Source: Mobula hypostoma (Eukaryota). Taken from it: a stretch of DNA of 64,000 bases. Positions 1 to 64,000 of the stretch are shown here, piece by piece. Each line of letters starts with the position of its first letter. Within the stretch, counting starts at the first letter, position 1. The notes under the pieces were generated by a model. That model did no database searches. It saw only the letters and a program-made list of their open reading frames with translations, and was not told where the DNA came from. The position numbers and the translations under genes were made by a program. Location: NCBI RefSeq assembly GCF_963921235.1, contig NC_086099.1, forward strand, positions 128,402,001 through 128,466,000. The letters are read 5' to 3'.

Positions 1-1910
1 AATTAGGAAGGGGAAAAAAGATTATGAGAGAAAACTGGCAGAGAACATAAAAACTGACTGTAAAAGCTTTTATAGATATGTAGAAAGGAAAAGACTGATA
101 AAGACAAATGTAGGTCCCCTGCAAACAGAAACAGGTGAATTGATTATGGGGAGCAAGGACATGGCAGACCAATTGAATAATTACTTTGGTTCTGTCTTCA
201 CTAAGGAGGACATAAATAATCTTCCAGAAATAGTAAGGGACAGAGGGTCCAGTGAGATGGAGGAACTGAGCGAAATACATGTTAGTAGGGAAGTGGTGTT
301 AGGTAAATTGAAGGGATTGAAGGCAGATAAATCCCCAGGGCCAGATGGTCTGCATCCCAGAGTGCTTAAGGAAGTAGCCCAAGAAATAGTGGATGCATTA
401 GTGATAATTTTTCAAAACTTGTTAGATTCTGGACTAGTTCCTGAGGATTGGAGGGTGGCTAATGTAACCCCACTTTTTAAAAAAAGGAGGGAGAGAGAAA
501 CCGGGGAATTATAGGCCGGTTAACCCAACGTCGGTGGTGGGGAAACTGCTGGAGTCAGTTATCAAGGATGTGATAACAGCACATTTGGAAAGCGGTGAAA
601 TGATCGGACAAAGTCAGCATGGATTTGTGAAAGGAAAATCATGTCTGACGAATCTCATAGAATTTTTTGAGGATGTAACTAGTAGAGTGGATAGGGGAGA
701 ACCAGTGGATGTGGTATATTTGGATTTTCAGAAGGCTTTTGACAAGGTCCCACACAGGAGATTAGTGTGCAAACTTAAAGCACATGGTATTGGGGGTAAG
801 GTATTGGTGTGGGTGGAGAATTGGTTAGCAGACAGGAAGCAAAGAGTGGGAATAAACGGGACCTTTTCAGAATGGCAGGCGGTGACTAGTGGGGTACCGC
901 AAGGCTCAGTGCTGGGACCTCAGTTGTTTACAATATATATTAATGACTTGGATGAGGGAATTAAATGCAGCATCTCCAAGTTTGCGGATGACACGAAGCT
1001 GGGTGGCAGTGTTAGCAGTGAGGAGGATGCTAAGAGGATGCAGGGTGACTTGGATAGGTTGGGTGAGTGGGCAAACTCATGGCAGATGCAATTTAATGTG
1101 GATAAATGTGAAGTTATCCACTTTGGTGGCAAAAATAGGAAAACAGATTATTATCTGAATGGTGACCGATTAGGAAAAGGGGAGGTGCAACGAGACCTGG
1201 GTGTCATTATACACCAGTCATTGAAAGTGGGCATGCAGGTACAGCAGGCGGTGAAAAAGGCGAACGGTATGCTGGCATTTATAGCGAGAGGATTCGAGTA
1301 CAGGAGCAGGGAGGTACTACTGCAGTTGTACAAGGCCTTGGTGAGACCACACCTGGAGTATTGTGTGCAGTTTTGGTCCCCTAATCTGAGGAAAGACATC
1401 TTTGCCATAGAGGGAGTACAAAGAAGGTTCACCAGATTGATTCCTGGGATGGCAGGTCTTTCATATGAAGAAAGACTGGATGAACTGGGCTTGTACTCGT
1501 TGGAATTTAGAAGATTGAGGGGGGATCTGATTGAAACGTATAAGATCCTAAAGGGATTGGACAGGCTAGATGCGGGAAGATTGTTCCCGATGTTGGGGAG
1601 GTCCAGAACGAGGGGTCACAGTTTGAGGATAGAGGGGAAGCCTTTTAGGACCGAGATTAGGAAAAACTTCTTCACACAGAGAGTGGTGAATCTGTGGAAT
1701 TCTCTGCCACAGCAAACTGTTGAGGCCAGTTCATTAGCTATGTTTAAAAGGAAGTTAGATATGGCCCTTGTGGCTACAGGGGTCAGGGGGTATGGAGGGA
1801 AGGCTGGGTTCTGAGTTGGATGATCAGCCATGATCATAATAAATGGCGGTGCAGGCTCGAAGGGCCGAATGGCCTACTCCTGCACCTATTTTCTATGTTT
1901 CTATGTTTCT
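1..1910 (+). mobile_element. Young CR1 LINE, 3' portion (ORF2 reverse transcriptase; extends beyond window start)
   Basis: ORFs 140-514 and 534-1814 give KSPGPDG, YLDFQKAFDKV, GVPQGSVLGP, KFADDTKL, RPHLEYCVQFW. One frameshift in the A-run at ~479-485. 3' tail (TTTCTATG)n at 1890-1910. Confidence 0.97.
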
Positions 1911-3794
1911 AAATGTGGTCAGCAACACTTGTAATGGACCTTCTCAGAGTATCTCCAGGTATTCTTTCATCGGTAGGCTCTCAACAGTACCCAATCTCAT
2001 GGCTAGTAGGTGCAGCACTCTGCAGCCAGCACAATCTCGTTGGCTTTAAATACCAGTTCATGGAAAGCTTTAAGAGTTTATTTTGTGCTATACAATTATG
2101 TAACATGCTTTCACTCAAAATAGATTTCCATCAGTTTAAATTTTAAAAAGTAGGGCAACTGGCAAGCGAATGGAATGTCCCAAAACTACCTCATGTAGAG
2201 GTAGGCCTTTTAAGCAGTTTGGCGTGCAGCACACTGTCGGGGGGCCAGTGGAAGTACCTCTGGACACTTTAGTTCTGTCTCTACATGCAGCTTAGCTAAC
2301 CTGCATTTCAAGGCCCCATTTGTCTTTCAGCTGCCCTGTAAGATTGAGGATGGCAAGGGCAGGTGAAATTATGCTTGCACTACAAGACTTTTAACAATTT
2401 TGCCCAGAAAGTGAGGACTATTATCACTTGAGATTTTCTTGGGGATTTCAAACCCAGCAATAAATTCTTATAATAAGAAAATAAAGTTATGGTATTATCT
2501 GAGTTAGATAAGTTTTTACCCATGGAGATAAACACAGTAACAAGAGCATAATCACAATCCAAATAGTTTTGTAACTGCATGAAGGCCATTTGGAGGTATA
2601 CAAAAACCCTCTTGGGGGAAGGCCCAGAGGTGGCAGATACTGGCAATGTCTGTCAGGATTAGGTCCCTGGCAAATCATACAATTACTACTACCTTTCTTG
2701 CTATGGTCAACAATCTCTCATTTTTGATTATATACATTATCCTTCATCATTTGGCATATAATGTGCTAATGTGTTTCAGTCTATAAAGTCATTTCAGCCT
2801 TTATGAACTGAAACACATGGATTTCATAATTGTCCACTGTCATGCACTACTCAAGGCACAATGAGATTCAGTGTAAATATTTACAGAAGCACCAGCTGCA
2901 ATGATGTAAGCTTTAAAACAAAAAGGTTCAGTTGCTTGAGCAGAACGGGAGGGAAGGTAGTTGTGGCACCTCAGGTGTTAATTCTGACGTGCACACACTG
3001 CATATTCACTAAACTGTTACCCAGCATCAGATCTAGAGGAAAGCCAAAAAAAAAACTACATGTAGGCTTATATGAGGTGGCATTTTACAAAAGGATGAAT
3101 TTAAAATCAATAAGTTCTTAAATACAGTTCAGGAACAGATCATTTAAACCATAGTCTATGGTGCTGGTGGGAGCAGAAATTGATGCATATAAAGCAGATA
3201 ATATTAAAACCAGAGTTGCCAGTGAAATTACAAGCAGAAGCATCTGGTAGCGATTAGCCAAACTTTGGTCACTGTCAATTTGGTTAAAATAGAAAATAAA
3301 AATGGCACCATTAAAATAACATTCAAATCCATTAGGACAGCTATCACAATACTTTTAAAGCAATGTACAATATTGCATCGAGGTTATAATAAAGCAGTCC
3401 GGGAAGTCTCAGAAATATTGCCCTTGTCCCCGTTAACAACTTTAATCAACTTTTGGCAATACAGTAAAACACCTGCAGTTTTACTTAACTCTCCCATCTC
3501 ACACAATTAACAGTTTTTTTTTCCCTTTAACATAAATTGCACCTTATTTACACCAACATTTATTAAGATTGGTGTCCCACTTCTAGAGTTAATCTGGAAT
3601 ACCTATGAAAATATTTTTGCATGCGTTCTAATGTCATTGTCTTTTGTACATACACTACGCATTTCCCCTGCAATCTACTGTGAGGGAAACATTTTCTTAC
3701 AGCTCCTACTAGATCAAATTAAGATCTATTTAAAATCAACATTTGGCTCATCCGCTCTGCACCCCTCCACCTCCTGTAGTGCTATTGGGGCGCG

Positions 3795-3880
3795 CACACA
3801 GACACACGATGGTGGAGGAACTCAGCAGGCCAGGCAGCATCTATGAAAGAGTATAGTCGACGTTTCGGTATGAGACCTTT
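3795..3880 (-). mobile_element. Penelope-like element (PLE) terminal-repeat fragment with truncated hammerhead
   Basis: GGAGGAACTCAGCAGGCCAGGCAGCATCTATG...AGTCGACGTTTCGG is shared with the other PLE copies in the window. Confidence 0.85.
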
Positions 3881-4564
3881 AAAGCTGTCTGATTCATGTA
3901 CAAACATGCATGCTACCAGAGTTCTTTAGAGGTTTGGGACAGGGAACTTTCACACTACCTTTCTTGCACACAAGTCATTTTGGAATTCCTTTTCTCGGGC
4001 CTCAGCGGTGCCATGGCCCAGGTATCAGCGACGCACCACATCTGAAAAAGTAGAGATGTTGCCAGGCCTTCTTTGTAATATCAATTACGTGCTGGTCCCA
4101 GGACACATTCTATAACACAAGCCCATAAATGCACTTGTAGACAATTATTAGTAATATAGGAAAGCAGAGGGAACAGTGATTAGGAAGTCATGATTGGAAA
4201 TGAGCAGACATTGAGCAGTAACAGCTGAAAGATAATACTTAATTGTTGAGAATGAAGGAATGGCAGATGTATTAAGTAAGCAATTTCCTGCAATTTTCAC
4301 AAAGGAATTGATTATTTGAGAATATAGAACAGATTTAAATACTTAAAAGATAATCAAGTTGAAGCCAAGACAAATGTACACAACCTTTTTACAACTAAGG
4401 ATACAGTAAAACTTCAAAAAGATTGCAGAGGATCTAGCTTGTTCAGTTAAATAAAACATTTTAAATATGTTGCATTACAAATAGTTCTTTGTAGCTGAAG
4501 TTTACTTTAGTTCAAACTTTCCTTGAGATTATATTGAAGAAAGCTGCAAGTAGAACACCTTCTG

Positions 4565-6430
4565 TCAGAGCAAGACACCAGTGATTAGTTTAGTACTTCT
4601 GCATTTAACTACACATCTCCCTTCTCCAGAGTTCACTCTGCTATCAATAATGGCTGATTTTTGTTTAAACTCCCAATACCCTGCTTTCTTGCAGTAAGCC
4701 TTAAATATCATACCAATCAAAAAACTAACTGCCTTAAATACACCCAACAATTTGGTCTCCACAGCCATCTACGGCTGTGACTTTTACTGATTTACCAAAG
4801 AAATTCTTCAGTTTTAAAGGCATGTCCCCTTATTCTGAAGCTGTGTCCCAAGATCCTGTACTCTTGACAAATGGAAACATCCTCATCACATCCATTTTAT
4901 CAAATCTTTCAGTATCCAGGTTTCAGTGAGATTCTTCAGAAGTCCAAAACCAGGCTCATAGATATCAAACACTCCCCACAGGTTTAGCCTTTCAATCTGG
5001 GATCGCTTGTGAACCTTCTCTGGACCCTCTTAAGGAACATCACATCCCTCCTTCAATACAGTACTGAAAATTGCTCTCAATATTCCAAATGTGGTCTGAC
5101 CATGTCATACAAAGCCTTCTTGCTTTTATATTCTCATCTAGCATGACTAAAGCAAAAAAAAATTCAGTTATCGTCCTTTACTCCAGCCAAAAAGGTTGAC
5201 CCTGTAACTAATCAATTTAAGCATCTTCAGCATTAAGTTATCTATTCTCTTCAACCCATGATTGTGGGTCATAACCCACACGCTGTAAATAAAGCATCGA
5301 TGGAGGAGTCAGAGACAAGTCCTTCTGCCCAAATGGTCCATGCAAAACACAGCATCCCCGAGCTTGTCTCAGTTGTTAACGCTCAACCCATAACCAAAAA
5401 CATTCCCCTCCATGTACTTATCCAAATGCCCCTTTAATGTTGCAATGCACCCACCTTGAGCACATCCTCTGGCAGTTCATTCTATTGTGTAAAAAGTTAC
5501 CTCAGGTCTTTAAAATCTCCCTTATGTTGCATTTGTGCCTTCTAGATTTGCAAGTCTTTCCACTTTATCTATACCCTTCATGATCTTATAAACTTCTACA
5601 GTCACTCCTCATTCTTCTATGGTCCAAGGAAACAAGATCCAGCATCTTCCTCTCCCTACAACTCAGACCTAGACCAGTCAGCATCCTCCAATCTCTTCTG
5701 CACCCTGTCCAGCTTGACAGTATCTCTAGTGACAACAGTACACAATTTTCCATGTAGTCTCATCAATCTCCATATCAGTAACAATTCCCCTACTCCTAAA
5801 GGAATGCACTGACTGAATGCCAGCATGCTAAATACCTTCAACACCACCCAGTCTTGTGCAGTCAATTTCAAACAGTGCACTTGCATTTCCAGATCCTTTT
5901 GTTCCACAACACTTGTACAGTGACTGGCAGGGCAGTGACAAATTCTAACCTGGTTCAAATGTCCAAATGCATCACCTCGTACTTAACCAAGTTGAAATCC
6001 ATTTGCCATTTCCAAGCCTATGCCCTTAACCGATCAGGATCGCTTTGCAATACATTATAACCTGCTTTGCTATCACCAAGCACCCCTAATTTAGCATTAT
6101 CAGCAAGCTTACTGATCATGCCAAAAAGATTCACACTGAAATCATATACATGCATAATAAATAAGAGGTCCCAACCTTGACTCCTGGGGCAGCCCAGTCA
6201 GAAAATCAATCTTCAACCATCACCCTCCGCTTCCAATTCTGAATCGATCTCTCTTGCTCCAAGTCATGTAACCTAACCTTTGAGGTCAGACTGCCATGCA
6301 GGACCTTGAAAATAGCCCTACTAAAGTCCACATAGTCAACATCCACTTCCCTACCCTTAATTTACTCTTTAAAAAAAACGCCAAAAGATTAGTCAGGCAT
6401 GACCTCATGTACAAAACCACACTGACTAAC
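4565..6430 (-). mobile_element. Cluster of degraded CR1 fragments
   Basis: Minus-strand remnants of CR1 ORF2 C-terminal/RT motifs (RSCLTNL, VDYVDFS-like, RPHLEY-like). Confidence 0.75.
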
Positions 6431-6515
6431 CAAGTAATGGTAGATCTATAGCTGGAATAGAGCACTTGAGGCAAACATGAAGACATTAAGATTTAACACA
6501 CACCTATATTTTCAT

Positions 6516-8850
6516 AGAACATTACAGCCTAGCACAGGCCCTTCAGTTGACGTTCTGCCATCCTCTTAACATAATAAGATTACTCTAACCTTTCCCTCCT
6601 ACACAGGGCTTCATTTTTTTTTATCATTCTTATGTCTAAAAGTTTCTTAATCCCCTTAATGTATCTGTCTTTACCATCACCTCCGGCAGCACATTCCAAA
6701 CACTTGCCACTCTGCCTAAAATACTTACCTCTGACTGCCCCCCATAAAACACTTTCCTCCAATTAACTTAAAATTATACACCCTCATATTAGCCATTTCC
6801 ATCCTGGGAAAGTCTCTGGCTATCTACTCAAATTGTCATCCTGTTTAATCCGTCAATTCACTTCTCATCCTCCTTTGCTCCAGCGAAAAGGACTATATTG
6901 CCCAAGACCTATCAGAAGACATGCTCTCTAAACCAGGCAACATCCTGGAAATTCTCCTCTGAACTCTCTCTGCATCCTTCCTATAATGTGACCAGAACTT
7001 ACACAATATGAATTGATTATGGGGAGCAAGGACATGGCAGACCAATTGAATAATTACTTTGGTTCTGTCTTCACTAAGGAGGACATAAATAATCTTCCAG
7101 AAATAGTAAGGGACAGAGGGTCCAGTGAGATGGAGGAACTGAGCGAAATACATGTTAGTAGGGAAGTGGTGTTAGGTAAATTGAAGGGATTGAAGGCAGA
7201 TAAATCCCCAGGGCCAGATGGTCTGCATCCCAGAGTGCTTAAGGAAGTGCCCAAGAAATAGTGGATGCATTAGTGATAATTTTTCAAAACTCGTTAGATT
7301 CTGGACTAGTTCCTGAGGATTGGAGGGTGGCTAATGTAACCCCACTTTTTAAAAAAGGAGGGAGAGAGAAACCGGGGAATTATAGGCCGGTTAGCCTAAC
7401 GTCGGTGGTGGGGAAACTGCTGGAGTCAGTTATCAAGGATGTGATAACAGCACATTTGGAAAGCGGTGAAATGATCGGACAAAGTCAGCATGGATTTGTG
7501 AAAGGAAAATCATGTCTGACGAATCTCATAGAATTTTTTGAGGATGTAACTAGTAGAGTGGATAGGGGAGAACCAGTGGATGTGGTATATTTGGATTTTC
7601 AAAAGGCTTTTGACAAGGTCCCACATAGGAGATTAGTGTGCAAACTTAAAGCACACGGTATTGGGGGTAAGGTATTGGTGTGGGTGGAGAATTGGTTAGC
7701 AGACAGGAAGCAAAGAGTGGGAATAAACGGGACCTTTTCAGAATGGCAGGCGGTGACTAGTGGGGTACCGCAAGGCTCAGTGCTGGGACCCCAGTTGTTT
7801 ACAATATATATTAATGACTTGGATGAGGGAATTAAATGCAGCATCTCCAAGTTTGCAGATGACACGAAGCTGGGTGGCAGTGTTAGCAGTGAGGAGGATG
7901 CTAAGAGGATGCAGGGTGACTTGGATAGGTTGGGTGAGTGGGCAAACTCATGGCAGATGCAATTTAATGTGGATAAATGTGAAGTTATCCACTTTGGTGG
8001 CAAAAATAGGAAAACAGATTATTATCTGAATGGTGGCCGATTAGGAAAAGGGGAGGTGCAACGAGACCTGGGTGTCATTATACACCAGTCATTGAAAGTG
8101 GGCATGCAGGTACAGCAGGCGGTGAAAAAGGCGAACGGTATGCTGGCATTTATAGCGAGAGGATTCGAGTACAGGAGCAGGGAGGTACTACTGCAGTTGT
8201 ACAAGGCCTTGGTGAGACCACACCTGGAGTATTGTGTGCAGTTTTGGTCCCCTAATCTGAGGAAAGACATCTTTGCCATAGAGGGAGTACAAAGAAGGTT
8301 CACCAGATTGATTCCTGGGATGGCAGGTCTTTCATATGAAGAAAGACTGGATGAACTGGGCTTGTACTCGTTGGAATTTAGAAGATTGAGGGGGGATCTG
8401 ATTGAAACGTATAAGATCCTAAAGGGATTGGACAGGCTGGATGCGGGAAGATTGTTCCCGATGTTGGGGAGGTCTAGAACGAGGGGTCACAGTTTGAGGA
8501 TAGAGGGGAAGCCTTTTAGGACCGAGGTTAGGAAAAACTTCTTCACACAGAGAGTGGTGAATCTGTGGAATTCTCTGCCACAGCAAACTGTTGAGGCCAG
8601 TTCATTAGCTATGTTTAAAAGGAAGTTAGATATGGCCCTTGTGGCTACAGGGGTCAGGGGGTATGGAGGGAAGGCTGGGTTCTGAGTTGGATGATCAGCC
8701 ATGATCATAATAAATGGCGGTGCAGGCTCGAAGGGCCGAATGGCCTACTCCTGCACCTATTTTCTATGTTTCTATGTTTCTAATATTCCAAGTGTGGGCT
8801 AACCAGTTTTACAGAGCTGCAACATTACCTCACGGTCTTGAACTCAATCT
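6516..8850 (-). mobile_element. Older CR1 3' remnant split by the young CR1 at 7010-8781
   Basis: Removing the insert restores ACACAATATTCCAAGTGTGG, the reverse complement of the PHLEYC coding motif. Confidence 0.85.
7010..8781 (+). mobile_element. Young 5'-truncated CR1 LINE, near-identical to the copy at 1-1910
   Basis: 474-aa RT ORF 7261-8685; 1-bp deletion at ~7248; (TTTCTATG)n tail; 5-bp TSD AATAT at 7005-7009 and 8782-8786. Confidence 0.97.
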
Positions 8851-9359
8851 GTGGAAGTTGCAGTAAGGCAAGAGTTAAAGACAACGTCCAAGCAAGAGGA
8901 GCCTGGACTAGTTGTGGTCAACCCTGCCCCGCCCCCAAACAAGTGGGGCCTCTGAAGTGAGACCTTCTCTAGAAAGTATTTAAAGAACATAGCCTCATTT
9001 TACACAGTAAGGGGTGCTAGAGACAGATGTGGTAGGAATACAAGAGAAGAAACAAAACACACCCAACAGCTAAGGGACAATTATTATACTAACTTAACTT
9101 ATCACTGGTTGTCAGCTTGCAGTCTCCACTGACTTACCACCACTGTTGTGAATGTTAATTGATCGTGCAAGTAAAGAATTCAAACATACAGTTTACCAAA
9201 TGATCAATACCCATTACTGAAGTTAATTTTGCATCAAGACATTTTTCTGTGCTGGCTTCAGAACAGCATGGTGATAAGAGCCTTATGCTCAAGTACAATA
9301 AAGTACGATTGAGGATTAAGTATGTGTATATTCTGAGTCCAGTTATCAGCAACAAATCC

Positions 9360-10615
9360 ACTAACTAATGAAAGCCAACACTCCAACGCAGCCAGTCTTC
9401 TGCTTTGGAATTCAACGTTCCAAAGTGAATCACTTCATACTTTTCCCAGTTGAACTTCTCTATAACACAATGTCCCATTGTAACCTATGACAAGCTTCTT
9501 CACAATCAGAACTCCACCAACCTTCATGTCACCTCCAAACTTACAAACTCACCCTTCCACTTCTTCAACCAAGCTACTTATAAAAATCACAAAGAGGTGT
9601 GCAGAACAGATTCCTGCAGAACACCGCTTGTCACAAATCTTCAGAAAGACTATGCTCCACCTACAACCACCCTCTGCCTTCTATAGGTAAAACAATTCTG
9701 TATCCACACAGCCACGTTTCCTTGGATCCCATATCTCCTGAATTTATGAATGAGCCTACCATAGGGAGACTTATCAAACACCTTACTAAAATCCATATAC
9801 ACCTCATCCACAGCCCTACCTTTATCAGTGTGGTTTGTCACATTCTAAAAGAATTCAGACTTGGAGACAAAGCCATGCTAATTATCCCTCATCAGACCAT
9901 GCTTCTCCAATGCTCATAAATCCTCCAAGAATATTTTCCAATAATTTGCCCACCACTGAAGTAAAACTCACTGATCTATCACTCCCAGGGTTATCCCTAT
10001 TCCCTTTCTTGAACAGAGGAATACCATTTGCCACCCACCAATTATCTAGACAACTCCTGTAGCCAGTGAGAATGGGAAGATAATTGCCAAAGGCACAATA
10101 ATCGCTTCCCTCACTTAGTATAGCAATCCAGGGTTTGGTCCCAGGGACTTACCTATCCTAATGCTTTTCAAAAGTTCCAGCTCATCCTCTTTTTAAACAT
10201 TGACATGTTCTAGTATATCAGCCTGCTTTACATGGTCCTCATAAATGTCAAGGTCTCTCTGACTAGTGAATACTGAAGCAAAGTATTCATTAAGGACTTT
10301 CCCCGTCCCCTTGGACTCCTGGCACATTTCCTGTTCTCTCCCACCCTCACTCATCATCCTATTCTTCACATACATGTAGAATATATTGGGGCTATCTGTA
10401 ATTCTACTCACCAAAGCTTTCTCATGCACCCGTCTAGCTCTTGTAAGCCTATTCTTCAGCTCCTCACTGACTACCTTGCAACTCTAGAGCCCTGTCTGAC
10501 ATTTGCTTCCTAAACCTTCTTTCTTCCTCTTGACTAGGTATTCCACATCTCATCAACCATGGATCCTCCACTCTACCATCCTTCCCTGCCTCAATAGGAC
10601 AAAGTTATCCAGAAC
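9360..10615 (-). mobile_element. Degraded CR1 ORF2 remnants
   Basis: ORF fragments VYMDFSKVFDK, RRQRVVVGG, VLNEYFASVFT. Confidence 0.85.
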
Positions 10616-11399
10616 CATCAGATGTAGAAAAACTGAATGAGATTGTGATGGATCACTGACAAGGTAATCAATGAGTTCTTTATCTTGCTCCAAACCAGAA
10701 GCTCATTTCCAATAAAATTTGAATTAATATCCATATGTATTAATATATGATATGTATTAATATCACTAGATTAAAAAATTAAATGCTCCAACATGTATAT
10801 TGCCATTTTGCTTAGCAGCACATAACTCAACAGGTCACAACAAGCAAAACAATCATGCAAATTTGGTCAACGCCTAGAGAAAACTCTGGGATCCCAGTTA
10901 TACAAATAATACGACACCTACATCCCAATTTAACAAATTAATAGTTTTTCAGCAACAGTAACAAATGAAACTGTAATAGAAATCAACAACCATAATCAAT
11001 TGTGCTTCACTTACGGAGGTACACTTTATCAAGTAACACTTGTGTATTCAACTGCAGAGTACATTTACCTGATTAACAGGTGGTCACTCAGGCCTATAGA
11101 AATACCTACAAATTGTCATTTTGCCTTTCTAATGTCAAAGACTAATCTAAAGAGCCAACCATCGTGGAACACTTTAAAAATTTAACTAAGACGTGTAAGT
11201 CACACCCTAACAAGATAACTCTGTGGCGAGATACCTTTTTGGATCATTGCAATAAGCTTTTTCTTAGTACACAGTTTCAGCATTTAGACACATTCATTTT
11301 CATAGCAAAAACATTTATGTGGCAAATTGAATTGTGTGTCAACAGTGACAGCAAAAAGACTAATGGATGCGGATGGTAAGACAACTGCTGTAATATTCT

Positions 11400-12925
11400 T
11401 AGACGCATGGCAGATGGAATGTAATATAGACAAGCGCAAGGTTTTGCACTTCAGTAGGACCAATCAGGATAGGTCTTACACAGTGAATGGTAGGATCCTG
11501 AGGGGTGTGGTAGAACAAAGATCTGGGAATAAAGGTACATAATTCATTTTAAAAAATGGCACCACGGGTAGATAGAGTCAAAGAAAGCTTTTAGCACATT
11601 AGCCTTCATAAATCAATGTACTGAATACAGAAGATGGGATATTATGTTGAAGTTTTATAAGACCTAATCTGGAGTATTGTGTGCAGTTTTGGTCACCTAC
11701 CTAAAGGAATGATGTAAACAAGGTTGAAAGAGTGCAGAGAAAATTTACAAGGAAATTGCCTGTCTGGAGGATCTGAGTTATAAAGAAAGACTGGATAGGT
11801 TAGGACTGTATTCTTTAGAATGTTAAAGATTGAGAGGAGATTTGATTGAGGTGTACAAAATTATGAGGGGTATGAATAGGGTAAATGTAAGCAGGCTTTT
11901 CCCACCAAGGCTGGGTGGGACTACAACCAGAGGTCAGCGGTCATGGGTTAAGGGTGAAAAGGTGAGAAGGGGAACACGAGGAGAAACTTCTTCACTCAGA
12001 GGGTCGTGAGAGTGTGGAATAAGCTGTCAGCACAAGTGGTACATGCGAGCTCAATTTCAACGTTTAAGACAAGTTTAGATAGGTAAATATTGTTACGCAC
12101 CAGCAGCAATAGATATTAAATCGAGTCAAGTTTTTACAAATAAACAACACAATTTATTAACCTCTACTCAAAAACATAGAAAAGTAAATAAACAGCTAAC
12201 TTAAACGGAAGTTAACAGTGTAATGCGTCTTTAGTTATCAAACAGTCGAACTTAAAGATAATTCTTAACAGAGCTTAATCAAACACAGTCTTAAGGTGGT
12301 GGTTCAAAGAGTCCAAGTGATTTATGAAATAAGTGAGAGGAGAGACTTCCCAAACCAGCAATGAAGTAAGGACGAAACTGCTGATGCAGATCCCAGCCGA
12401 GAAAAGCCTTGTCCGAAGAGATCACAAAGAAAAAGATTTCTCACAGTAACTGACCTTTCGCCGGAGGTGGTCACCACACAACACCCGAGACCATGCAGGG
12501 GTTAACCAAAAGTGTGTGTCACAATACCCGTATGGACTATACCAAATGTCAATCACAGAATACCATTGATTTCTTGGGTTCACATGAAGCTGGCAATTCT
12601 TCACTCTCTTTCCTTCCACGGTTACCTAACCACCAGCTGTGACTCCCCAACAAAAACAACTATGCAACAAACTGGTCTCCCCTTTTATACCGGTTAGAAC
12701 ATGCCATCACATCACCCCACCATCACAACACTTACATCATGCCAATATCATGAGATAATTACATCATGCTCACAGGATACTCACAGGACAAATAACAATA
12801 TATAGTAAGGATCTGGAAGGCATGATCCCAGTGCAGGTCGTTGAGAGTAGGCTGTTTAAATGGTTTGTGGCATGAACTAGATGGGCTGAAGAGTCTGTTT
12901 CTGTGCTGTACTTCTCAATGACCAT
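11400..12925 (+). mobile_element. CR1 3' fragment interrupted by a solo LTR
   Basis: WQMECNIDKRKVLHF and EYCVQFWSP motifs; CR1-type 3' end GGGCTGAAGAGTCTGTTTCTGTGCTGTA. Confidence 0.85.
12091..12797 (-). mobile_element. Solo LTR (Gypsy-type)
   Basis: TGTTA...TAACA termini; 4-bp TSD ATAT (12087-12090, 12798-12801); minus-strand TATAAAA at ~12685 and AATAAA at ~12155. Confidence 0.85.
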
Positions 12926-14334
12926 GTCAGAGGTAAGGTAAAACTGACCAGTTAGAGATGGTCATTGGCTAACACAAGTACTACCTCATTAATCAGATAC
13001 CTTTCACCACTTGGTGATGATTAATGAGTGTAATTAGCTTTATTTTTGTGTGGGGTCAGGAATATATTCTGGTGTTGGAATTCTTCTGAAACAGTTTTAA
13101 GAATCAAGCCAATTCTGGAGCACAAGTCTTTAGGACTACAAATGAGATCCTGCAAGCTCCTTTTTTAATGGCTTGTATTGTCATCTATTCCTTGAACTCA
13201 TGAAAAATAAAATTAACTGGGCTAGGTTCTATGATTATTATATCAGATGGTTCAAGCAACTTGGCGACTTGTGTTTTAACTTTGTTATGCTGGATTGCAC
13301 TATCATAGAGGACACACTCAAACTTTTCCACAGAGGAAGAGATGTGGTGGTAGGGGGTGGGAAGAGGATACAGGTGAAGAGTATGGCATTACAGCAGTCT
13401 GTTCGAAAGGGAGTTCAAAATTATCCCACCGATCCAGCTTTGGGAAAAAGATGTATGAAACAGCAAGACTGCAAACAGATTTAAATAAAATTGAAATTTA
13501 TGTTTGAATTATTAGCCAATCATGTAGATATAGGTGGCAATAGCAAGATAGTTAAAGTTTTTCATTGAACTCAAATACAGTAGATTCTAGTTAATCAGTT
13601 AAATGGGACAGCTGCTTATTTGGGACAACTTATAGAACAAAACTAATCAAGAAAATAGCCGGGATTCCCTCTGCTTACTTGTGACACCATACCGCTTAAT
13701 TGAGATAGGAAACTGTTGCCAAGGTTTTAACTGGCATCAGACACATGCCCTTGTGTGGCTGTTATGACACTACACTGTGCCTAGGGCAAACATTTTAAAT
13801 AGCGCCAGTTGCATGTGTATGTATTTAAAAAAAAGTGATTTTTATCACTACAGTTGGTGAGAAATAAGCAGCAAGACAATTCAGAACTGTTTTGCTTACA
13901 AAGGTTTCAAGCGTTCAGGCCTGGTAATGCGAGACACAGCTGGGAAAATGAAACCATTTCATGACTTCAAGTTAGGAACTACAAGAATTAAGGTATCGAC
14001 AATCATCTTGAACATTACAACTAAGATTTAAGAGGGTGCAATCGCTGAAAACACTGAAGGCAGTCCATTACGTACATTAGGTGTCTGTGCCGATTTTGTT
14101 CCTTATGCAGTGGATCAATTCCTCCATTGATAACAATTAGGAAACAATAGTTTTATAGTACTGTAGTAGTATTGATAGTGTTCTCACTTGTTCCATATTT
14201 TATTTAAATACACAATTTGTAACTCAGTTAAACAATAGTTGGCCTTTTTTAAAATACATTTTCAGCTGTTTCATAAAGCTTTGGCTAATTGGAGTAGCCA
14301 CTTAATTGGGCCAAAATACACTGATCCTGATGTA

Positions 14335-15933
14335 CAGGTTTCCCCCGCCATCCGAAGGTAGAGCGTTCCTATGAAACGGTTCGTTAGCCAGAAGGTCGTA
14401 AAGCGAAGACGCAATTACCATTTACTTATATGGGAAAAATTTGTGAGCGTTCGCAGACCCAAAAATAACCCACCAAATCATGCCAAGTAACATATTAAAC
14501 TTAAAATAACAGTAACATATAGTAAAAGCAGGAATGATATTGTAGCGATGTGCTACACAGAGAGCTAGAAATAACGACACAGCTATGATAAATACACAGC
14601 TTATATAAAGTAGAAATACTTTTCCCCGATTGCCTGCACTGTTCCATAGCGAAAATCTCACGCAAGTGCTCTCCAGTAACCTTTAAGCTATGAAGCTGCC
14701 AAATCATACCAAATAACACCTAAAAATACACCGCCAATATAAAGTAGAAATAATGTATGTACAGTATAGTATCACTTACAGGAATCCAGAAGACATTGAA
14801 CACACCGATGATGGTGTGTTAGGCTGAGTCGTCGGATGTTGGGGTGGTGCAGTGGCCCCAACCCTCCGGGCAGCCGACCGATACTGATCCGCAAAGAATG
14901 CAGCGGTAGCCGGGACACACCTAGCACATCTTTAAGAAAAAAGCTGAAATAAACAAGCTAATTAATTAGGTGCCGCCCGGCAAGTAAATGTCAGCCAAAA
15001 TCAGAGGCGATTGCATCCCCTCTGATCTGGGCCAACAATTACGTGCCAGGCGACACCTAATTAATTAGCTTGTTTATTTCGGCTTTTTTCTTAAGGATGT
15101 GTCGGGTGCCTCCCGGCTACTGCTGCATTCTCCGCGAATTGATATCTGTCCGCGGCCCAGGAGTTGGGGTGGTGGGACACTGGGGTGTCATCTCATCATT
15201 GATCAGGGCAGGCAGGTCATCTTCTCCTATGACTGCCTGCCTCGATGTCGAAGGTTCGTCATCTGCTGTGGCTGATTGGAAGGCTTGCTTGACTGCTTAG
15301 CCTCGTGCATTCTTCTACCATACAGTTCTTCGTAAGCACTCAAACCATCTTGCAAATATGCCCTAAACCGAAGTACCCTTTCAAAATTAAAGTCGTACTT
15401 TATCATTGCAGTGAAAATCTCACGCAGTTGCTTCACTTTCAGTTCCTAGACGACCTCACTTTCGGTCCGTTTGCTACTACATTCAGTTTTGATTGTTATC
15501 CTCTCCTCTTCCAATTGCATCAGCTCTTCATCTATCAGTTCTTGGTCATGGGATGCCAAACCTCTTCAACATCATCTTTGTCAACTTTCAGAAGCCAAAC
15601 TCACTTTGTCCTTACTTTGTTCACCATGATTGAAATGCTTAATTATGTCTAGTTTTACGCTAAGTGTAACACCCTTACGAGCTCTTTTAGGCTTTTCCAA
15701 TACCTTAGAACTCATCTTGCTAACGGCTGCTCACAGACACGTGTTTAAGCAATACCGGCGAGAATGCAGATCCGAATCCGGGGAAGAGCGGCTGCTCGGG
15801 GTGCATGCTGCCTTTTTATTGCACGCTTCTTTCGTAACAGTGAAAGCACCTTCTGCTAGCGAAAACAGGGAACTAATGTAGGTCTTTCGTAACAGTGAGG
15901 TTTCGTAAGCGAACGTTCGAAAAGCGACACCTG
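14335..15933 (-). mobile_element. Internally deleted Tigger (pogo-family) DNA transposon
   Basis: TA|CAGGT...ACCTG|TA ends. Minus strand encodes the transposase N-terminus MSSKVLEKPKRARKGVTLSVKLDIIKHF (CENP-B/psq HTH-like) fused to a C-terminal remnant (DDVEE...DEELMQLEE, DFNFER...AYEELY). Confidence 0.85.
14850..15175. repeat. Foldback (long inverted repeat) with hAT/Charlie-like end inside the Tigger
   Basis: ~150-bp arms around ~15013 (GAAATAAACAAGCTAATTAATTAGGTG / CACCTAATTAATTAGCTTGTTTATTTC); left end CAGTGGCCCCAACC. Confidence 0.8.
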
Positions 15934-17409
15934 TATCCCGATCACTGAAAAAAGGAGAATGCTACAGGATCAAATCAGAAGAGCAATGAGCAGGTTTAGA
16001 CATGGAAAAGACATAACAGCTATCCCACAGCAGACAGTCAAATGACCAGTTTTGTATAAAAGGGATGGGGTCAGAATTAAAGATGATCAAACGCAAGTCT
16101 CTTTTCAATAAGAACATGGTTTAACTTCTACATTAATCTCACTTTTCTCCATAGTACCCTTGCATAAACTCTTGCTTTCCTAAAATAAAATTTGTCAGTT
16201 TTAATAGTTTATATGGACATCTGTTGTTTTTTATAGGCATCTGCTCCCTCTGAACTGAAAAGTTCAAAGGTTCCAAAGATCTGTAAGAACTACAAAACAA
16301 TGGAGAAAATTGGCAAGATCAGTACAGTTAGAGAAAATTATGAAAGATTATAAGCAGTGGTAGTAAGAATAAAAAGTACATACACACTAATATTGGTATT
16401 CTCATATGCCAGTTGAGAAGCAAAGTAAACATGAAGGCAAATACCTTCATGACCACTATTGCAAAACCACTAATACCCTCCCCAAAATGATACTAACACA
16501 TTGTCACACCATCCTGTCTAACAGGATTTCCTCATTCTCCTCAACTAAAACACATTGCTCTTCAACTAATTCTGTGGATTTATGATTTTTTTTTTTAAGA
16601 ACCACTTTGGTACTTTAGCACGGTAGAAAGTATGAAGAGCTCCGCTAAAGTTGCCTATAAACATCAAGAGTTGTAATTCTAAATATCAAGATGGCCATCA
16701 GGTTTTTGTTGATCTGACAACTTAAGTCCATAAGGATCAAAAGTAAGTTTATTATCGAAGTATATAGATGCCATCGTATACAACCGAGATTTTCTACAGG
16801 GATATTCAATAATTCCCTAATAAAATAATGAGACTAAAAATAATAATAGAATCAATGAACAACTGCAGCAACTTGGCCATTCAACCTGTGTGCAAAAGAA
16901 AAAAATGCAAATACAAAAGAAATAATAATAAACAAACAAGAAATATCAAGAACATGAGATGAATAGTCCTTGAAAGCAAGTCCATTGGTTGTGGGAACAT
17001 TTCCGTGAAGGAGCAACTGAAGTTGAGTGAAGTTATCTTTGGTTCAAGAGTCTAATGGTTAAGGGATAATAATTGTTCCTAAACCTGATGGTGTGGGTCC
17101 TTGAGGCTCCTGTAACTCCTTTCTGATGGCAGCAGCAAGAGAGGATGACCCCTGCAGTGGGAGGCCCTGATGATAGATGCTGCATTCATATAAGAATGCT
17201 TCGTGTAGGTGTGTTCTATGGTGGGGAGTGTACTTTATCCAGGCTGTGTCCACTACTTTTTGTAAGATTTTCTATTCAAGGACCTTGGTCTTTCCATACC
17301 AGGCTGTGATGCAGTCAGTCAATATACTGTCCACTACACATCTATATAATTTTGTCAAAGTTTTAAACATCATGCCAAGTTTTCTCAAACTCCAAAGTAA
17401 AGGTAGTGC

Positions 17410-17505
17410 AACATACATCAAAGTTGCTGGTGAACGCAGCAGGCCAAGCAGCATCTATAGGAAGAGGCGCAGTCGACGTTTCAGGCCGAGACCCTTCGTC
17501 AGGAC
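17410..17505 (-). mobile_element. 96-bp PLE mini-insertion with 9-bp TSD
   Basis: AGGTAGTGC at 17401-17409 and 17506-17514; the insert is the PLE terminal motif. Confidence 0.9.
17470..17505 (-). ncRNA. Minimal type I hammerhead ribozyme motif, catalytic core intact
   Basis: Minus strand GUC-CUGACGA-A-GGGU-CUCG-GCCU-GAAA-CG-UC|GACUG; stem I GUC/GAC; palindromic ACGU in place of stem III. Confidence 0.8.
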
Positions 17506-17814
17506 AGGTAGTGCCGTGCTTTCTTTGTAATTGCACTTATGTGCTGGGCCCTGGACAGGTCCTCTGAAATCATAACACCTAGTAATTTAAAGTTACTGAC
17601 CCTGTCCACCTCAATGAGAACTGGCTCATGGACCTCTGGTTTTCTTCTCCTGAAGTCAATAGTCAGCTCCTTGGTCTTGCTGAGATTAAGAGGTTATTGT
17701 TATGGAACCACTCAACCAGATTTTCAATCTCCCTCCAATATGCTGATTCATCACCACCCTTGATTCAGCCTATGACAGTCCATACACATGTACCAAGGGA
17801 AAAAATTCCCAATG

Positions 17815-18085
17815 CAGGTTCACTGCAGTAGCGAAATGCTTTCTTTACAGTACAGGCAACTTGGGTTCAATTCCCACCATTGCCTGCCAGGAGTTTGCAC
17901 ATTCTCCCTGTGACTGCATGAGTTTCCTCCAGGTACTCTGATTTCCTCCCACAGTTCAAAGACGTACTGGTTGGTAGGTTAATTTGTCATTACAAACTGT
18001 TCCATGATTAGGCTAGGATTAAACCAGGGAATTGCTGGGTGGTGTGGCTTCAAGGGCCTATTCTGCGCTGTATCTCAATAAATAA
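17815..18085 (+). mobile_element. tRNA-derived V-SINE (HE1-like) with CR1-type tail
   Basis: B-box GGGTTCAATTCCC; V-domain GAGTTTGCACATTCTCCCTGTG...TTTCCTCCCACA; tail AAGGGCCTATTCTGCGCTGTATCTCAATAAA. Confidence 0.85.
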
Positions 18086-18702
18086 GTTTTCAAATCTGCA
18101 TATTAGCTCAACTATCAGGAATCTTAGCTAAATTTCACGTAACCTCTATCCACTTCTCAGTACAAAATTTGCTGCAAGAACTTTAAAATGTACATTGCAT
18201 GAATTATGGGACAACTAAATGGCAAACCTTACAGGGAGCAATCTTAAAAATTCAAGGTGCAAGTAACTGTTTATTCCACCAGAACAATTTATACACTAGG
18301 ATCAAGAAACTTAAATCACTAATATTAAGAAAGCAATCTTATGGTAGAAACAAATACTCCAATATTAATTAAACAGCAGCTGTTAGTCTGATCAAAGAAC
18401 TTAATGAAAGGACTACATGTCAGAACAAAACAGGCAACCACAAGCATGAATTTCAATGAATAGTGACTACGTTTCTTGGTTGTTGTCTTTACTTTGCAAT
18501 GGACAAACCTCTCCGAAATTAAATTCTGCAAGTTTTAAATCATACCTGTTTTAAGGAGCAGACTAATTGATTTCAAGACAACAATATAGTTTGCCCTAAG
18601 AGCACAAATTAAGTTTTTAGACATGCTTTAGGATTTAGAAAAATCTCAAACGCACGAAGTCACTTAAATTCTTTCAATACAACAAAACTAATCATTCACA
18701 AA

Positions 18703-19104
18703 TGTCGTGTGAATGAAATCACCACAGAAAGTGTGTTACTGGTAGATACAAAGCAGCTTCTTTATTCGACAAAACTAGGTACAGCAGGCATCATCATACC
18801 GAGACACTTTCCGTAGAAAGGTCTACTGGCCCAGTGTGGGGCTCAATATTTATTTGCTAAACACAAAAGGGCAATCCATATTTACAAAGTATAGACAATG
18901 CTCTCTTTTGAGGCTACATACAAACTTCACACCTTCTGATTACATCATCCCATCAACGCCAGCAGCGTCTGGACTGGTACTCACAGCTTTTAGGAAATGC
19001 ACTGTTACAAACTCAATCCACAGTACATTGTCAAGGAAAAGAAGACTGGTGGCCAAAGCCATTTGCTAAGTGTAAATGATCTAAACCCAAAAATTATACT
19101 AACA
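18703..19104 (-). mobile_element. Probable LTR remnant
   Basis: TG...CA ends; minus-strand AATAAAGAAGCTGCTTTG near the LTR 3' end; TSD not clean. Confidence 0.45.
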
Positions 19105-20378
19105 CAGTACACTTAGGATTCTTATAATGCCAAATTGGTAGATGTCTGGATGTTATTAAAACTCCAAAATAGACTTTTAATTCACATTAAAATGGCACAC
19201 ATTCCTATCACAAGTTTACCATCAAACAAGGCAAGCTTGAAAAGAATTCACAGAAACCAGGGGCCAGGAGAGTGGAAAGGGAGCTTGGCAAACATGTGGT
19301 GCAAAGTCATTGGGATTTCTGAACATTTGCAATTTTATTACAATAAATAATTGCTATAGAGCCAAAAATCAGTTTTCTATCGACTTTGTTGTAATTACAA
19401 ATGTGAATGATATTCAACGTACATGAACAAAGCAGCTATAGATTCCACAGCCAATTATAACCTAACACAAACACTTTTCATAGCAATGCTTCAACATATT
19501 TTATAGAAAATATCAATGGATTCTGCAAATGAGCACAAAGCCATCATCTGAGAATGCTACATGGCTTATAAGGGTCTTTTGCTGTAAATAACAGAACAAC
19601 CAGTTAACACATTTACAGAATTCTACATTTCATACAGCAATACAAGACCAGCTCAAAATATGGCCAACATTCTTTCTGCTGCCACCAGCCTCAAGCCACC
19701 TACCCATCCTTCCAAGTTCTAACAAGCATATTGCTCAGAACAAGCAATAACAGGGGTGGTAGCAAGTGGTGACAGCACCACATTCCCAAAGACAATCCGA
19801 GTTGAAAAGTTCATTGCATTGGTGCTAGATGAAATAGCATTGTAAAGACTTGATAAATAATGACCCTGATTTCATGTCACTGGTCTGCAATCACTCACTT
19901 TCCTACAAATACTATCTAGAAGCCCCATCCTGCTTATTTGAAGCACTCCCTCACCTCCAGTTGAGCAACAGCAGGGAGTGACAAGGAATGGGCAAATAAA
20001 CTCCTCCTAGAGAATTCATGAATCACTTAACCTCAAGCAAAGCCCTGCAACCAAACAGCTTTAGTAACCATCTGAACAGTCAGGATTTTAAAAACCTTCC
20101 AAATTACTACACATCTTAATTTTAAAAATCTAAATCAGACAAATAACAATAACAATCCAATTTTGTATTTTCTCTATAGATCTATCACTGCTAAAATTAA
20201 GAACCTGCATCAGGTTAATCTGAAATTGCATTCCTCCAGCACTATAAACACTATACACGAGGCCTAACACTGCCACATTGCAAAGCACTAGAAATTCTGA
20301 GCAGGACATCGATATTTCACAGGAAAATTCAAGAGTTTTGCATCTCAATGCCTAGTTACATTTTATTTGTAATACAAC

Positions 20379-21163
20379 TGTCATGTGTGACACCAAGCAG
20401 AGCTACCAGACAGATGATGCTAATGAGAGAGAGAACGGAAGACAATGGAGAAACATTCAAAATGCTAATGAGAGAGAAGGGAAAGAAACACAATTCAGAT
20501 ATTGACAGACCGGTTGCTTTGAACCTGAACTGTTTGAAGTTTGATGGACAGGTGATACCCCAGCAGGGGGATAAAAAGAGCAGGTTTGCTAAGGCACGAG
20601 ACACGCCACGAGACCCTGGAAAGAGCAGTGTACCCCCACAAGTTGGTGGGAGTTTGGAGGACCGGTTCGCTGGAACCCATCAGAGGCTCACAAAGTGTAA
20701 AGGTACGATCGGTGGGAACCTGGGGTATGTGTCCGCCCTTGCCTGGGTGCCGGGTTCACCGCAGAAGAACAATCATATCCGGAATGGAGGGGTCACAGTC
20801 CGTGACCACAGTGAGATTATAAGACATCAAAAGGTCTGCCGGAAACCAACTGCACCTCTCACTCTCTCCAACAGTACAATAAGAACGACTACTTCGAACT
20901 GCACTAAACTGAACTGAACTCTGCTTCACTTAAGACTGATCATTTTACCCCTAGACTGCGATAGAGCTTGGTTGATTCCCATTACCCTAGTTCTGAGTAT
21001 ATGTGTGTATTATCATTGCTAACCTGTTACATTTATATCCTTACGATTAGTGTACTGTATTACTTATTTCTTTAATAAAACTTTATTAGTTCCTAGTAAT
21101 CACAGACTCCAACGAGCATTCCATTTCCGCTGGTTTGGCAACCCAGTTACGGGGTACGTATCA
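20379..21163 (+). mobile_element. Solo LTR (Gypsy-type)
   Basis: TGTCATGT...ACGTATCA ends; flanks CAAC/CAAG; GATAAAAAG at ~20570; AATAAA at ~21074. Confidence 0.7.
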
Positions 21164-21624
21164 CAAGGTTCACTGTCTTACAAGATACAAAAGCAATAAC
21201 CATACATCCTGTCAAAGGCATTCAATTTTCCTGGTGCCATTGGAAGAGGAACGCAAGTTGTAGGGCTTATGGTAGCTGTTTCTTGCGTGTGGTGCTTGGC
21301 TTAATGCCTGAATCATTAAGATAATTGTTGATAGGAAATAAACCTAGTGCAGTAAAGATTAATGCAATTCTCTAAACTATATAATCAATGCTCTTACACT
21401 AAATTTACCTTTAATACACTCTCAAAAGCAGAATATTTAGAAACTACTTTAATCACCAATTTTAATGCAATAACTACCACAAAGCAGTTTGAAGTATTTT
21501 ACCAAATTAATGCTGATACTGTTTCAGCACACTCCTGCTTTGTGCCCCATGAAAATATTCATCACTAGCTCAAGCTGCAGTTTCATAACATTTGTCTCCG
21601 GTGAGCTGATTTGCCTCGATGATC

Positions 21625-22100
21625 CTAGCACACAGAGCGCATAGCAAACTGCTGAAAGAACAGTGCGACAAGCAGCAACAGTGGAGGCAAAGAGCGTCGA
21701 CATTTCGGGTTGATGCACTGCACAGGAGAGTAGGCAGTTTAAAGCTGAGGGGGCAAGGAAGTAGCTGGGATGCAGTAGATGGAGCCAAATAAAGATTGAT
21801 GGGCAAATGGAGCTAGGTTTTGGGACAGAAGGGTGAAGTTACTGACAGAGTGGGAAAGGTAGTAAGTGGAGATAACAGGGCTGTAGATAACGTGTTAAGG
21901 AAGGCAAGCAGTGCAACCAAAGGAAAGATGGTGGGGCAGGGGGGAAAAGAGGTTAGAGCATCTTGTGGGTATGAGTGATTAGCAGATGAAACCAGTGGTG
22001 GAGGGGGGGAAACGTGAGGACCTGCATGGATCAAATAAGAGCAATGGTATGCAGATTACCAGTGATTAAATAATGGTATGAACAATAAATTACCTGTGGT
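21625..22100 (-). mobile_element. Old, diverged PLE-type repeat
   Basis: Degenerate CTGCTGAAAGAAC..GCAGCA..GTCGACATTTCGGG followed by a purine-rich pLTR-like tract. Confidence 0.5.
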
Positions 22101-22894
22101 AATCCACATCCCAGACTTTCCCCCTTCTGATCTATCCTCTGACATGCCTCCTCCTTTACAACCAGCAGCCCCACCCACCCCTGCCCCTGGTAACCCTGTT
22201 CTTTTACCTCTCCCATGTGATTCCATCTGCCTACACAACCAGTAGGCTCCCTATTATCCTCCTGATGCTCACAGTTGTACACCACCCTACCATCTTCCAG
22301 TCTCAGATTCCACGATCTATAGCTTTTTCCCCCATCTCCACTTATCAGCCTCTGTTGCTGTCTCTGTTTGCCCAGCAACCCCTCTTTACCTGGACCAACG
22401 TACTGTTTGCACAGTTACACATTCTGTCAGCAATTTAAAATTAAATCCTATTAGTAAGATAATGACTACAAATATTACAGAAATTTGTACCTAAATGTAA
22501 CTATTTTCTCTTCAGTTACTGACTTATAATTCCAAGTTGGATTTCCTACACAGCAATCTTTGTTGAAAAACAAAATTAAACTGGTTACAAACTACCAGGT
22601 GAATATTTTTCAACGACATCGATTCTCCTTCCAAAGAATTATTGTTGACAAAATTACCATTGTGTTCAAAGCAATAAAAATCACACCAGATCTAAATAGC
22701 ATAATGTAATTCGATAACTTGATGCCCATTTAGTTCTCCATGAATAAACGAACCCATCAAATCTTTACTTAAAACTGAAAATATTGTCTTAATAGAATAC
22801 ACAATTCTTACCTGCACCCTGTCAAATGAATCTTCTATACCCATTTCTGCAATATTGTAAATGGTCCTGCAATGTTCTTTGAGATGATTATGTA

Positions 22895-22929
<35 letters not shown>
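22895..22929. repeat. (AT)n(AC)n microsatellite
   Basis: Directly visible. Confidence 0.95.
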
Positions 22930-22939
22930 AATTCTATAA

Positions 22940-25000
22940 GGACCCTTACAAGTTCATGAAAAGCATTTTCACAAAGCTGAAGAATGGAATTCCTAAGATG
23001 TCAAAGGAAGAGTTGGAAAATCATCTGAAGCTGACATACTCAAACAGCCTGAGAGCCAAACATATCTTAATACCTTCAGATATGCCACCGATTCACCCAC
23101 TACATTAGCAGTTTGACATCAGTCCCCCCAGATACAGTGAGACAATAAAAGTAGTAAAGCGGGCGAGGGCTGCTTCAGTGCCAGAGCCAAATGGAGCTCT
23201 GTGCAAACTCTAATAAAAAAAAAATGCACCAAGAGTCCTGAACTTCTTATGGAAACAGATGAAGGTGGTCTGGAAGTATAAACTTATTCCTAGAGCAAGT
23301 AGGCGAACAGGAGGAATTCCAAATCCTAAAGGAAAAGATTCCTTAGAAATTGGACAGTTTCGGCAAATAAATCTAAATACTGAAAGGAAAATATTTTTCA
23401 GTGTCGTAGCACAACAGCTGTCTACTCACTTGGAGAAAAACAACCTCATCAAAACACATGTGCAGAAGGCAGGAATGCCCGGATTCCTCTGGACGCTTGA
23501 AACACACAAGTATAATTTGGCATCAAATACAAACTGCTAAAAGGGAAATGTCTTGTTCTTGAACCTAGCCAATGCCTTTGGGTCAGACTCACATAACCTC
23601 CTTCATTTGAATTCTTCTGTATACCAGAATGTGTTACAACCCTGGTCAAAGCCTACTTTCAAGATCTCCAGTTCTCATTGATAACCGCAGAGTACAACAC
23701 AGCCTGGCGGCCTGTGGAGACAGGCATAATGGCAGGTTGCACCATCTTTCCACTGGCCTTTACCATGGCAATGGAAGCACGATTAGAGCTTCTAAATGGG
23801 TAGTAGAAGGAGAACGACTGAAGTCAGGACTATGCCTACCACCAATCGGGTATTTATGAATAATTTAGCCATCCTGACATCTACCACCCCATGGAACAAA
23901 TAGTGCTTGAGATGCTCCATTCAAACATCAAATGGGCGCGAATGACAATTAAAACAAAATAGTCTAGGAGCATTCCTACAGTCAAGGAAGGCTGGTCGAC
24001 TACAAGTTTCATGCAATCTGCAAGAAAGGGTTTTGGTACAGGATCAAATAAGTCCATCTGGCAAAAGGTGACAACACAAAAGCAAAGGCGAGCTATGTTG
24101 GCGGAGGAAGTATAGCAAAAGGAGGAGATGAGCTAAGCAAAAGCAGTGTCTCAGGAAAAACAGGGACAGTGGACAAGGTGGGAAAACATTCAGAAAAGAA
24201 AATTCAGCTGGAAATACTTATGGGAAAAGGAAGGAAGAAAGATTAGATTCCTTATAAGAGCAGTTTATATGTTCTCCCAGTGGCTCAGTGAAGAGTCAGT
24301 TGTCCACTCTGTCAAAGAAGGGCAAGCCTCAAGCACATCCTCTCATCTTGCAAAGTAAGCCTCATTCAAGGAAGATACACATGGAGACACAACCAGGACC
24401 TCAGATGTTTGAGGAGCAAAGGCTGAATAACAACTCCAAGCCCCATATGTCTGGAAAAACCACCACCCACTTTGTCCAGCAAGGACAGACAGTGCCACCT
24501 CAGTGACACGGCTGGTGTCAAGCATACTGGAGCCTGCTGGTGACTGGAACACGGCTGTCGACCTTGACAAAATGCTAATATTTCCCCAAGATGGCCACTA
24601 CCACCCTCAGACCAGACTTGGTCTGGTGGTCCAGCAATCTGAAGGCTGTAGTAATCTCAGAGATCACAGCCTGGGAAAATGTAATCTGCAAGGCGTACGA
24701 ATGGAAGCATGTAAAATACGCTGAGTTGGCCACAGATGCTAAGCAGTGCGAATGGAAGGTGCCGATTTTCCAATTACAAGTCGGCTGCAGAGCATTTGTG
24801 GTTACTTCCATGATCAGATTGCTGAAGTGATTGGGAGTCCGAGGACAAGGACAGTGGTAAGCTACAAAAGAACTCAGAGGCAGCCGAGTGAAACAGCCAC
24901 TGGTTGATGTAGTGGGCTTAAACTGATGAAACATCTAAGAAGGGGGTGTGCACCTGATGACCCCTGGGAAGCATCTGCCACCCACCAAGCCCCACCTCAA
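22940..25000 (+). mobile_element. HERO-like non-LTR retrotransposon remnant (RT + restriction-like endonuclease), internally deleted
   Basis: Frameshifted QFRQINLNTERKIFF..VQKAGMPGF (RT), GRYTWRHNQ after a CCHC remnant, and TTLRPDLVWWS...WE...KYAELA...QVGCRAFV (RLE PD..D-type domain). Confidence 0.8.
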
Positions 25001-25769
25001 GACCTCTATGCTATGACCCAAGTTAGGTTCTGCTTATCAAAGGGAGAAACATAGTTCTATGAGCTTGAATGAATATATACACATCATAAATTTACCTTTT
25101 TCCAAAGTTAAATCACAATACAAATATTTGGAGAACACTATAAAGCTATTATTCACTTTCCCTTCCACTCTTACCCCATTACCTTGTCTCAATGCCCCAG
25201 CATCCTTTGCCTCAATTATTAGTTAGGTGATATTCAATATTCCTTAAAGAACTGAAAAGACAACATGCAACTAATGACTTGTATGCTGACAGTTTCAGTA
25301 ACAATTTCCTATAATAAAGCCCAAATGCCATTTACCAGTTTGAGAACAGCTGGCTAAATACTGCACTTCAACTTGATCTCCTTCCCCTTTTGTTTAATAG
25401 ATGAACTGTAGGCGTAACTTACAAAAATGCACAGAACTTGATTAAGGTGTGCAAAATATACCCAAATCCATCTATGCAACCCCAGAGTGAGAATTTTGTG
25501 GTACCCATTGTCAGAAACAGTTATGAATATTCTCTTTCTCTGCCAGACCAGTTTCTGTCAGTTACAATACACAAATCATAAGAAATTTAGTAATCAGCTA
25601 ATAAAGCATTCCATTTACAATTTTCTACTTCATTATCACTATTTCGATCTTTGCCTTTTCGATCTTTGAAATCAAATCATTCCCAAATCAAATTCTCCCT
25701 ACATTTATTTCACCATACTTTTATGCAGAACTGTTGTTGAGAAAATACTATGTCAATTATTATGCTGAT

Positions 25770-26760
25770 GGAATAAAGTATGGTCATGCACTTTTGTAGA
25801 AGGAATAAACACAGACTATTTTCTAAACGGGAAGAAGCTTCAGAAATTGGATGTGCAAAGGCACTAGGGAATCCCAGTGCAAGATTCCCTAAAGATTAAC
25901 TTGCAGGTTGAGTCGATAGTAAGGAAGGCAAATACAATGTTAGCATTCATTTCTAGATAACTAGAATACAAAAGCAAGGATGTAATGCTGAGGCTTTATG
26001 AGGAATTGGACAGACTGTATTTGGAGTATAGAAAGCAGTTTCAGGCCCCACACCCAAGAAGGGATATGCTGACATTAGAGAGTATCCAGAGAAGGTTATA
26101 ATCGCAAGAGATTCTGAAGATTGCGGAAATCCAGATTAACATTCAAAATTCTGGAGAAACTCAGGTCAGGCAGCACCTATGGAGAGGAATAAAAGAGCCC
26201 ATGTTTCAGGCCAAGACTCTTCATCTGGTGAGTATTGATGAAGGTTTTCGACCCAAAATATTAGCTCTTTATTCCTCTCCAGATGCTGCCTGACTGCTGA
26301 GCTCCTCTAGAATTTTGTACATGTTATTCCAGAGAAGTCTTACAAGGAGGATTAGGGAATGAAATGATTAATATAAGAGGAACATTTGATGGCACTGGGC
26401 CTATATTCATTGGAGTCTAGAAGAATGAGGGGAGAACTCATTGAAACCTACCACATAATGAAAGACCTAGAAAGTGTGGACATGGAATAGATGTTTTCAA
26501 TAGTGGGAGTCTAGGACCAGTGGACAGATCCTCAAAAGAAGTACATTCCTTTAGAATAGACATGAGGAGTAATTTCTTTAGACAGTGGGTGGTGAATCTG
26601 TGGAATTTATTGCCACAGTTGTAGAGGCCAAGGCCTTGGGTATATCAAAAGCAGAGGTTGACTAGTTCTTGATTAATAAAGGGTTGTCTAAAGTATCAGT
26701 GAGAAGGCAGGAGAATGGGGTTGAGGGGGATAATAAATCAACTATGATTTAATGGTGGAG
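25770..26760 (+). mobile_element. CR1 3' fragment containing an old inverted PLE pair (~26101-26326)
   Basis: CR1 C-terminal motifs on both sides; inner GGAGAAACTCAGGTCAGGCAGCA / TGCTGCCTGACTGCTGAGCTCC inverted; TCCAGAGAAG duplicated at the junctions. Confidence 0.8.
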
Positions 26761-26984
26761 AAAACTTGGAATGTTATGTCATTCATGGGGGGGGGTGCAG
26801 GGCAGGGGAAAGAAAAGGAAGTGGGCTGGAAAAAAATAAGAATGCAATGAATGTCCCCACACACCACAACTCAGCCATTAAAGAAATTCACTTGGCTTCA
26901 TCATGACAGGAATCAAATGCCAATTACTTGTTTTCTTTCCAATTACCAAGCTACACAGTCTAAATGCTTCTCAAACCTACAATC

Positions 26985-27390
26985 ACAAACAAGAGAAAGT
27001 CTACAAATGCTGGAAATCCAAGCAACACAAAAAATGCTGGAGGAACCCAGCAGGCCAGGCAGCATCTATGGAAAAAGAGTACAATCATTGTTTCAGGCTG
27101 AGACCCTTCATCAGAACTGGAGAAAAAAGATGAGAAGTCAGATTAAGAAGTGGGAGAGGAGAAGAAATATAGGACAGTAGGTGATAGTTGAAACCAGGAG
27201 CAGGTGAACTAAAAAGCTGGGAAGTCAACTGGTGGAAGAGGTAACGGCTAGAGAAGGGGGAATCTGACAGGAGAACACAGAATGCCATGGAAGGGAAGGG
27301 CGGAGGAGCACCAGATGGAGGTGATGGGCAGGTAAGGACATAGGGTGAGAGGGGGAAATGGGAATGCGGAATGGAGGGGGTGGGCATTAC
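26985..27390 (-). mobile_element. PLE pLTR with decayed hammerhead
   Basis: Minus strand CUGAUGA-AGGGUCUCAGCCU-GAAA-CAA (cleavage triplet mutated), with the family purine-rich tract. Confidence 0.85.
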
Positions 27391-28419
27391 AGGAAGTCAG
27401 AATGCTGGCTTACAACAAGAGAAACTAGCAGCATATGCACCTATTGAAACACAGTTTTGGAAAAACCACATTTTCTGTTTTTTTTGGGGGGGGAGACGCA
27501 TTGGCAAGAGTGTAACAGCTAATTGCTTTCCATTCTTTCATGGTGGATTTTGAAATAAGCCATTCTTGATTTCAATCTCAACGGAGATAAATTAGCACCA
27601 GATATTATTACAATTTCAACAACATTGTAGATTTTTAAAAACTTTAAATATATTTTCCAAGATATTCTCAGAACATGTAGAGATTCTAAAAATATGATTA
27701 AACAGCACCTTTACAGGACTTCATACAATTACTATGTGTTTAAAATATGTCTTTTTACTCCTGCCTTGGGTCGTTAAACTTGTCATAATAATGTGACTCT
27801 ACCATATTCCATCAGTTCAAGCCACGGCAGTGGAGCTTGAACTTAAATTTGAACAAATATAAATTCTAATCAATAATTCAAACATTTCAAGCAATGGTTT
27901 CCATTTCTTCAGTATAAAGGGCAGCCCAAACACCAAATTCTTTCAAAAACACAAACTTGAACTAAACACCAAAAAAATGAAATGAAAAAGTTGTTTTCAA
28001 TATGTCCGATTATGTCCCCTAAGAACACAAGCTTTAAATCTTGATTATTTCAAAACTGAAACAAGAGTTTTCCCAACAATAAACATGAAATTTCAAATGG
28101 GTAAAAGAGATGGAGAATAATTCAAGGCTAGTTAATCTGAAAGTCTTTCAACTTCAAACAACTCGTTAGGACATACAGGTTTAGGTGCACCCTTTATTAT
28201 TTCATGCAAATTTGTTTGCCTTAACACACGTTGAACAGCGCTATTATGGACACTTCTCAATATTTGCTACACACAGTGAAATCAGTTTCAAAAAAGCTTC
28301 AGAAAATCTTGACGATATGGTTATGTTAATAGTGGCAGACGTTCACAACATGAAAGTTTAAGTAAAGTCCGCAGTGTACGGGTGGATCCCCTGCAGTTAG
28401 TCTGCTGAGTGGTACTTAC

Positions 28420-29056
28420 CCTGCTGAATAGCCGGCGATTCCCCGTTATTTCCTGCAGTATTGTTGCCCCCGGCGGGAATGGGAATACTCAACTGCCGCT
28501 CGGGTTCCGGCAAGCAACGTTTGCAGAAGGAGTGAAGGCATGGGAGCAGCTTGGGTTCCTTTCCCTGCAGAGTATCTCGGCACACGGCGCACTCGTCCAA
28601 TAGGTTGAGGTTCACCTCCAAGGAGGCGGACGTCGCCGCCGCTACTGCTTTTTCTGGGCCCGCTCCCGGACTAGGTCCTGGCGCCGGACTCGGTCCGGAG
28701 CCCGGGCTCGGTCCTGGTCCAGGACTCGGACCCGGAGGGGGAGCGGATGTAGCAGAGATCGGTGCCTGGATCGGCACCGAGCTGAGGCACGCCCCCGGGC
28801 TGAGAACCGGACTGGCTCCAGGCCCCGGCACCTCGAAGACGGTGACCGGCGCGGCCGTTGGTGATGGTGTCGTCGTCGTCGGTGTCGTCACCGCTGCTGT
28901 CGGCGTTGATGTCGTTACTGTCACCACGGCCGCCAGAATCGCGCCCGCCTCCAACTCCGGCTTCTCCCGGCTCTCCCCGTCTTTGTCGGGCGGGCCGCTC
29001 TTTTCCTCACTGACGCCGTTTGCCTCGATATTAGTTCCACCTTTGTTTTCCGCCAT
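28420..29056 (-). CDS. TRIM33: E3 ubiquitin ligase TRIM33 (TIF1-gamma), coding exon 1 including the N-terminal part of the RING finger
   Basis: Starts [50 protein letters not shown] matches the TRIM33 RING. 637 nt, ending CAG CAG G|GTAAGT (phase-1 donor at 28419). Confidence 0.95.
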
Positions 29057-29420
29057 CTTTCCCCTTCCTCTCTCCCTCGGACAGCGCACGCTCACATTCA
29101 AAACCCTCTCGGGCTCTCCGAGACCCAGCGGCCGCGTGAAACGGCGGCGCCCATTGGCCAGGCGCCTCGCCGCCTCGGCGCCTCATCTAAACCTGTTGGC
29201 GATTGGCTGCCGAGAGGCAGGAGGAACAAGGTCATCAAAGCCACAGGAAGCCGAGGCCACTTTCTATTGGTTGGCTGACTCCATGGTTTAACGCTCCTAT
29301 GGGTTGCAAATGGCGGTCACGCGCGGGATTCGAATCACGTGGATGGATGTTGCGCTTACTTTCATTAAAAATATTGGCACTGGGCCTCTTCGTTTCACTG
29401 CGATTAATCTCATGAATGCA
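29057..29420 (-). promoter_or_regulatory. TRIM33 CpG-island promoter / 5' UTR
   Basis: CpG-dense from ~28430 to 29400 against CpG-poor flanks. CCAAT boxes on minus at 29153, 29202, 29266; YY1 motifs CGCCATCTT (29051) and AAATGGCGG (29308); GCGCGGGA-TTCGAAT-CACGTG at 29321-29341. Confidence 0.85.
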
Positions 29421-29857
29421 CAATATATCCACTAGTTCACACGTCTGCTGAAGGTAATCGGCAATCGTATAAGTAAAGCCCCGTACTTATGTTTTTTTCC
29501 CCTCCAAATCTAGTTATTGGCAGATGTTTTACAGTATCGGTGACGTAGGGAATGATGTGTCCAGCTTGTTGCCACACACAAAAAACAGCATCGTGATGAT
29601 ATTATTTTCATTGCACACGCATATTGTATGCAATGAAATATGTAATATGTGCCATTATACTCGACTTGGGTTTTGTTGACCAAATTATGTGATAAAATAT
29701 TGGCCAATGTGGAACAGTATGCAAAACAAGCTTTTCACCCTGTCTGAATACCTGTGACAATAGTAAGCCAATTTCAATTGCCCTCTCTGCGTGTGGATAG
29801 AAAACGTATATTTTTCAAGCCATAAATCACTTTGCATGCCAACAGTTCACCAATAGA

Positions 29858-30010
29858 TGGTAGCACAGTGGTGCAGCTGGTAAAGTTGCTGCCTCAGACA
29901 CGGATTCAATCATGGCCTCTAGTGCTGTATGTGTGGAACTTGCATTTCTTCTTCTGAACACATGGGTTTCCTCAGAGATTCCATTTTCCTTTCATTTCCC
30001 CAAAATGTTA
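29858..30010 (+). mobile_element. V-SINE fragment
   Basis: GGTAGCACAGTGGTGCAGCTGGTAAAGTTGCTGCCTCA tRNA-like head plus V-domain. Confidence 0.7.
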
Positions 30011-30484
30011 CTGTGACAATGACCAGGTTATTTTCTTTATGGGACAAATTTGAGCAAGGCAGGATACTATGGATAATTGATCTTCAAAATAGTGTAAGAA
30101 TTTTTCAGTTCATTTTAGAGGACAGAGAATAGCCACACTTTAGCAATTCAAAACTCCTTGTATGGTAAGGTGGAGAGCAAGCCTAGATTTTTGTGCTTAT
30201 GTTGATAATCAAAGTCTTCAACCAGTAATGTTGCCCATTTTTCTTTCAACAAACATTACTTGAACTGCTGAGTATTTTCAGCATTTCCTGTTTCATTTCA
30301 GATTTTCGACATATGAGATTGCTTTTCTTCTTTTAAAAAATGACTAACTGATTTACTTGGACAAAACTACTGCTGTTTGACCACAGGTTGCTGCAAAGAC
30401 ATTGAATTTTATTAAATTGGGTCACTGCATTTTCTAAGCCAAATTCAGGGGCACAGAGAAGATATTTTTTAATATATAATTTTT

Positions 30485-30840
30485 TAAATCTCATTGAAAC
30501 CTTTTGAATATTGAAAGGCCTTGATGGAGTGATATGGTGGGTGAGTCTAAGACCTGAGGACACAGCCTCACACTAAAAGGACAGAGATGAAGAGGAATTT
30601 CTTTAGCCAGAGAGTGGTGAACCTATGGAATTCATTGCCAAGGCAGCTGCGGAGGCCAAGTCATTGGGTATATTTAGGCAGCGGTTGGTAGATTTATTGA
30701 TTAGTCTATGCATGAAGAGATATGGGGAGAAGTCAGGAGATTGTAGCTGAGAGGGAATTGGATCAGCCCTGTTGAAATGTCAGAGCAAACTCAATGGGCC
30801 AAATGGCCTAATTCTGCTCCTATATCATATGGTCTTATTT
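30485..30840 (+). mobile_element. CR1 3' fragment
   Basis: RNFFSQRVVNLWNSLP coding remnant; tail GGGCCAAATGGCCTAATTCTGCTCCTATATC. Confidence 0.85.
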
Positions 30841-31196
30841 GCACATTGTGGAGACATAAAAAATGAAAATGCTTTAGAAGTGCGTGTAATTTTGCATCAG
30901 GTTTTGTGCTCCACACTTTGGGAAAATGTTAATATTTTAGCAAGGGATGTTAATATTCCAGGAATGTTAGTTATGTGGATGGGCTTAGGGGTCTGGGTAA
31001 TTCCCCTTGGAACAAAGGAGGTTGTTAGGGATCTGAGGTTGTTAGAGGTGTTTAAGATCTTGAAGGATGTAGACAGTTGATAAAAAGTCACACTTCCCAT
31101 TGGCAGAATAGTCAGGAATTGAGACTTGTGGATTTAACCTGATTAGAAAATGAACTAAAAATGGCATGAAGAAACCCCCTTTCATTCTTCTCTTTT

Positions 31197-31349
31197 NNNN
31201 NNNNNNNNNNNNNNNNNNNNNNNNNNNNNNNNNNNNNNNNNNNNNNNNNNNNNNNNNNNNNNNNNNNNNNNNNNNNNNNNNNNNNNNNNNNNNNNNNNNN
31301 NNNNNNNNNNNNNNNNNNNNNNNNNNNNNNNNNNNNNNNNNNNNNNNNN
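31197..31349. other. Assembly gap (153 N)
   Basis: Run of N. Confidence 1.
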
Positions 31350-31409
31350 CGTATACAAACACACACATATACAGGTACATACACTATGTAACTACATACA
31401 TACACACAC

Positions 31410-32068
31410 TATTAGATCAGATTAGATTATGAGGACAATCAGTCCTCGTTTATTGTCATTTAGAAATGCATGCATTAAGAAATGATACAATGTTCCTCCA
31501 GTATGATATCCCAGAAACACAGGACAGACCAAGAGTAAAACTGACAAAAACCACATAATTATAACATATAGTTACAACAGTGCAAAGCAATACCATAATT
31601 TGATAAAGAGCAGACCGTGGGCACAGTAAAAAAGAGTCTTAAAGTCCCGATAGCCCATCATCTCACGCAGACGGTAGAAGGAAGAAACTCTCCCTGCCAT
31701 GAACCTCCAGCACCGCAAACTTGCCGATGCAGCACCCTGGAAGCACCCGACCACAGCCGACTCTGAGTCCGTCTGAAAACTTTGAGCCTCCGACACCGAG
31801 CACTGAGCACCATCTCTGCCAAGCACTTCGACCCTGCCCCGGCCGCCAAGCAACAAGCAAAGCCGAGGACTCAGGGCCTTCCCCTCCGGAGATTCTGGAT
31901 CACACAGTAGCAGCGGCAGCAGAACGGGCATTTCAGAAGTTTCTCCAGATGTTCCTCTGTGCTCTCACGTCTGCCTCCATCAAATCAGGATTGTGCACGG
32001 CACCCTACTTAACAGATATTCATCACCGAGTGGCCGCTGCGCGCTGCGTCACGCCACCATCTTCTCCC
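31410..32068 (-). mobile_element. Non-autonomous LINE derivative (L2/Rex-type ends)
   Basis: Minus strand starts GGGAGAAGATGGTGGCG (CpG-rich head) and ends AATAAAC...(TAATC)n-like tail. Confidence 0.6.
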
Positions 32069-32867
32069 TATGTAAATACATGCACACATACATACACACA
32101 CTCACTCTGGATAACCACAGTCGGAATGTGGTAGAGCTACTTTTCTACAGAGATCATACAAATATTCTTATTCAATTCAAAAACCAATTTTTTTAAAGAA
32201 GGTGCATGGAAATGTTATGATTGTTTTGCTTTATAAAGGCCGATGAATTCTAGATTTCATTTCCTGCATTATTATTTACATATTCCGAGATGTCTATAAT
32301 TATCACAGATGCCAACAGAAAGGTTCTTCTGCCTTTTTAACACCTCTCCATTAAAAAGCAATAAACTCGTAAAACATAGAGTCCATAATGGAGTATCCTG
32401 AGGAATAGAAAAACAAAACTCAAGAAGTTTTGTCATTGCGTCTGGCGCAATTCAAAGAAATATTTTGAACCAGCCTAAGGTTAAAACAAGATTGAGAACT
32501 GTAGCTCAGAATAATGTCAAAGTTCTAAGTTCAATGTATATTTATTATCAAAGTATTTTATACAACAATGGGATTCATTCACGTTATAGCTTTAGTATTG
32601 CTACTGTCCAGGGTAAGTCACAAAGAAGGAACTGGGCATTGAGTAAGAGGCCTTGATGAGGTTGTGCGGTTGGCTAGTCAGAGACGTGTTGAATTTTGGA
32701 ATTTCATGATTGAATCGAGAGAGTGAGGAAATGTAACCCTCAGTTTTCATGGTTATACAGCACAGCAAGAAGCTCTTCAGCCCACTAAATACATGCTGAA
32801 CATCAAACACATATTAACGCTGATCCCATTTTATTCTCCCCATGTTCCCAGATAATACCACTTCACC

Positions 32868-33250
32868 GAGTGGTGGGGTCAAGGTACACCTCCACCAAAG
32901 GAACTGTAAGGAGCTTCCTCCCTCCACCAGCCTGCAGGTCACCCTTAGGCAAGGTGTAGCACCCACTTGATATCCCGATCAGAGTTGCATGAAGCCATGG
33001 GAGTAGGTGGTGGGTGGTCGTACGAGCAGCTGGTGCAGATCACAAGTCCTGGTTATGCGACCACTGACACCAGGCAGTTGATCTATGAAGAATATTCATA
33101 ATGACTCGGGTCGCCCGTCTTGTAAAGACACTGTCCAGAAGAAGGCAATGGCAAACCACTTTTGTTGAAATATTTGCCAGGAACCATCATGGTCATGGAA
33201 AAACCATGATTGCCCATGTCATACGACATGGTGCACAACGAACAAACGAT
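32868..33250 (+). mobile_element. RTE-related short non-autonomous element
   Basis: AGAAGGCAATGGCAAACCACT (BovB/RTE-type motif); second copy at 41830-42157. Confidence 0.7.
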
Positions 33251-33269
33251 CATTTCACCTAACGAGCAA

Positions 33270-33495
33270 CTTACTTTGGTCAGTTATCCTACCAACCTGC
33301 ATATCTGGGTTGTGGAAGGAAACAGAAGCAACAAGACCGCGGAAGAAGCCCACGTGGTCACAGGGAGAACACGCAAACTCCGCCCGCATGTACACAGCAC
33401 CAGAGCTCAGGCTTGAATCCTGCTTGCTCTACCTAAGGCAGACGAGCAACTATACTAGTTGCTGCCTTCAGAGTAGCTGCACTCATGCTACCTAA
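33270..33495 (-). mobile_element. V-SINE remnant
   Basis: CACGTGGTCACAGGGAGAACACGCAAACTCC is the reverse complement of the V-domain. Confidence 0.65.
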
Positions 33496-33754
33496 GTGCT
33501 CCGGAGTATATCCAACTTGTAAAAATATATGCTCTATAAACTCCTTACAAATCCTTTTGGATAGGTGGCTTTCCAGAACATCTTCAAAGCATTTCTGAAA
33601 TTAGCAATAAAAAGCCAAAGAACTGATGACGCTGGAAATTGAAAGCTAGCAATATTTGCCATCCTTCAAGCTGAATGTCTATGGTCAAAATTCAGTCAAC
33701 ACTGGCAAGGGATAACTTAGTAACAGGAGAAAACTGGGCATTCAGCTTCATTTA

Positions 33755-34178
33755 ACCATATAACAATTACAGCATGGAAACAGGCCATCTCGGCCCTTCT
33801 AGTCCGTGCCGAGCTCTTACTCTCACCTAGTCCCACCGACCTGCACTCAGCCCATAACACTCCATTCCTTTCCTGTCCATATATCTATCCAATTTAACTT
33901 TAAGTGACAACATTGAACCTACCTCAACCACTTCTGCTGGAAGCTCGTTCCACCCAGCTACCACTCTCCGAGTAAAGAAGTTCCCCCTCATGTTACCCCT
34001 AAACTTTTGCCTTTTAACTCTCCACTCATGTCCTCTTGTTTGAATCTCCCCCATTCTCAATGGAAAAAGCCTATCCGCGTCAACACTATCTATCCCCCTC
34101 ATAATTTTAAACACCTCTATCAAGTCCCCCCTCAACCTTCTACGCTCCAATGAATAAAGACCCAACTAGTTCCACCTT
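33755..34178 (-). mobile_element. CR1 3' fragment (fairly young)
   Basis: ORF 33827-34165 GLYSLERRRLRGDLIEVFKIM...NFFTRRVV; 3' tail at ~33755. Confidence 0.92.
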
Positions 34179-34997
34179 AGATCTCAGATGACATGTACCA
34201 ACATCTCTGATACCTTGTCATTAATATTGATAGGTGACAGAAATCTATCAATCAGATTGTTTGCCATTTCATGTGTCTTAATTATATTGTTTTTGGTTGA
34301 CAGAGTTCCAACATTCCAGATTGTTCCTATCTTTTGTAGCATGCCTATTGTAGGATCTATATCAGCTGTAAGTTAGTCTGAGTTTCTCTAATCTATTTCA
34401 GAGGACTATAAAGATTAGAAAATGCAAAACATTCTAGGGACTTATTCCATACTTGTTCCTTATTTTTTTAAGAATACTGGTGAAATAGTTCACAAATTCA
34501 TTGCCATTTACTTTATCTCATACTGGACATAAAGTTTGTGGCTTTGGAATACAAGTTTGATTTGAGCCCTCCAAACAAGCCAGGAGCATTTTAGCTTTTG
34601 TGTAATGTTATCCCCATATAGTGATCTTCACATTACTGTTTTGGGGGCTTTTTATTTTATTTATTTTTGAAACCTCATTATCCAGCACTTTCAGCTTGTC
34701 TTTTGTTGCCCTGAAGAAGAATTGGGTTGCTGCAGGTGCAGACACATCCCGCCCTGAGATGTCAGGCAAGGTCGTTTGATTACAAACAATTGGTTTATTA
34801 GTCATTACAGAACGTCTCTCTGGTACTTCCCACTCCCTCCCCCTTTTCCCAACCACGATTCCCCCCTCCCTGCCCTTTTCCCACTCTCAATCCACAACTG
34901 AGACCCCTATCAGAATCAGGTTTATCATCATTTACATATGTCATGAAATTTGTTTTTTTTTGTGACAGCAGTGCAGTTCAATACATAAAATTTCGTC

Positions 34998-35062
34998 AAT
35001 ACTGTGCAAATGTCTTATGCAGCTAGCTATATGTATGTGCCTAAGACTTTTGCACAGTACTG
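34998..35062. mobile_element. Tiny Tc1-type palindromic MITE
   Basis: CAATACTGTGCAAATGTCTTA / TAAGACTTTTGCACAGTACTG inverted, followed by TA. Confidence 0.65.
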
Positions 35063-35490
35063 TACTCATTTTGCATAGTGAAGTAGGCAGTTGAGGGACT
35101 TTGATGTAGTGACAATGAGAAGACTGCCTTTATACTCCCTGAGCAAGCCAAGAAGTTCATACTGCAAGTCTCCCCATCCCAACTCCCACCACAATTCGGA
35201 TAGCAACATATGTTGCAAATTTATGTATTTTCAACCAATTAAATTAAATTAAAAGTAAATTTAACTAAATTTTTAAAAAATCTGGGAGAACATCTTAATG
35301 AAGATATTCACCTGAATTGCACTATAAATGTCAGAACAGTGAACCTCAGAGGTCATGAATGAAAGCCACTCTTCTGTTCTGCAGTCCAGAGCTTTTACAT
35401 TGATTTAGATCCAGTTCCTGCTGAGCATTGTTGTATTCTGAGGGACTGACAGCTGAACGGGAAAGATAGGACATGAATACTGAAAGATAG

Positions 35491-36049
35491 TGTAACGTGC
35501 TGTAAGGTTTTACTGCTAATGTAATGGTTTTTTTTGTAGCAGCAATGTTTGGGTTATGGCTGGAGACAACAGGACAGTGGATACATGTTAGCCAATCAGG
35601 ATTTTGTTGCCCTGTCTTGTGATTCTGGAAGCAGTTGATTTTGCGGGCTTTTGCGAGAGGGAGAGAGAGAGATGAGGAGAGAAGATGCGAATGGAGAGAT
35701 TTAGTAGACCGCTGGACAGGGTGGACTCAGAGCGAGGGTCCGAAGGGCAGTGACGATCGAAGGAGGATCGGCGAAGGGGAAACCATGAGCTCCAACTTTG
35801 TGCACAGACTGTTCAATAAGATTTGGGCCCTTTTTTTTAATATTTTGTTTCTCTACCAACCGTATCGTCAAAGTAAGAGTTTTAAAGCTTAATCGTTTAA
35901 ACGCATATTGTGTACTGTTTGTTATTTCAGGGTACTGATTTGTAACAGGGGACACATCGTGCAGCATCTACCCAAATGAGATTTCTTAAGTTTGGCCAGC
36001 GGGGGTTATCACCTCCTTTATTAAGCCGCTAGGCAAAGCGAGTGTTACA
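35491..36049 (+). mobile_element. Solo LTR (Gypsy-type)
   Basis: TGTAAC...GTTACA termini; perfect 4-bp TSD ATAG. Confidence 0.9.
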
Positions 36050-36203
36050 ATAGTATTTGAGCACTTTTGAAAGAAAAGCTGACATGAAGTTCAGTGTAGA
36101 CCAGTTCATAATGGTTTATGTAACCATCTTCTCCCCACAAAGTCCCTCCCCCCTAACCTATCAATAAAATTTGCAAAAATATGGACTAGGTCTCACTCTA
36201 AAG

Positions 36204-36283
36204 CAGGGGTTCCCATCCTGGGTCCCCAGACCCCCTTGCTTAGTGGTGTTGGTACATGGCATAAAAAAGGCAGGGAACCTCTG
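36204..36283. mobile_element. 80-bp hAT/Charlie-type MITE
   Basis: CAGGGGTTCCC...GGGAACCTCTG; 8-bp TSD CTCTAAAG/CTCTGAAG; related copy at ~57317-57392. Confidence 0.85.
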
Positions 36284-36794
36284 CTCTGAAGAAATAAAAA
36301 GAATGCATGGAAAAAATGCTAATATTTTTGCATTTATATGCACATGCTACGGTCTCCTTTTGTTACCTGAAAACCTGAGCATGAGCGTTTGAGAAATCTG
36401 ACCATTGCAATGCTCACCACCAGGAGATGCCATTGCTTTGCAAGATTACAAATAATAAACCAGATATGGATTAGGAAGCCCATTCAGCCCCACTAATCAA
36501 TAATAAAAATAAATTGCATATACTACCCAAGACCACCATCCAACTGTATATTGAACAGACAGAATTTCTGCTTCTGCTACCCTCAGCACTATCATTTATC
36601 AACATCAGTAGAAAACATTCATTAGCCAATATTTCATGTTCCAGTTCAAATTTCTTCAATGATTTAACAAAATGTGAGAGTCAGGATTTAACTTCCTAAC
36701 AATATCGTGAGGCAAATCTTTAGGACACAGCAGTGACCCAGGGATCTCGTTTTGGTCCTCACCCCATGACTTTGCACTTTCTCCCCATGGACCA

Positions 36795-37157
36795 AACATG
36801 AAGAAATCTGCAGATGCTGGAATTTCAAGCAACACACATAAAAGTTGCTGGTGAACGCAGCAGGCCAGGCAGCATCTCTAGGAAGAGGTACAGTCGACGT
36901 TTTGGGCCGAGACCCTTCATCAGGACTAATTGAAAGAAGAGCTAGTAATCAACTGTCCAGCTCTTGGCTCCATCCCTCCCCCTCCTGTCTTCTCCTATCA
37001 TATCAGATCTCCCCCTCCCCCTCCCACTTTCAAATCTCTTACTGGCTCTTTTTTCACTTAGTCCTGACGAAGTGTCTCGGCCCGAAACGTCGACTGTACC
37101 TCTTCCTAGAGTTGCTGCCTGGCCTGGTGCGTTCACCAGCAACTTTTATGTGTGTTG
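36795..37157. mobile_element. PLE insertion of two inverted pLTR ends, inside a V-SINE (~36720-37370)
   Basis: ~130-bp inverted arms; 14-bp TSD CTCCCCATGGACCA at 36781-36794 and 37158-37171. Confidence 0.92.
37059..37096 (+). ncRNA. Minimal hammerhead ribozyme motif (core intact, one stem II mismatch)
   Basis: UAGUC-CUGACGA-A-GUGU-CUCG-GCCC-GAAA-CG-UC|GACUG. Confidence 0.75.
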
Positions 37158-37919
37158 CTCCCCATGGACCATGTGGGTTTCTGCCAGGTGCTCCAATTTC
37201 CTCTCACGTGTGCTGGTAGATTAATAGGGTTGCACAAGTTAACCCACTAAAGTAGATGCCAAATGAACCAAATGGCAGTTGTTGGGTATGTGAGAGCAAA
37301 CAGGTTGCAATGGATTGGGACTGAGCTGACATGGACTCAATGAGCTGGAAGAACTTCTCTGTTGTAATGAATAATATACCACTGCTTCTTCTGGGACCCA
37401 CCATTGGTGAGTCTGGAGTCAGATAAGCAATTAAGGACTAGAAATGTCCTTCCCTAAAGGCAGAAGTGAACAAATGTGTTGCTTTAAGAACAATGCAATG
37501 GGCGTAGAGGGCGTACTTTGTATCTGTCCTCAGAGTTCAGCCTATATGTGCCTAGTCCGTCCATTTGTGTGTGAGGGGCCTGAAAATCAGGACTAATTTT
37601 GAGACTTCCCACTGTTGACTGTTTATCAGACAGGATTTCAAAGTTCAAAGTAAATTTTATTATCAAAGTATAAATATTGTATGTTAGTGCATACAGTCCC
37701 ATGATTCATTTTCTTGCGGGCATACTCAGCAAACCTATGGAATAGTGACTACCACAGGATCAAGGAAAGATCAGCCTGAGTGCAGAAAACACTTACATAC
37801 AAATATATAAATCTGAAGCCACATAGCTCCTGAAGCCTATTCAAACATTCAATAAAATCTTGGCTGATCAGATTGTAACCTCAATTTATCAATCTGTAAC
37901 CTCAACAATTTGTTTAGAA

Positions 37920-38250
37920 TCATTTATTTCTTTATTGAAATTCAGTGTGGAGGCCTTTTGGCCCTTTGAGCCATGCTGTCCAGCAATCCCCAGCCTTATC
38001 AGACAGACAGATAGGCAGACATACTTTATTGATCCCGAGGGAAATTGGGTATTCACAGAACAATATACAATGACCAATTCACCCACCAACCTGTAGGTCT
38101 TCGGACTGTGGGAGGAAACCAGGGCACCTGGAGGAAACCCACGCGGTCACGGGGAGAATGCACAAACTCCTTACAGGCAGTGGCAGGAACTGAACTCGGG
38201 CCTCCTGTACTGTAAAGCGTTGTGCTAACCACTACGCCTTTGTGCTGCCC
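37920..38250 (-). mobile_element. V-SINE with a ~50-bp Rex1-type tail inserted at ~38000-38050
   Basis: GTGGGAGGAAACC..GCACCTGGAGGAAACCCACGCGGTCACGGGGAGAATGCACAAACTCC; (CAGA)n-TACTTTATTGATCCC insert. Confidence 0.8.
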
Positions 38251-38537
38251 ATTTCCCCTGTGAGTGTAAGTGTTCCCATCCCATCAATTCCCTGATACTT
38301 TTTGGATGTTACTTTTACATTGAAAAAAGAAGACAGGAGCAAAATACTTGTTTCATTTACCTGACAGTTTCTTACTTTCCATTGCTAATTTCCCAGACTC
38401 ATGTTGTTTAAAATCAATGATCCCTTTCTCCTTAAAATTTCTATACAAAATCTTACTGTGCATTTTCATTGTTCTGGTTAGCTTTGTGTTAGACAAATTC
38501 TTTAGTCCTTTTTTCATTTTTGTTGTACTTTTTATTC

Positions 38538-39380
38538 TTCAAAGGTTCAAAGGTCCAATTTAATGTCAGAGAAATGTATACAATATACATCCTGAAATGC
38601 TTTTTCTTCTCAAACATCCACGAAAACAGAGGAGTGCCCCAAAGAATGAATGACAGTTAAATGTTAGAACCCCAAAGTTTGCCCCACCAGCTCCCCTCCC
38701 TCCTGCATGTAAGCGGCAGCAAGCAACAATCCCGCCCCCCACCGGCAAAAAGAAGCATCAGCATCCACCACTGAGCACTCAGGTGTGAGCAAAGCAATGG
38801 CAAAGACACAGACTTGCAGTTACCCCAAAGGCTCTGCGTTTCACCCGGTATATGACATACCACAGGCTCTCTCTCTCTCCCTAATAAGGGAGAAGAAGGT
38901 GTCTCCATTTTACCAGCGAGCGGGGAGACATAACCAACAGCTCGCTGGTTTACAAAGTTAAAAGTCCATTATGTTGCTTTTTTTCGAGCTCTGTGCCCAA
39001 AGATCTCAAAGATCTCGGGTCTCTGGGCACACAGCCGTAGATATTCTGACTCCCCTGACGACACACGGGTCTCCTGCCATGACACCGGCCCTCGATCCTC
39101 CGTCTCCGGAGCCCCAAGATTCCAGGCTTCCAAATCCAAGCCAGACTCTTAGGCCGAGCCCTTGGAGTGCTGAACAACAACAGCCAGTTATGGAACCCCG
39201 AGAACCCCATTCCTGCAAGGAACCGTAGTCAGCGTGTAATTCCAGGTCAGGGTCTTCAAAAGAACCCTGAAAGGAAAAAATAAAGATATTAAAGATGGAA
39301 ATAGAGCTGTTTCCAAAGATGCAAGCAAAGGAGTCGCCATTTAGTGCCATCATTACTCCGCTTCGCCTCAATCTTCTGCC
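38538..39380 (-). mobile_element. Non-autonomous LINE derivative (L2/Rex-type tail)
   Basis: Minus-strand head ATGATGGCACTAAATGGCGAC; tail GGACCTTTGAACCTTTGAA. Confidence 0.6.
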
Positions 39381-40309
39381 TTCTGCTCAATTTTCTGACT
39401 TACCTCCTGTCTAGGCATAATTATACATCCTTTACTTTAAATTTGATCTGTGTTTGGCTTACAAATTTGTGCTTGCAGAACATAAGAAGCTCTTACTGTT
39501 TCTGATACCACATATTCGGATTCAAGGGAGGGGTCATTTGACAAATATAGAAGAGAAGTTTGCAGTGATTTGGAGAAAGGGGGAACAATTGAATTGGCAT
39601 TGGTATTGGTATTGTATTGGTTTATTGTCACACTTACCAGATACAGTGATTATTTTACAGAAGAGATGACACAAACAAAGAATTGAATGGCCTGCTTTCT
39701 GCCATGATATTTTGAATCTACAATTCTGTGAGGAACAAAAACTATCATTTAATTTATAATTTTATTATATTTTAGATTACTCACTGTTTGGAATCCACTA
39801 TTTAGCTTGATAAGTCATTCTCGTTGTTCCTTTATTCTTAAAGCTCATTATCTATTCATTGTCCCAGCAATATGTTTGGTTCATATCTGAACACATTTAG
39901 GAAGCAACAAAATCATTCTAAGACAGATTTTTAGTTTTAGTATCTGAGAAACAGACCAATTTTAATAGTTTGGTTTTTTATATATATTTTCATCAAATTA
40001 GTGAAATAATTTCAGTTGCAAGAAATAATGCATAAAGCACAATGCTTTACAGTACAGGAGGCCAGAGTTTAGTTCCCACTATTGCCCGTAAGGAGGTTGT
40101 ACGTCCTCCCCCGTCACTTAAACTCTGGGTCTTAAGTGAATGTGGGGAAGAAAAACGCCTTAGTGCCCATGCAGAGTGTCCATTAGAACTGAACAAATTT
40201 TGTATTGAAAAGTGAAAGCACACAACCCCCTCAATGTACTCAGTAAACACTTCAGCACATTGAAAAGTGAGGTCAACTTTAAATCTCTATTAGAGAATGT
40301 CTCTGCTCT

Positions 40310-40702
40310 AATGACCATTATACCGCTGGCAGTTAGAGCAGCAATGAAGGTCCACTAGCTCTGGCGGTATTCAGGGCTTCCTTCATCGTGTCAGTAGCTC
40401 AGTTTTCACTACTGTCAATCACGCAAGTCCCGGAGGAGAATACAGTCACACCAGATTCTTCATTGATGTTTCCATAACTGTTTTGCTTTGCCAGTCAGGG
40501 TTGTTGGCCCTGAGCTGAACCCTCGATCCTGGAGGAACAGTGGACCACGCTTAATCTGGCCTCTACCCTTTCACTGGCTTGGTATTGGTGACCCTACCAA
40601 GAACCAAAGTTTAAAGCCCTGACTCCAGCCAACATAGCTCTCCAGGTCATGGAGGTATGCAAGCCTCCAAACCCCATAAGAAGATTATGGTCCTCTTAGA
40701 GG
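40310..40702 (-). mobile_element. Bipartite RTE (Expander/Rex3-like) derivative: 5' UTR joined to 3' tail
   Basis: Minus strand ATGACCTGGAGAGCTATGTTGGC...GGTAGGGTCACC resembles an RTE 5' UTR; ends GGACCTTCATTGCTGCTCTAACTGCC (RTE 3' end-like). Confidence 0.65.
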
Positions 40703-41269
40703 TTTGGAGAATGTAATGAGACAGAAGTGGTCTGAGTGATGAATGCTCGGGATATCTTAATGAAAAGCAAAGTACGATGAATAACTACACCTAATGTGGC
40801 TGTCACAGCAATAACTCTGTAACCTTCTCACTAGAAACCTCTCCTGGAGTCCTGGGTCCTTCTTATGACAGAATCAGTTATTATCTTGTGCTGATAAACA
40901 AGGGGTGTTGTTTGTGCACAGCACTTCTTCCAGGTAATCTGTTCTTTTAAATGTTGGAACTTGCATGGGCTTCCTTTTAAGCTCTTGCCAGATGTAAACC
41001 CTGAAGCATCTGGTTCTTTGCTCTTGAACAGCAGAGATTTTGATGACAGATGGTATTCATAGTGGTGGTCACCTTGATTGCTGCAAGTAACACAGATGCT
41101 CAAAATTCAAACAAGGGCAATGTGTAATGGGATAATAGGTGCTGCATTTGTATGGTACAACTTGAAAAATTCAGCCTCAGTTTCTGTTTTGAAATACATT
41201 ATTTTGTTTCCATCTTGTGATGTTCATGCTTTAATTCATATCACTTTAATATATTCTGTATTGCATTAT

Positions 41270-41815
41270 GTCAGACCATGGTCTCATCTACTGTGATGAT
41301 GAAGCCACGCTCAGGTTGGAGGAGCAATACCTTATATTCAGTCTGGGTAGTGTCCAACCTGATGGCATGACATTGATTTCTCAAACTTCTGGTAATTATT
41401 CTCCCCTTCATCATTCTACTTTCCTGTTTCCCTCTATCACCTTACCTCCTTACCTGTTCATCACCTCCGTCTGGTGCTCCTCCTCCTTCCCTTTCTTCCA
41501 TAGTCTTCTACCCTCTTCTATCAGATTCCCCCTTCTCCAACCCCTTATCTCTTTCACCAATCAGCTTCCGAGCTCTTTACTCACCCATCTTCCCCCCTCC
41601 CGGTTTGGCCTATCACCCTCCATCTTATACTTCTTCCTCCCCCCACCTTCTTACTCTGACTTCTCCTCTTTTTTTCGAGTCCCGATGAAGGGTCTCAGCC
41701 CGAAACATTGGCTGTTTACTCTTTTCCATTGATGTTGCCTGGCCTGCTGAGTTCCTCCAGAATTTTGTGCGTGTTGCTTTGGATTTCCAGTATCTGCAGA
41801 TTTTCTTGTGTTTGC
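41270..41815 (+). mobile_element. PLE 3' end (GIY-YIG C-terminus + pLTR)
   Basis: GLIYCDDEATLRLEEQYLIFSLGSVQPDGM; decayed hammerhead CCGATGAAGGGTCTCAGCCCGAAAC. Confidence 0.9.
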
Positions 41816-41829
41816 GTTATGCCGCAGTG

Positions 41830-42157
41830 TCACCATCATCACCGTTATGCACCGTGTCATATGACGTGGGCGATCATGACCACGGTTGTTCTTGGCAAAT
41901 TTTTCTACAGAAGTAGTTTGCCATTGCCTTCTTCTAGGCAGTATCTTTACAAGATGAGTGACCCCAGTCATTATCAATACTCCTCAGAGATTGTCTGCCT
42001 GGTGTCAGTGGTCACATAACCAGGACTTGTGATGTGCACCAGCTGCTCATACGACCCTCCACCACCTGCACCTTGCCCAGAGGTGACCTACAGTGTAGAG
42101 GAGGGAAGGAGCGCTTCACACTTTGTTTGGTAGAGACATATCTCCATCCAGCCACGC
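41830..42157 (-). mobile_element. RTE-related short element (same family as 32868-33250)
   Basis: Reverse-complement match to 32868-33250 across most of its length. Confidence 0.75.
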
Positions 42158-42732
42158 AAAATACAGGATGAGCGTTCCAGTGAGTGTTACCCTGTTACAA
42201 AGCAGGCACATTACATGATTCTATCATCAAACAGAATCATAGTGTGTTCACAAACATAGATACACAGAGTACAAAGCGTCCTTGCATACAGATAAGCTCG
42301 GGTTGCTGTATGCTTGGAAACACATCATTTGCAAATGAACAGACTAAGTACTCTGATTATACTTCTGTCCTGACTGATAATATTTACTTCATCATTGCTC
42401 TCAGAAAGTAGACAAAGTGATCAATCACCCTATTAGTGATTGTGAAATATACAAAATGTAATTTTGGAACAGCATCTAGCAACACAAATGGTGGAGACGC
42501 AATCCCTGTTAGCCATGAACATGGAACATAGAATGGTACAGCACAGTACAGGGCCCTTCTGTCCGCCATGTTGTACCGACCTTTTAACCTACTCTAAGAA
42601 CAATCTCGCCCTTCCCTCCACTTCCTTTCATCCATCTGCCTGTCCAGGAGTCTCTTAAATGTCCCCAATGTATCTGTTGCTGCCACTACACCTGGTAGCA
42701 CAGTGTGGAAAGGAAATGTTACCGCCGACACC

Positions 42733-43588
42733 TAAACAAGAGCAACACACACAAAATGCCGGAGGAACTCAGCAGGCCAAGCAGCATCTATGGAAAACTC
42801 AGCGGCAGGACCACAGAAAAGAAGCTGAAGAGTAGATTTGAAAGGTGGGGGTAGGGAAGAGAGAAACACTAGGTGATAGGTGAAACTTGGAGGGGGAGGG
42901 ACGAAGTAAAGAGCTGGGAAATTGATTGGTGAGAGACAGAAGCCCATGGAAGAAAGAAAAAGGTGGAGGAGCTCCAGAGGGAGGCCATGGGCAGGCAAGG
43001 AGTTAAAATGAGGGAGGGAAAAGGGAATGGGAAATGGTGAAGTGGGGGGGGGGAGCAAATCTGGAAACTGAAATCGTGTGGCATAAGCTGGCAATGAAGA
43101 CATGTTCCCAGAAAGGATATATGGCTGTAGCAGCAGATCTGGGTAAGCACGAGGTCAAAGAGGTGGAGAGCAGCAGGGATCACAGTGGGGGAGCCATGAG
43201 AGAGAGTTCACTGAACTCCCATTTAAGGGAAGATTTAAACTTCTGCAGGGTAGGGCTTCCCCCCCCCTTCACCATTTCCCATCCCCTTTTCCTCCTTGAC
43301 CTTATCTCCTTGCCTGCCCATGGCCTCCCTCTGGAGCTCCTCCCTCCTTTTTCTTTCTTCCATGACCTTCTGTCTCTCACTAATCAACTTCCCAGCTCTT
43401 TACTTCATCCCTCCCCCTCCCGGTTCACCTATCACCTGGTGTTTCTCTCTCCCCTCCGCCCACCTTTTAAGTCTACTCGCCAGCTTTTTTTTCCAGTCCT
43501 GCCAAAGGGTTTCAGCCGAAATGGTGACTGTACTCTTTTGCGTAGATGCTGCCTGGCCTGCTGAGTTCCCCCAGCATTTTGTGTGTGT
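42733..43588 (-). mobile_element. Internally deleted Penelope element with inverted pLTR, inside a CR1 remnant (~42520-43775)
   Basis: ~320-bp inverted arms; the spacer encodes a PLE N-terminal-like YSHISFLGTCLHCQLMPHDF on minus. Confidence 0.85.
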
Positions 43589-44104
43589 ACCTCTGACATC
43601 CCTCTGTACTTTCACCTATCACCTTAAGATTATGCCCCCTATTATTAGCCATTTCTGCCCTGGGAAGAAGTCTGTAGCTGTCCATTCTCTATGCCTCTTA
43701 TCATCTTGTACACCTCTATCAAGTCACTTCTCATCCTCCCCCATTCCAAAGAGAAAAAGCCCTCGTTTGGTGAACTTGGCAACTTTACTTTGTGGTACTC
43801 ACTAACAGTATGATACTTATGTGAGCATTGCTAGTGGCACTAGCAGTTGCTAATGGCACCAGTGTGTACTAGTGAGGCCAGCAGCCTGAATGACCTATTT
43901 TTCCACCTCTTATTTGAGCAGCAACATGTGATCTATAACAGCCTAAAATTCTGACAACTGATGAACTTCATCCCTTTATCTTTGAAGGAGATACTGTACT
44001 TTCAAGCAGTTCCCTTTTCCCTCAGTAGGATCATGTGAGCAGCAGTGCCAGCAAATACTTTGCCCTTCCTTAACCCAGAGAAATTAAACCTCTCGCAGCT
44101 GTGA

Positions 44105-44222
44105 TCTCTGACAGTACTCTTGCACCTGAGTCAGAAAGTCATGGGTTCAATTCTCACTCTAGAGACTTGAACACAAATTTAGGATGATACTCCAGCACAG
44201 TACTGAAGAAAGTGCTGACTTT
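44105..44222 (+). mobile_element. SacSINE1/DeuSINE-like fragment
   Basis: CTCTTGCACCTGAGTCAGAAAGTCATGGGTTCAATTCTCACTCTAGAGACTTGAACACAAA...CAGTACTGA resembles the shark SacSINE1 head and the start of the Deu domain. Confidence 0.65.
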
Positions 44223-44599
44223 CAAAACCTCAGATGGCTCTCATGAAAAAGGAATAGAGAATAAATGCAAATGCTTCTGCTGGTGCAAGTGGGGGGAGGA
44301 GAGGTTGGAGGGGCAATGCTTCTACCACTTGTGTGATGGGAGGGGGAGGGGAAGGGGCTTTGGGTTCTGATGTGGCTATCATTCATTAGTTGGTGTTTCT
44401 TGTTTCGTGGATGTCTGCAAAGAGTAAGAATTTCGGTTTGCATACTGTATCCATTCTCTGATATGAAATTGAACCATTCAAATTTAGTTTATTGTCCGAA
44501 GTAGTCTGTGTCATGCTGGGCTTGAGAAGCAGATAATATAAATGAAAATATTACCTTTTATCCAGCTGCTCAGATGAGCTAACATATTACAAACCAGAC

Positions 44600-45835
44600 T
44601 CCATGTCAAGCCTTTGTGGCTCATTTTGTAAGCCTACCGATTCACAGTTATATTGACTATACCTCCTCTCACCCCGCCTCCTGTAAAAAAATGCTCTTCC
44701 CCATTTCTCACTTCCTTCACCTCCATCACATCTGTTCCCAGGATGAGGCTTTCCTTTCAAGACATCAGAATTGTCCTCCTTCTTCAAAGAATGGATATCC
44801 CTCCCTCCACCATTGATGCTACCCTCACCCCCTCGCCTCCATTTCCCATACAGCCGCACTCTCTCCATCTTCCCACCACCTTAACAGTGATAGAGTTCAT
44901 CTTGTCCTTACCTACCACCCCGTGAGCTCCCATATCCAACCCACCATCCTCTGCAATTTCCGCCATATCCAAAGGGATCCTACCACTAAGTATATCTTCA
45001 CCTCTTCCCCCCCCCCACTCTCCACAGCAATCACTTCCTCCATGATTCCCTTGTCCACTCGTCCCTCCCACTAATCTCTCTCCCGGGAAATCCCTGTAAG
45101 CAGCCCAAGTGCTACACCTACCCATTCACCTCCTTCCTCCCCTCCATTCAGGACCCCAAACAGTCCTTCCAGATGAGGCAGCACTTTAGCTGTGAGTCTG
45201 CTGAGTGCTGGAATTGTCTGTTGTGTCCGGTGCTCCTGTTGCGACCTCCTCTACATTGGTGAGACTCGTAAATTAGGGCACAGCTTCATCCAGCACCTCT
45301 GCTCCATCTGCCAAAAGTGGAACTTCCCGTTGGCCAGACATGTTAACTCCCTTTCCCATTCCTGTTCTGACATGTCGATTCATGGCCTCCACATGTGCCA
45401 AGATGAGATCACCCACCCTCGGGGTGGAGGACCCACACCTTACATTCAGTCTGGGTGGCCTCCAACCTAATGACATGAATATGGATCTCTTCTACCAGTA
45501 AGTTTTTCCCTCCCCCTCCCTTCTTCTATTCCCCACTTTGGCCTCTTACCTCATCATACCTGTCTATCACCTCCCACTAGATTACCCTCCTCCTTCCCTT
45601 TCTCCTATGGTCCACTCTCCTCTCCTATCAGATCCTTTCCTTTCCAGCCCTTGACCTTTCCCACCCACCTTGTTTCACCTATCATTTTCCAGCTATCCTC
45701 CTTCCCCAGCTTTTTATTCTGGCATCTTTCCTGTCCTGGAGAAGGGTCTCGGCTTGAAACTTCAACAGTGTATTCATTCTTTTCCATTGATGCTGCCTGA
45801 CTTGCTGAGTTCCTCCAGCATGCTGTGTGTGTTGG
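44600..45835 (+). mobile_element. Penelope-like element 3' half (RT thumb, GIY-YIG endonuclease, pLTR), degraded
   Basis: KPTDS..DYTSSHPASCK; IVCCVRCSCCDLLYIGET..HL (GIY-YIG); hammerhead variant CTGTC-CTGGAGA-AGGGTCTCGGCTT-GAAACTTC-AACAG. Confidence 0.9.
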
Positions 45836-46373
45836 AACTGTTCATTTGCTAGTTATAAGGGGAACAATTTCAGCCAACTACTTCCTGTTACTTTTGCCTC
45901 CAGCCAGCAGAACACTGGTACAGTTAACACCTTCCCCTCCGTGCGTGCCTACTTGCCTCACTTTCACACAGGTAGTGTGCAACTGTCGGCGTGTTTGACT
46001 TAGGCAGCTCCTCTTACTTCATGCGGCTGCCCCACTTCTCAGATTGCTTTCAGGAAGCTCAGTACAACATTTTGTGCATTCCCACCCTTTAGCTTTTTAT
46101 AAAGGCAAAGACTGTTGAATTGGGAAATGTCGGTTCACTCTATTCCTATAAAAACAGAAAATGTTGGAGCAACTCTGGTCAGCTGACCAGAGCTGACCAA
46201 CTAACCTGAACCTGCCAAGTTTTTCTAGCATGTTCAGTTTTTTATTTTTTTTAGATTTCCAAATCTCTTACTTTATTTTGCTCTCCTTTTCTTCTTATTG
46301 AGTGTTAATGTGCTAGAGAGAATCCGCATTTATCAACATTGAAGTGATTATTTGTGTTCTCCTACTATAGATC

Positions 46374-46659
46374 AAAGTTAAAGTCTGTCCCAAGCCTTTG
46401 TGGCCCATCAGGCTGGTGCTTATGCTGGTTTCTGTGGCGAGAAGCAACTGAGAGTACGAGACTCCCCCCCGGATAGGATGCCAGTCTATCGCGAGGTTAA
46501 CCCTCAGCATTTTGCAGGTACCCATTTTCATCTGGGGGGACTGGAGCAGTGTGTGGTTAAGTGCCTTGCTCAAGGACACAACACACTGCCTAGGCCGAGA
46601 CTCAAACCCACGACCTTCAGATCATGAGCCCAACGCTCTAACCACTTGGCCTCACGCCA
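46374..46659 (-). mobile_element. tRNA-derived CORE-type SINE
   Basis: Minus strand GGCCAAGTGGTTAGAGCG (A box), GGGTTTGAGTCTC (B box), GTGTCCTTGAGCAAGGCACTTAACC core, (ACTTTA)n tail. Confidence 0.85.
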
Positions 46660-48372
46660 CACTTCCTACTAGAGATGGTGTCTGCTTAATGTTTTACCTG
46701 TTTTTCAGTAATTATTACAAAAAAATGCCCGTTATTAAGCACCTCTCTTACCTCTAGCACAATCAAACCTGCCTCTGTTATAGTACGTGTTCCTCTAAGC
46801 TTCCTTTCCTTGTTTCTTCTGGAGTCCAGATGATTTTCCTCTCCAAAACAGATATAAACTTGCACTCTACAGCTTTTCTGGGTAAAACTACATTGTCAGG
46901 TGAGTTTTCAGATAAAATTTTTAACTGAGGCAAGGTGTGAGATACGCTAGCTTAGGGGTAGTGATTTAAATAACTATCATTTTATCATTTTTGCCAAACG
47001 GTCTGAAAACCTAAACCATGACGAATGGCCAAAGCAGGCTACTGCCGAAATTGACTAATTCTGTATGTTCTGTTAGATAGTCTGTATTTTCTTGTTCCAT
47101 TTTGTTAGTTTTTATTGTGAGGGGGATTGGGGGGGGGATGTCAATGTTCCTGTTGCATTTTCTTCCTTTTTTGTGCGGGGGGTGGGGTTTGGGGGTGATT
47201 GATGATCGTGTTGATGTTCTTTTTTGTGCAGGGGTGGGATGGATTTACTCTTCCTCTTTGAAATTACTGCCATGGTTTTCTTTGTTTCGTTGCTATCTGG
47301 AGAAGATGAATCTCACAGTTGTATATTGCATGCGTACGTTGATAATAACTGAACCTTCGAAATAGCCAAGTTGGGAAAAAGCTTCTAAGAGGTGCAGATC
47401 TTTTTTGAGAACTTATATTTGTCTCAAAAGAATTACAAGTGTAGCTGACCCAGCAGAATCAAGATGAATAAATTGACATTATGCTCTTGGTGTGATGTCA
47501 CTGCTGTAGAGAGTCAAGAGAATGACAGTAAGCAGAAACCCCTGAGATAATTATCATTAAGTACCTGCCAGAAACTAAAATCCTTACCACAATGTACATG
47601 AACCCTACAACTTGAGTGAAATACATTTATTAATGCAAGACATGGTCTGCAATGGATGACATTTATCAACTTTATCAAAGAGTCCTTTTCTCCACACTAT
47701 AATATGCAGAGGAAAGATGCAAGAGCGTTTTACTTCTATTCACTTTGTGCGGAAATCCAGCCACAACGGCCCTAATTTTAACAGCATTTCCACAAAGATC
47801 TGCCAGCATTCTTAGCTCAAGTACTGATAAGTTTCATGACTTCCACACATTTTTTTTGGCATAAAAGTCCATGGCTGAGTTCCATAGGTGATTTCTGAGA
47901 CCAGAGGAGCAGAGGCCTTTTGAGCTGGGACATCAGTTTCTGAGACCCGATGCAGGGTCTGCGAGCCCGTTCATCTGACTGGGAATTGTAAGGCCACGGA
48001 GAAAATAAGATTAAAAATAAATTTACATTTTAAAGCTATTTATAGTTTATTTGGTGTTTTTAGTTTATGCATAAATTTTTAAGTTGAAAAATGTTATTTA
48101 AGGTTTAATTGTTTTTAAATATTTTTGAGTTAAGAGACATTCAAAAAAATAGAAAACCTTTAACTGCTTTGAACGTCAGTAAAGTGGAGGATAGGGCATT
48201 CATGACTGGATTCTAGAGGGGTTTTGTGGGCAGAGTTTATTACTGATTAAATCTCTCAAGGCCCTGTCTTTGAGCGATGAGTCTTTGTCACTCAGTCCTA
48301 GGATTCTTTGGGCCAGCAATTCAGCCTTTCAAAAACTGAGAAGGAAAGGGAAAGGAGATTGCAGGTAGTGGG

Positions 48373-48598
48373 TGTTAAGACTGTTCAAAGTCACTAGAGA
48401 GACACTGAAGCTGGTGATATCGAAGTCTATTCATCACAACAAGAAGCAGGTATTCTCATGGAGACACTTAATAGACTCACAAATCCAAAAATACATCACA
48501 TTTTTATACTTTTAAGATCAAAGGTAACAGTAGCTGATACAATACAATTTCTTCAATACCTTGGGTCAACAATGCTGCCTTAGAATTGTATATCTACA
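48373..48598. mobile_element. Short solo LTR (226 bp) with 5-bp TSD
   Basis: TGTT...TACA flanked by GTGGG at 48368-48372 and 48599-48603. Confidence 0.7.
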
Positions 48599-48617
48599 GT
48601 GGGAAACACCTCTGAAT

Positions 48618-48778
48618 CACAAACACGATAACATCTGCAGATGATGGAAATCCCAAGCAACACACACAAAATGCTGGAGGAACTTAGCAGGCCAGGCAGC
48701 ATCTATGGAAAGGAGTAAACAGTCGACGTTTCGGGCTGAGACCAACGTAGACTGTTTACTCTTTTCCATTTTGTGTGC
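48618..48778. mobile_element. Short inverted PLE insertion
   Basis: 13-bp TSD AACACCTCTGAAT at 48605-48617 and 48779-48791. Confidence 0.88.
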
Positions 48779-49379
48779 AACACCTCTGAATGTTCAAATA
48801 TCTTGGCTGGGACACTTCCGTGAACTTATTTACATTTACAATGGACAATGGTGCAAATTCTTAAGCCCATAGTTGATGCAAGGCAATTAACACAACCCTT
48901 AACATTTGGTGGATGAGTATGCAATCTTTCACTCTGTGAACTAGCTTGTGCCTCTAACTTCAATTTACTGATTGCAATTTATAATAAAACTTGAAGACTG
49001 GTTCTTGTTTGAATGAATATCTGCTATATTGACATAACTCTGTTTCTGATCACAGCCGTCTCTATCTGTCTGACAGTTTGGATATAGTGACTTACGGCCT
49101 GGATTCAGACTGGAAAGGATTATTATTATTTAAATATTTCATAAGTTTAAAAGCCATTGATGGAGATGAATTAACATGGAGCCCTTTAGGTCAATAACAG
49201 GCTGCCTGATTATGTTGACTTTCTCTTCTGTCCACTTTTCAGTGCCTCCCATAGATTTATCTATTACCGTAGATGTTTGCAAGCAAATCAGAAACCGTAC
49301 CCAGGTTCCTAAGGAAGTCTGGAGTACTTGATCAGAACAGACATTCTTATACACCCTTTGTGTTTTCCTTCCAGTGGAA

Positions 49380-49570
49380 AGGGGTTCCTGCCGCTGCCTG
49401 TAAGGAGTTTGTAAGCTATCCCCGTGACCGCATGGGTTTCCTCCCACAGTCCAGAGATTGGTCAATGTAAGTTGTCCCGTGATTAGACTAGGTATAATCA
49501 GGGATTGCTGGATTGCACGGCTCAAAGGACCGAGAGGGCCTATTCCACACTGTATCCCAATATAAATAAA
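49380..49570 (+). mobile_element. V-SINE fragment
   Basis: GTAAGGAGTTTGTA..CCCCGTGACCGCATGGGTTTC plus CR1-type tail. Confidence 0.8.
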
Positions 49571-49700
49571 CACTAAACTGCTGCTGCTTTAGTGAATCAG
49601 CTGCCCATCTGCTTTGGCCGTGGGTATGTTAAATAAGCAACGGTACAGATGTGGCAGAGTTGGGTGCCAAGCTAGCTGGCAAGTAGCCAAGGTGCCAAGA

Positions 49701-52700
49701 GATTCATACAACTTCCAAAAGCGTCAACTAGACATTGTGATATTAAGGTCATGACCTTTGCCTCACTGAATTCAACAACTTTAGAAGAACTGCTGTAGTT
49801 TGCTTTAGTTTAGATCGTCTGGGTACAGTTTGAAACCATCCACTACTGTTCTGTTGAACATTGTAGGCATGCTGTGTTGGCGTCAGAATGTGTGGCAGCA
49901 CTTGTAGGCTGCCCCCAGTGCATCCTTTTACCTTCTTTTTTAAAAATATTAATAAAATGGATTATGATACTAAATTACTTAGTCTTAACATGAAAGGATT
50001 AAATCATCCTTTGAAACAAAATAAGATTTTTGCCTATATTAAAAAATTTAAGGTCCCAATTATTTTCTTACAAGAAGCACACGTTTGTAATTCTGATAAT
50101 TCATGCCTTTTTCGCCAATAGAGAGGATTGCACTTTCACTTAAGTTTCCAAGCCAAAGCTAGAGGTGTTTCGAATTTTATAGAAAATACAGTTCCTTTTG
50201 TTCAACACAAGGTTGTTTCTGATACTAATGGATGATTTGTTATAGTTTCAGGGAAATTAGAGAATAAATTATTGGTATTTGCCAATGTTTATGCCCCAAA
50301 TATAGATGATCCAGGATTCTTTGAGCGATTTTTTTTCTTTTTTGCCTGATCTGAGTGTGAATTCATTGGTGATGGCAGGAGACTTTAATTGCTGCTTAGA
50401 CCCAGTTTTAGATTGGTCCTCCTCCAAACAAGTGACACTTAATAAATCAGCTTCGTTTATCTATTCATTTTTACCGAAATGTGGTATTGTTGATATATGG
50501 CGATTCTTATATCCAACGGATAGAGAATACTCGTTTTTCTCTCATGTTCATTATACATATTCCAGAATTGACTATTTTTTATTGATAAATGATTCCATTA
50601 GTTCGATCTTGTGAATATAAAGAGATTGCTATCTCTGACCATGCTCCTGTGCTTTTATCCATGAACCTTCCTGGTTTTCCTCAGACAAATAGATTCTGGC
50701 ATTTTAATTTAACTCTGTTATCTGACAAGGATTTCTTAAAGTTCTTGGAGAGGCAAATCACTCTTTTTTTTTTGAAGAGAATACGGTAGAGGAGACTTCT
50801 AGCCTTGTCATATGGGATGCCTTCAAAGCATATATCAGAGGACAAATCATTTCTTATACTGCAAGTGTTGAGAAAAAAGCTAATAAAGAGAGAATTAATT
50901 TAGCCAATTAGCTGAAACAATTAGATGCAGAATATGCTTTGACCTCAGATCCTGTTGTATATAAAAGATGGGTTGAAACTAAAGCTAAATATGATTTTTA
51001 TTAACATACCCTATTGAAACACAACTCCTAAAGGATAAAAGTCAATTTTATATCCATGGTGATAAAACAGGTAAATTATTGGCTAACCAAATTAAAACTT
51101 CTAGTACTAAACGGCAGATTAAAGAAATTTGTAAAGCTAATGGTATGAGGACAACTTGATCATTTAGAAATAAATGATACTTTTAGAGAATATTATTCTA
51201 AACTTTATAGCTCTGATCTTCTTAGAGGTAATACTGTCATGGATAACTTTTTAGACCAAATAAATATCCCTATGCTTTCTATTGATGCCCGAAAACAGTT
51301 GGATCAATGTATTTCTCATGAAGAAATAGCCGAGGCTGTATGTTCGTTGCCTTCAGGGAAAGCTCCAGGTCCTGACGGATTCTCTGGAGAATTTTATAAG
51401 GCTTTTTCTTCTTTGCTCATACCCCACTTATGCTCAGGTTTTTCAGATTCTTTTAAGTCAGGTAGGTTACCGCAATCCTTTTACGAAGCCTCTATTTCGC
51501 TTATCCTTAAAAAGAATAAGAATCCAATTGAATGTTCTTCATATAGACCAATTTCTTTACTTAATGTTGATGCTAAAATTTTATCTAAAATTCTGGCCCG
51601 TAGGATGGAAAATATCTTACCACCTATCATTTCTGATGATCAGACTGGTTTTATTAAAAATCGATATTCTCATTTTAATATTCATTGATTATTAAATGTT
51701 ATTTATTCTTCTTCTAAGGAGTTATCAGAGTGTGTGATATCCTTAGACGCTGAGAAGGCTTTTGATCAGGTTGAATGGCATTATTTAAATTTTAGAAAAA
51801 TTTAATTTTGGGTCCAACTTTATTCAATGGATTAAACTACTGTATTTATCCCCTTTTGCTCGGTTTCTTACTAATTCTCAGAATTCTAAACCATTTAAAC
51901 TTCAACATGGAACCAGACAAGTTTGCCCTTTGAGTCCTTTGCTCTTTGACCTGGCTTTAGAACCTTTAGCTATTGCTTTTTGAGAATCTAACAATATCAC
52001 TGGTATTTTACGGAAGGGTGCTATCTACAATGTTTCACTTTATATGGATGATTTATTGCTTTACATTTCTAATGTTGAAACTTCATTACCTTCTGTGCTT
52101 TCTTTACTATCTTGTTTTGGTCAATTTTCTGGATATAAACTGAACCTACACAAGAGTGAACTTTTTCCTTTGAATAATTTTCCATTAATTGATATTAATC
52201 ATCCTTTTTAAATTGTAAGAAACCAATTCACTTACTTGGTTGTAACAATTACTAAGAATTATAAATACTTATTAAATTATATAAAAAGTACGTTATTAAA
52301 TTGGTCGCCCCTTTTGTTATCATTGATTGGCCGAATTTAATTCTATTAAAATGCATGTTTTACCTAAATTTATATACCTCTTTCAGGCATTACCCGTTTT
52401 TATTCCTAAACCCTTTTTTGACTCTCTGGACTCTATTTTATCTTCCTACATATGGAAGAATAAATGTCCTCGACTGAATAAAGTCCATCTCTAGAAAGTT
52501 AAAAAGAATGGAGGTTTAGCTTTACCAAATTTTAGGTTTTATTACTGGGAAGTTAATATACGGAATCTCACATTTTGGTTGTACTATATTAACAATGAGG
52601 ACTGTCCCGGGTGGGTTTCTTTAGAAGCTAACTCGATTAATAGATTTTCTATTATCTCCCTATTGGGATCTTCACTTCCTTTATCCTTAAGTAAGATAAC

Positions 52701-54227
52701 TGAAAATGTGGTAATCAAACATACTTCAAGGATTTGGATACAATTTAGAAAACACTTTGGTTTATTGAGATTCTCCCTTTCTAGTCCCATTAAAAAAAAT
52801 TTTTAAGCCTTCTATGGCTGATGTAGTCTTAAGCAATGGGAAGGATTGGGCATCACATGCTTCTGGGATCTGTTCGTGGGAGGGAGTCTTTCTTTGTTTG
52901 AACAATTGTCAACTAAATATAGTTTACCAAAAACCCATTTTCTTCGGGACTTACAAATTAGAGATTTTCTGTGATCTCAGTTATATACATTTCCTTACAG
53001 AACTGATAAGAACGTATTAGATGAAATTCTTAATATGAAACCATTCTATAATGGTTCAATATCCAATATTTATGATATGTTGTTGGGAATGAGAAACAGT
53101 TCTTTAAACAAGATTAAAAATCTTTGGGAACAAGATTTACAGACCTCAATTTCTGAAGAAACTTGGAATGAGATTTTTAAGTTGGTTAATACTTCATCGC
53201 TATGTGTTCGTCATTCCCTCCTACAATTTAAAGTGGTTCATAGGGCTTATATGACCAAGGATAAATTATCTTGTTTTTATAGGGATATATCTTCCCTACT
53301 GTGATAGGTGTAACAATGGAGAAGCTTCACTTATTCATGTTTTGGATGTGCCCAAGTCTTGAAAAATATTCGAAGGAAGTATTCCAAACTTTTTCTGTAC
53401 TCTTTAAAGTAAATTTTAAGCCTAGTCCTTTGATTGCCCTATTTGGTATTGTTGGAAGGAAAGATATCATTTGGAAGACATCTGATCTGCACATTCTGGC
53501 TTTTATCTCTCTTATGGCTAGAAGGGCACTTTTGTTTAAATGGAAGGATGCTGTTCCGCCTAATCATGCTTAGTGGTTATGGGATGTTATGGCATGCCTA
53601 AATTTAGAAAAGATTCGTTGTTCAATTTCTGAATCTAACCAAGATTTTCAAAGTTTGTGGGGGCCGTTTTTAAATTATTTACATAATCTTTGACTTCTTG
53701 TTAAAGTACAGAAGTTGGTTAATAGTATATCTTATTATCTGATAAGTTTCTTTTTTTCTTTTTTTTTCCCAAATAGCTTCGACTTTGCTAGTGGATGTAG
53801 ATATTTTTTCTCAATAAAATTGTTTATATTCTAATATACGAATTAATCTAATCCATACGAGTACAGAGTAAGGAGTTTGTTAATGTGATTCAATATACTG
53901 TATCTGGTATTATATTTTGTCTTTTGTTTTATAATATGTATTCTCTTGAACTCTGTATTCTTCTATATAGAAATCAATAAAAATATTGATAAAGAAAGGG
54001 ATTCATACAACTTCCAAAAGTGTCAACTAGACATTGTGATATTAAGGTCATGACCTTTGCCTCACTGAATTCAGCAACTTTTGAAGAACTGTTACTATAG
54101 TTTGCTTTAGTTTAGATAGTCTGGGTACAGTTTAAACTATCCACTACTGTTCTATTGAACATTGTAGGCATGCTGTGTTGGCGCCAGAATGTGTGGCAAC
54201 ACTTGTAGGCTGCCCCCAGCGCATCCT
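49701..54227 (+). repeat. ~226-bp direct repeats (49701-49926 and 54000-54227) bracketing the L1-type LINE
   Basis: GATTCATACAACTTCCAAAAG...GCTGCCCCCAG(T/C)GCATCCT present twice, with about a dozen differences. Confidence 0.95.
49927..53999 (+). mobile_element. L1/Tx1-clade LINE, ORF2 essentially complete but pseudogenised, ORF1 absent (5'-truncated)
   Basis: APE motifs SLNMKGLN, FLQEAH, GDFN, SRIDY, SDH; RT motifs [41 protein letters not shown]; C-terminal HMFW.C-like motif; AATAAA plus A-rich tail. Confidence 0.93.
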
Positions 54228-55658
54228 CAGGTTGTGTTGGTCGTTAATGTAAATGATACATTTCAGTGGATGTTTCAATGTACATGTGATGAATAAATGA
54301 ATTTGTATCTGAATCAATAATGTCAGTATCTGATAACCAACTCTGTGTACCTCCTTTTAGAAGCTGCACAATCATACCAGTCCAACAAAATAGCTGTGGC
54401 TTGAGACCAAAGGTTGATTGTGACTGACATTTGAGTCAATATGTGCAGCGGGAGGGAGCTGCAACAAAGAGTTTTTATGTAGCCAGCTGTTCAAGGGCAA
54501 AGGTCAAGGATGTGACTGATGCTTGACTCAGTGTGTGCTGCAAAACCAGCGCAGTGCTGGAAGTTCCAGAAACTTCTCAACCTCTCAGACACATGACAAT
54601 TGGCTCAGAAATTCATTAAGTATGCAGGAGTTACAGAAGACGTGGGTCCCATCGGGTCCCTGAATTGGCATGGATCACTTCACTGAATTGATTCCATAAC
54701 CGACAGACTCACTTTCAAGCACACTTTACAACTCATGTTCTCAGCCGTATTTTTATTTGCATAGTTTCTCTTATTTTGCACTTGATGTTTCTCAGTCTTG
54801 GCCTGTTTATGTACAGTCTTTCATAAAATCCCATTTGTTTTTCATGAATGCTTGCAAGGAAATGAATCTCAAGGCAGTATACAGTAACATATATGCACCT
54901 TCTTAATAAATTTACTTTGATCTTTTGCACTTTAACTTTGAACTTCCCTTCAATCATTTGGTTTTTGAACCTGCTGTTAAAGCATTGCTACGACCACTTC
55001 GATCACTTTGCACAAAAATCAAATTACACTTTTTCTCCTGTGAATGCTACGTATAAGATATTATGTCCATGGTGCTGCTGCAAGCAAGTACTTGTGCATA
55101 TGATAATCAACTCATCTTGATCTACTAAGGCCTCGAATAATTGGGCGTTAGGGTATTGGCTGACATTTTGCTGGCCGCCATACACAGGGTTAACATTTCC
55201 TGATCTTTTCTCCGAGGTTCAGCGTGAGTGTGAGATTAGCAGGCGGTGCCCACCTACCTGATTGGGAACTCTGTATTTCACTCCTTGCCCCATATCTCAT
55301 CCTCATGTATGTTAATTTGTGTCCATTTTCTCACCAAGACCGTGGACCATCATGAGAATGACAGGCGCACCAGATTCAATCTCCATCAACTCATAACTCC
55401 CCAACATTTCAATATTTCTTGTATGTCCTAGAATCCCATTGTGTAATTGTATCGAAACTAAGCCCTGGAATTCCTTCTTCAAATCTCAGCCCCATTAAAT
55501 CATCCCCACTCCTTCTTTAAAACATTCCTTCAAACCTAACCAACCTTTGTGTTTTTCCTTTCATGACCTTGAATTGTACTGGAAATGTTTAAGTACTTGG
55601 GAAATACTTTATGTAATATCAAAGATACATTTTGTTTCTATTAGTTGCAGATATTGTA

Positions 55659-56202
55659 CAGTCTGTGACCACTTTATTAGGTACACCTCTACATCTGCTC
55701 ATTAATGCAAATATCAAACCAGCCAATCACATGGCAGCAACTTAATGCATAAAAACATGTAGACGTGGTCAAGAGGTTCAGTTGTTGTTCAAACCAAACA
55801 TTAGAATGGGGAAGAAATGTGATCTGAGTGACTTTGACTGTGGAATGATTGTTGGTGTCAGGTGAGGTAGTTTGAGTATCTCAGAAACTGCTGATCTCCT
55901 GGGGATTTTACGCACAATAGTCTCTAGAGTTTTCAGAGAACAATACGCAAAACAGCAGACATCCAGTGAGCGGTAGTTCTGTGGGCGAAAACACCTTGTT
56001 AATGAGAGCAGTCAGAGGAGAATGACCAGACTGGTTCAAGCTGACAGGAAAGCAACAGTAACTCAAGCAACTATGTGTTACAACTGTGATGTGCAGAAGT
56101 GCATCTCTGAATGCACAACACATTGCACCTTGAAGTGGATAAACTTCAGCAGCAGAAGAACATGAACATACAGAAGGTACCGAATAAAATGGCCACCGAA
56201 TG
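55659..56202 (+). mobile_element. Non-autonomous Tc1-like DNA transposon
   Basis: TA-flanked TIRs GACCACTTTATTAGGTAC / GTACCGAATAAAATGGCC; transposase N-terminus MGKKCDLSDFDCGMIVG..SISETADLLG from 55806. Confidence 0.88.
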
Positions 56203-56379
56203 TATGTTGACTACTAGTCAATCACATTTGTTGTTGGTAGTGATGCGACTGGATAACCTCAAGTGTTAGACTCATCAGTGAAATTAATAACTAGGAATTT
56301 CAAGCCTTTAAGTTGACATAGAAATGCAGTTACTTGTGGTTTGCTCATGATACACAGCACCAATTAATGTTCACTGGTC

Positions 56380-56858
56380 AGAAGCCATAGAAGGTTGCAA
56401 ATCTAGTCAGCTCCATCTTGGGCACTAGCTTACAAAGTACCCAGGACATATTTAGGGAGCGGTGTCTCAGAAAGGCAGAGTCTATTATTAAAGACCTTCA
56501 GCACCCAGGGCATATCCTTTTCTCTCTGTTACCATCAGGGAGGAGATACAGAAGCCTGAAGGCACACACTCAGTGATTCAGGAACAGCTTCTTCCCCTCT
56601 GCCATCCGATTCCTGAATGGATGTTGAAGCTTTGGACACTACCTCACTTTTTTAATATACAGTACTCCAGTTTTTGCTTATTTTTAAATAATCTATTCAA
56701 TATGTGTAATTTATTTGTTTATTTATTATTATGTTTAATTTTATTTATTATTACTTTTTTCTGTCTCTGCTAGATTATGTATTGCATTGAACTGCTGCTG
56801 CTAAGTTAACAAATTTCACGTCACATGCCGGTGATAATAAACCTGATTCTGATTCTAA
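56380..56858 (+). mobile_element. Rex1/Babar-type LINE 3' fragment
   Basis: IIKD.QHPGH..FSLLPSGRRYRSL...FRNSFFPSAI remnant; tail AATAAACCTGATTCTGATTCT. Confidence 0.85.
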
Positions 56859-57409
56859 TTCATGCTCCCCCCTCTCTCTGTCTTCTATTTTCATCCATCG
56901 CACTTGTACTTTTGCATCTGTGTAGATAAGAAGAATAAGTCTGAAACTTATTAATAGTAAAACGTATGATCTTTGATCAGTAGCACAGACACCTTTGGGC
57001 ATAGGTCCTCCACTTCCACCTGCTGCAGCATTAACTGGCTGAGACCCTTTGATTTACTTTGCCTTCTCCTGTTGCTCTCCCATCTTTTTCTGAAGCAGAT
57101 TTTTTTCTTTCTCTACATTACAAAGGAATGCTTTCAGTTGTCAACGCCTGACGTTTTCAAAGAGAAAAATCCCAAAGTGCTTTGTAGTCAGTGACATACC
57201 CCCGAAAGACAGGCAGCTTTGTGTCACAGTAAAGACAATAGTCATTTTCTGCACAAGGTGTTAGATACACCAACAGGATTATGTCCAGATGGTTAACTAA
57301 AAACAAATAAACAAACATTTCCCAACCTGGAGTTCACGGACCCCTCAGCTAATGATTAGGCACAATGGCATAAAAAAGTTTGGGAACCCCTGCACTAGAG
57401 GAACATAGG

Positions 57410-58145
57410 GTTCAGGCAACATCTGTAGAGGAAATGAACATATGTTTCTGATGAAGGTCCTTCATTTGGACTGAAAGTAAAAGAGGAGACAGCCTCTATA
57501 AAGAGGTTGAGAGAAACGAGTGGAGCAAGAGCTGGCAAGTGATATGTGGATCCAGGTGAGGAGGGCTGATCGGCAGATGGAGGAGGGAAGAGTGGAAACG
57601 GGGACAAGGGCTGGGAAGAAACAGGTGGAGGCAACAAAGTGTCCCTAATGATGGAATATGATAGGAAAAGAAGGTGAAGCGTAGAAACAGATCAGAGAGA
57701 TGTGTTGAACAGTGGGGGAGGAGACACAGTGGGAGGAGTGTGCAGGTGATGGGAAGATAGAGTAGGTGGAGAAGGCAAAGAAACATGATGTTAGGGGATG
57801 TTTGGTTTAAGGTGGGGCGGATATCAGAGGAATTGGATACATAAGGCTAAAAATTCAGCTGTGTAGCACCAGTGAGTTCTATTCCAGTCCATTGAAGATC
57901 TACACTTCCAAGAATTAATGCAATGAGAACTATTCCCAGCTTAGAATTACTCCCGAAATTTTATCAGGTTCTTTCCATCAGGTGATGCTACCCTCTGAAG
58001 ATACCAGAAACATTGGGCAACACTGGGCTGGGAACCAGGAGTGATTAATATTGATTATACACACAAAAAGCTGGAAGAACTCAACAGCCAGGCAGCATCA
58101 ATTGAAATGAACATTCAACGTTTTGGGCCAAGACCCTTCATTGGG
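57410..58145 (-). mobile_element. Two old PLE pLTR remnants (~57410-57800, ~58059-58145)
   Basis: Degenerate family motifs CAGGCAACATCTGTAGAGG and CTGGAAGAACTCAACAGCCAGGCAGCATC..GACCCTTCAT. Confidence 0.65.
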
Positions 58146-59308
58146 AATTATTTCAATATTATCTCATGTAACTCTCTCACCGTAGGCTTGTAATGAGTCA
58201 GCTGTGAATGCAAGTTAACAGTAACATAACTCTACAATGCATGGGAAATAATGATGAAAAAGCCATTTCCAGTAAATAAACACTTCCAAGGTAAATATGA
58301 TTCTGGTAGACACAAACACATAAAAGGTTGAAATGTTTCTTTAAGGGAAAGTAGGACTTTTACTTGTGAGAACACTGACACACTCATGCAAATTTACTGT
58401 TTGCCAGGAAACAATAATTTAACTCACACAAGTATAAAGTTAAATCAAAATTGTATTGACAAAATGTTTTAAACTAAAACAAACAAAATAAAGAAACAGG
58501 ACGATTACACATATATTGGTAAGACTATAGTGTGCACATAATCGTTGGAGCCCTTTGTTGGCATAATCAATTTGGTTTGCTTCACTTCATTTACCCATGG
58601 TACCGAACAATTCTGCATGAAAACACAGTTCAAGTGAAACAAATAGGTATCCATGCCAATTCCAAGGACAAGGTTTGAGCATTCTCCAAGGTCATGTGAT
58701 AACTAGCTAGTTAAAAGTCAACTGTGCATACTATTGTCTACATGAGGATTTTCCGACAGTGGTATCTGTCCTTCCAAATGGTTTCTGTGAACGTTTCACC
58801 ATGTTCTTCATTCATGTTTGTCGTCCATCTCCATTTCCTCCTCCTCCTCCTCCCCTTCCCCTTCCTGCTTCCTCCTCCCTCCTTGGCAGCGGTATTCCTC
58901 TGCTTTGTGATTTCCACAGGTGGGTTGGGTTTTCCAGTGGACATGTCACATTTAGCTGCAATATTAGCAGACATCAACCAAGTCATCTCAATCCAAATGT
59001 ATTTCACCTCATTTCTCAAAAGCTCTATTTCTGTGGCATCAGGGGTCACTTTAGCAACAGAGGCTACCGCTGAAGACATTACTTGGCTTTTGAAAACATT
59101 TCACTCCTCAATTATATTTTCCTCCTCTCTAACTTCTCAGAGTAACTCAGTAAAAGATGGGGGATCACACATCTTATTGGTCATTCGAATATGTAGAGCG
59201 ACCATATCTTGTGACAGTGAACCCTTCATGACTTGTTTCACCCTTAAGCAATTTCTCTCAGACGGTTGAATGCCCCTTGGCGGTACAAACAAAGCTGTTT
59301 CTCTAAAC

Positions 59309-59830
59309 AGTGGAAAGCAGCCAGTGAAGGATTGGAGCTTTGAGAGATTGACTCGAGAGATCCTGGCAGTTTTGGCATTTGGATTGTGCAATCAAGTCAA
59401 TCAAGATTTGAACAGCTCTGCAGAAAGCAGTTGATTAGACAATCAAAATTGGAATAGCTCAGACTCAGCAGAAAGCAACTTATTGGGCAATCAAGGTCAG
59501 GGGACCAAGCAGCTTGAAAAGCTCAAACAAATAAATAGAGGGGTAGCTTAAGCGGAGTGGCCAGTGAGTGAGTGGGTCAGTGAAGGAGTGAAGCTTTGAG
59601 GCTTTGGCTGAAGAGATTCTGGCAGTTTTGGCAGTAGGACTGTGCAATCAAGTCAATCAAGATTTGAATAGCTCAGACTCAGCAGAAAGCAGCTGATTGG
59701 GCAATCGAGGTCAGGTGACCAAGCAGTTTGAAAAGCTCAAACAAATAAATAGAGAGGTAGCTCAAACGGAGTGGCCAGTGAGTGAGTGGGCCTGTGAAGG
59801 AGTGAAGCTTTGAGGCTTTGACTCGAGAGG
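59309..59830 (+). promoter_or_regulatory. Tandem monomer 5' UTR of the CR1
   Basis: C(A/T)GTGAAGGA.TG.AGCTTTGAG recurs at 59322, 59578 and 59792; ATAAATA at 59531 and 59745. Confidence 0.8.
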
Positions 59831-59880
59831 CTTTGACGAGAAGAGGTGGAGGACGAGCTTGCTCCCAGTTAGGCTTTACA

Positions 59881-60815
59881 ATGCCTCCAGAGATGGTGAT
59901 GTGCCTCTCATGTGAGATGTGGCAGTCTTGGGGGAACTCCCCTCTCCCGCAGAGTCACATCTGCCAGAAGTGCATGTGGCTGGGCAATATGGAAAACCGT
60001 GTAAGGAATCTGGAGCAGCAGCTGGATGACCTTTGACTCATAAGGGAGAATGAGGCAGTCATAGATGAGAGCTACAGGGAGGTAGCCACACCTAGGCTGC
60101 CGGAAGCAGGTCGTTGAGTAACAGTCAGAGAGGGGAAAGCAAAGGTACTGCAGGTACTGCAGAGCATCCCTGTAGCCATTCCCCTGAATAATAAGTTTAC
60201 CATCCTGGATACTGTTGGTGGGGATGACCGACTAGGGGTGAGCCACGATGGCAGGACCTCTGGCACTGAATCTGACCCTGTGGTGCAGAAGGGTGGGACG
60301 GAGAAGAGGAGAGCTGTCATCACTGGGGACTCTACATGGGAGCAGACAGGAGGTTTTGTGAACGTGAGAAGGACACCCACATGGTTTGTTGCCTTCCAGG
60401 TGCCAGGGTCCGGGATGTCTCTGACCAGGTGCACGACATCCTGGTACAAGAGGGAAAGTAACCAGAAGTCGTGATACATGTTGGCACCAACGACATAGGC
60501 AGGAAGAGGAATGAGGTCCTGAAGTGTGAGTTTCGGGAACTAGGCTGAAGGCTGAAGAGCAGGACCTCCAGGGTGGCATTCTCAGGATTGCTGCCAGTGC
60601 TACGTGATAGTGATGGTAAGAATTGGAGGAGATGGCAGTTGAATGCGTGGCTGAGGAGTTGGTGCAGGGGACAGGGTTTTAGATTTTTGGGTCATTGGGA
60701 TCTCCTCTGGGGAAGGTGGGACCTGTACAGATTGGATGGGTTGCACCTGAACTTGAGGGGGAGGAATATCCTTGCAGGTACGTTTGCTAGCATGGTTCGG
60801 AAGGGTTTAAACTAA
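59881..60815 (+). pseudogene. CR1 ORF1 (zinc finger + coiled coil + SGNH esterase), disrupted
   Basis: CLSCEMW...CQKC..RVRNLEQQL; IPLNNKF; VITGDS; HVGTND; DGLHLN. Confidence 0.88.
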
Positions 60816-60850
60816 TTTGCAAGGGGGATGGGACCTGGAGCAATAGAGCA

Positions 60851-63734
60851 GTGGAAGAAATGCATGGAGTAAAGCCAGATATAATATATAAAGAGGCTTT
60901 AAGGAAAGAGAGGCAGAATAAAGGGTGTAAAGGTAGGAAGGTAGAAGGGCTAAAGTGTGTGTACTTCAATGCAAGAAGCATCAGGAACAAAGGTGATGAA
61001 CTGAGAGCTTGGATACATACATGGAATTATGATGTAGTGGCCATTACAAAGACTTGGCTGGCACCAGGGCAGGAATGGATTCTCAATATTCCTGGATTTC
61101 AGTGCTTTAAAAGGGATAGAGAGGGGAGGAAAAGGGGAGGAGAGTTGACATTACTGGTCAGGGATACTATTACAGCTACAGAAAGGGTGGGTAATGTAAC
61201 AGGATCCTCCTTTGAGTCAGTATGGGTGGAAGTCAGGAACAGGAAGGGAGCAGTTACTCTATTGGGAGTATTCTATAGGCCCCCTGGTAGCAGCAGAGAT
61301 ACCGAGGAGCAGATTGGGAGGCAGATTTTAGAAAGGTGCAAAAATAACAGGGTTGTTATCATGGGTGACTTTAACTTCCCTAATATTGAATGGCACCTGA
61401 TTTGTTCCAATGGTTTAGACGGAGCAGAATTTGTTAAGTGTGTTTAGGATGGATTCCTGTCACAGTATGTGGACAGGCCGACTAGGGGGAATGCCATACT
61501 AGATCTAGTATTAGGTAATGAACCGGGTCAGGTCACAGATCTGTCAGTGGGTGAACACCGGGGGGACAGTGAGCACCGCTCCCTGGCCTTTAATATTATC
61601 ATGGAAAAGGATAGAATCAGAGAGGACAGGAAAACTTTTAATTGGAGAAGGGAGAATTATGAGGCTATAAGGCTAGAACTTGCGGGTGTGAATTGGGATG
61701 ATGTTTTTACAGGTACTATGGACATGTGGTCGATGTTTAGAGATCTCTTGCAGGATATTAGGGATAAATTTGTCCCGGTGAGGAAGATAAAGAATGGTAG
61801 GGTGAAGGAACCATGGGTGACAAGAGAGGTGGAAAATGTAGTCAGGTGGAAGAAGGCAGCATACATGAGGTTTAGGAAGCAAGGATCAGATGGGTCTATT
61901 GAGGAATATAGGGAAGCAAGAAAGGAGCTTAAGAAGGGGCTGAGGAGAGCAAGAAGGGGGCATGAGGAGGCCTTGGCAAGAAGTGTAAAGGAAAAGCCCC
62001 AAGGCATTCTTCAATTACGTGAAGAACAAAAGGATGACAAGACTGAAGGTAGGACCGATTAGAGATAAAGGTGGGAAGAGATGCCTGGATGTGTGGAAGT
62101 GAGAGAGGTTCTCAATGACTACTTCTGTTCGGTATTCACCAATGAGAGGGAACTTGATGATGGTGAGGACAATATGAGTGAGGTTGATGTTCTGGAGCAT
62201 GTTGATATTAAGGGAGAGGAGGTGTTGGAGTTGTTAAAATACATTAGGACGGATAAGTCCCTGGGGCCTCATGGAATATTCCCCAGGCTGCTTCTCGAGG
62301 TGAGGAAAGAGATTGCTGAGCCTCTGGCTAGGATCTTTATGTCCTCGTTGTCCAATGGAATGAGACCGGTGGATTGGAGGGAGGCGATGTTGTCTCCTTG
62401 TTCAAAAAAGGTAATAGGGATAGTCCGGGTAATTATAGACCAGTGAGCCTTACGTCTGTGGTGGGAAAGCTGTTGGAAAAGATTCTTAGAGCTAGGATCT
62501 CTGGGCATTTAGAGAATCATGGTCTGATCAGGGACAGTCAGCATGGCTTTGTGAAGAGCAGATTGTGTCTAACAAACCTGATAGAGTTCTTTGAGAAGGT
62601 GACCAGGCATATAGATGAGGGTAGTGCAGTGGATGTGATCTACATGGATTTTAGTAAGGCATTTGACAAGGTTCCACATGGTAAGCTTATTCAGAACGTC
62701 AGAAGGCATAGGATCCAGGGAAGTTTGGCCGGGTGGATTGAGAATTGGCTTGCCTGCAGAAAGCAGAGGGTTGTGGTGGAGGGAGTATATTAGGATTGGA
62801 GGGTTGTGACTAGTGGTTTCCCACAAGGATCGGTTCTGGGACCTCTACTTTTTGTCATTTTTATTAATGACCTGGATGTGGGGGTAGAAGGGTGGGTTGG
62901 CAAGTTTGCAGACAACACAAAGGTTGGTGGTGTTGTGGGTAGTGTAGAGGATTGTCGAAGATTGCAGAGAGACAGTGATAGGATGCAGAAGAGGGCTGAG
63001 AAGTGGCAGATGGAATTCAACCCGGAGAAGTGTGATGTTGTACACTTTGGAAGAACAAATTCCAAGTCAGAGTACAAAGTAAATGGCAGGGTACTTGGTA
63101 GTGTGGATGAGCAGAGGGATCTGGGGGTACATGTCCACAGATCCCTGAAAGTTGCCTCACGGGTGGATAGGGTAGTTAAGAAAGCCTATGGGATGTTAGC
63201 TTTCATAAGTCGAGGGATAGAGTTTAAGAGCCGCGAGGTAAGGATGCAGCTCTATAAAACTCTGGTTAGGCCACACTTGGAGTACTGTGTCCAGTTCTGG
63301 TCACCTCACTATAGGAAGGATGTGGAAGCACTGGAAAGGGTACAGAGGAGATTTACCTGGATGCTGCCTGGTTTAGAAAGTATTCATTATGATCAGAGAT
63401 TAAGGGAGCTAGGGCTTTACTCTCTAGAGAGAAGGAAGATGAGAGGAGACATGATCGAGGTTTACAAGGTATTAAGAGGGATAGATAGAGTGGACAGCCA
63501 GCGCGTCTTCCCTGGGGCACCACTGCTCAGTAAAAGAGGACATGGCTTTAAGGTAAGGGGTGGGAAGTTCAAGGGGGAATTTGAGGAAGGTTTTTTACTC
63601 AGAGAGTGGTTGGTGTGTGGAATGCACTGCCTGAGTCAGTGGTGGAGGCAGATACACTGGTGAAATTTAAGAGACTACTAGACAGGTATATGGAGGAATT
63701 TAAAGTGGGGGGGTTATATGGGAGACAGGGTTTG
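60851..63734 (+). pseudogene. CR1 ORF2 (APE endonuclease + RT), disrupted
   Basis: YFNARSIRNK, GVFYRPP, MGDFNFP, LDLVL, YMDFSKAFDKV, PQGSVLGP, KFADNTK; several stops and frameshifts. Confidence 0.93.
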
Positions 63735-64000
63735 AGGGTCAGCACAACATTGTGACTGAAGGGCCTGTGCTGTGCTGTACTATTCTATGTTCTATGTTTA
63801 AACTGAAACTGTAGGCAGAGAGCTTCTTTCCTCCCTCGTGGAATGTCTCCCTGAACTTCACCATGAGATCAGCTAAACTTTCAGTTGTGCCAAAAGCATT
63901 TTCCAGAGCCTGCATATATTTAGCTGATGTGACTAAAGGATATTCTGCTTTTAGGAACTTCTCTACGTCAGCAGCAGTTCTCATTAAACTCTCTACAAGT

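What the first reader, a model, noticed from the sequence alone, without database searches (positions are those of the whole stretch)
17410..17505. A 96-bp mobile insertion that is essentially a hammerhead ribozyme, sense-oriented inside the TRIM33 pre-mRNA
Seen: between two AGGTAGTGC target-site copies, the minus strand (the TRIM33 sense strand) reads GUC-CUGACGA-A-GGGU-CUCG-GCCU-GAAA-CG-UC|GACUG. This has a complete CUGANGA/GAAA/UH core, a 4-bp stem II, a 3-bp stem I and the palindrome ACGU instead of stem III. The insert starts only 3 nt before the core. Known: Penelope-like elements carry such minimal type I hammerheads, thought to cleave as dimers through the palindrome. Inference: intron 1 could be cut co-transcriptionally between 17475 and 17474 if this motif pairs with another copy, in cis or in trans from PLE transcripts. 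That would make processing of a chromatin-regulator transcript sensitive to retroelement RNA. Other sense copies in the intron (3860, ~26210, ~27095) are mutated or truncated.
Basis: partly seen in the sequence, partly recalled or inferred. Interest (0 to 1): 0.8.

Follow-up and report, generated by a model that had tools for sequence, protein, structure and literature searches.

The report
Truncated Penelope retroelement end with hammerhead
The 96-bp insert is real and carries a hammerhead-ribozyme motif on the TRIM33 sense strand, but it is one ordinary, cut-short copy of a hugely abundant Penelope-like retrotransposon, and nothing suggests that it cuts the TRIM33 transcript.

Summary
Window 17410-17505 is a 96-bp insertion flanked by a 9-bp duplication (AGGTAGTGC). 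Its minus strand carries a complete CUGANGA/GAAA/GUC hammerhead core. It lies in sense orientation, 11 kb into intron 1 of a TRIM33 orthologue.

The interpretation does not hold. The insert is the last 96 nt of a 3.5-kb autonomous Penelope-like element (PLE). That element has one 1042-aa ORF with reverse transcriptase and GIY-YIG endonuclease domains, and a hammerhead in each terminal repeat.

- The exact 31-nt hammerhead occurs 50,271 times in this 3.48-Gb genome, and the adjacent 3' 20-mer occurs 108,017 times.
- The insert's 3' end is one of the family's two standard 3' ends. The other adds a 40-nt "tail", a published PLE signature.
- Its 5' end, 3 nt before the core, falls at the mode of the family's 5'-end distribution: 59% of 54 sampled copies start within about 130 nt of the 3' end.
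- Truncation leaves 3 of the family's 5 stem I pairs. There is no helix III. The predicted monomer fold buries the core. No intact partner copy lies in the intron.
- Published assays of such minimal PLE hammerheads show no cleavage as single motifs.

RNA ends could not be tested. Verdict: an ordinary, very young, dead-on-arrival PLE fragment. Interest is low.

The parts
17410..17505 (-). 5'-truncated 3'-terminal fragment (96 nt) of an abundant Penelope-like retroelement
   Evidence: 95/96 identical to L044:963-1058, part of a full copy with a 1042-aa RT/GIY-YIG ORF. 100% identical to some other sampled copies.
17470..17505 (-). Minimal type I hammerhead motif: stem I 5' strand GUC, CUGACGA, unpaired A, helix II GGGU/CUCG/GCCU, GAAA, palindrome ACGU, C17 at 17475, stem I 3' strand GAC
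   Evidence: Read directly. Pattern statistics. No Rfam hammerhead model matches.
17410..17474 (-). 65 nt from the predicted cleavage site to the element's proximal 3' end (the no-tail reverse-transcription start); contains the ATG that opens the 1042-aa frame in the full copy L044
   Evidence: Same 3' end as the full copy L044 (position 4576) and about half of 54 sampled copies.
17401..17409 (.). Target-site duplication, copy 1 (AGGTAGTGC)
   Evidence: empty-site check.
17506..17514 (.). Target-site duplication, copy 2 (AGGTAGTGC)
17151..17760 (-). Degraded LINE (reverse-transcriptase C-terminal region) that received the insertion
   Evidence: With the insert removed, the translation reads ...VDRVSNFKLLGVMISEDLS...ITKKARHYLYF...LRKLGM...; paralogous copies align across the junction.
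28421..29056 (-). TRIM33-orthologue exon 1 (MAENKGG..., RING finger), with a GTAAGT donor immediately after it at 28414-28419

Best explanation
The insert is a very young, dead-on-arrival copy of an active Penelope-like retroelement (PLE). Shown: the PLE's GIY-YIG/RT machinery left a 9-bp target duplication in an old LINE within TRIM33 intron 1. The copy ends at the family's proximal 3' end. It stops about 96 nt upstream, 3 nt before the hammerhead core. Inferred from the published Anolis PLE: reverse transcription began internally at that proximal site. The hammerhead motif is simply part of the PLE terminal repeat that was copied along. In this isolated copy it has 3 of the family's 5 stem I pairs, a G10.1-U11.1 wobble, and only the 4-nt ACGU palindrome in place of helix III. 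Its predicted preferred fold pairs GACG of the core with CGUC at the cleavage site. Inferred: as a lone motif in the TRIM33 pre-mRNA it is catalytically inert or nearly so. The insertion is then a neutral intronic passenger, removed with the intron.
For: The full copy L044 has the hammerhead at 966-996, a 1042-aa ORF at 1054-4182, and a second hammerhead at 4482-4512, giving a 3516-nt unit. The ORF hits RVT_1 at residues 533-682 and GIY-YIG at 945-1019. Other copies give RVT_1 E 2e-5 and GIY-YIG E 1.7e-4. The C-terminus reads CKRNKCYTC...GVIYCVRCSRCGLLYIGETRRRLGDRFAEH. The insert matches L044:963-1058 at 95/96, and some sampled copies at 100%. Genome counts are 50,271 exact 31-nt hammerheads and 108,017 exact 3' 20-mers, with 0 in the controls. 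All 65 scored reverse-transcriptase matches are 96-100% identical, and many have open 1043-aa frames. In 54 sampled copies the 3' ends are bimodal, at about 1058 or about 1098. This matches the 30-40-nt PLE 'tail' lying between two internal reverse-transcription start sites (PMC11167929). The 5' ends are concentrated around the hammerhead: 32 of 54 at 930-1025, with a mode at 958-972. Fold energies are -9.6 kcal/mol for the inactive hairpin against -5.6 for stems I+II. The other sense copies in the intron have broken cores or have lost the GUC/ACGU. From the literature: a single minimal PLE hammerhead showed no detectable cleavage, and dimers only low activity at high Mg2+ (PMC4209133). The Anolis PLE hammerhead cleaved only with PLE protein present, was dispensable for insertion, and no RNA-seq reads ended at its site (PMC11167929).
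Against: The catalytic core nucleotides are all intact. PLE transcripts and PLE protein are probably present in cells of this animal, since many copies have intact ORFs, so protein-assisted or trans-dimer cleavage cannot be excluded. The Pfam hits for RT and GIY-YIG are below the curated gathering scores.
Confidence: 0.86

Rival explanations
1. One reading: the motif pairs through its ACGU palindrome with a second copy, in cis or in trans from PLE transcripts. It then cuts TRIM33 intron 1 co-transcriptionally between 17475 and 17474, making TRIM33 expression sensitive to retroelement RNA.
For: The core is intact and sense-oriented. The family looks active, so partner RNA and PLE protein may exist. 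A PLE hammerhead can cleave when its protein is present (PMC11167929). An intronic self-cleaving ribozyme is reported to affect CPEB3 expression (PMC10274809, title and abstract seen).
Against: Stem I is cut to 3 bp, and G10.1-U11.1 replaces the conserved G-C. A 4-bp intermolecular helix is very weak, and a competing inactive hairpin is predicted. No intact sense copy lies in the 28 kb of intron in the window. With one identical motif per about 69 kb of genome, thousands of introns would be affected, so TRIM33 is not singled out. Single motifs are inactive in vitro, and no RNA-seq ends were seen at the Anolis site. In my recollection, ribozyme cleavage within an intron does not by itself prevent splicing.
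Confidence: 0.04
2. The 96-nt class is not a random 5' truncation but the copy of a discrete short template or a programmed stop. Either PLE RNAs begin just upstream of the hammerhead (a terminal-repeat promoter) and reverse transcriptase primed at the first start site runs off the 5' end, like a strong-stop product. Or the folded or protein-bound hammerhead makes reverse transcriptase stop or switch template there. The identity of the insert is the same as in the best explanation; only the origin of its 5' end differs.
For: 5' ends are about 25-fold denser per nucleotide at 930-979 than at 400-930: 25 against 11 ends in 54 copies. There are few ends between the cluster and the 3' end, which simple low processivity would not give. 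Many junctions with inverted partner copies fall at the same place. The Anolis PLE shows raised RNA coverage at the terminal repeat-ORF junction.
Against: The ends spread over about 50 nt rather than falling at one base. The sample is 54 copies from one chromosome arm. No start-site or RNA data are available for this species. Full-length copies such as L044 extend 560 nt further upstream, so longer templates exist.
Confidence: 0.3
3. The insert is a unit of a non-autonomous 'non-LTR retrozyme', a hammerhead-bearing tandem repeat that moves through circular RNA.
For: Animal retrozymes are related to PLE terminal repeats and carry type I hammerheads (bioRxiv 10.64898/2026.07.22.740005).
Against: It is a single copy, not a tandem array. 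Its ends are not at the cleavage site, as a processed unit's would be. Its sequence is collinear with the autonomous element, and its 3' end is the PLE reverse-transcription start.
Confidence: 0.02

Closest known systems
Minimal hammerhead ribozymes (min-HHR) in the terminal repeats of Penelope-like elements (Cervera & De la Pena 2014, PMC4209133)
   Same: CUGANGA and GAAA boxes and a GUC cleavage triplet. [quoted passage not shown] A palindromic 15.2-16.2 (ACGU) in place of helix III. A short helix I. Located in the PLE terminal repeat. Massive genome-wide scatter as single motifs and as close inverted pairs.
   Different: Helix II has only 4 bp with a CUCG loop, against 7-8 bp in the Schistosoma families. 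The dominant young lineage has G10.1-U11.1 rather than the conserved G-C (84 of the first 100 listed copies). The copy number, over 50,000 exact motifs, exceeds the 4,000-9,000 reported for coelacanth and Xenopus. This particular copy has lost two stem I pairs.
Poseidon PLE of Anolis carolinensis (PAc; Frangieh et al. 2024, PMC11167929)
   Same: [quoted passage not shown] A hammerhead at the terminal repeat-ORF junction. Two alternative 3' ends separated by a 30-40-nt tail. 5' truncation. Head-to-head inverted copies, consistent with both DNA strands being cut and extended.
   Different: Here the hammerhead lies wholly upstream of the ORF, with the cut site 60 nt before the first ATG of the open frame. 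The proximal 3' end falls 4 nt into that frame rather than 111-118 nt into it. Clade assignment (Poseidon or Neptune) was not tested.
Conserved intronic hammerheads of amniotes (HH9 in RECK, HH10; De la Pena & Garcia-Robles 2010, cited in PMC6155905) and the intronic CPEB3 ribozyme
   Same: A self-cleaving-ribozyme motif lying in sense orientation in an intron of a protein-coding gene. The amniote hammerheads are thought to derive from retroelements.
   Different: Those are canonical, monomer-competent motifs with loop-loop tertiary contacts, and they are conserved across classes of vertebrates. This one is a minimal motif without helix III. It is identical to tens of thousands of repeat copies, shows no sign of age or conservation, and does not match Rfam RF02275 or RF02277.

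Membership tests
Penelope-like retroelement (PLE) | Single ORF combining a reverse transcriptase with a C-terminal GIY-YIG endonuclease | tested here: met
   In the L044 1042-aa ORF, RVT_1 hits residues 533-682 and GIY-YIG hits 945-1019. Stronger hits come from other copies. The GVIY...LYIGET...R..EH motif with an upstream CxxxxCxxC is read directly. All Pfam scores are below gathering thresholds, so this rests on two concordant weak hits plus the motifs.
Penelope-like retroelement (PLE) | Partial-tandem structure giving pseudo-LTRs that flank the ORF | tested here: met
   L044 repeats the same 660-nt segment, including the hammerhead, before and after the ORF, 3516 nt apart.
Penelope-like retroelement (PLE) | Optional 30-40-nt 'tail' giving two alternative 3' ends | tested here: met
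   The 54 sampled copies end at about 1058 or about 1098 in L044 coordinates, roughly half each. The window insert uses the proximal end.
Penelope-like retroelement (PLE) | Frequent 5' truncation, head-to-head inverted copies, and target-site duplications of variable length | tested here: met
   Duplications of 9 bp (this insert), 13 bp (window 36781/37158) and 14 bp (L005) were seen.
PLE minimal hammerhead (min-HHR) | Catalytic boxes CUGANGA and GAAA with a UH cleavage site | tested here: met
   CUGACGA, GAAA and GUC are read directly.
PLE minimal hammerhead (min-HHR) | [quoted passage not shown] | tested here: met
   An A follows CUGACGA, and the palindrome is ACGU. The criteria are taken from PMC4209133.
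PLE minimal hammerhead (min-HHR) | Conserved G10.1-C11.1 pair | tested here: not met
   This copy and 84 of the first 100 listed genome copies have GCCU (a G-U wobble); 16 have GCCC.
PLE minimal hammerhead (min-HHR) | Helix I of 4-5 bp | tested here: not met
   Intact family members can pair GUUAGUC with GACUG over 5 bp (L044). The window copy keeps 3 bp because the element starts at GUC and the flank does not extend the helix.
PLE minimal hammerhead (min-HHR) | Self-cleavage | not testable with these tools
Rfam hammerhead families (RF00163, RF00008, RF02275, RF02276, RF02277) | Score at or above the family gathering threshold | tested here: not met
   No match at gathering over the whole window. 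No hammerhead match even at E up to 10 over 17350-17570. This is expected for a motif with no helix III.
Non-LTR retrozyme | Tandem repeats of a hammerhead-bearing unit | tested here: not met
   It is a single copy. The nearest family copies in the window are more than 9 kb away and degenerate.
Domesticated intronic hammerhead (HH9/HH10 type) | Orthologous conservation across species | not testable with these tools
Complete identity to the active repeat family argues for a very recent insertion.

The most novel reading that the evidence does not exclude
In cells where this PLE family is expressed, PLE protein or PLE RNA might activate isolated sense-strand hammerheads in host introns, this one included. 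Retroelement activity would then trim nascent transcripts of thousands of genes, among them TRIM33, itself a chromatin regulator.
Probability: 0.04. Interest if true: 0.75.

Novelty: new member of a known kind. Interest (0 to 1): 0.15.

Why it matters
For TRIM33 it almost certainly does not matter. The insert is one of tens of thousands of identical retroelement fragments, and an intron is the usual place to find one. The family behind it is more interesting. It is a very young, very abundant PLE with many intact ORFs, and its copies show in vivo the two 3' ends seen in vitro for the Anolis element. It also shows a sharp pile-up of 5' ends at the hammerhead. That makes this genome a good natural data set for asking what the PLE hammerhead does during retrotransposition.

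Tried and rejected
- **Rfam:** searches at gathering and at E up to 10 found no hammerhead.
- **Whole-genome DNA search with the 96-mer:** returned nothing because very common words are skipped. Shorter patterns worked.
- **Read laying:** So there is no test of RNA ends, of transcription across the insert, or of presence/absence in the related species. All listed runs were contigs only, which could not have shown RNA ends anyway.
- **The fetch from genomes:** This limited the 5'-end sample to 54 copies.
- **PDB sequence search with the PLE ORF:** no hits.
- **L033:** its ORFs turned out to be an unrelated LINE with an APE endonuclease, not the PLE.
- **Apparent 790-nt unit:** the 5' boundary seen at L005:845 was only that copy's truncation point; other copies continue upstream into the endonuclease coding region.
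- **Pile-up of 5' ends at the ribozyme cut site:** this would have indicated cleaved templates. It was not seen; at most 1 of 54 copies, and that one is ambiguous.
- **RNAcofold:** it cannot represent the double-hammerhead topology, so no dimer energy is claimed.

Full report
**Observation.** The + strand carries AGGTAGTGC at 17401-17409 and again at 17506-17514, bracketing exactly 96 bp. Read on the minus strand, the insert begins GTC-CTGACGA-A-GGGT-CTCG-GCCT-GAAA-CG-TC|GACTG.

The motif is not a chance match. A loose hammerhead pattern is expected 0.01 times per window and occurs twice. The 36-mer has three matches at up to 3 mismatches against none expected.

With the insert and one repeat copy removed, the flanks join into a degraded LINE reverse-transcriptase C-terminus (…ITKKARHYLYF…LRKLGM…). 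Three diverged paralogous LINE copies align straight across the junction. This is therefore a genuine insertion with a 9-bp target-site duplication.

**Gene context.** A minus-strand open frame at 28421-29056 starts MAENKGG, carries a RING finger and ends at a GTAAGT donor. It is 73% identical over its full length to a transcript-derived protein, P0001. That protein continues [26 protein letters not shown]…, as does a dingo protein, P0011. From my own knowledge I recognise that sequence as TRIM33/TIF1-gamma. No further exon was detected at 1-28420. The insert therefore lies about 11 kb into intron 1, with the hammerhead on the sense strand.

**What the insert is.** The exact 31-nt hammerhead (two positions degenerate) occurs 25,115 + 25,156 times in the 3.48-Gb assembly and 0 times in the reversed control. 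That is one per about 69 kb. A 20-mer from the insert's 3' part occurs 108,017 times.

Following copies upstream showed that the sequence 5' of the hammerhead is a C-rich untranslated stretch preceded by coding sequence. One complete copy, L044, has:
- a hammerhead at 966-996;
- a 1042-aa ATG-initiated ORF at 1054-4182;
- a second hammerhead at 4482-4512, giving a unit of 3516 nt.

The ORF hits RVT_1 (residues 533-682) and GIY-YIG (945-1019). Other copies give somewhat stronger hits. The C-terminus reads CKRNKCYTC…GVIYCVRCSRCGLLYIGETRRRLGDRFAEH. A reverse transcriptase fused to a GIY-YIG endonuclease, flanked by hammerhead-bearing pseudo-LTRs, defines a Penelope-like element (PMC4209133, PMC11167929).

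All 65 scored genomic matches to the reverse-transcriptase ORF are 96-100% identical, and many have uninterrupted 1043-aa frames. The family is therefore young and probably active. The window insert equals L044:963-1058 with one difference. That difference is a common subfamily variant, and some sampled copies are 100% identical to the insert. The insertion is therefore very recent.

The 3' ends are bimodal, at about 1058 or about 1098, roughly half each. The extra 40 nt (GCTTGAATTTCCAGCATCTGCAGAATTCCTGTTGTTTGC) matches the optional 30-40-nt PLE "tail". Frangieh et al. traced that tail to two adjacent internal reverse-transcription start sites. The window insert ends at the proximal site, as does the full copy L044.

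The 5' ends are far from uniform:
- 12 copies run at least 640 nt upstream;
- 11 end between 467 and 751;
- 32 (59%) end at 930-1025, of which 25 fall at 930-979, with a mode at 958-972.

The insert's 5' end at position 963, 3 nt before the core, is therefore the commonest class rather than a special feature. Why ends pile up there is open. Possible causes are an RNA 5' end, a reverse-transcriptase stop at the folded or protein-bound ribozyme, or template switching to the opposite-strand cDNA. At most one copy begins at the ribozyme cut site (993|994), and that case is ambiguous. The copies thus give no sign that cleaved RNAs serve as templates.

Head-to-head inverted pairs are frequent. One lies in the window at 36794-37157, with a 13-bp duplication. 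This fits the published finding that the PLE enzyme cuts and extends both DNA strands.

**Could it cut TRIM33 pre-mRNA?** All core nucleotides are present, but several features argue against activity.
- Intact family members can form a 5-bp stem I (GUUAGUC/GACUG). Truncation leaves 3 bp here, and the flank does not extend the helix.
- Position 11.1 is U, giving G10.1-U11.1 in place of the pair reported as highly conserved. The same is true of 84 of the first 100 listed copies. This suggests the active lineage tolerates a weakened ribozyme.
- There is no helix III. Only the ACGU palindrome remains, which could offer a 4-bp intermolecular helix.
- The monomer's minimum-energy fold pairs GACG of the CUGACGA box with CGUC at the cleavage site. 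It scores -9.6 kcal/mol, against -5.6 for stems I+II alone.
- The other sense-strand copies in the intron (about 3800-3880, 26106-26228, 26988-27130) have lost core bases, the GUC or the palindrome. No cis partner exists within the 28 kb seen.

Published experiments point the same way. A single minimal PLE hammerhead showed no detectable cleavage, and dimers cleaved poorly and mainly at non-physiological Mg2+. The Anolis PLE hammerhead cleaved only with PLE protein present and was dispensable for insertion, and no RNA-seq reads ended at its site. With more than 50,000 identical motifs in the genome, any trans-activated cleavage would affect thousands of genes rather than TRIM33 specifically.

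I could not test RNA ends.

**Comparison with known systems.** The motif meets most criteria of the PLE minimal hammerhead of Cervera & De la Pena. It fails the G10.1-C11.1 criterion and, in this copy, the helix I length criterion. It matches no Rfam hammerhead model. It is not a tandem retrozyme unit. It also differs from the conserved, monomer-competent intronic hammerheads of amniotes and from the CPEB3 ribozyme.

**Verdict.** The mobile-element origin is confirmed and refined. The functional inference is unsupported. This is an ordinary 5'-truncated PLE fragment, a new member of a known kind, and of low interest for TRIM33. The PLE family itself, with its end distributions, is the more useful by-product.

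Noticed in passing
G000 genome-wide; reference copy L044 (G000:C36:131851193-131856070): A very young, very abundant PLE family. There are 103,110 first-look candidates for its reverse-transcriptase ORF. All 65 scored matches are 96-100% identical, and many have uninterrupted 1043-aa frames. The 3' 20-mer occurs 108,017 times.
   Followed up: partly
L045-L094 (54 copies), in L044 coordinates: The 5' ends of copies pile up in a 50-nt zone around the hammerhead (positions 930-979, about 25-fold denser per nt than at 400-930). They do not decay smoothly from the 3' end. Virtually none start at the ribozyme cut site. The cause is unknown.
   Followed up: partly
L045-L094; L044:1059-1098: The 3' ends are bimodal, with or without a 40-nt tail, about half each. 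This is a natural-population counterpart of the two in vitro reverse-transcription start sites reported for the Anolis PLE.
   Followed up: yes
window 36794-37157: A head-to-head inverted pair of PLE 3' ends, with 121-nt arms 93% complementary and a 90-nt spacer. Both 3' ends face outward, one with the tail and one without. It is flanked by a 13-bp duplication, CTCCCCATGGACC (36781-36793 and 37158-37170). It lies about 7.7 kb upstream of TRIM33 exon 1.
   Followed up: yes
window 42741-43602: A second, older and larger inverted PLE arrangement, with arms and upstream segments in mirror orientation. The overlapping ORFs there have no Pfam hits.
   Followed up: no
genome copies listed: The dominant young lineage carries G10.1-U11.1 (GCCU), whereas older copies and 16% of exact copies carry the canonical G-C (GCCC). 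The most successful lineage thus has a weakened helix II closing pair.
   Followed up: partly
window 17470-17505 (-): In CUGACGA variants, the core's GACG is complementary to CGUC at the cleavage site, giving a rod-like inactive hairpin. GUCGAC spanning the cut site is also a 6-nt palindrome that could form an unproductive dimer.
   Followed up: partly
window 31197-31349: A run of 153 N, an assembly gap or masked stretch. It was left untouched.
   Followed up: no
window 534-1814, 7261-8685, 60851-63663: Several LINE fragments with RVT_1 and APE-endonuclease domains on the + strand. The intron and the upstream region are dense with retroelements.
   Followed up: no

Follow-up and report, generated by a model that had tools for sequence, protein, structure and literature searches.

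A family-wide tandem array at the 5' end of a CR1-type LINE of myliobatiform rays, a plausible counterpart of the L1 monomer promoter

The CR1-type element and its insertion site

The plus-strand interval 59309-63798 of the window (the whole 64-kb stretch of DNA that was analysed) is an old, inactivated, essentially full-length copy of a CR1-type LINE, inserted into a decayed PNMA/gag-like open reading frame. Its 5' end (59309-59830) is a head-to-tail array of approximately 2.2 copies of a 214-nt unit, on which a repeat search, BLAST and MAFFT agree. The features of the element and its flanks are as follows.

58738-59308, minus strand: decayed PNMA/gag-like ORF, downstream part (Pfam PF14893); the upstream part lies at 63804-63984
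59304-59308, plus strand: target-site duplication (TSD), 5' copy TAAAC, read directly
59309-59562, plus strand: monomer 1, 254 nt, the 214-nt unit plus a net 42-nt inner duplication (repeat search, BLAST, MAFFT)
59563-59776, plus strand: monomer 2, 214 nt, with boundaries placed at the A of CCAGTG (repeat search, MAFFT, motif scan)
59777-59830, plus strand: partial monomer 3, the first ~54 nt of the unit (MAFFT)
59831-59880, plus strand: non-repeated tether from the array to the ORF1 ATG, conserved in the same-family contig L001 (alignment)
59881-60815, plus strand: ORF1, interrupted by at least one frameshift and by an in-frame stop at 60034; its N-terminus is Cys-rich and its C-terminal part resembles GDSL/SGNH esterases
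60806-60812, plus strand: slippery heptamer U_UUA_AAC just 5' of the ORF1 stop, with ORF2 in the -1 frame
60851-63663, plus strand: ORF2, with apurinic-type endonuclease (APE) and reverse transcriptase (RT), broken by stops and a frameshift
63664-63798, plus strand: 3' UTR, with the tail ATTCTATG TTCTATG TT (63782-63798), a CR1-type octamer, read directly
63799-63803, plus strand: TSD, 3' copy TAAAC, read directly

CR1-like elements encode an ORF1 protein with a Cys-rich N-terminus and, in many families, an esterase domain. The assignment of this element to CR1 is based on its predicted architecture and its tail. Pieces of ORF2 match Pfam Exo_endo_phos (E = 8.5e-10) and RVT_1 (E = 1.2e-16 and 7.2e-9). 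The Lipase_GDSL_2 match on 60573-60815 scores 23.4 bits, under the Pfam cutoff of 32.9; the esterase domain (PF13472) is clear in the homologous intact ORF1 piece of L001 and in the relatives of that contig. At the end of ORF1, UAA directly follows U_UUA_AAC (60806-60815). In CR1 elements the 3' end is an octamer microsatellite, (ATTCTRTG)n, in place of poly(A) (PMC5381603; PMC2612034). Membership of the L1 clade was ruled out by the esterase-type ORF1 (versus coiled coil, RRM and CTD) and by the octamer tail (versus poly(A)). The first-pass annotation had called the element a CR1 LINE, and this identification is upheld by the APE, RT and GDSL matches, the octamer-type tail, and close protein relatives in rays.

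Protein searches seeded with pieces of the APE and of the ORF1 esterase part, and with the ORF1 N-terminus, recovered one same-family contig, L001, in addition to NCBI ray proteins; L001 begins at the equivalent of window position 59802, just past the monomers. The nearest named proteins, all "uncharacterized", are from Mobula hypostoma (92%), Mobula birostris (83-88%) and Hypanus sabinus. All named protein relatives are "uncharacterized protein" entries of rays and sharks, and look-ups of protein clusters returned clusters of one or two members each. In M. birostris, pieces of CR1 ORF1 (P0025-P0029; 83-88% identical) are annotated in isoforms of ABHD14A-like and TMEM204, which probably represents either exonisation or a gene-model artefact. 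A more distant relative, L002 (GCA_019909505.1, JADHER010000072.1, positions 1-4159), is a 4.2-kb contig filed under Pseudomonas aeruginosa that constitutes a complete, intact CR1-type LINE (ORF1 of 294 aa, ORF2 of 939 aa) with ~69% nucleotide identity to the window element; its ORF1 is annotated as a bacterial SGNH/GDSL hydrolase, and the contig is almost certainly vertebrate contamination.

The CR1 insertion splits the minus-strand PNMA/gag-like ORF. The upstream piece corresponds to Pfam PNMA positions 46-101 (to 106 with the next five residues) and the downstream piece extrapolates to ~106; the profile positions meet at ~106, and thus the host sequence is contiguous across the insertion to within ~2 residues. 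Taken alone, the 5-bp TSD is weak evidence for a boundary; the element boundary beside it is supported by the continuity of the PNMA profile and by contig depth, which is low in 59278-59331 and then ~20-fold higher in the next bin. The PNMA/gag-like ORF is itself repeated, with tens to hundreds of copies by contig depth.

Structure and abundance of the tandem array

The tandem duplication of the 214-nt unit is real. The repeat search pairs 59437-59615 with 59651-59829 at a spacing of 214 (91% identity) and 59322-59418 with 59578-59674 at a spacing of 256 (87% identity), so that identity among the units of the array is 87-91%; it also finds an inner repeat in unit 1 at a spacing of 48 (59416-59446 and 59464-59494). 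In a MAFFT alignment of the three units, unit 1 has a 42-column insertion relative to unit 2, corresponding to an extra copy of the ~48-nt segment that is 6 nt shorter, and partial unit 3 tracks the unit for ~54 nt before passing into the 50-nt tether, which extends to the ORF1 ATG (59881). The array had earlier been described as ~2.1 copies of a 214-bp unit, the first of 256 bp owing to a ~42-bp inner duplication; the array and the inner duplication stand, and the first unit measures 254 nt.

Repeats in this region are nested at several scales: (AGTG)n, 16-nt, 8-nt, 48-nt, and 214-nt. TRF reported the small nested repeats, (AGTG)n and the 16-nt/8-nt units at the junctions, and not the 214-nt period, probably because there are just ~2.2 copies with an indel. 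BLAST of the element against the 64-kb window found no further copy of the monomer. The monomer RNA folds no better than shuffled sequences (z = -0.92), and Rfam gave no match within 58500-64000. The monomers of this decayed copy have a GC content of 44-46% and a CpG observed/expected ratio of 0.17-0.20, outside the range of a CpG island. Neither a full HMMER search using the 73-aa ORF that spans monomer and tether nor exact-pattern scans of metagenome and viral contigs gave any match; a match to an AT-rich bacterial MAG in a scan of genome contigs was rejected as a chance match.

Judged by contig coverage, the array is family-wide, in a CR1-type LINE family that is very abundant in myliobatiform rays. 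Between 0.29 and 0.44 of the sampled words of the stretch are present in public DNA runs of at least five organisms, from separate studies. Mapping on 58900-60500 at ≥85% likeness used contigs from two DNA runs, one each of organisms A and B, and from two presumed RNA runs, one each of organisms A and F; each of the two DNA runs contributes 20-90 distinct contigs over variant sites within the monomers. Single-copy depth, taken from flank contigs with 0-2 differences, is ~13 in run X1 and ~56 in run X4. Division of the summed depth by these values gives ~500 unit-1-type units, ~3,200-3,500 unit-2-type units, ~3,500-4,500 tethers and ~10,000 ORF1 5' regions, in agreement between the two species; summed contig depth is not copy number, and these figures are orders of magnitude. 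The monomer is thus present at very roughly 3,000 unit-equivalents per genome in ray species. A 341-nt contig from run X1 (record 5; 87% identity, gap-free) is collinear with 59398-59608; it spans both the inner duplication and the junction of units 1 and 2, and therefore a diverged paralog has the same layout. High copy number in several ray species, together with this collinear paralog, shows that the array is a feature of the family and not a local duplication.

Unit-1-type sequence is ~7 times rarer than unit-2-type sequence, which is approximately equal in abundance to the tether. This pattern fits a family in which most copies have about one unit; effects of truncation or mapping could also produce it. 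Two further observations concern variation between copies. The ~48-nt sub-repeat CTCAGCAGAAAGCAGCTGATTGGGCAATC (59656-59709; sub-repeats 59416-59494) is 3- to 6-fold deeper in contig coverage than the remainder of the monomer, and one presumed-RNA contig loops back into it (loose end 59731); this sub-repeat may have been amplified on its own in other copies. Within ORF1, 35-69 contigs in each DNA run depart from the sequence of this copy at 60381/60389 and 60421/60424, which suggests subfamilies with a replaced or rearranged ORF1 segment.

Promoter-like motifs, unit junctions and competing readings

Each full unit carries ATTGG at -81, the palindrome GGTCAGGKGACC at -68, and ATAAATA at -32, counted from the A of CCAGTG. 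The motifs are listed here for unit 1, each with its twin in unit 2.

59482-59486, plus strand: ATTGG (inverted CCAAT), -81 of predicted start 59563; twin at 59696-59700, -81 of 59777
59495-59506, plus strand: palindrome GGTCAGGGGACC, -68 to -57; twin GGTCAGGTGACC at 59709-59720
59531-59537, plus strand: TATA-like ATAAATA; twin at 59745-59751, each 32 nt 5' of the A in CCAGTG
59561-59566, plus strand: Inr-like CCAGTG, opening a variable (AGTG)n stretch; twin at 59775-59780

The A of CCAGTG (59563 and 59777) is exactly 32 nt past the first A of ATAAATA, and the palindrome variants GGTCAGG(G/T)GACC begin at 59495 and 59709. A motif scan returned every position that the first-pass annotation had assigned to ATAAATA and to the A of CCAGTG, along with the 32-nt spacing, and located the GGTCAGG(T/G)GACC that it had named. 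The annotation had also placed one ATTGG in each unit; this holds for unit 2 (59696), and unit 1 has three (59331, 59448, 59482). A third CCAGTG lies at 59321. GCCAGT, at the CCAGTG site, fits BBCABW, the human Inr consensus. The 64-kb window has 23 ATAAATA sites, counting both strands, and just two of them, both in the array, have an Inr match at that offset; the two TATA/Inr sets are copies of each other and thus amount to one independent event. We regard the TATA/Inr geometry as suggestive, and not statistically strong. No DPE-like element was seen at +28 on inspection by eye. The predicted start at 59777 would give a 104-nt leader.

Our preferred reading, to which we lean with modest confidence, is that the monomers form a promoter array and that each would drive a start at the head of the next. 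Each monomer would act as an upstream-type Pol II promoter that combines CCAAT (-81), a palindromic factor site (-68) and a TATA-like box (-32), and would initiate transcription at the Inr-like CCAGTG heading the following monomer. Monomer boundaries would then be transcript 5' ends, and full-length insertions would, like this copy, start at such a boundary. Since just those monomers downstream of the start used would be retained in a transcript, the family would need to regain units, for example by template switching of RT at the 5' end of the RNA or by unequal recombination. We infer promoter activity, start sites, and the loss and regain of units; the array, its presence across the family, the geometry of the motifs and the position of this 5' end at a junction are observed. 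A more specific proposal, that a CR1 family without an internal promoter propagates a TATA/CCAAT-type array, regains units by 5' template switching, and bears (AGTG)n junctions as the footprint of that process, is one that we advance tentatively and consider possible, on balance doubtful.

The 5' ends accord in part with this monomer-promoter reading. The 5' end of the window element, AGTGGAAAGCAGCCAGTGAAGG, aligns in MAFFT with the unit junction CCAGTGAGTGAGTGGGTCAGTGAAGG, at +1, or at +5 owing to reiteration of AGTG. It had been proposed that the element begins at approximately +1 of a unit; its 5' end does align to a junction at one of these two positions, and the variable junction blurs any single +1. 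In another copy, a joint that goes back from 59557 to 59310 places the sequence of this 5' end in the interior of an array, with a unit ahead of a unit-1-type start; 59309 therefore marks a junction between units and not a unique terminus of the family. Among the best-supported loose ends listed for run X17 (organism F; there are 1,340 further loose ends), two contigs are unrelated to the element up to 59774 and match it thereafter, 3 nt from the predicted start at 59777. Three boundaries therefore fall at junctions, namely the complete 5' junction of this copy and the two X17 contig boundaries. For one copy, random truncation would fall within ±5 nt of a junction with a chance of ~5%. Most joints are in phase (e.g., 59618 to 59837, 59826 to 59369, and 59628 to 59386); in-phase joints are mosaics of unit variants and so carry no information on unit number. 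Steps in depth at the junctions were considered as 5' ends and rejected, as fluctuations of depth inside a unit are just as large as those across junctions.

Several observations count against a promoter function. In the interval 59750-59775, from ATAAATA to CCAGTG, contig depth drops 70- to 150-fold relative to both sides, which marks the stretch between the TATA-like box and CCAGTG as the least conserved, or most indel-prone, part of the unit. Such variability would not be expected of a tightly spaced core promoter. The CpG observed/expected ratio of 0.17-0.20 in this decayed copy is a further point against it. The depth profile of contigs from the presumed RNA runs mirrors that of the DNA runs, which also counts against the promoter reading, and contigs cannot show starts; ratios of presumed-RNA to DNA depth were rejected as evidence of expression, as they are derived from contig depths and are noisy. 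The CR1 families L002, L003 and L004 (~70% nucleotide identity) have unrelated 5' regions without tandem repeats, L002 having just 133 nt upstream and L004 being truncated; these repeat-free regions would likewise weigh against a promoter array.

The alternatives differ in how much of the array they explain. Most LINEs have an internal promoter and start transcription at or near the 5' end, and the array could be a duplication fixed in the family 5' UTR, with a single start at or near the extreme 5' end and with the junction position of this end being either the true terminus or a chance truncation. We regard this as unlikely, while according it more weight than any other rival. In its favour, the paralog repeats the arrangement of units 1 and 2, extra 42-nt segment included, and mammalian L1 often carries tandemly duplicated 5' UTR motifs for which no function is proven (PMC5381506). 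A fixed duplication is at odds with the 59557-to-59310 joint, by which 59309 is not a unique family terminus, and with the recurrence of the CCAAT/TATA/Inr set in each unit at canonical spacing; moreover, a ~7-fold step between unit 1 and unit 2, with unit 2 close to the tether in abundance, is hard to obtain by smooth truncation. Duplication at this locus after insertion would account for the lack of another monomer copy in the 64-kb window, and is very improbable: it is contradicted by the diverged paralog (87%) with the same arrangement, by the tens of distinct contigs from two species that cover the monomer, including the segment specific to unit 1, and by monomer depth at hundreds to thousands of times the single-copy depth.

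It is also conceivable, with a lower probability than a fixed duplication, that the TATA/Inr arrangement is coincidental, the array being a by-product of RT or repair (template jumps, slippage), an enhancer or factor-binding array, or a silencing target or decoy. The nesting of repeats at several scales, the excess depth of the 59656-59709 sub-repeat and the lack of an RNA structure signal in the monomer are all in keeping with such origins, as is the junction sequence, which is microsatellite-like and differs between copies as (AGTG)n/(CCAG)n variants (e.g., GTGAGTGAGCGAGCCAGCCAGCCAGC). Template switching at the RNA's 5' end, invoked above for the regain of promoter units, would fit these junctions too. 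A by-product or non-promoter array leaves unexplained why the junctions should fall where TATA and Inr are 32 nt apart and CCAAT lies at -81, and why the array is kept in approximately one-third of the copies that reach ORF1, in several species.

Relation to L1 monomers and to other CR1 elements

LINEs must carry their promoter inside the transcript, and monomer arrays are, to our knowledge, the single means of using upstream-type promoters; they have been studied almost solely in rodent L1. The ray array is real and, on contig evidence, family-wide; it may plausibly be the CR1 counterpart of the L1 monomer promoter, by a mechanism that we infer. If so, it would be the first monomeric LINE promoter outside L1, an independent and mechanistically clearer reinvention of the solution found in mouse L1, and its CCAAT/TATA/Inr units would show that the monomer solution had more than one origin. 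Its single predicted start per unit would also make it a simpler system in which to ask how monomers are lost and regained, and why the ray family keeps thousands of 5' regions and the CR1 elements of birds hardly ever do. Should the units not be promoters, what is left is a duplicated 5' UTR, which is ordinary.

Among CR1 elements, full-length copies are rare in birds; unlike bird CR1, the ray family retains thousands of 5' regions. The ray element shares clade and overall ORF layout with chicken and turtle CR1, the 5' UTRs of which are the subject of earlier studies (Haas et al., 1997, 2001; Kajikawa et al., 1997; as cited in PMC6740152). A literature search found no report of a monomer array in the 5' UTRs of chicken or turtle CR1, nor, in full-text literature, of any monomeric promoter in CR1 or CR1-like elements; this agrees with the earlier remark that such an arrangement had not been described for CR1, and the absence is weak evidence, as subscription journals and Repbase notes lie mostly outside the scope of that search. 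CR1 subfamilies differ in (swap) their 5' UTRs while the rest is conserved, at least as Haas et al. (2001) are cited in PMC6740152, and such swapping fits the unrelated 5' UTRs of L002 and L003.

Mouse L1 monomers are of types A, F, Gf and Tf. The 5' UTR of mouse and rat L1 is built of monomers of ~200 or ~650 bp that carry transcription signals, followed by a tether to ORF1 (PMC5381506). The mouse-L1-like layout proposed by the first-pass annotation was recovered here, with an array of monomers, a truncated unit and a tether before ORF1: as in mouse L1, the LINE opens with ~200-nt units arranged head to tail, a truncated unit follows, and a non-repeated tether leads to ORF1, although the tether is 50 nt in the ray CR1 versus ~250 nt in mouse L1. 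The problem of keeping or regaining units would be shared as well. Tandem 5' UTR motifs are also present in two or three copies in L1 of rat, hyrax, horse, elephant and opossum (PMC5381506), a number comparable to the 2.2 units of the ray CR1; these motifs are ~70-100 bp and L1-borne, with no TATA-type geometry described, whereas the ray unit is 214 nt. Unlike mouse L1, the ray element belongs to the CR1 clade, with an esterase ORF1, an octamer tail and an ORF1/ORF2 junction of the -1 frameshift type, and its unit sequences are unrelated to mouse L1 monomers. Mouse L1 monomers are of the CpG-island, YY1 type; the ray units have a predicted upstream-type layout of CCAAT, TATA and Inr, and this copy, unlike L1 monomers, is without a CpG island. 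The ray array thus resembles the L1 monomer array in layout, is not L1, and appears from its predicted motifs to differ in the type of core promoter.
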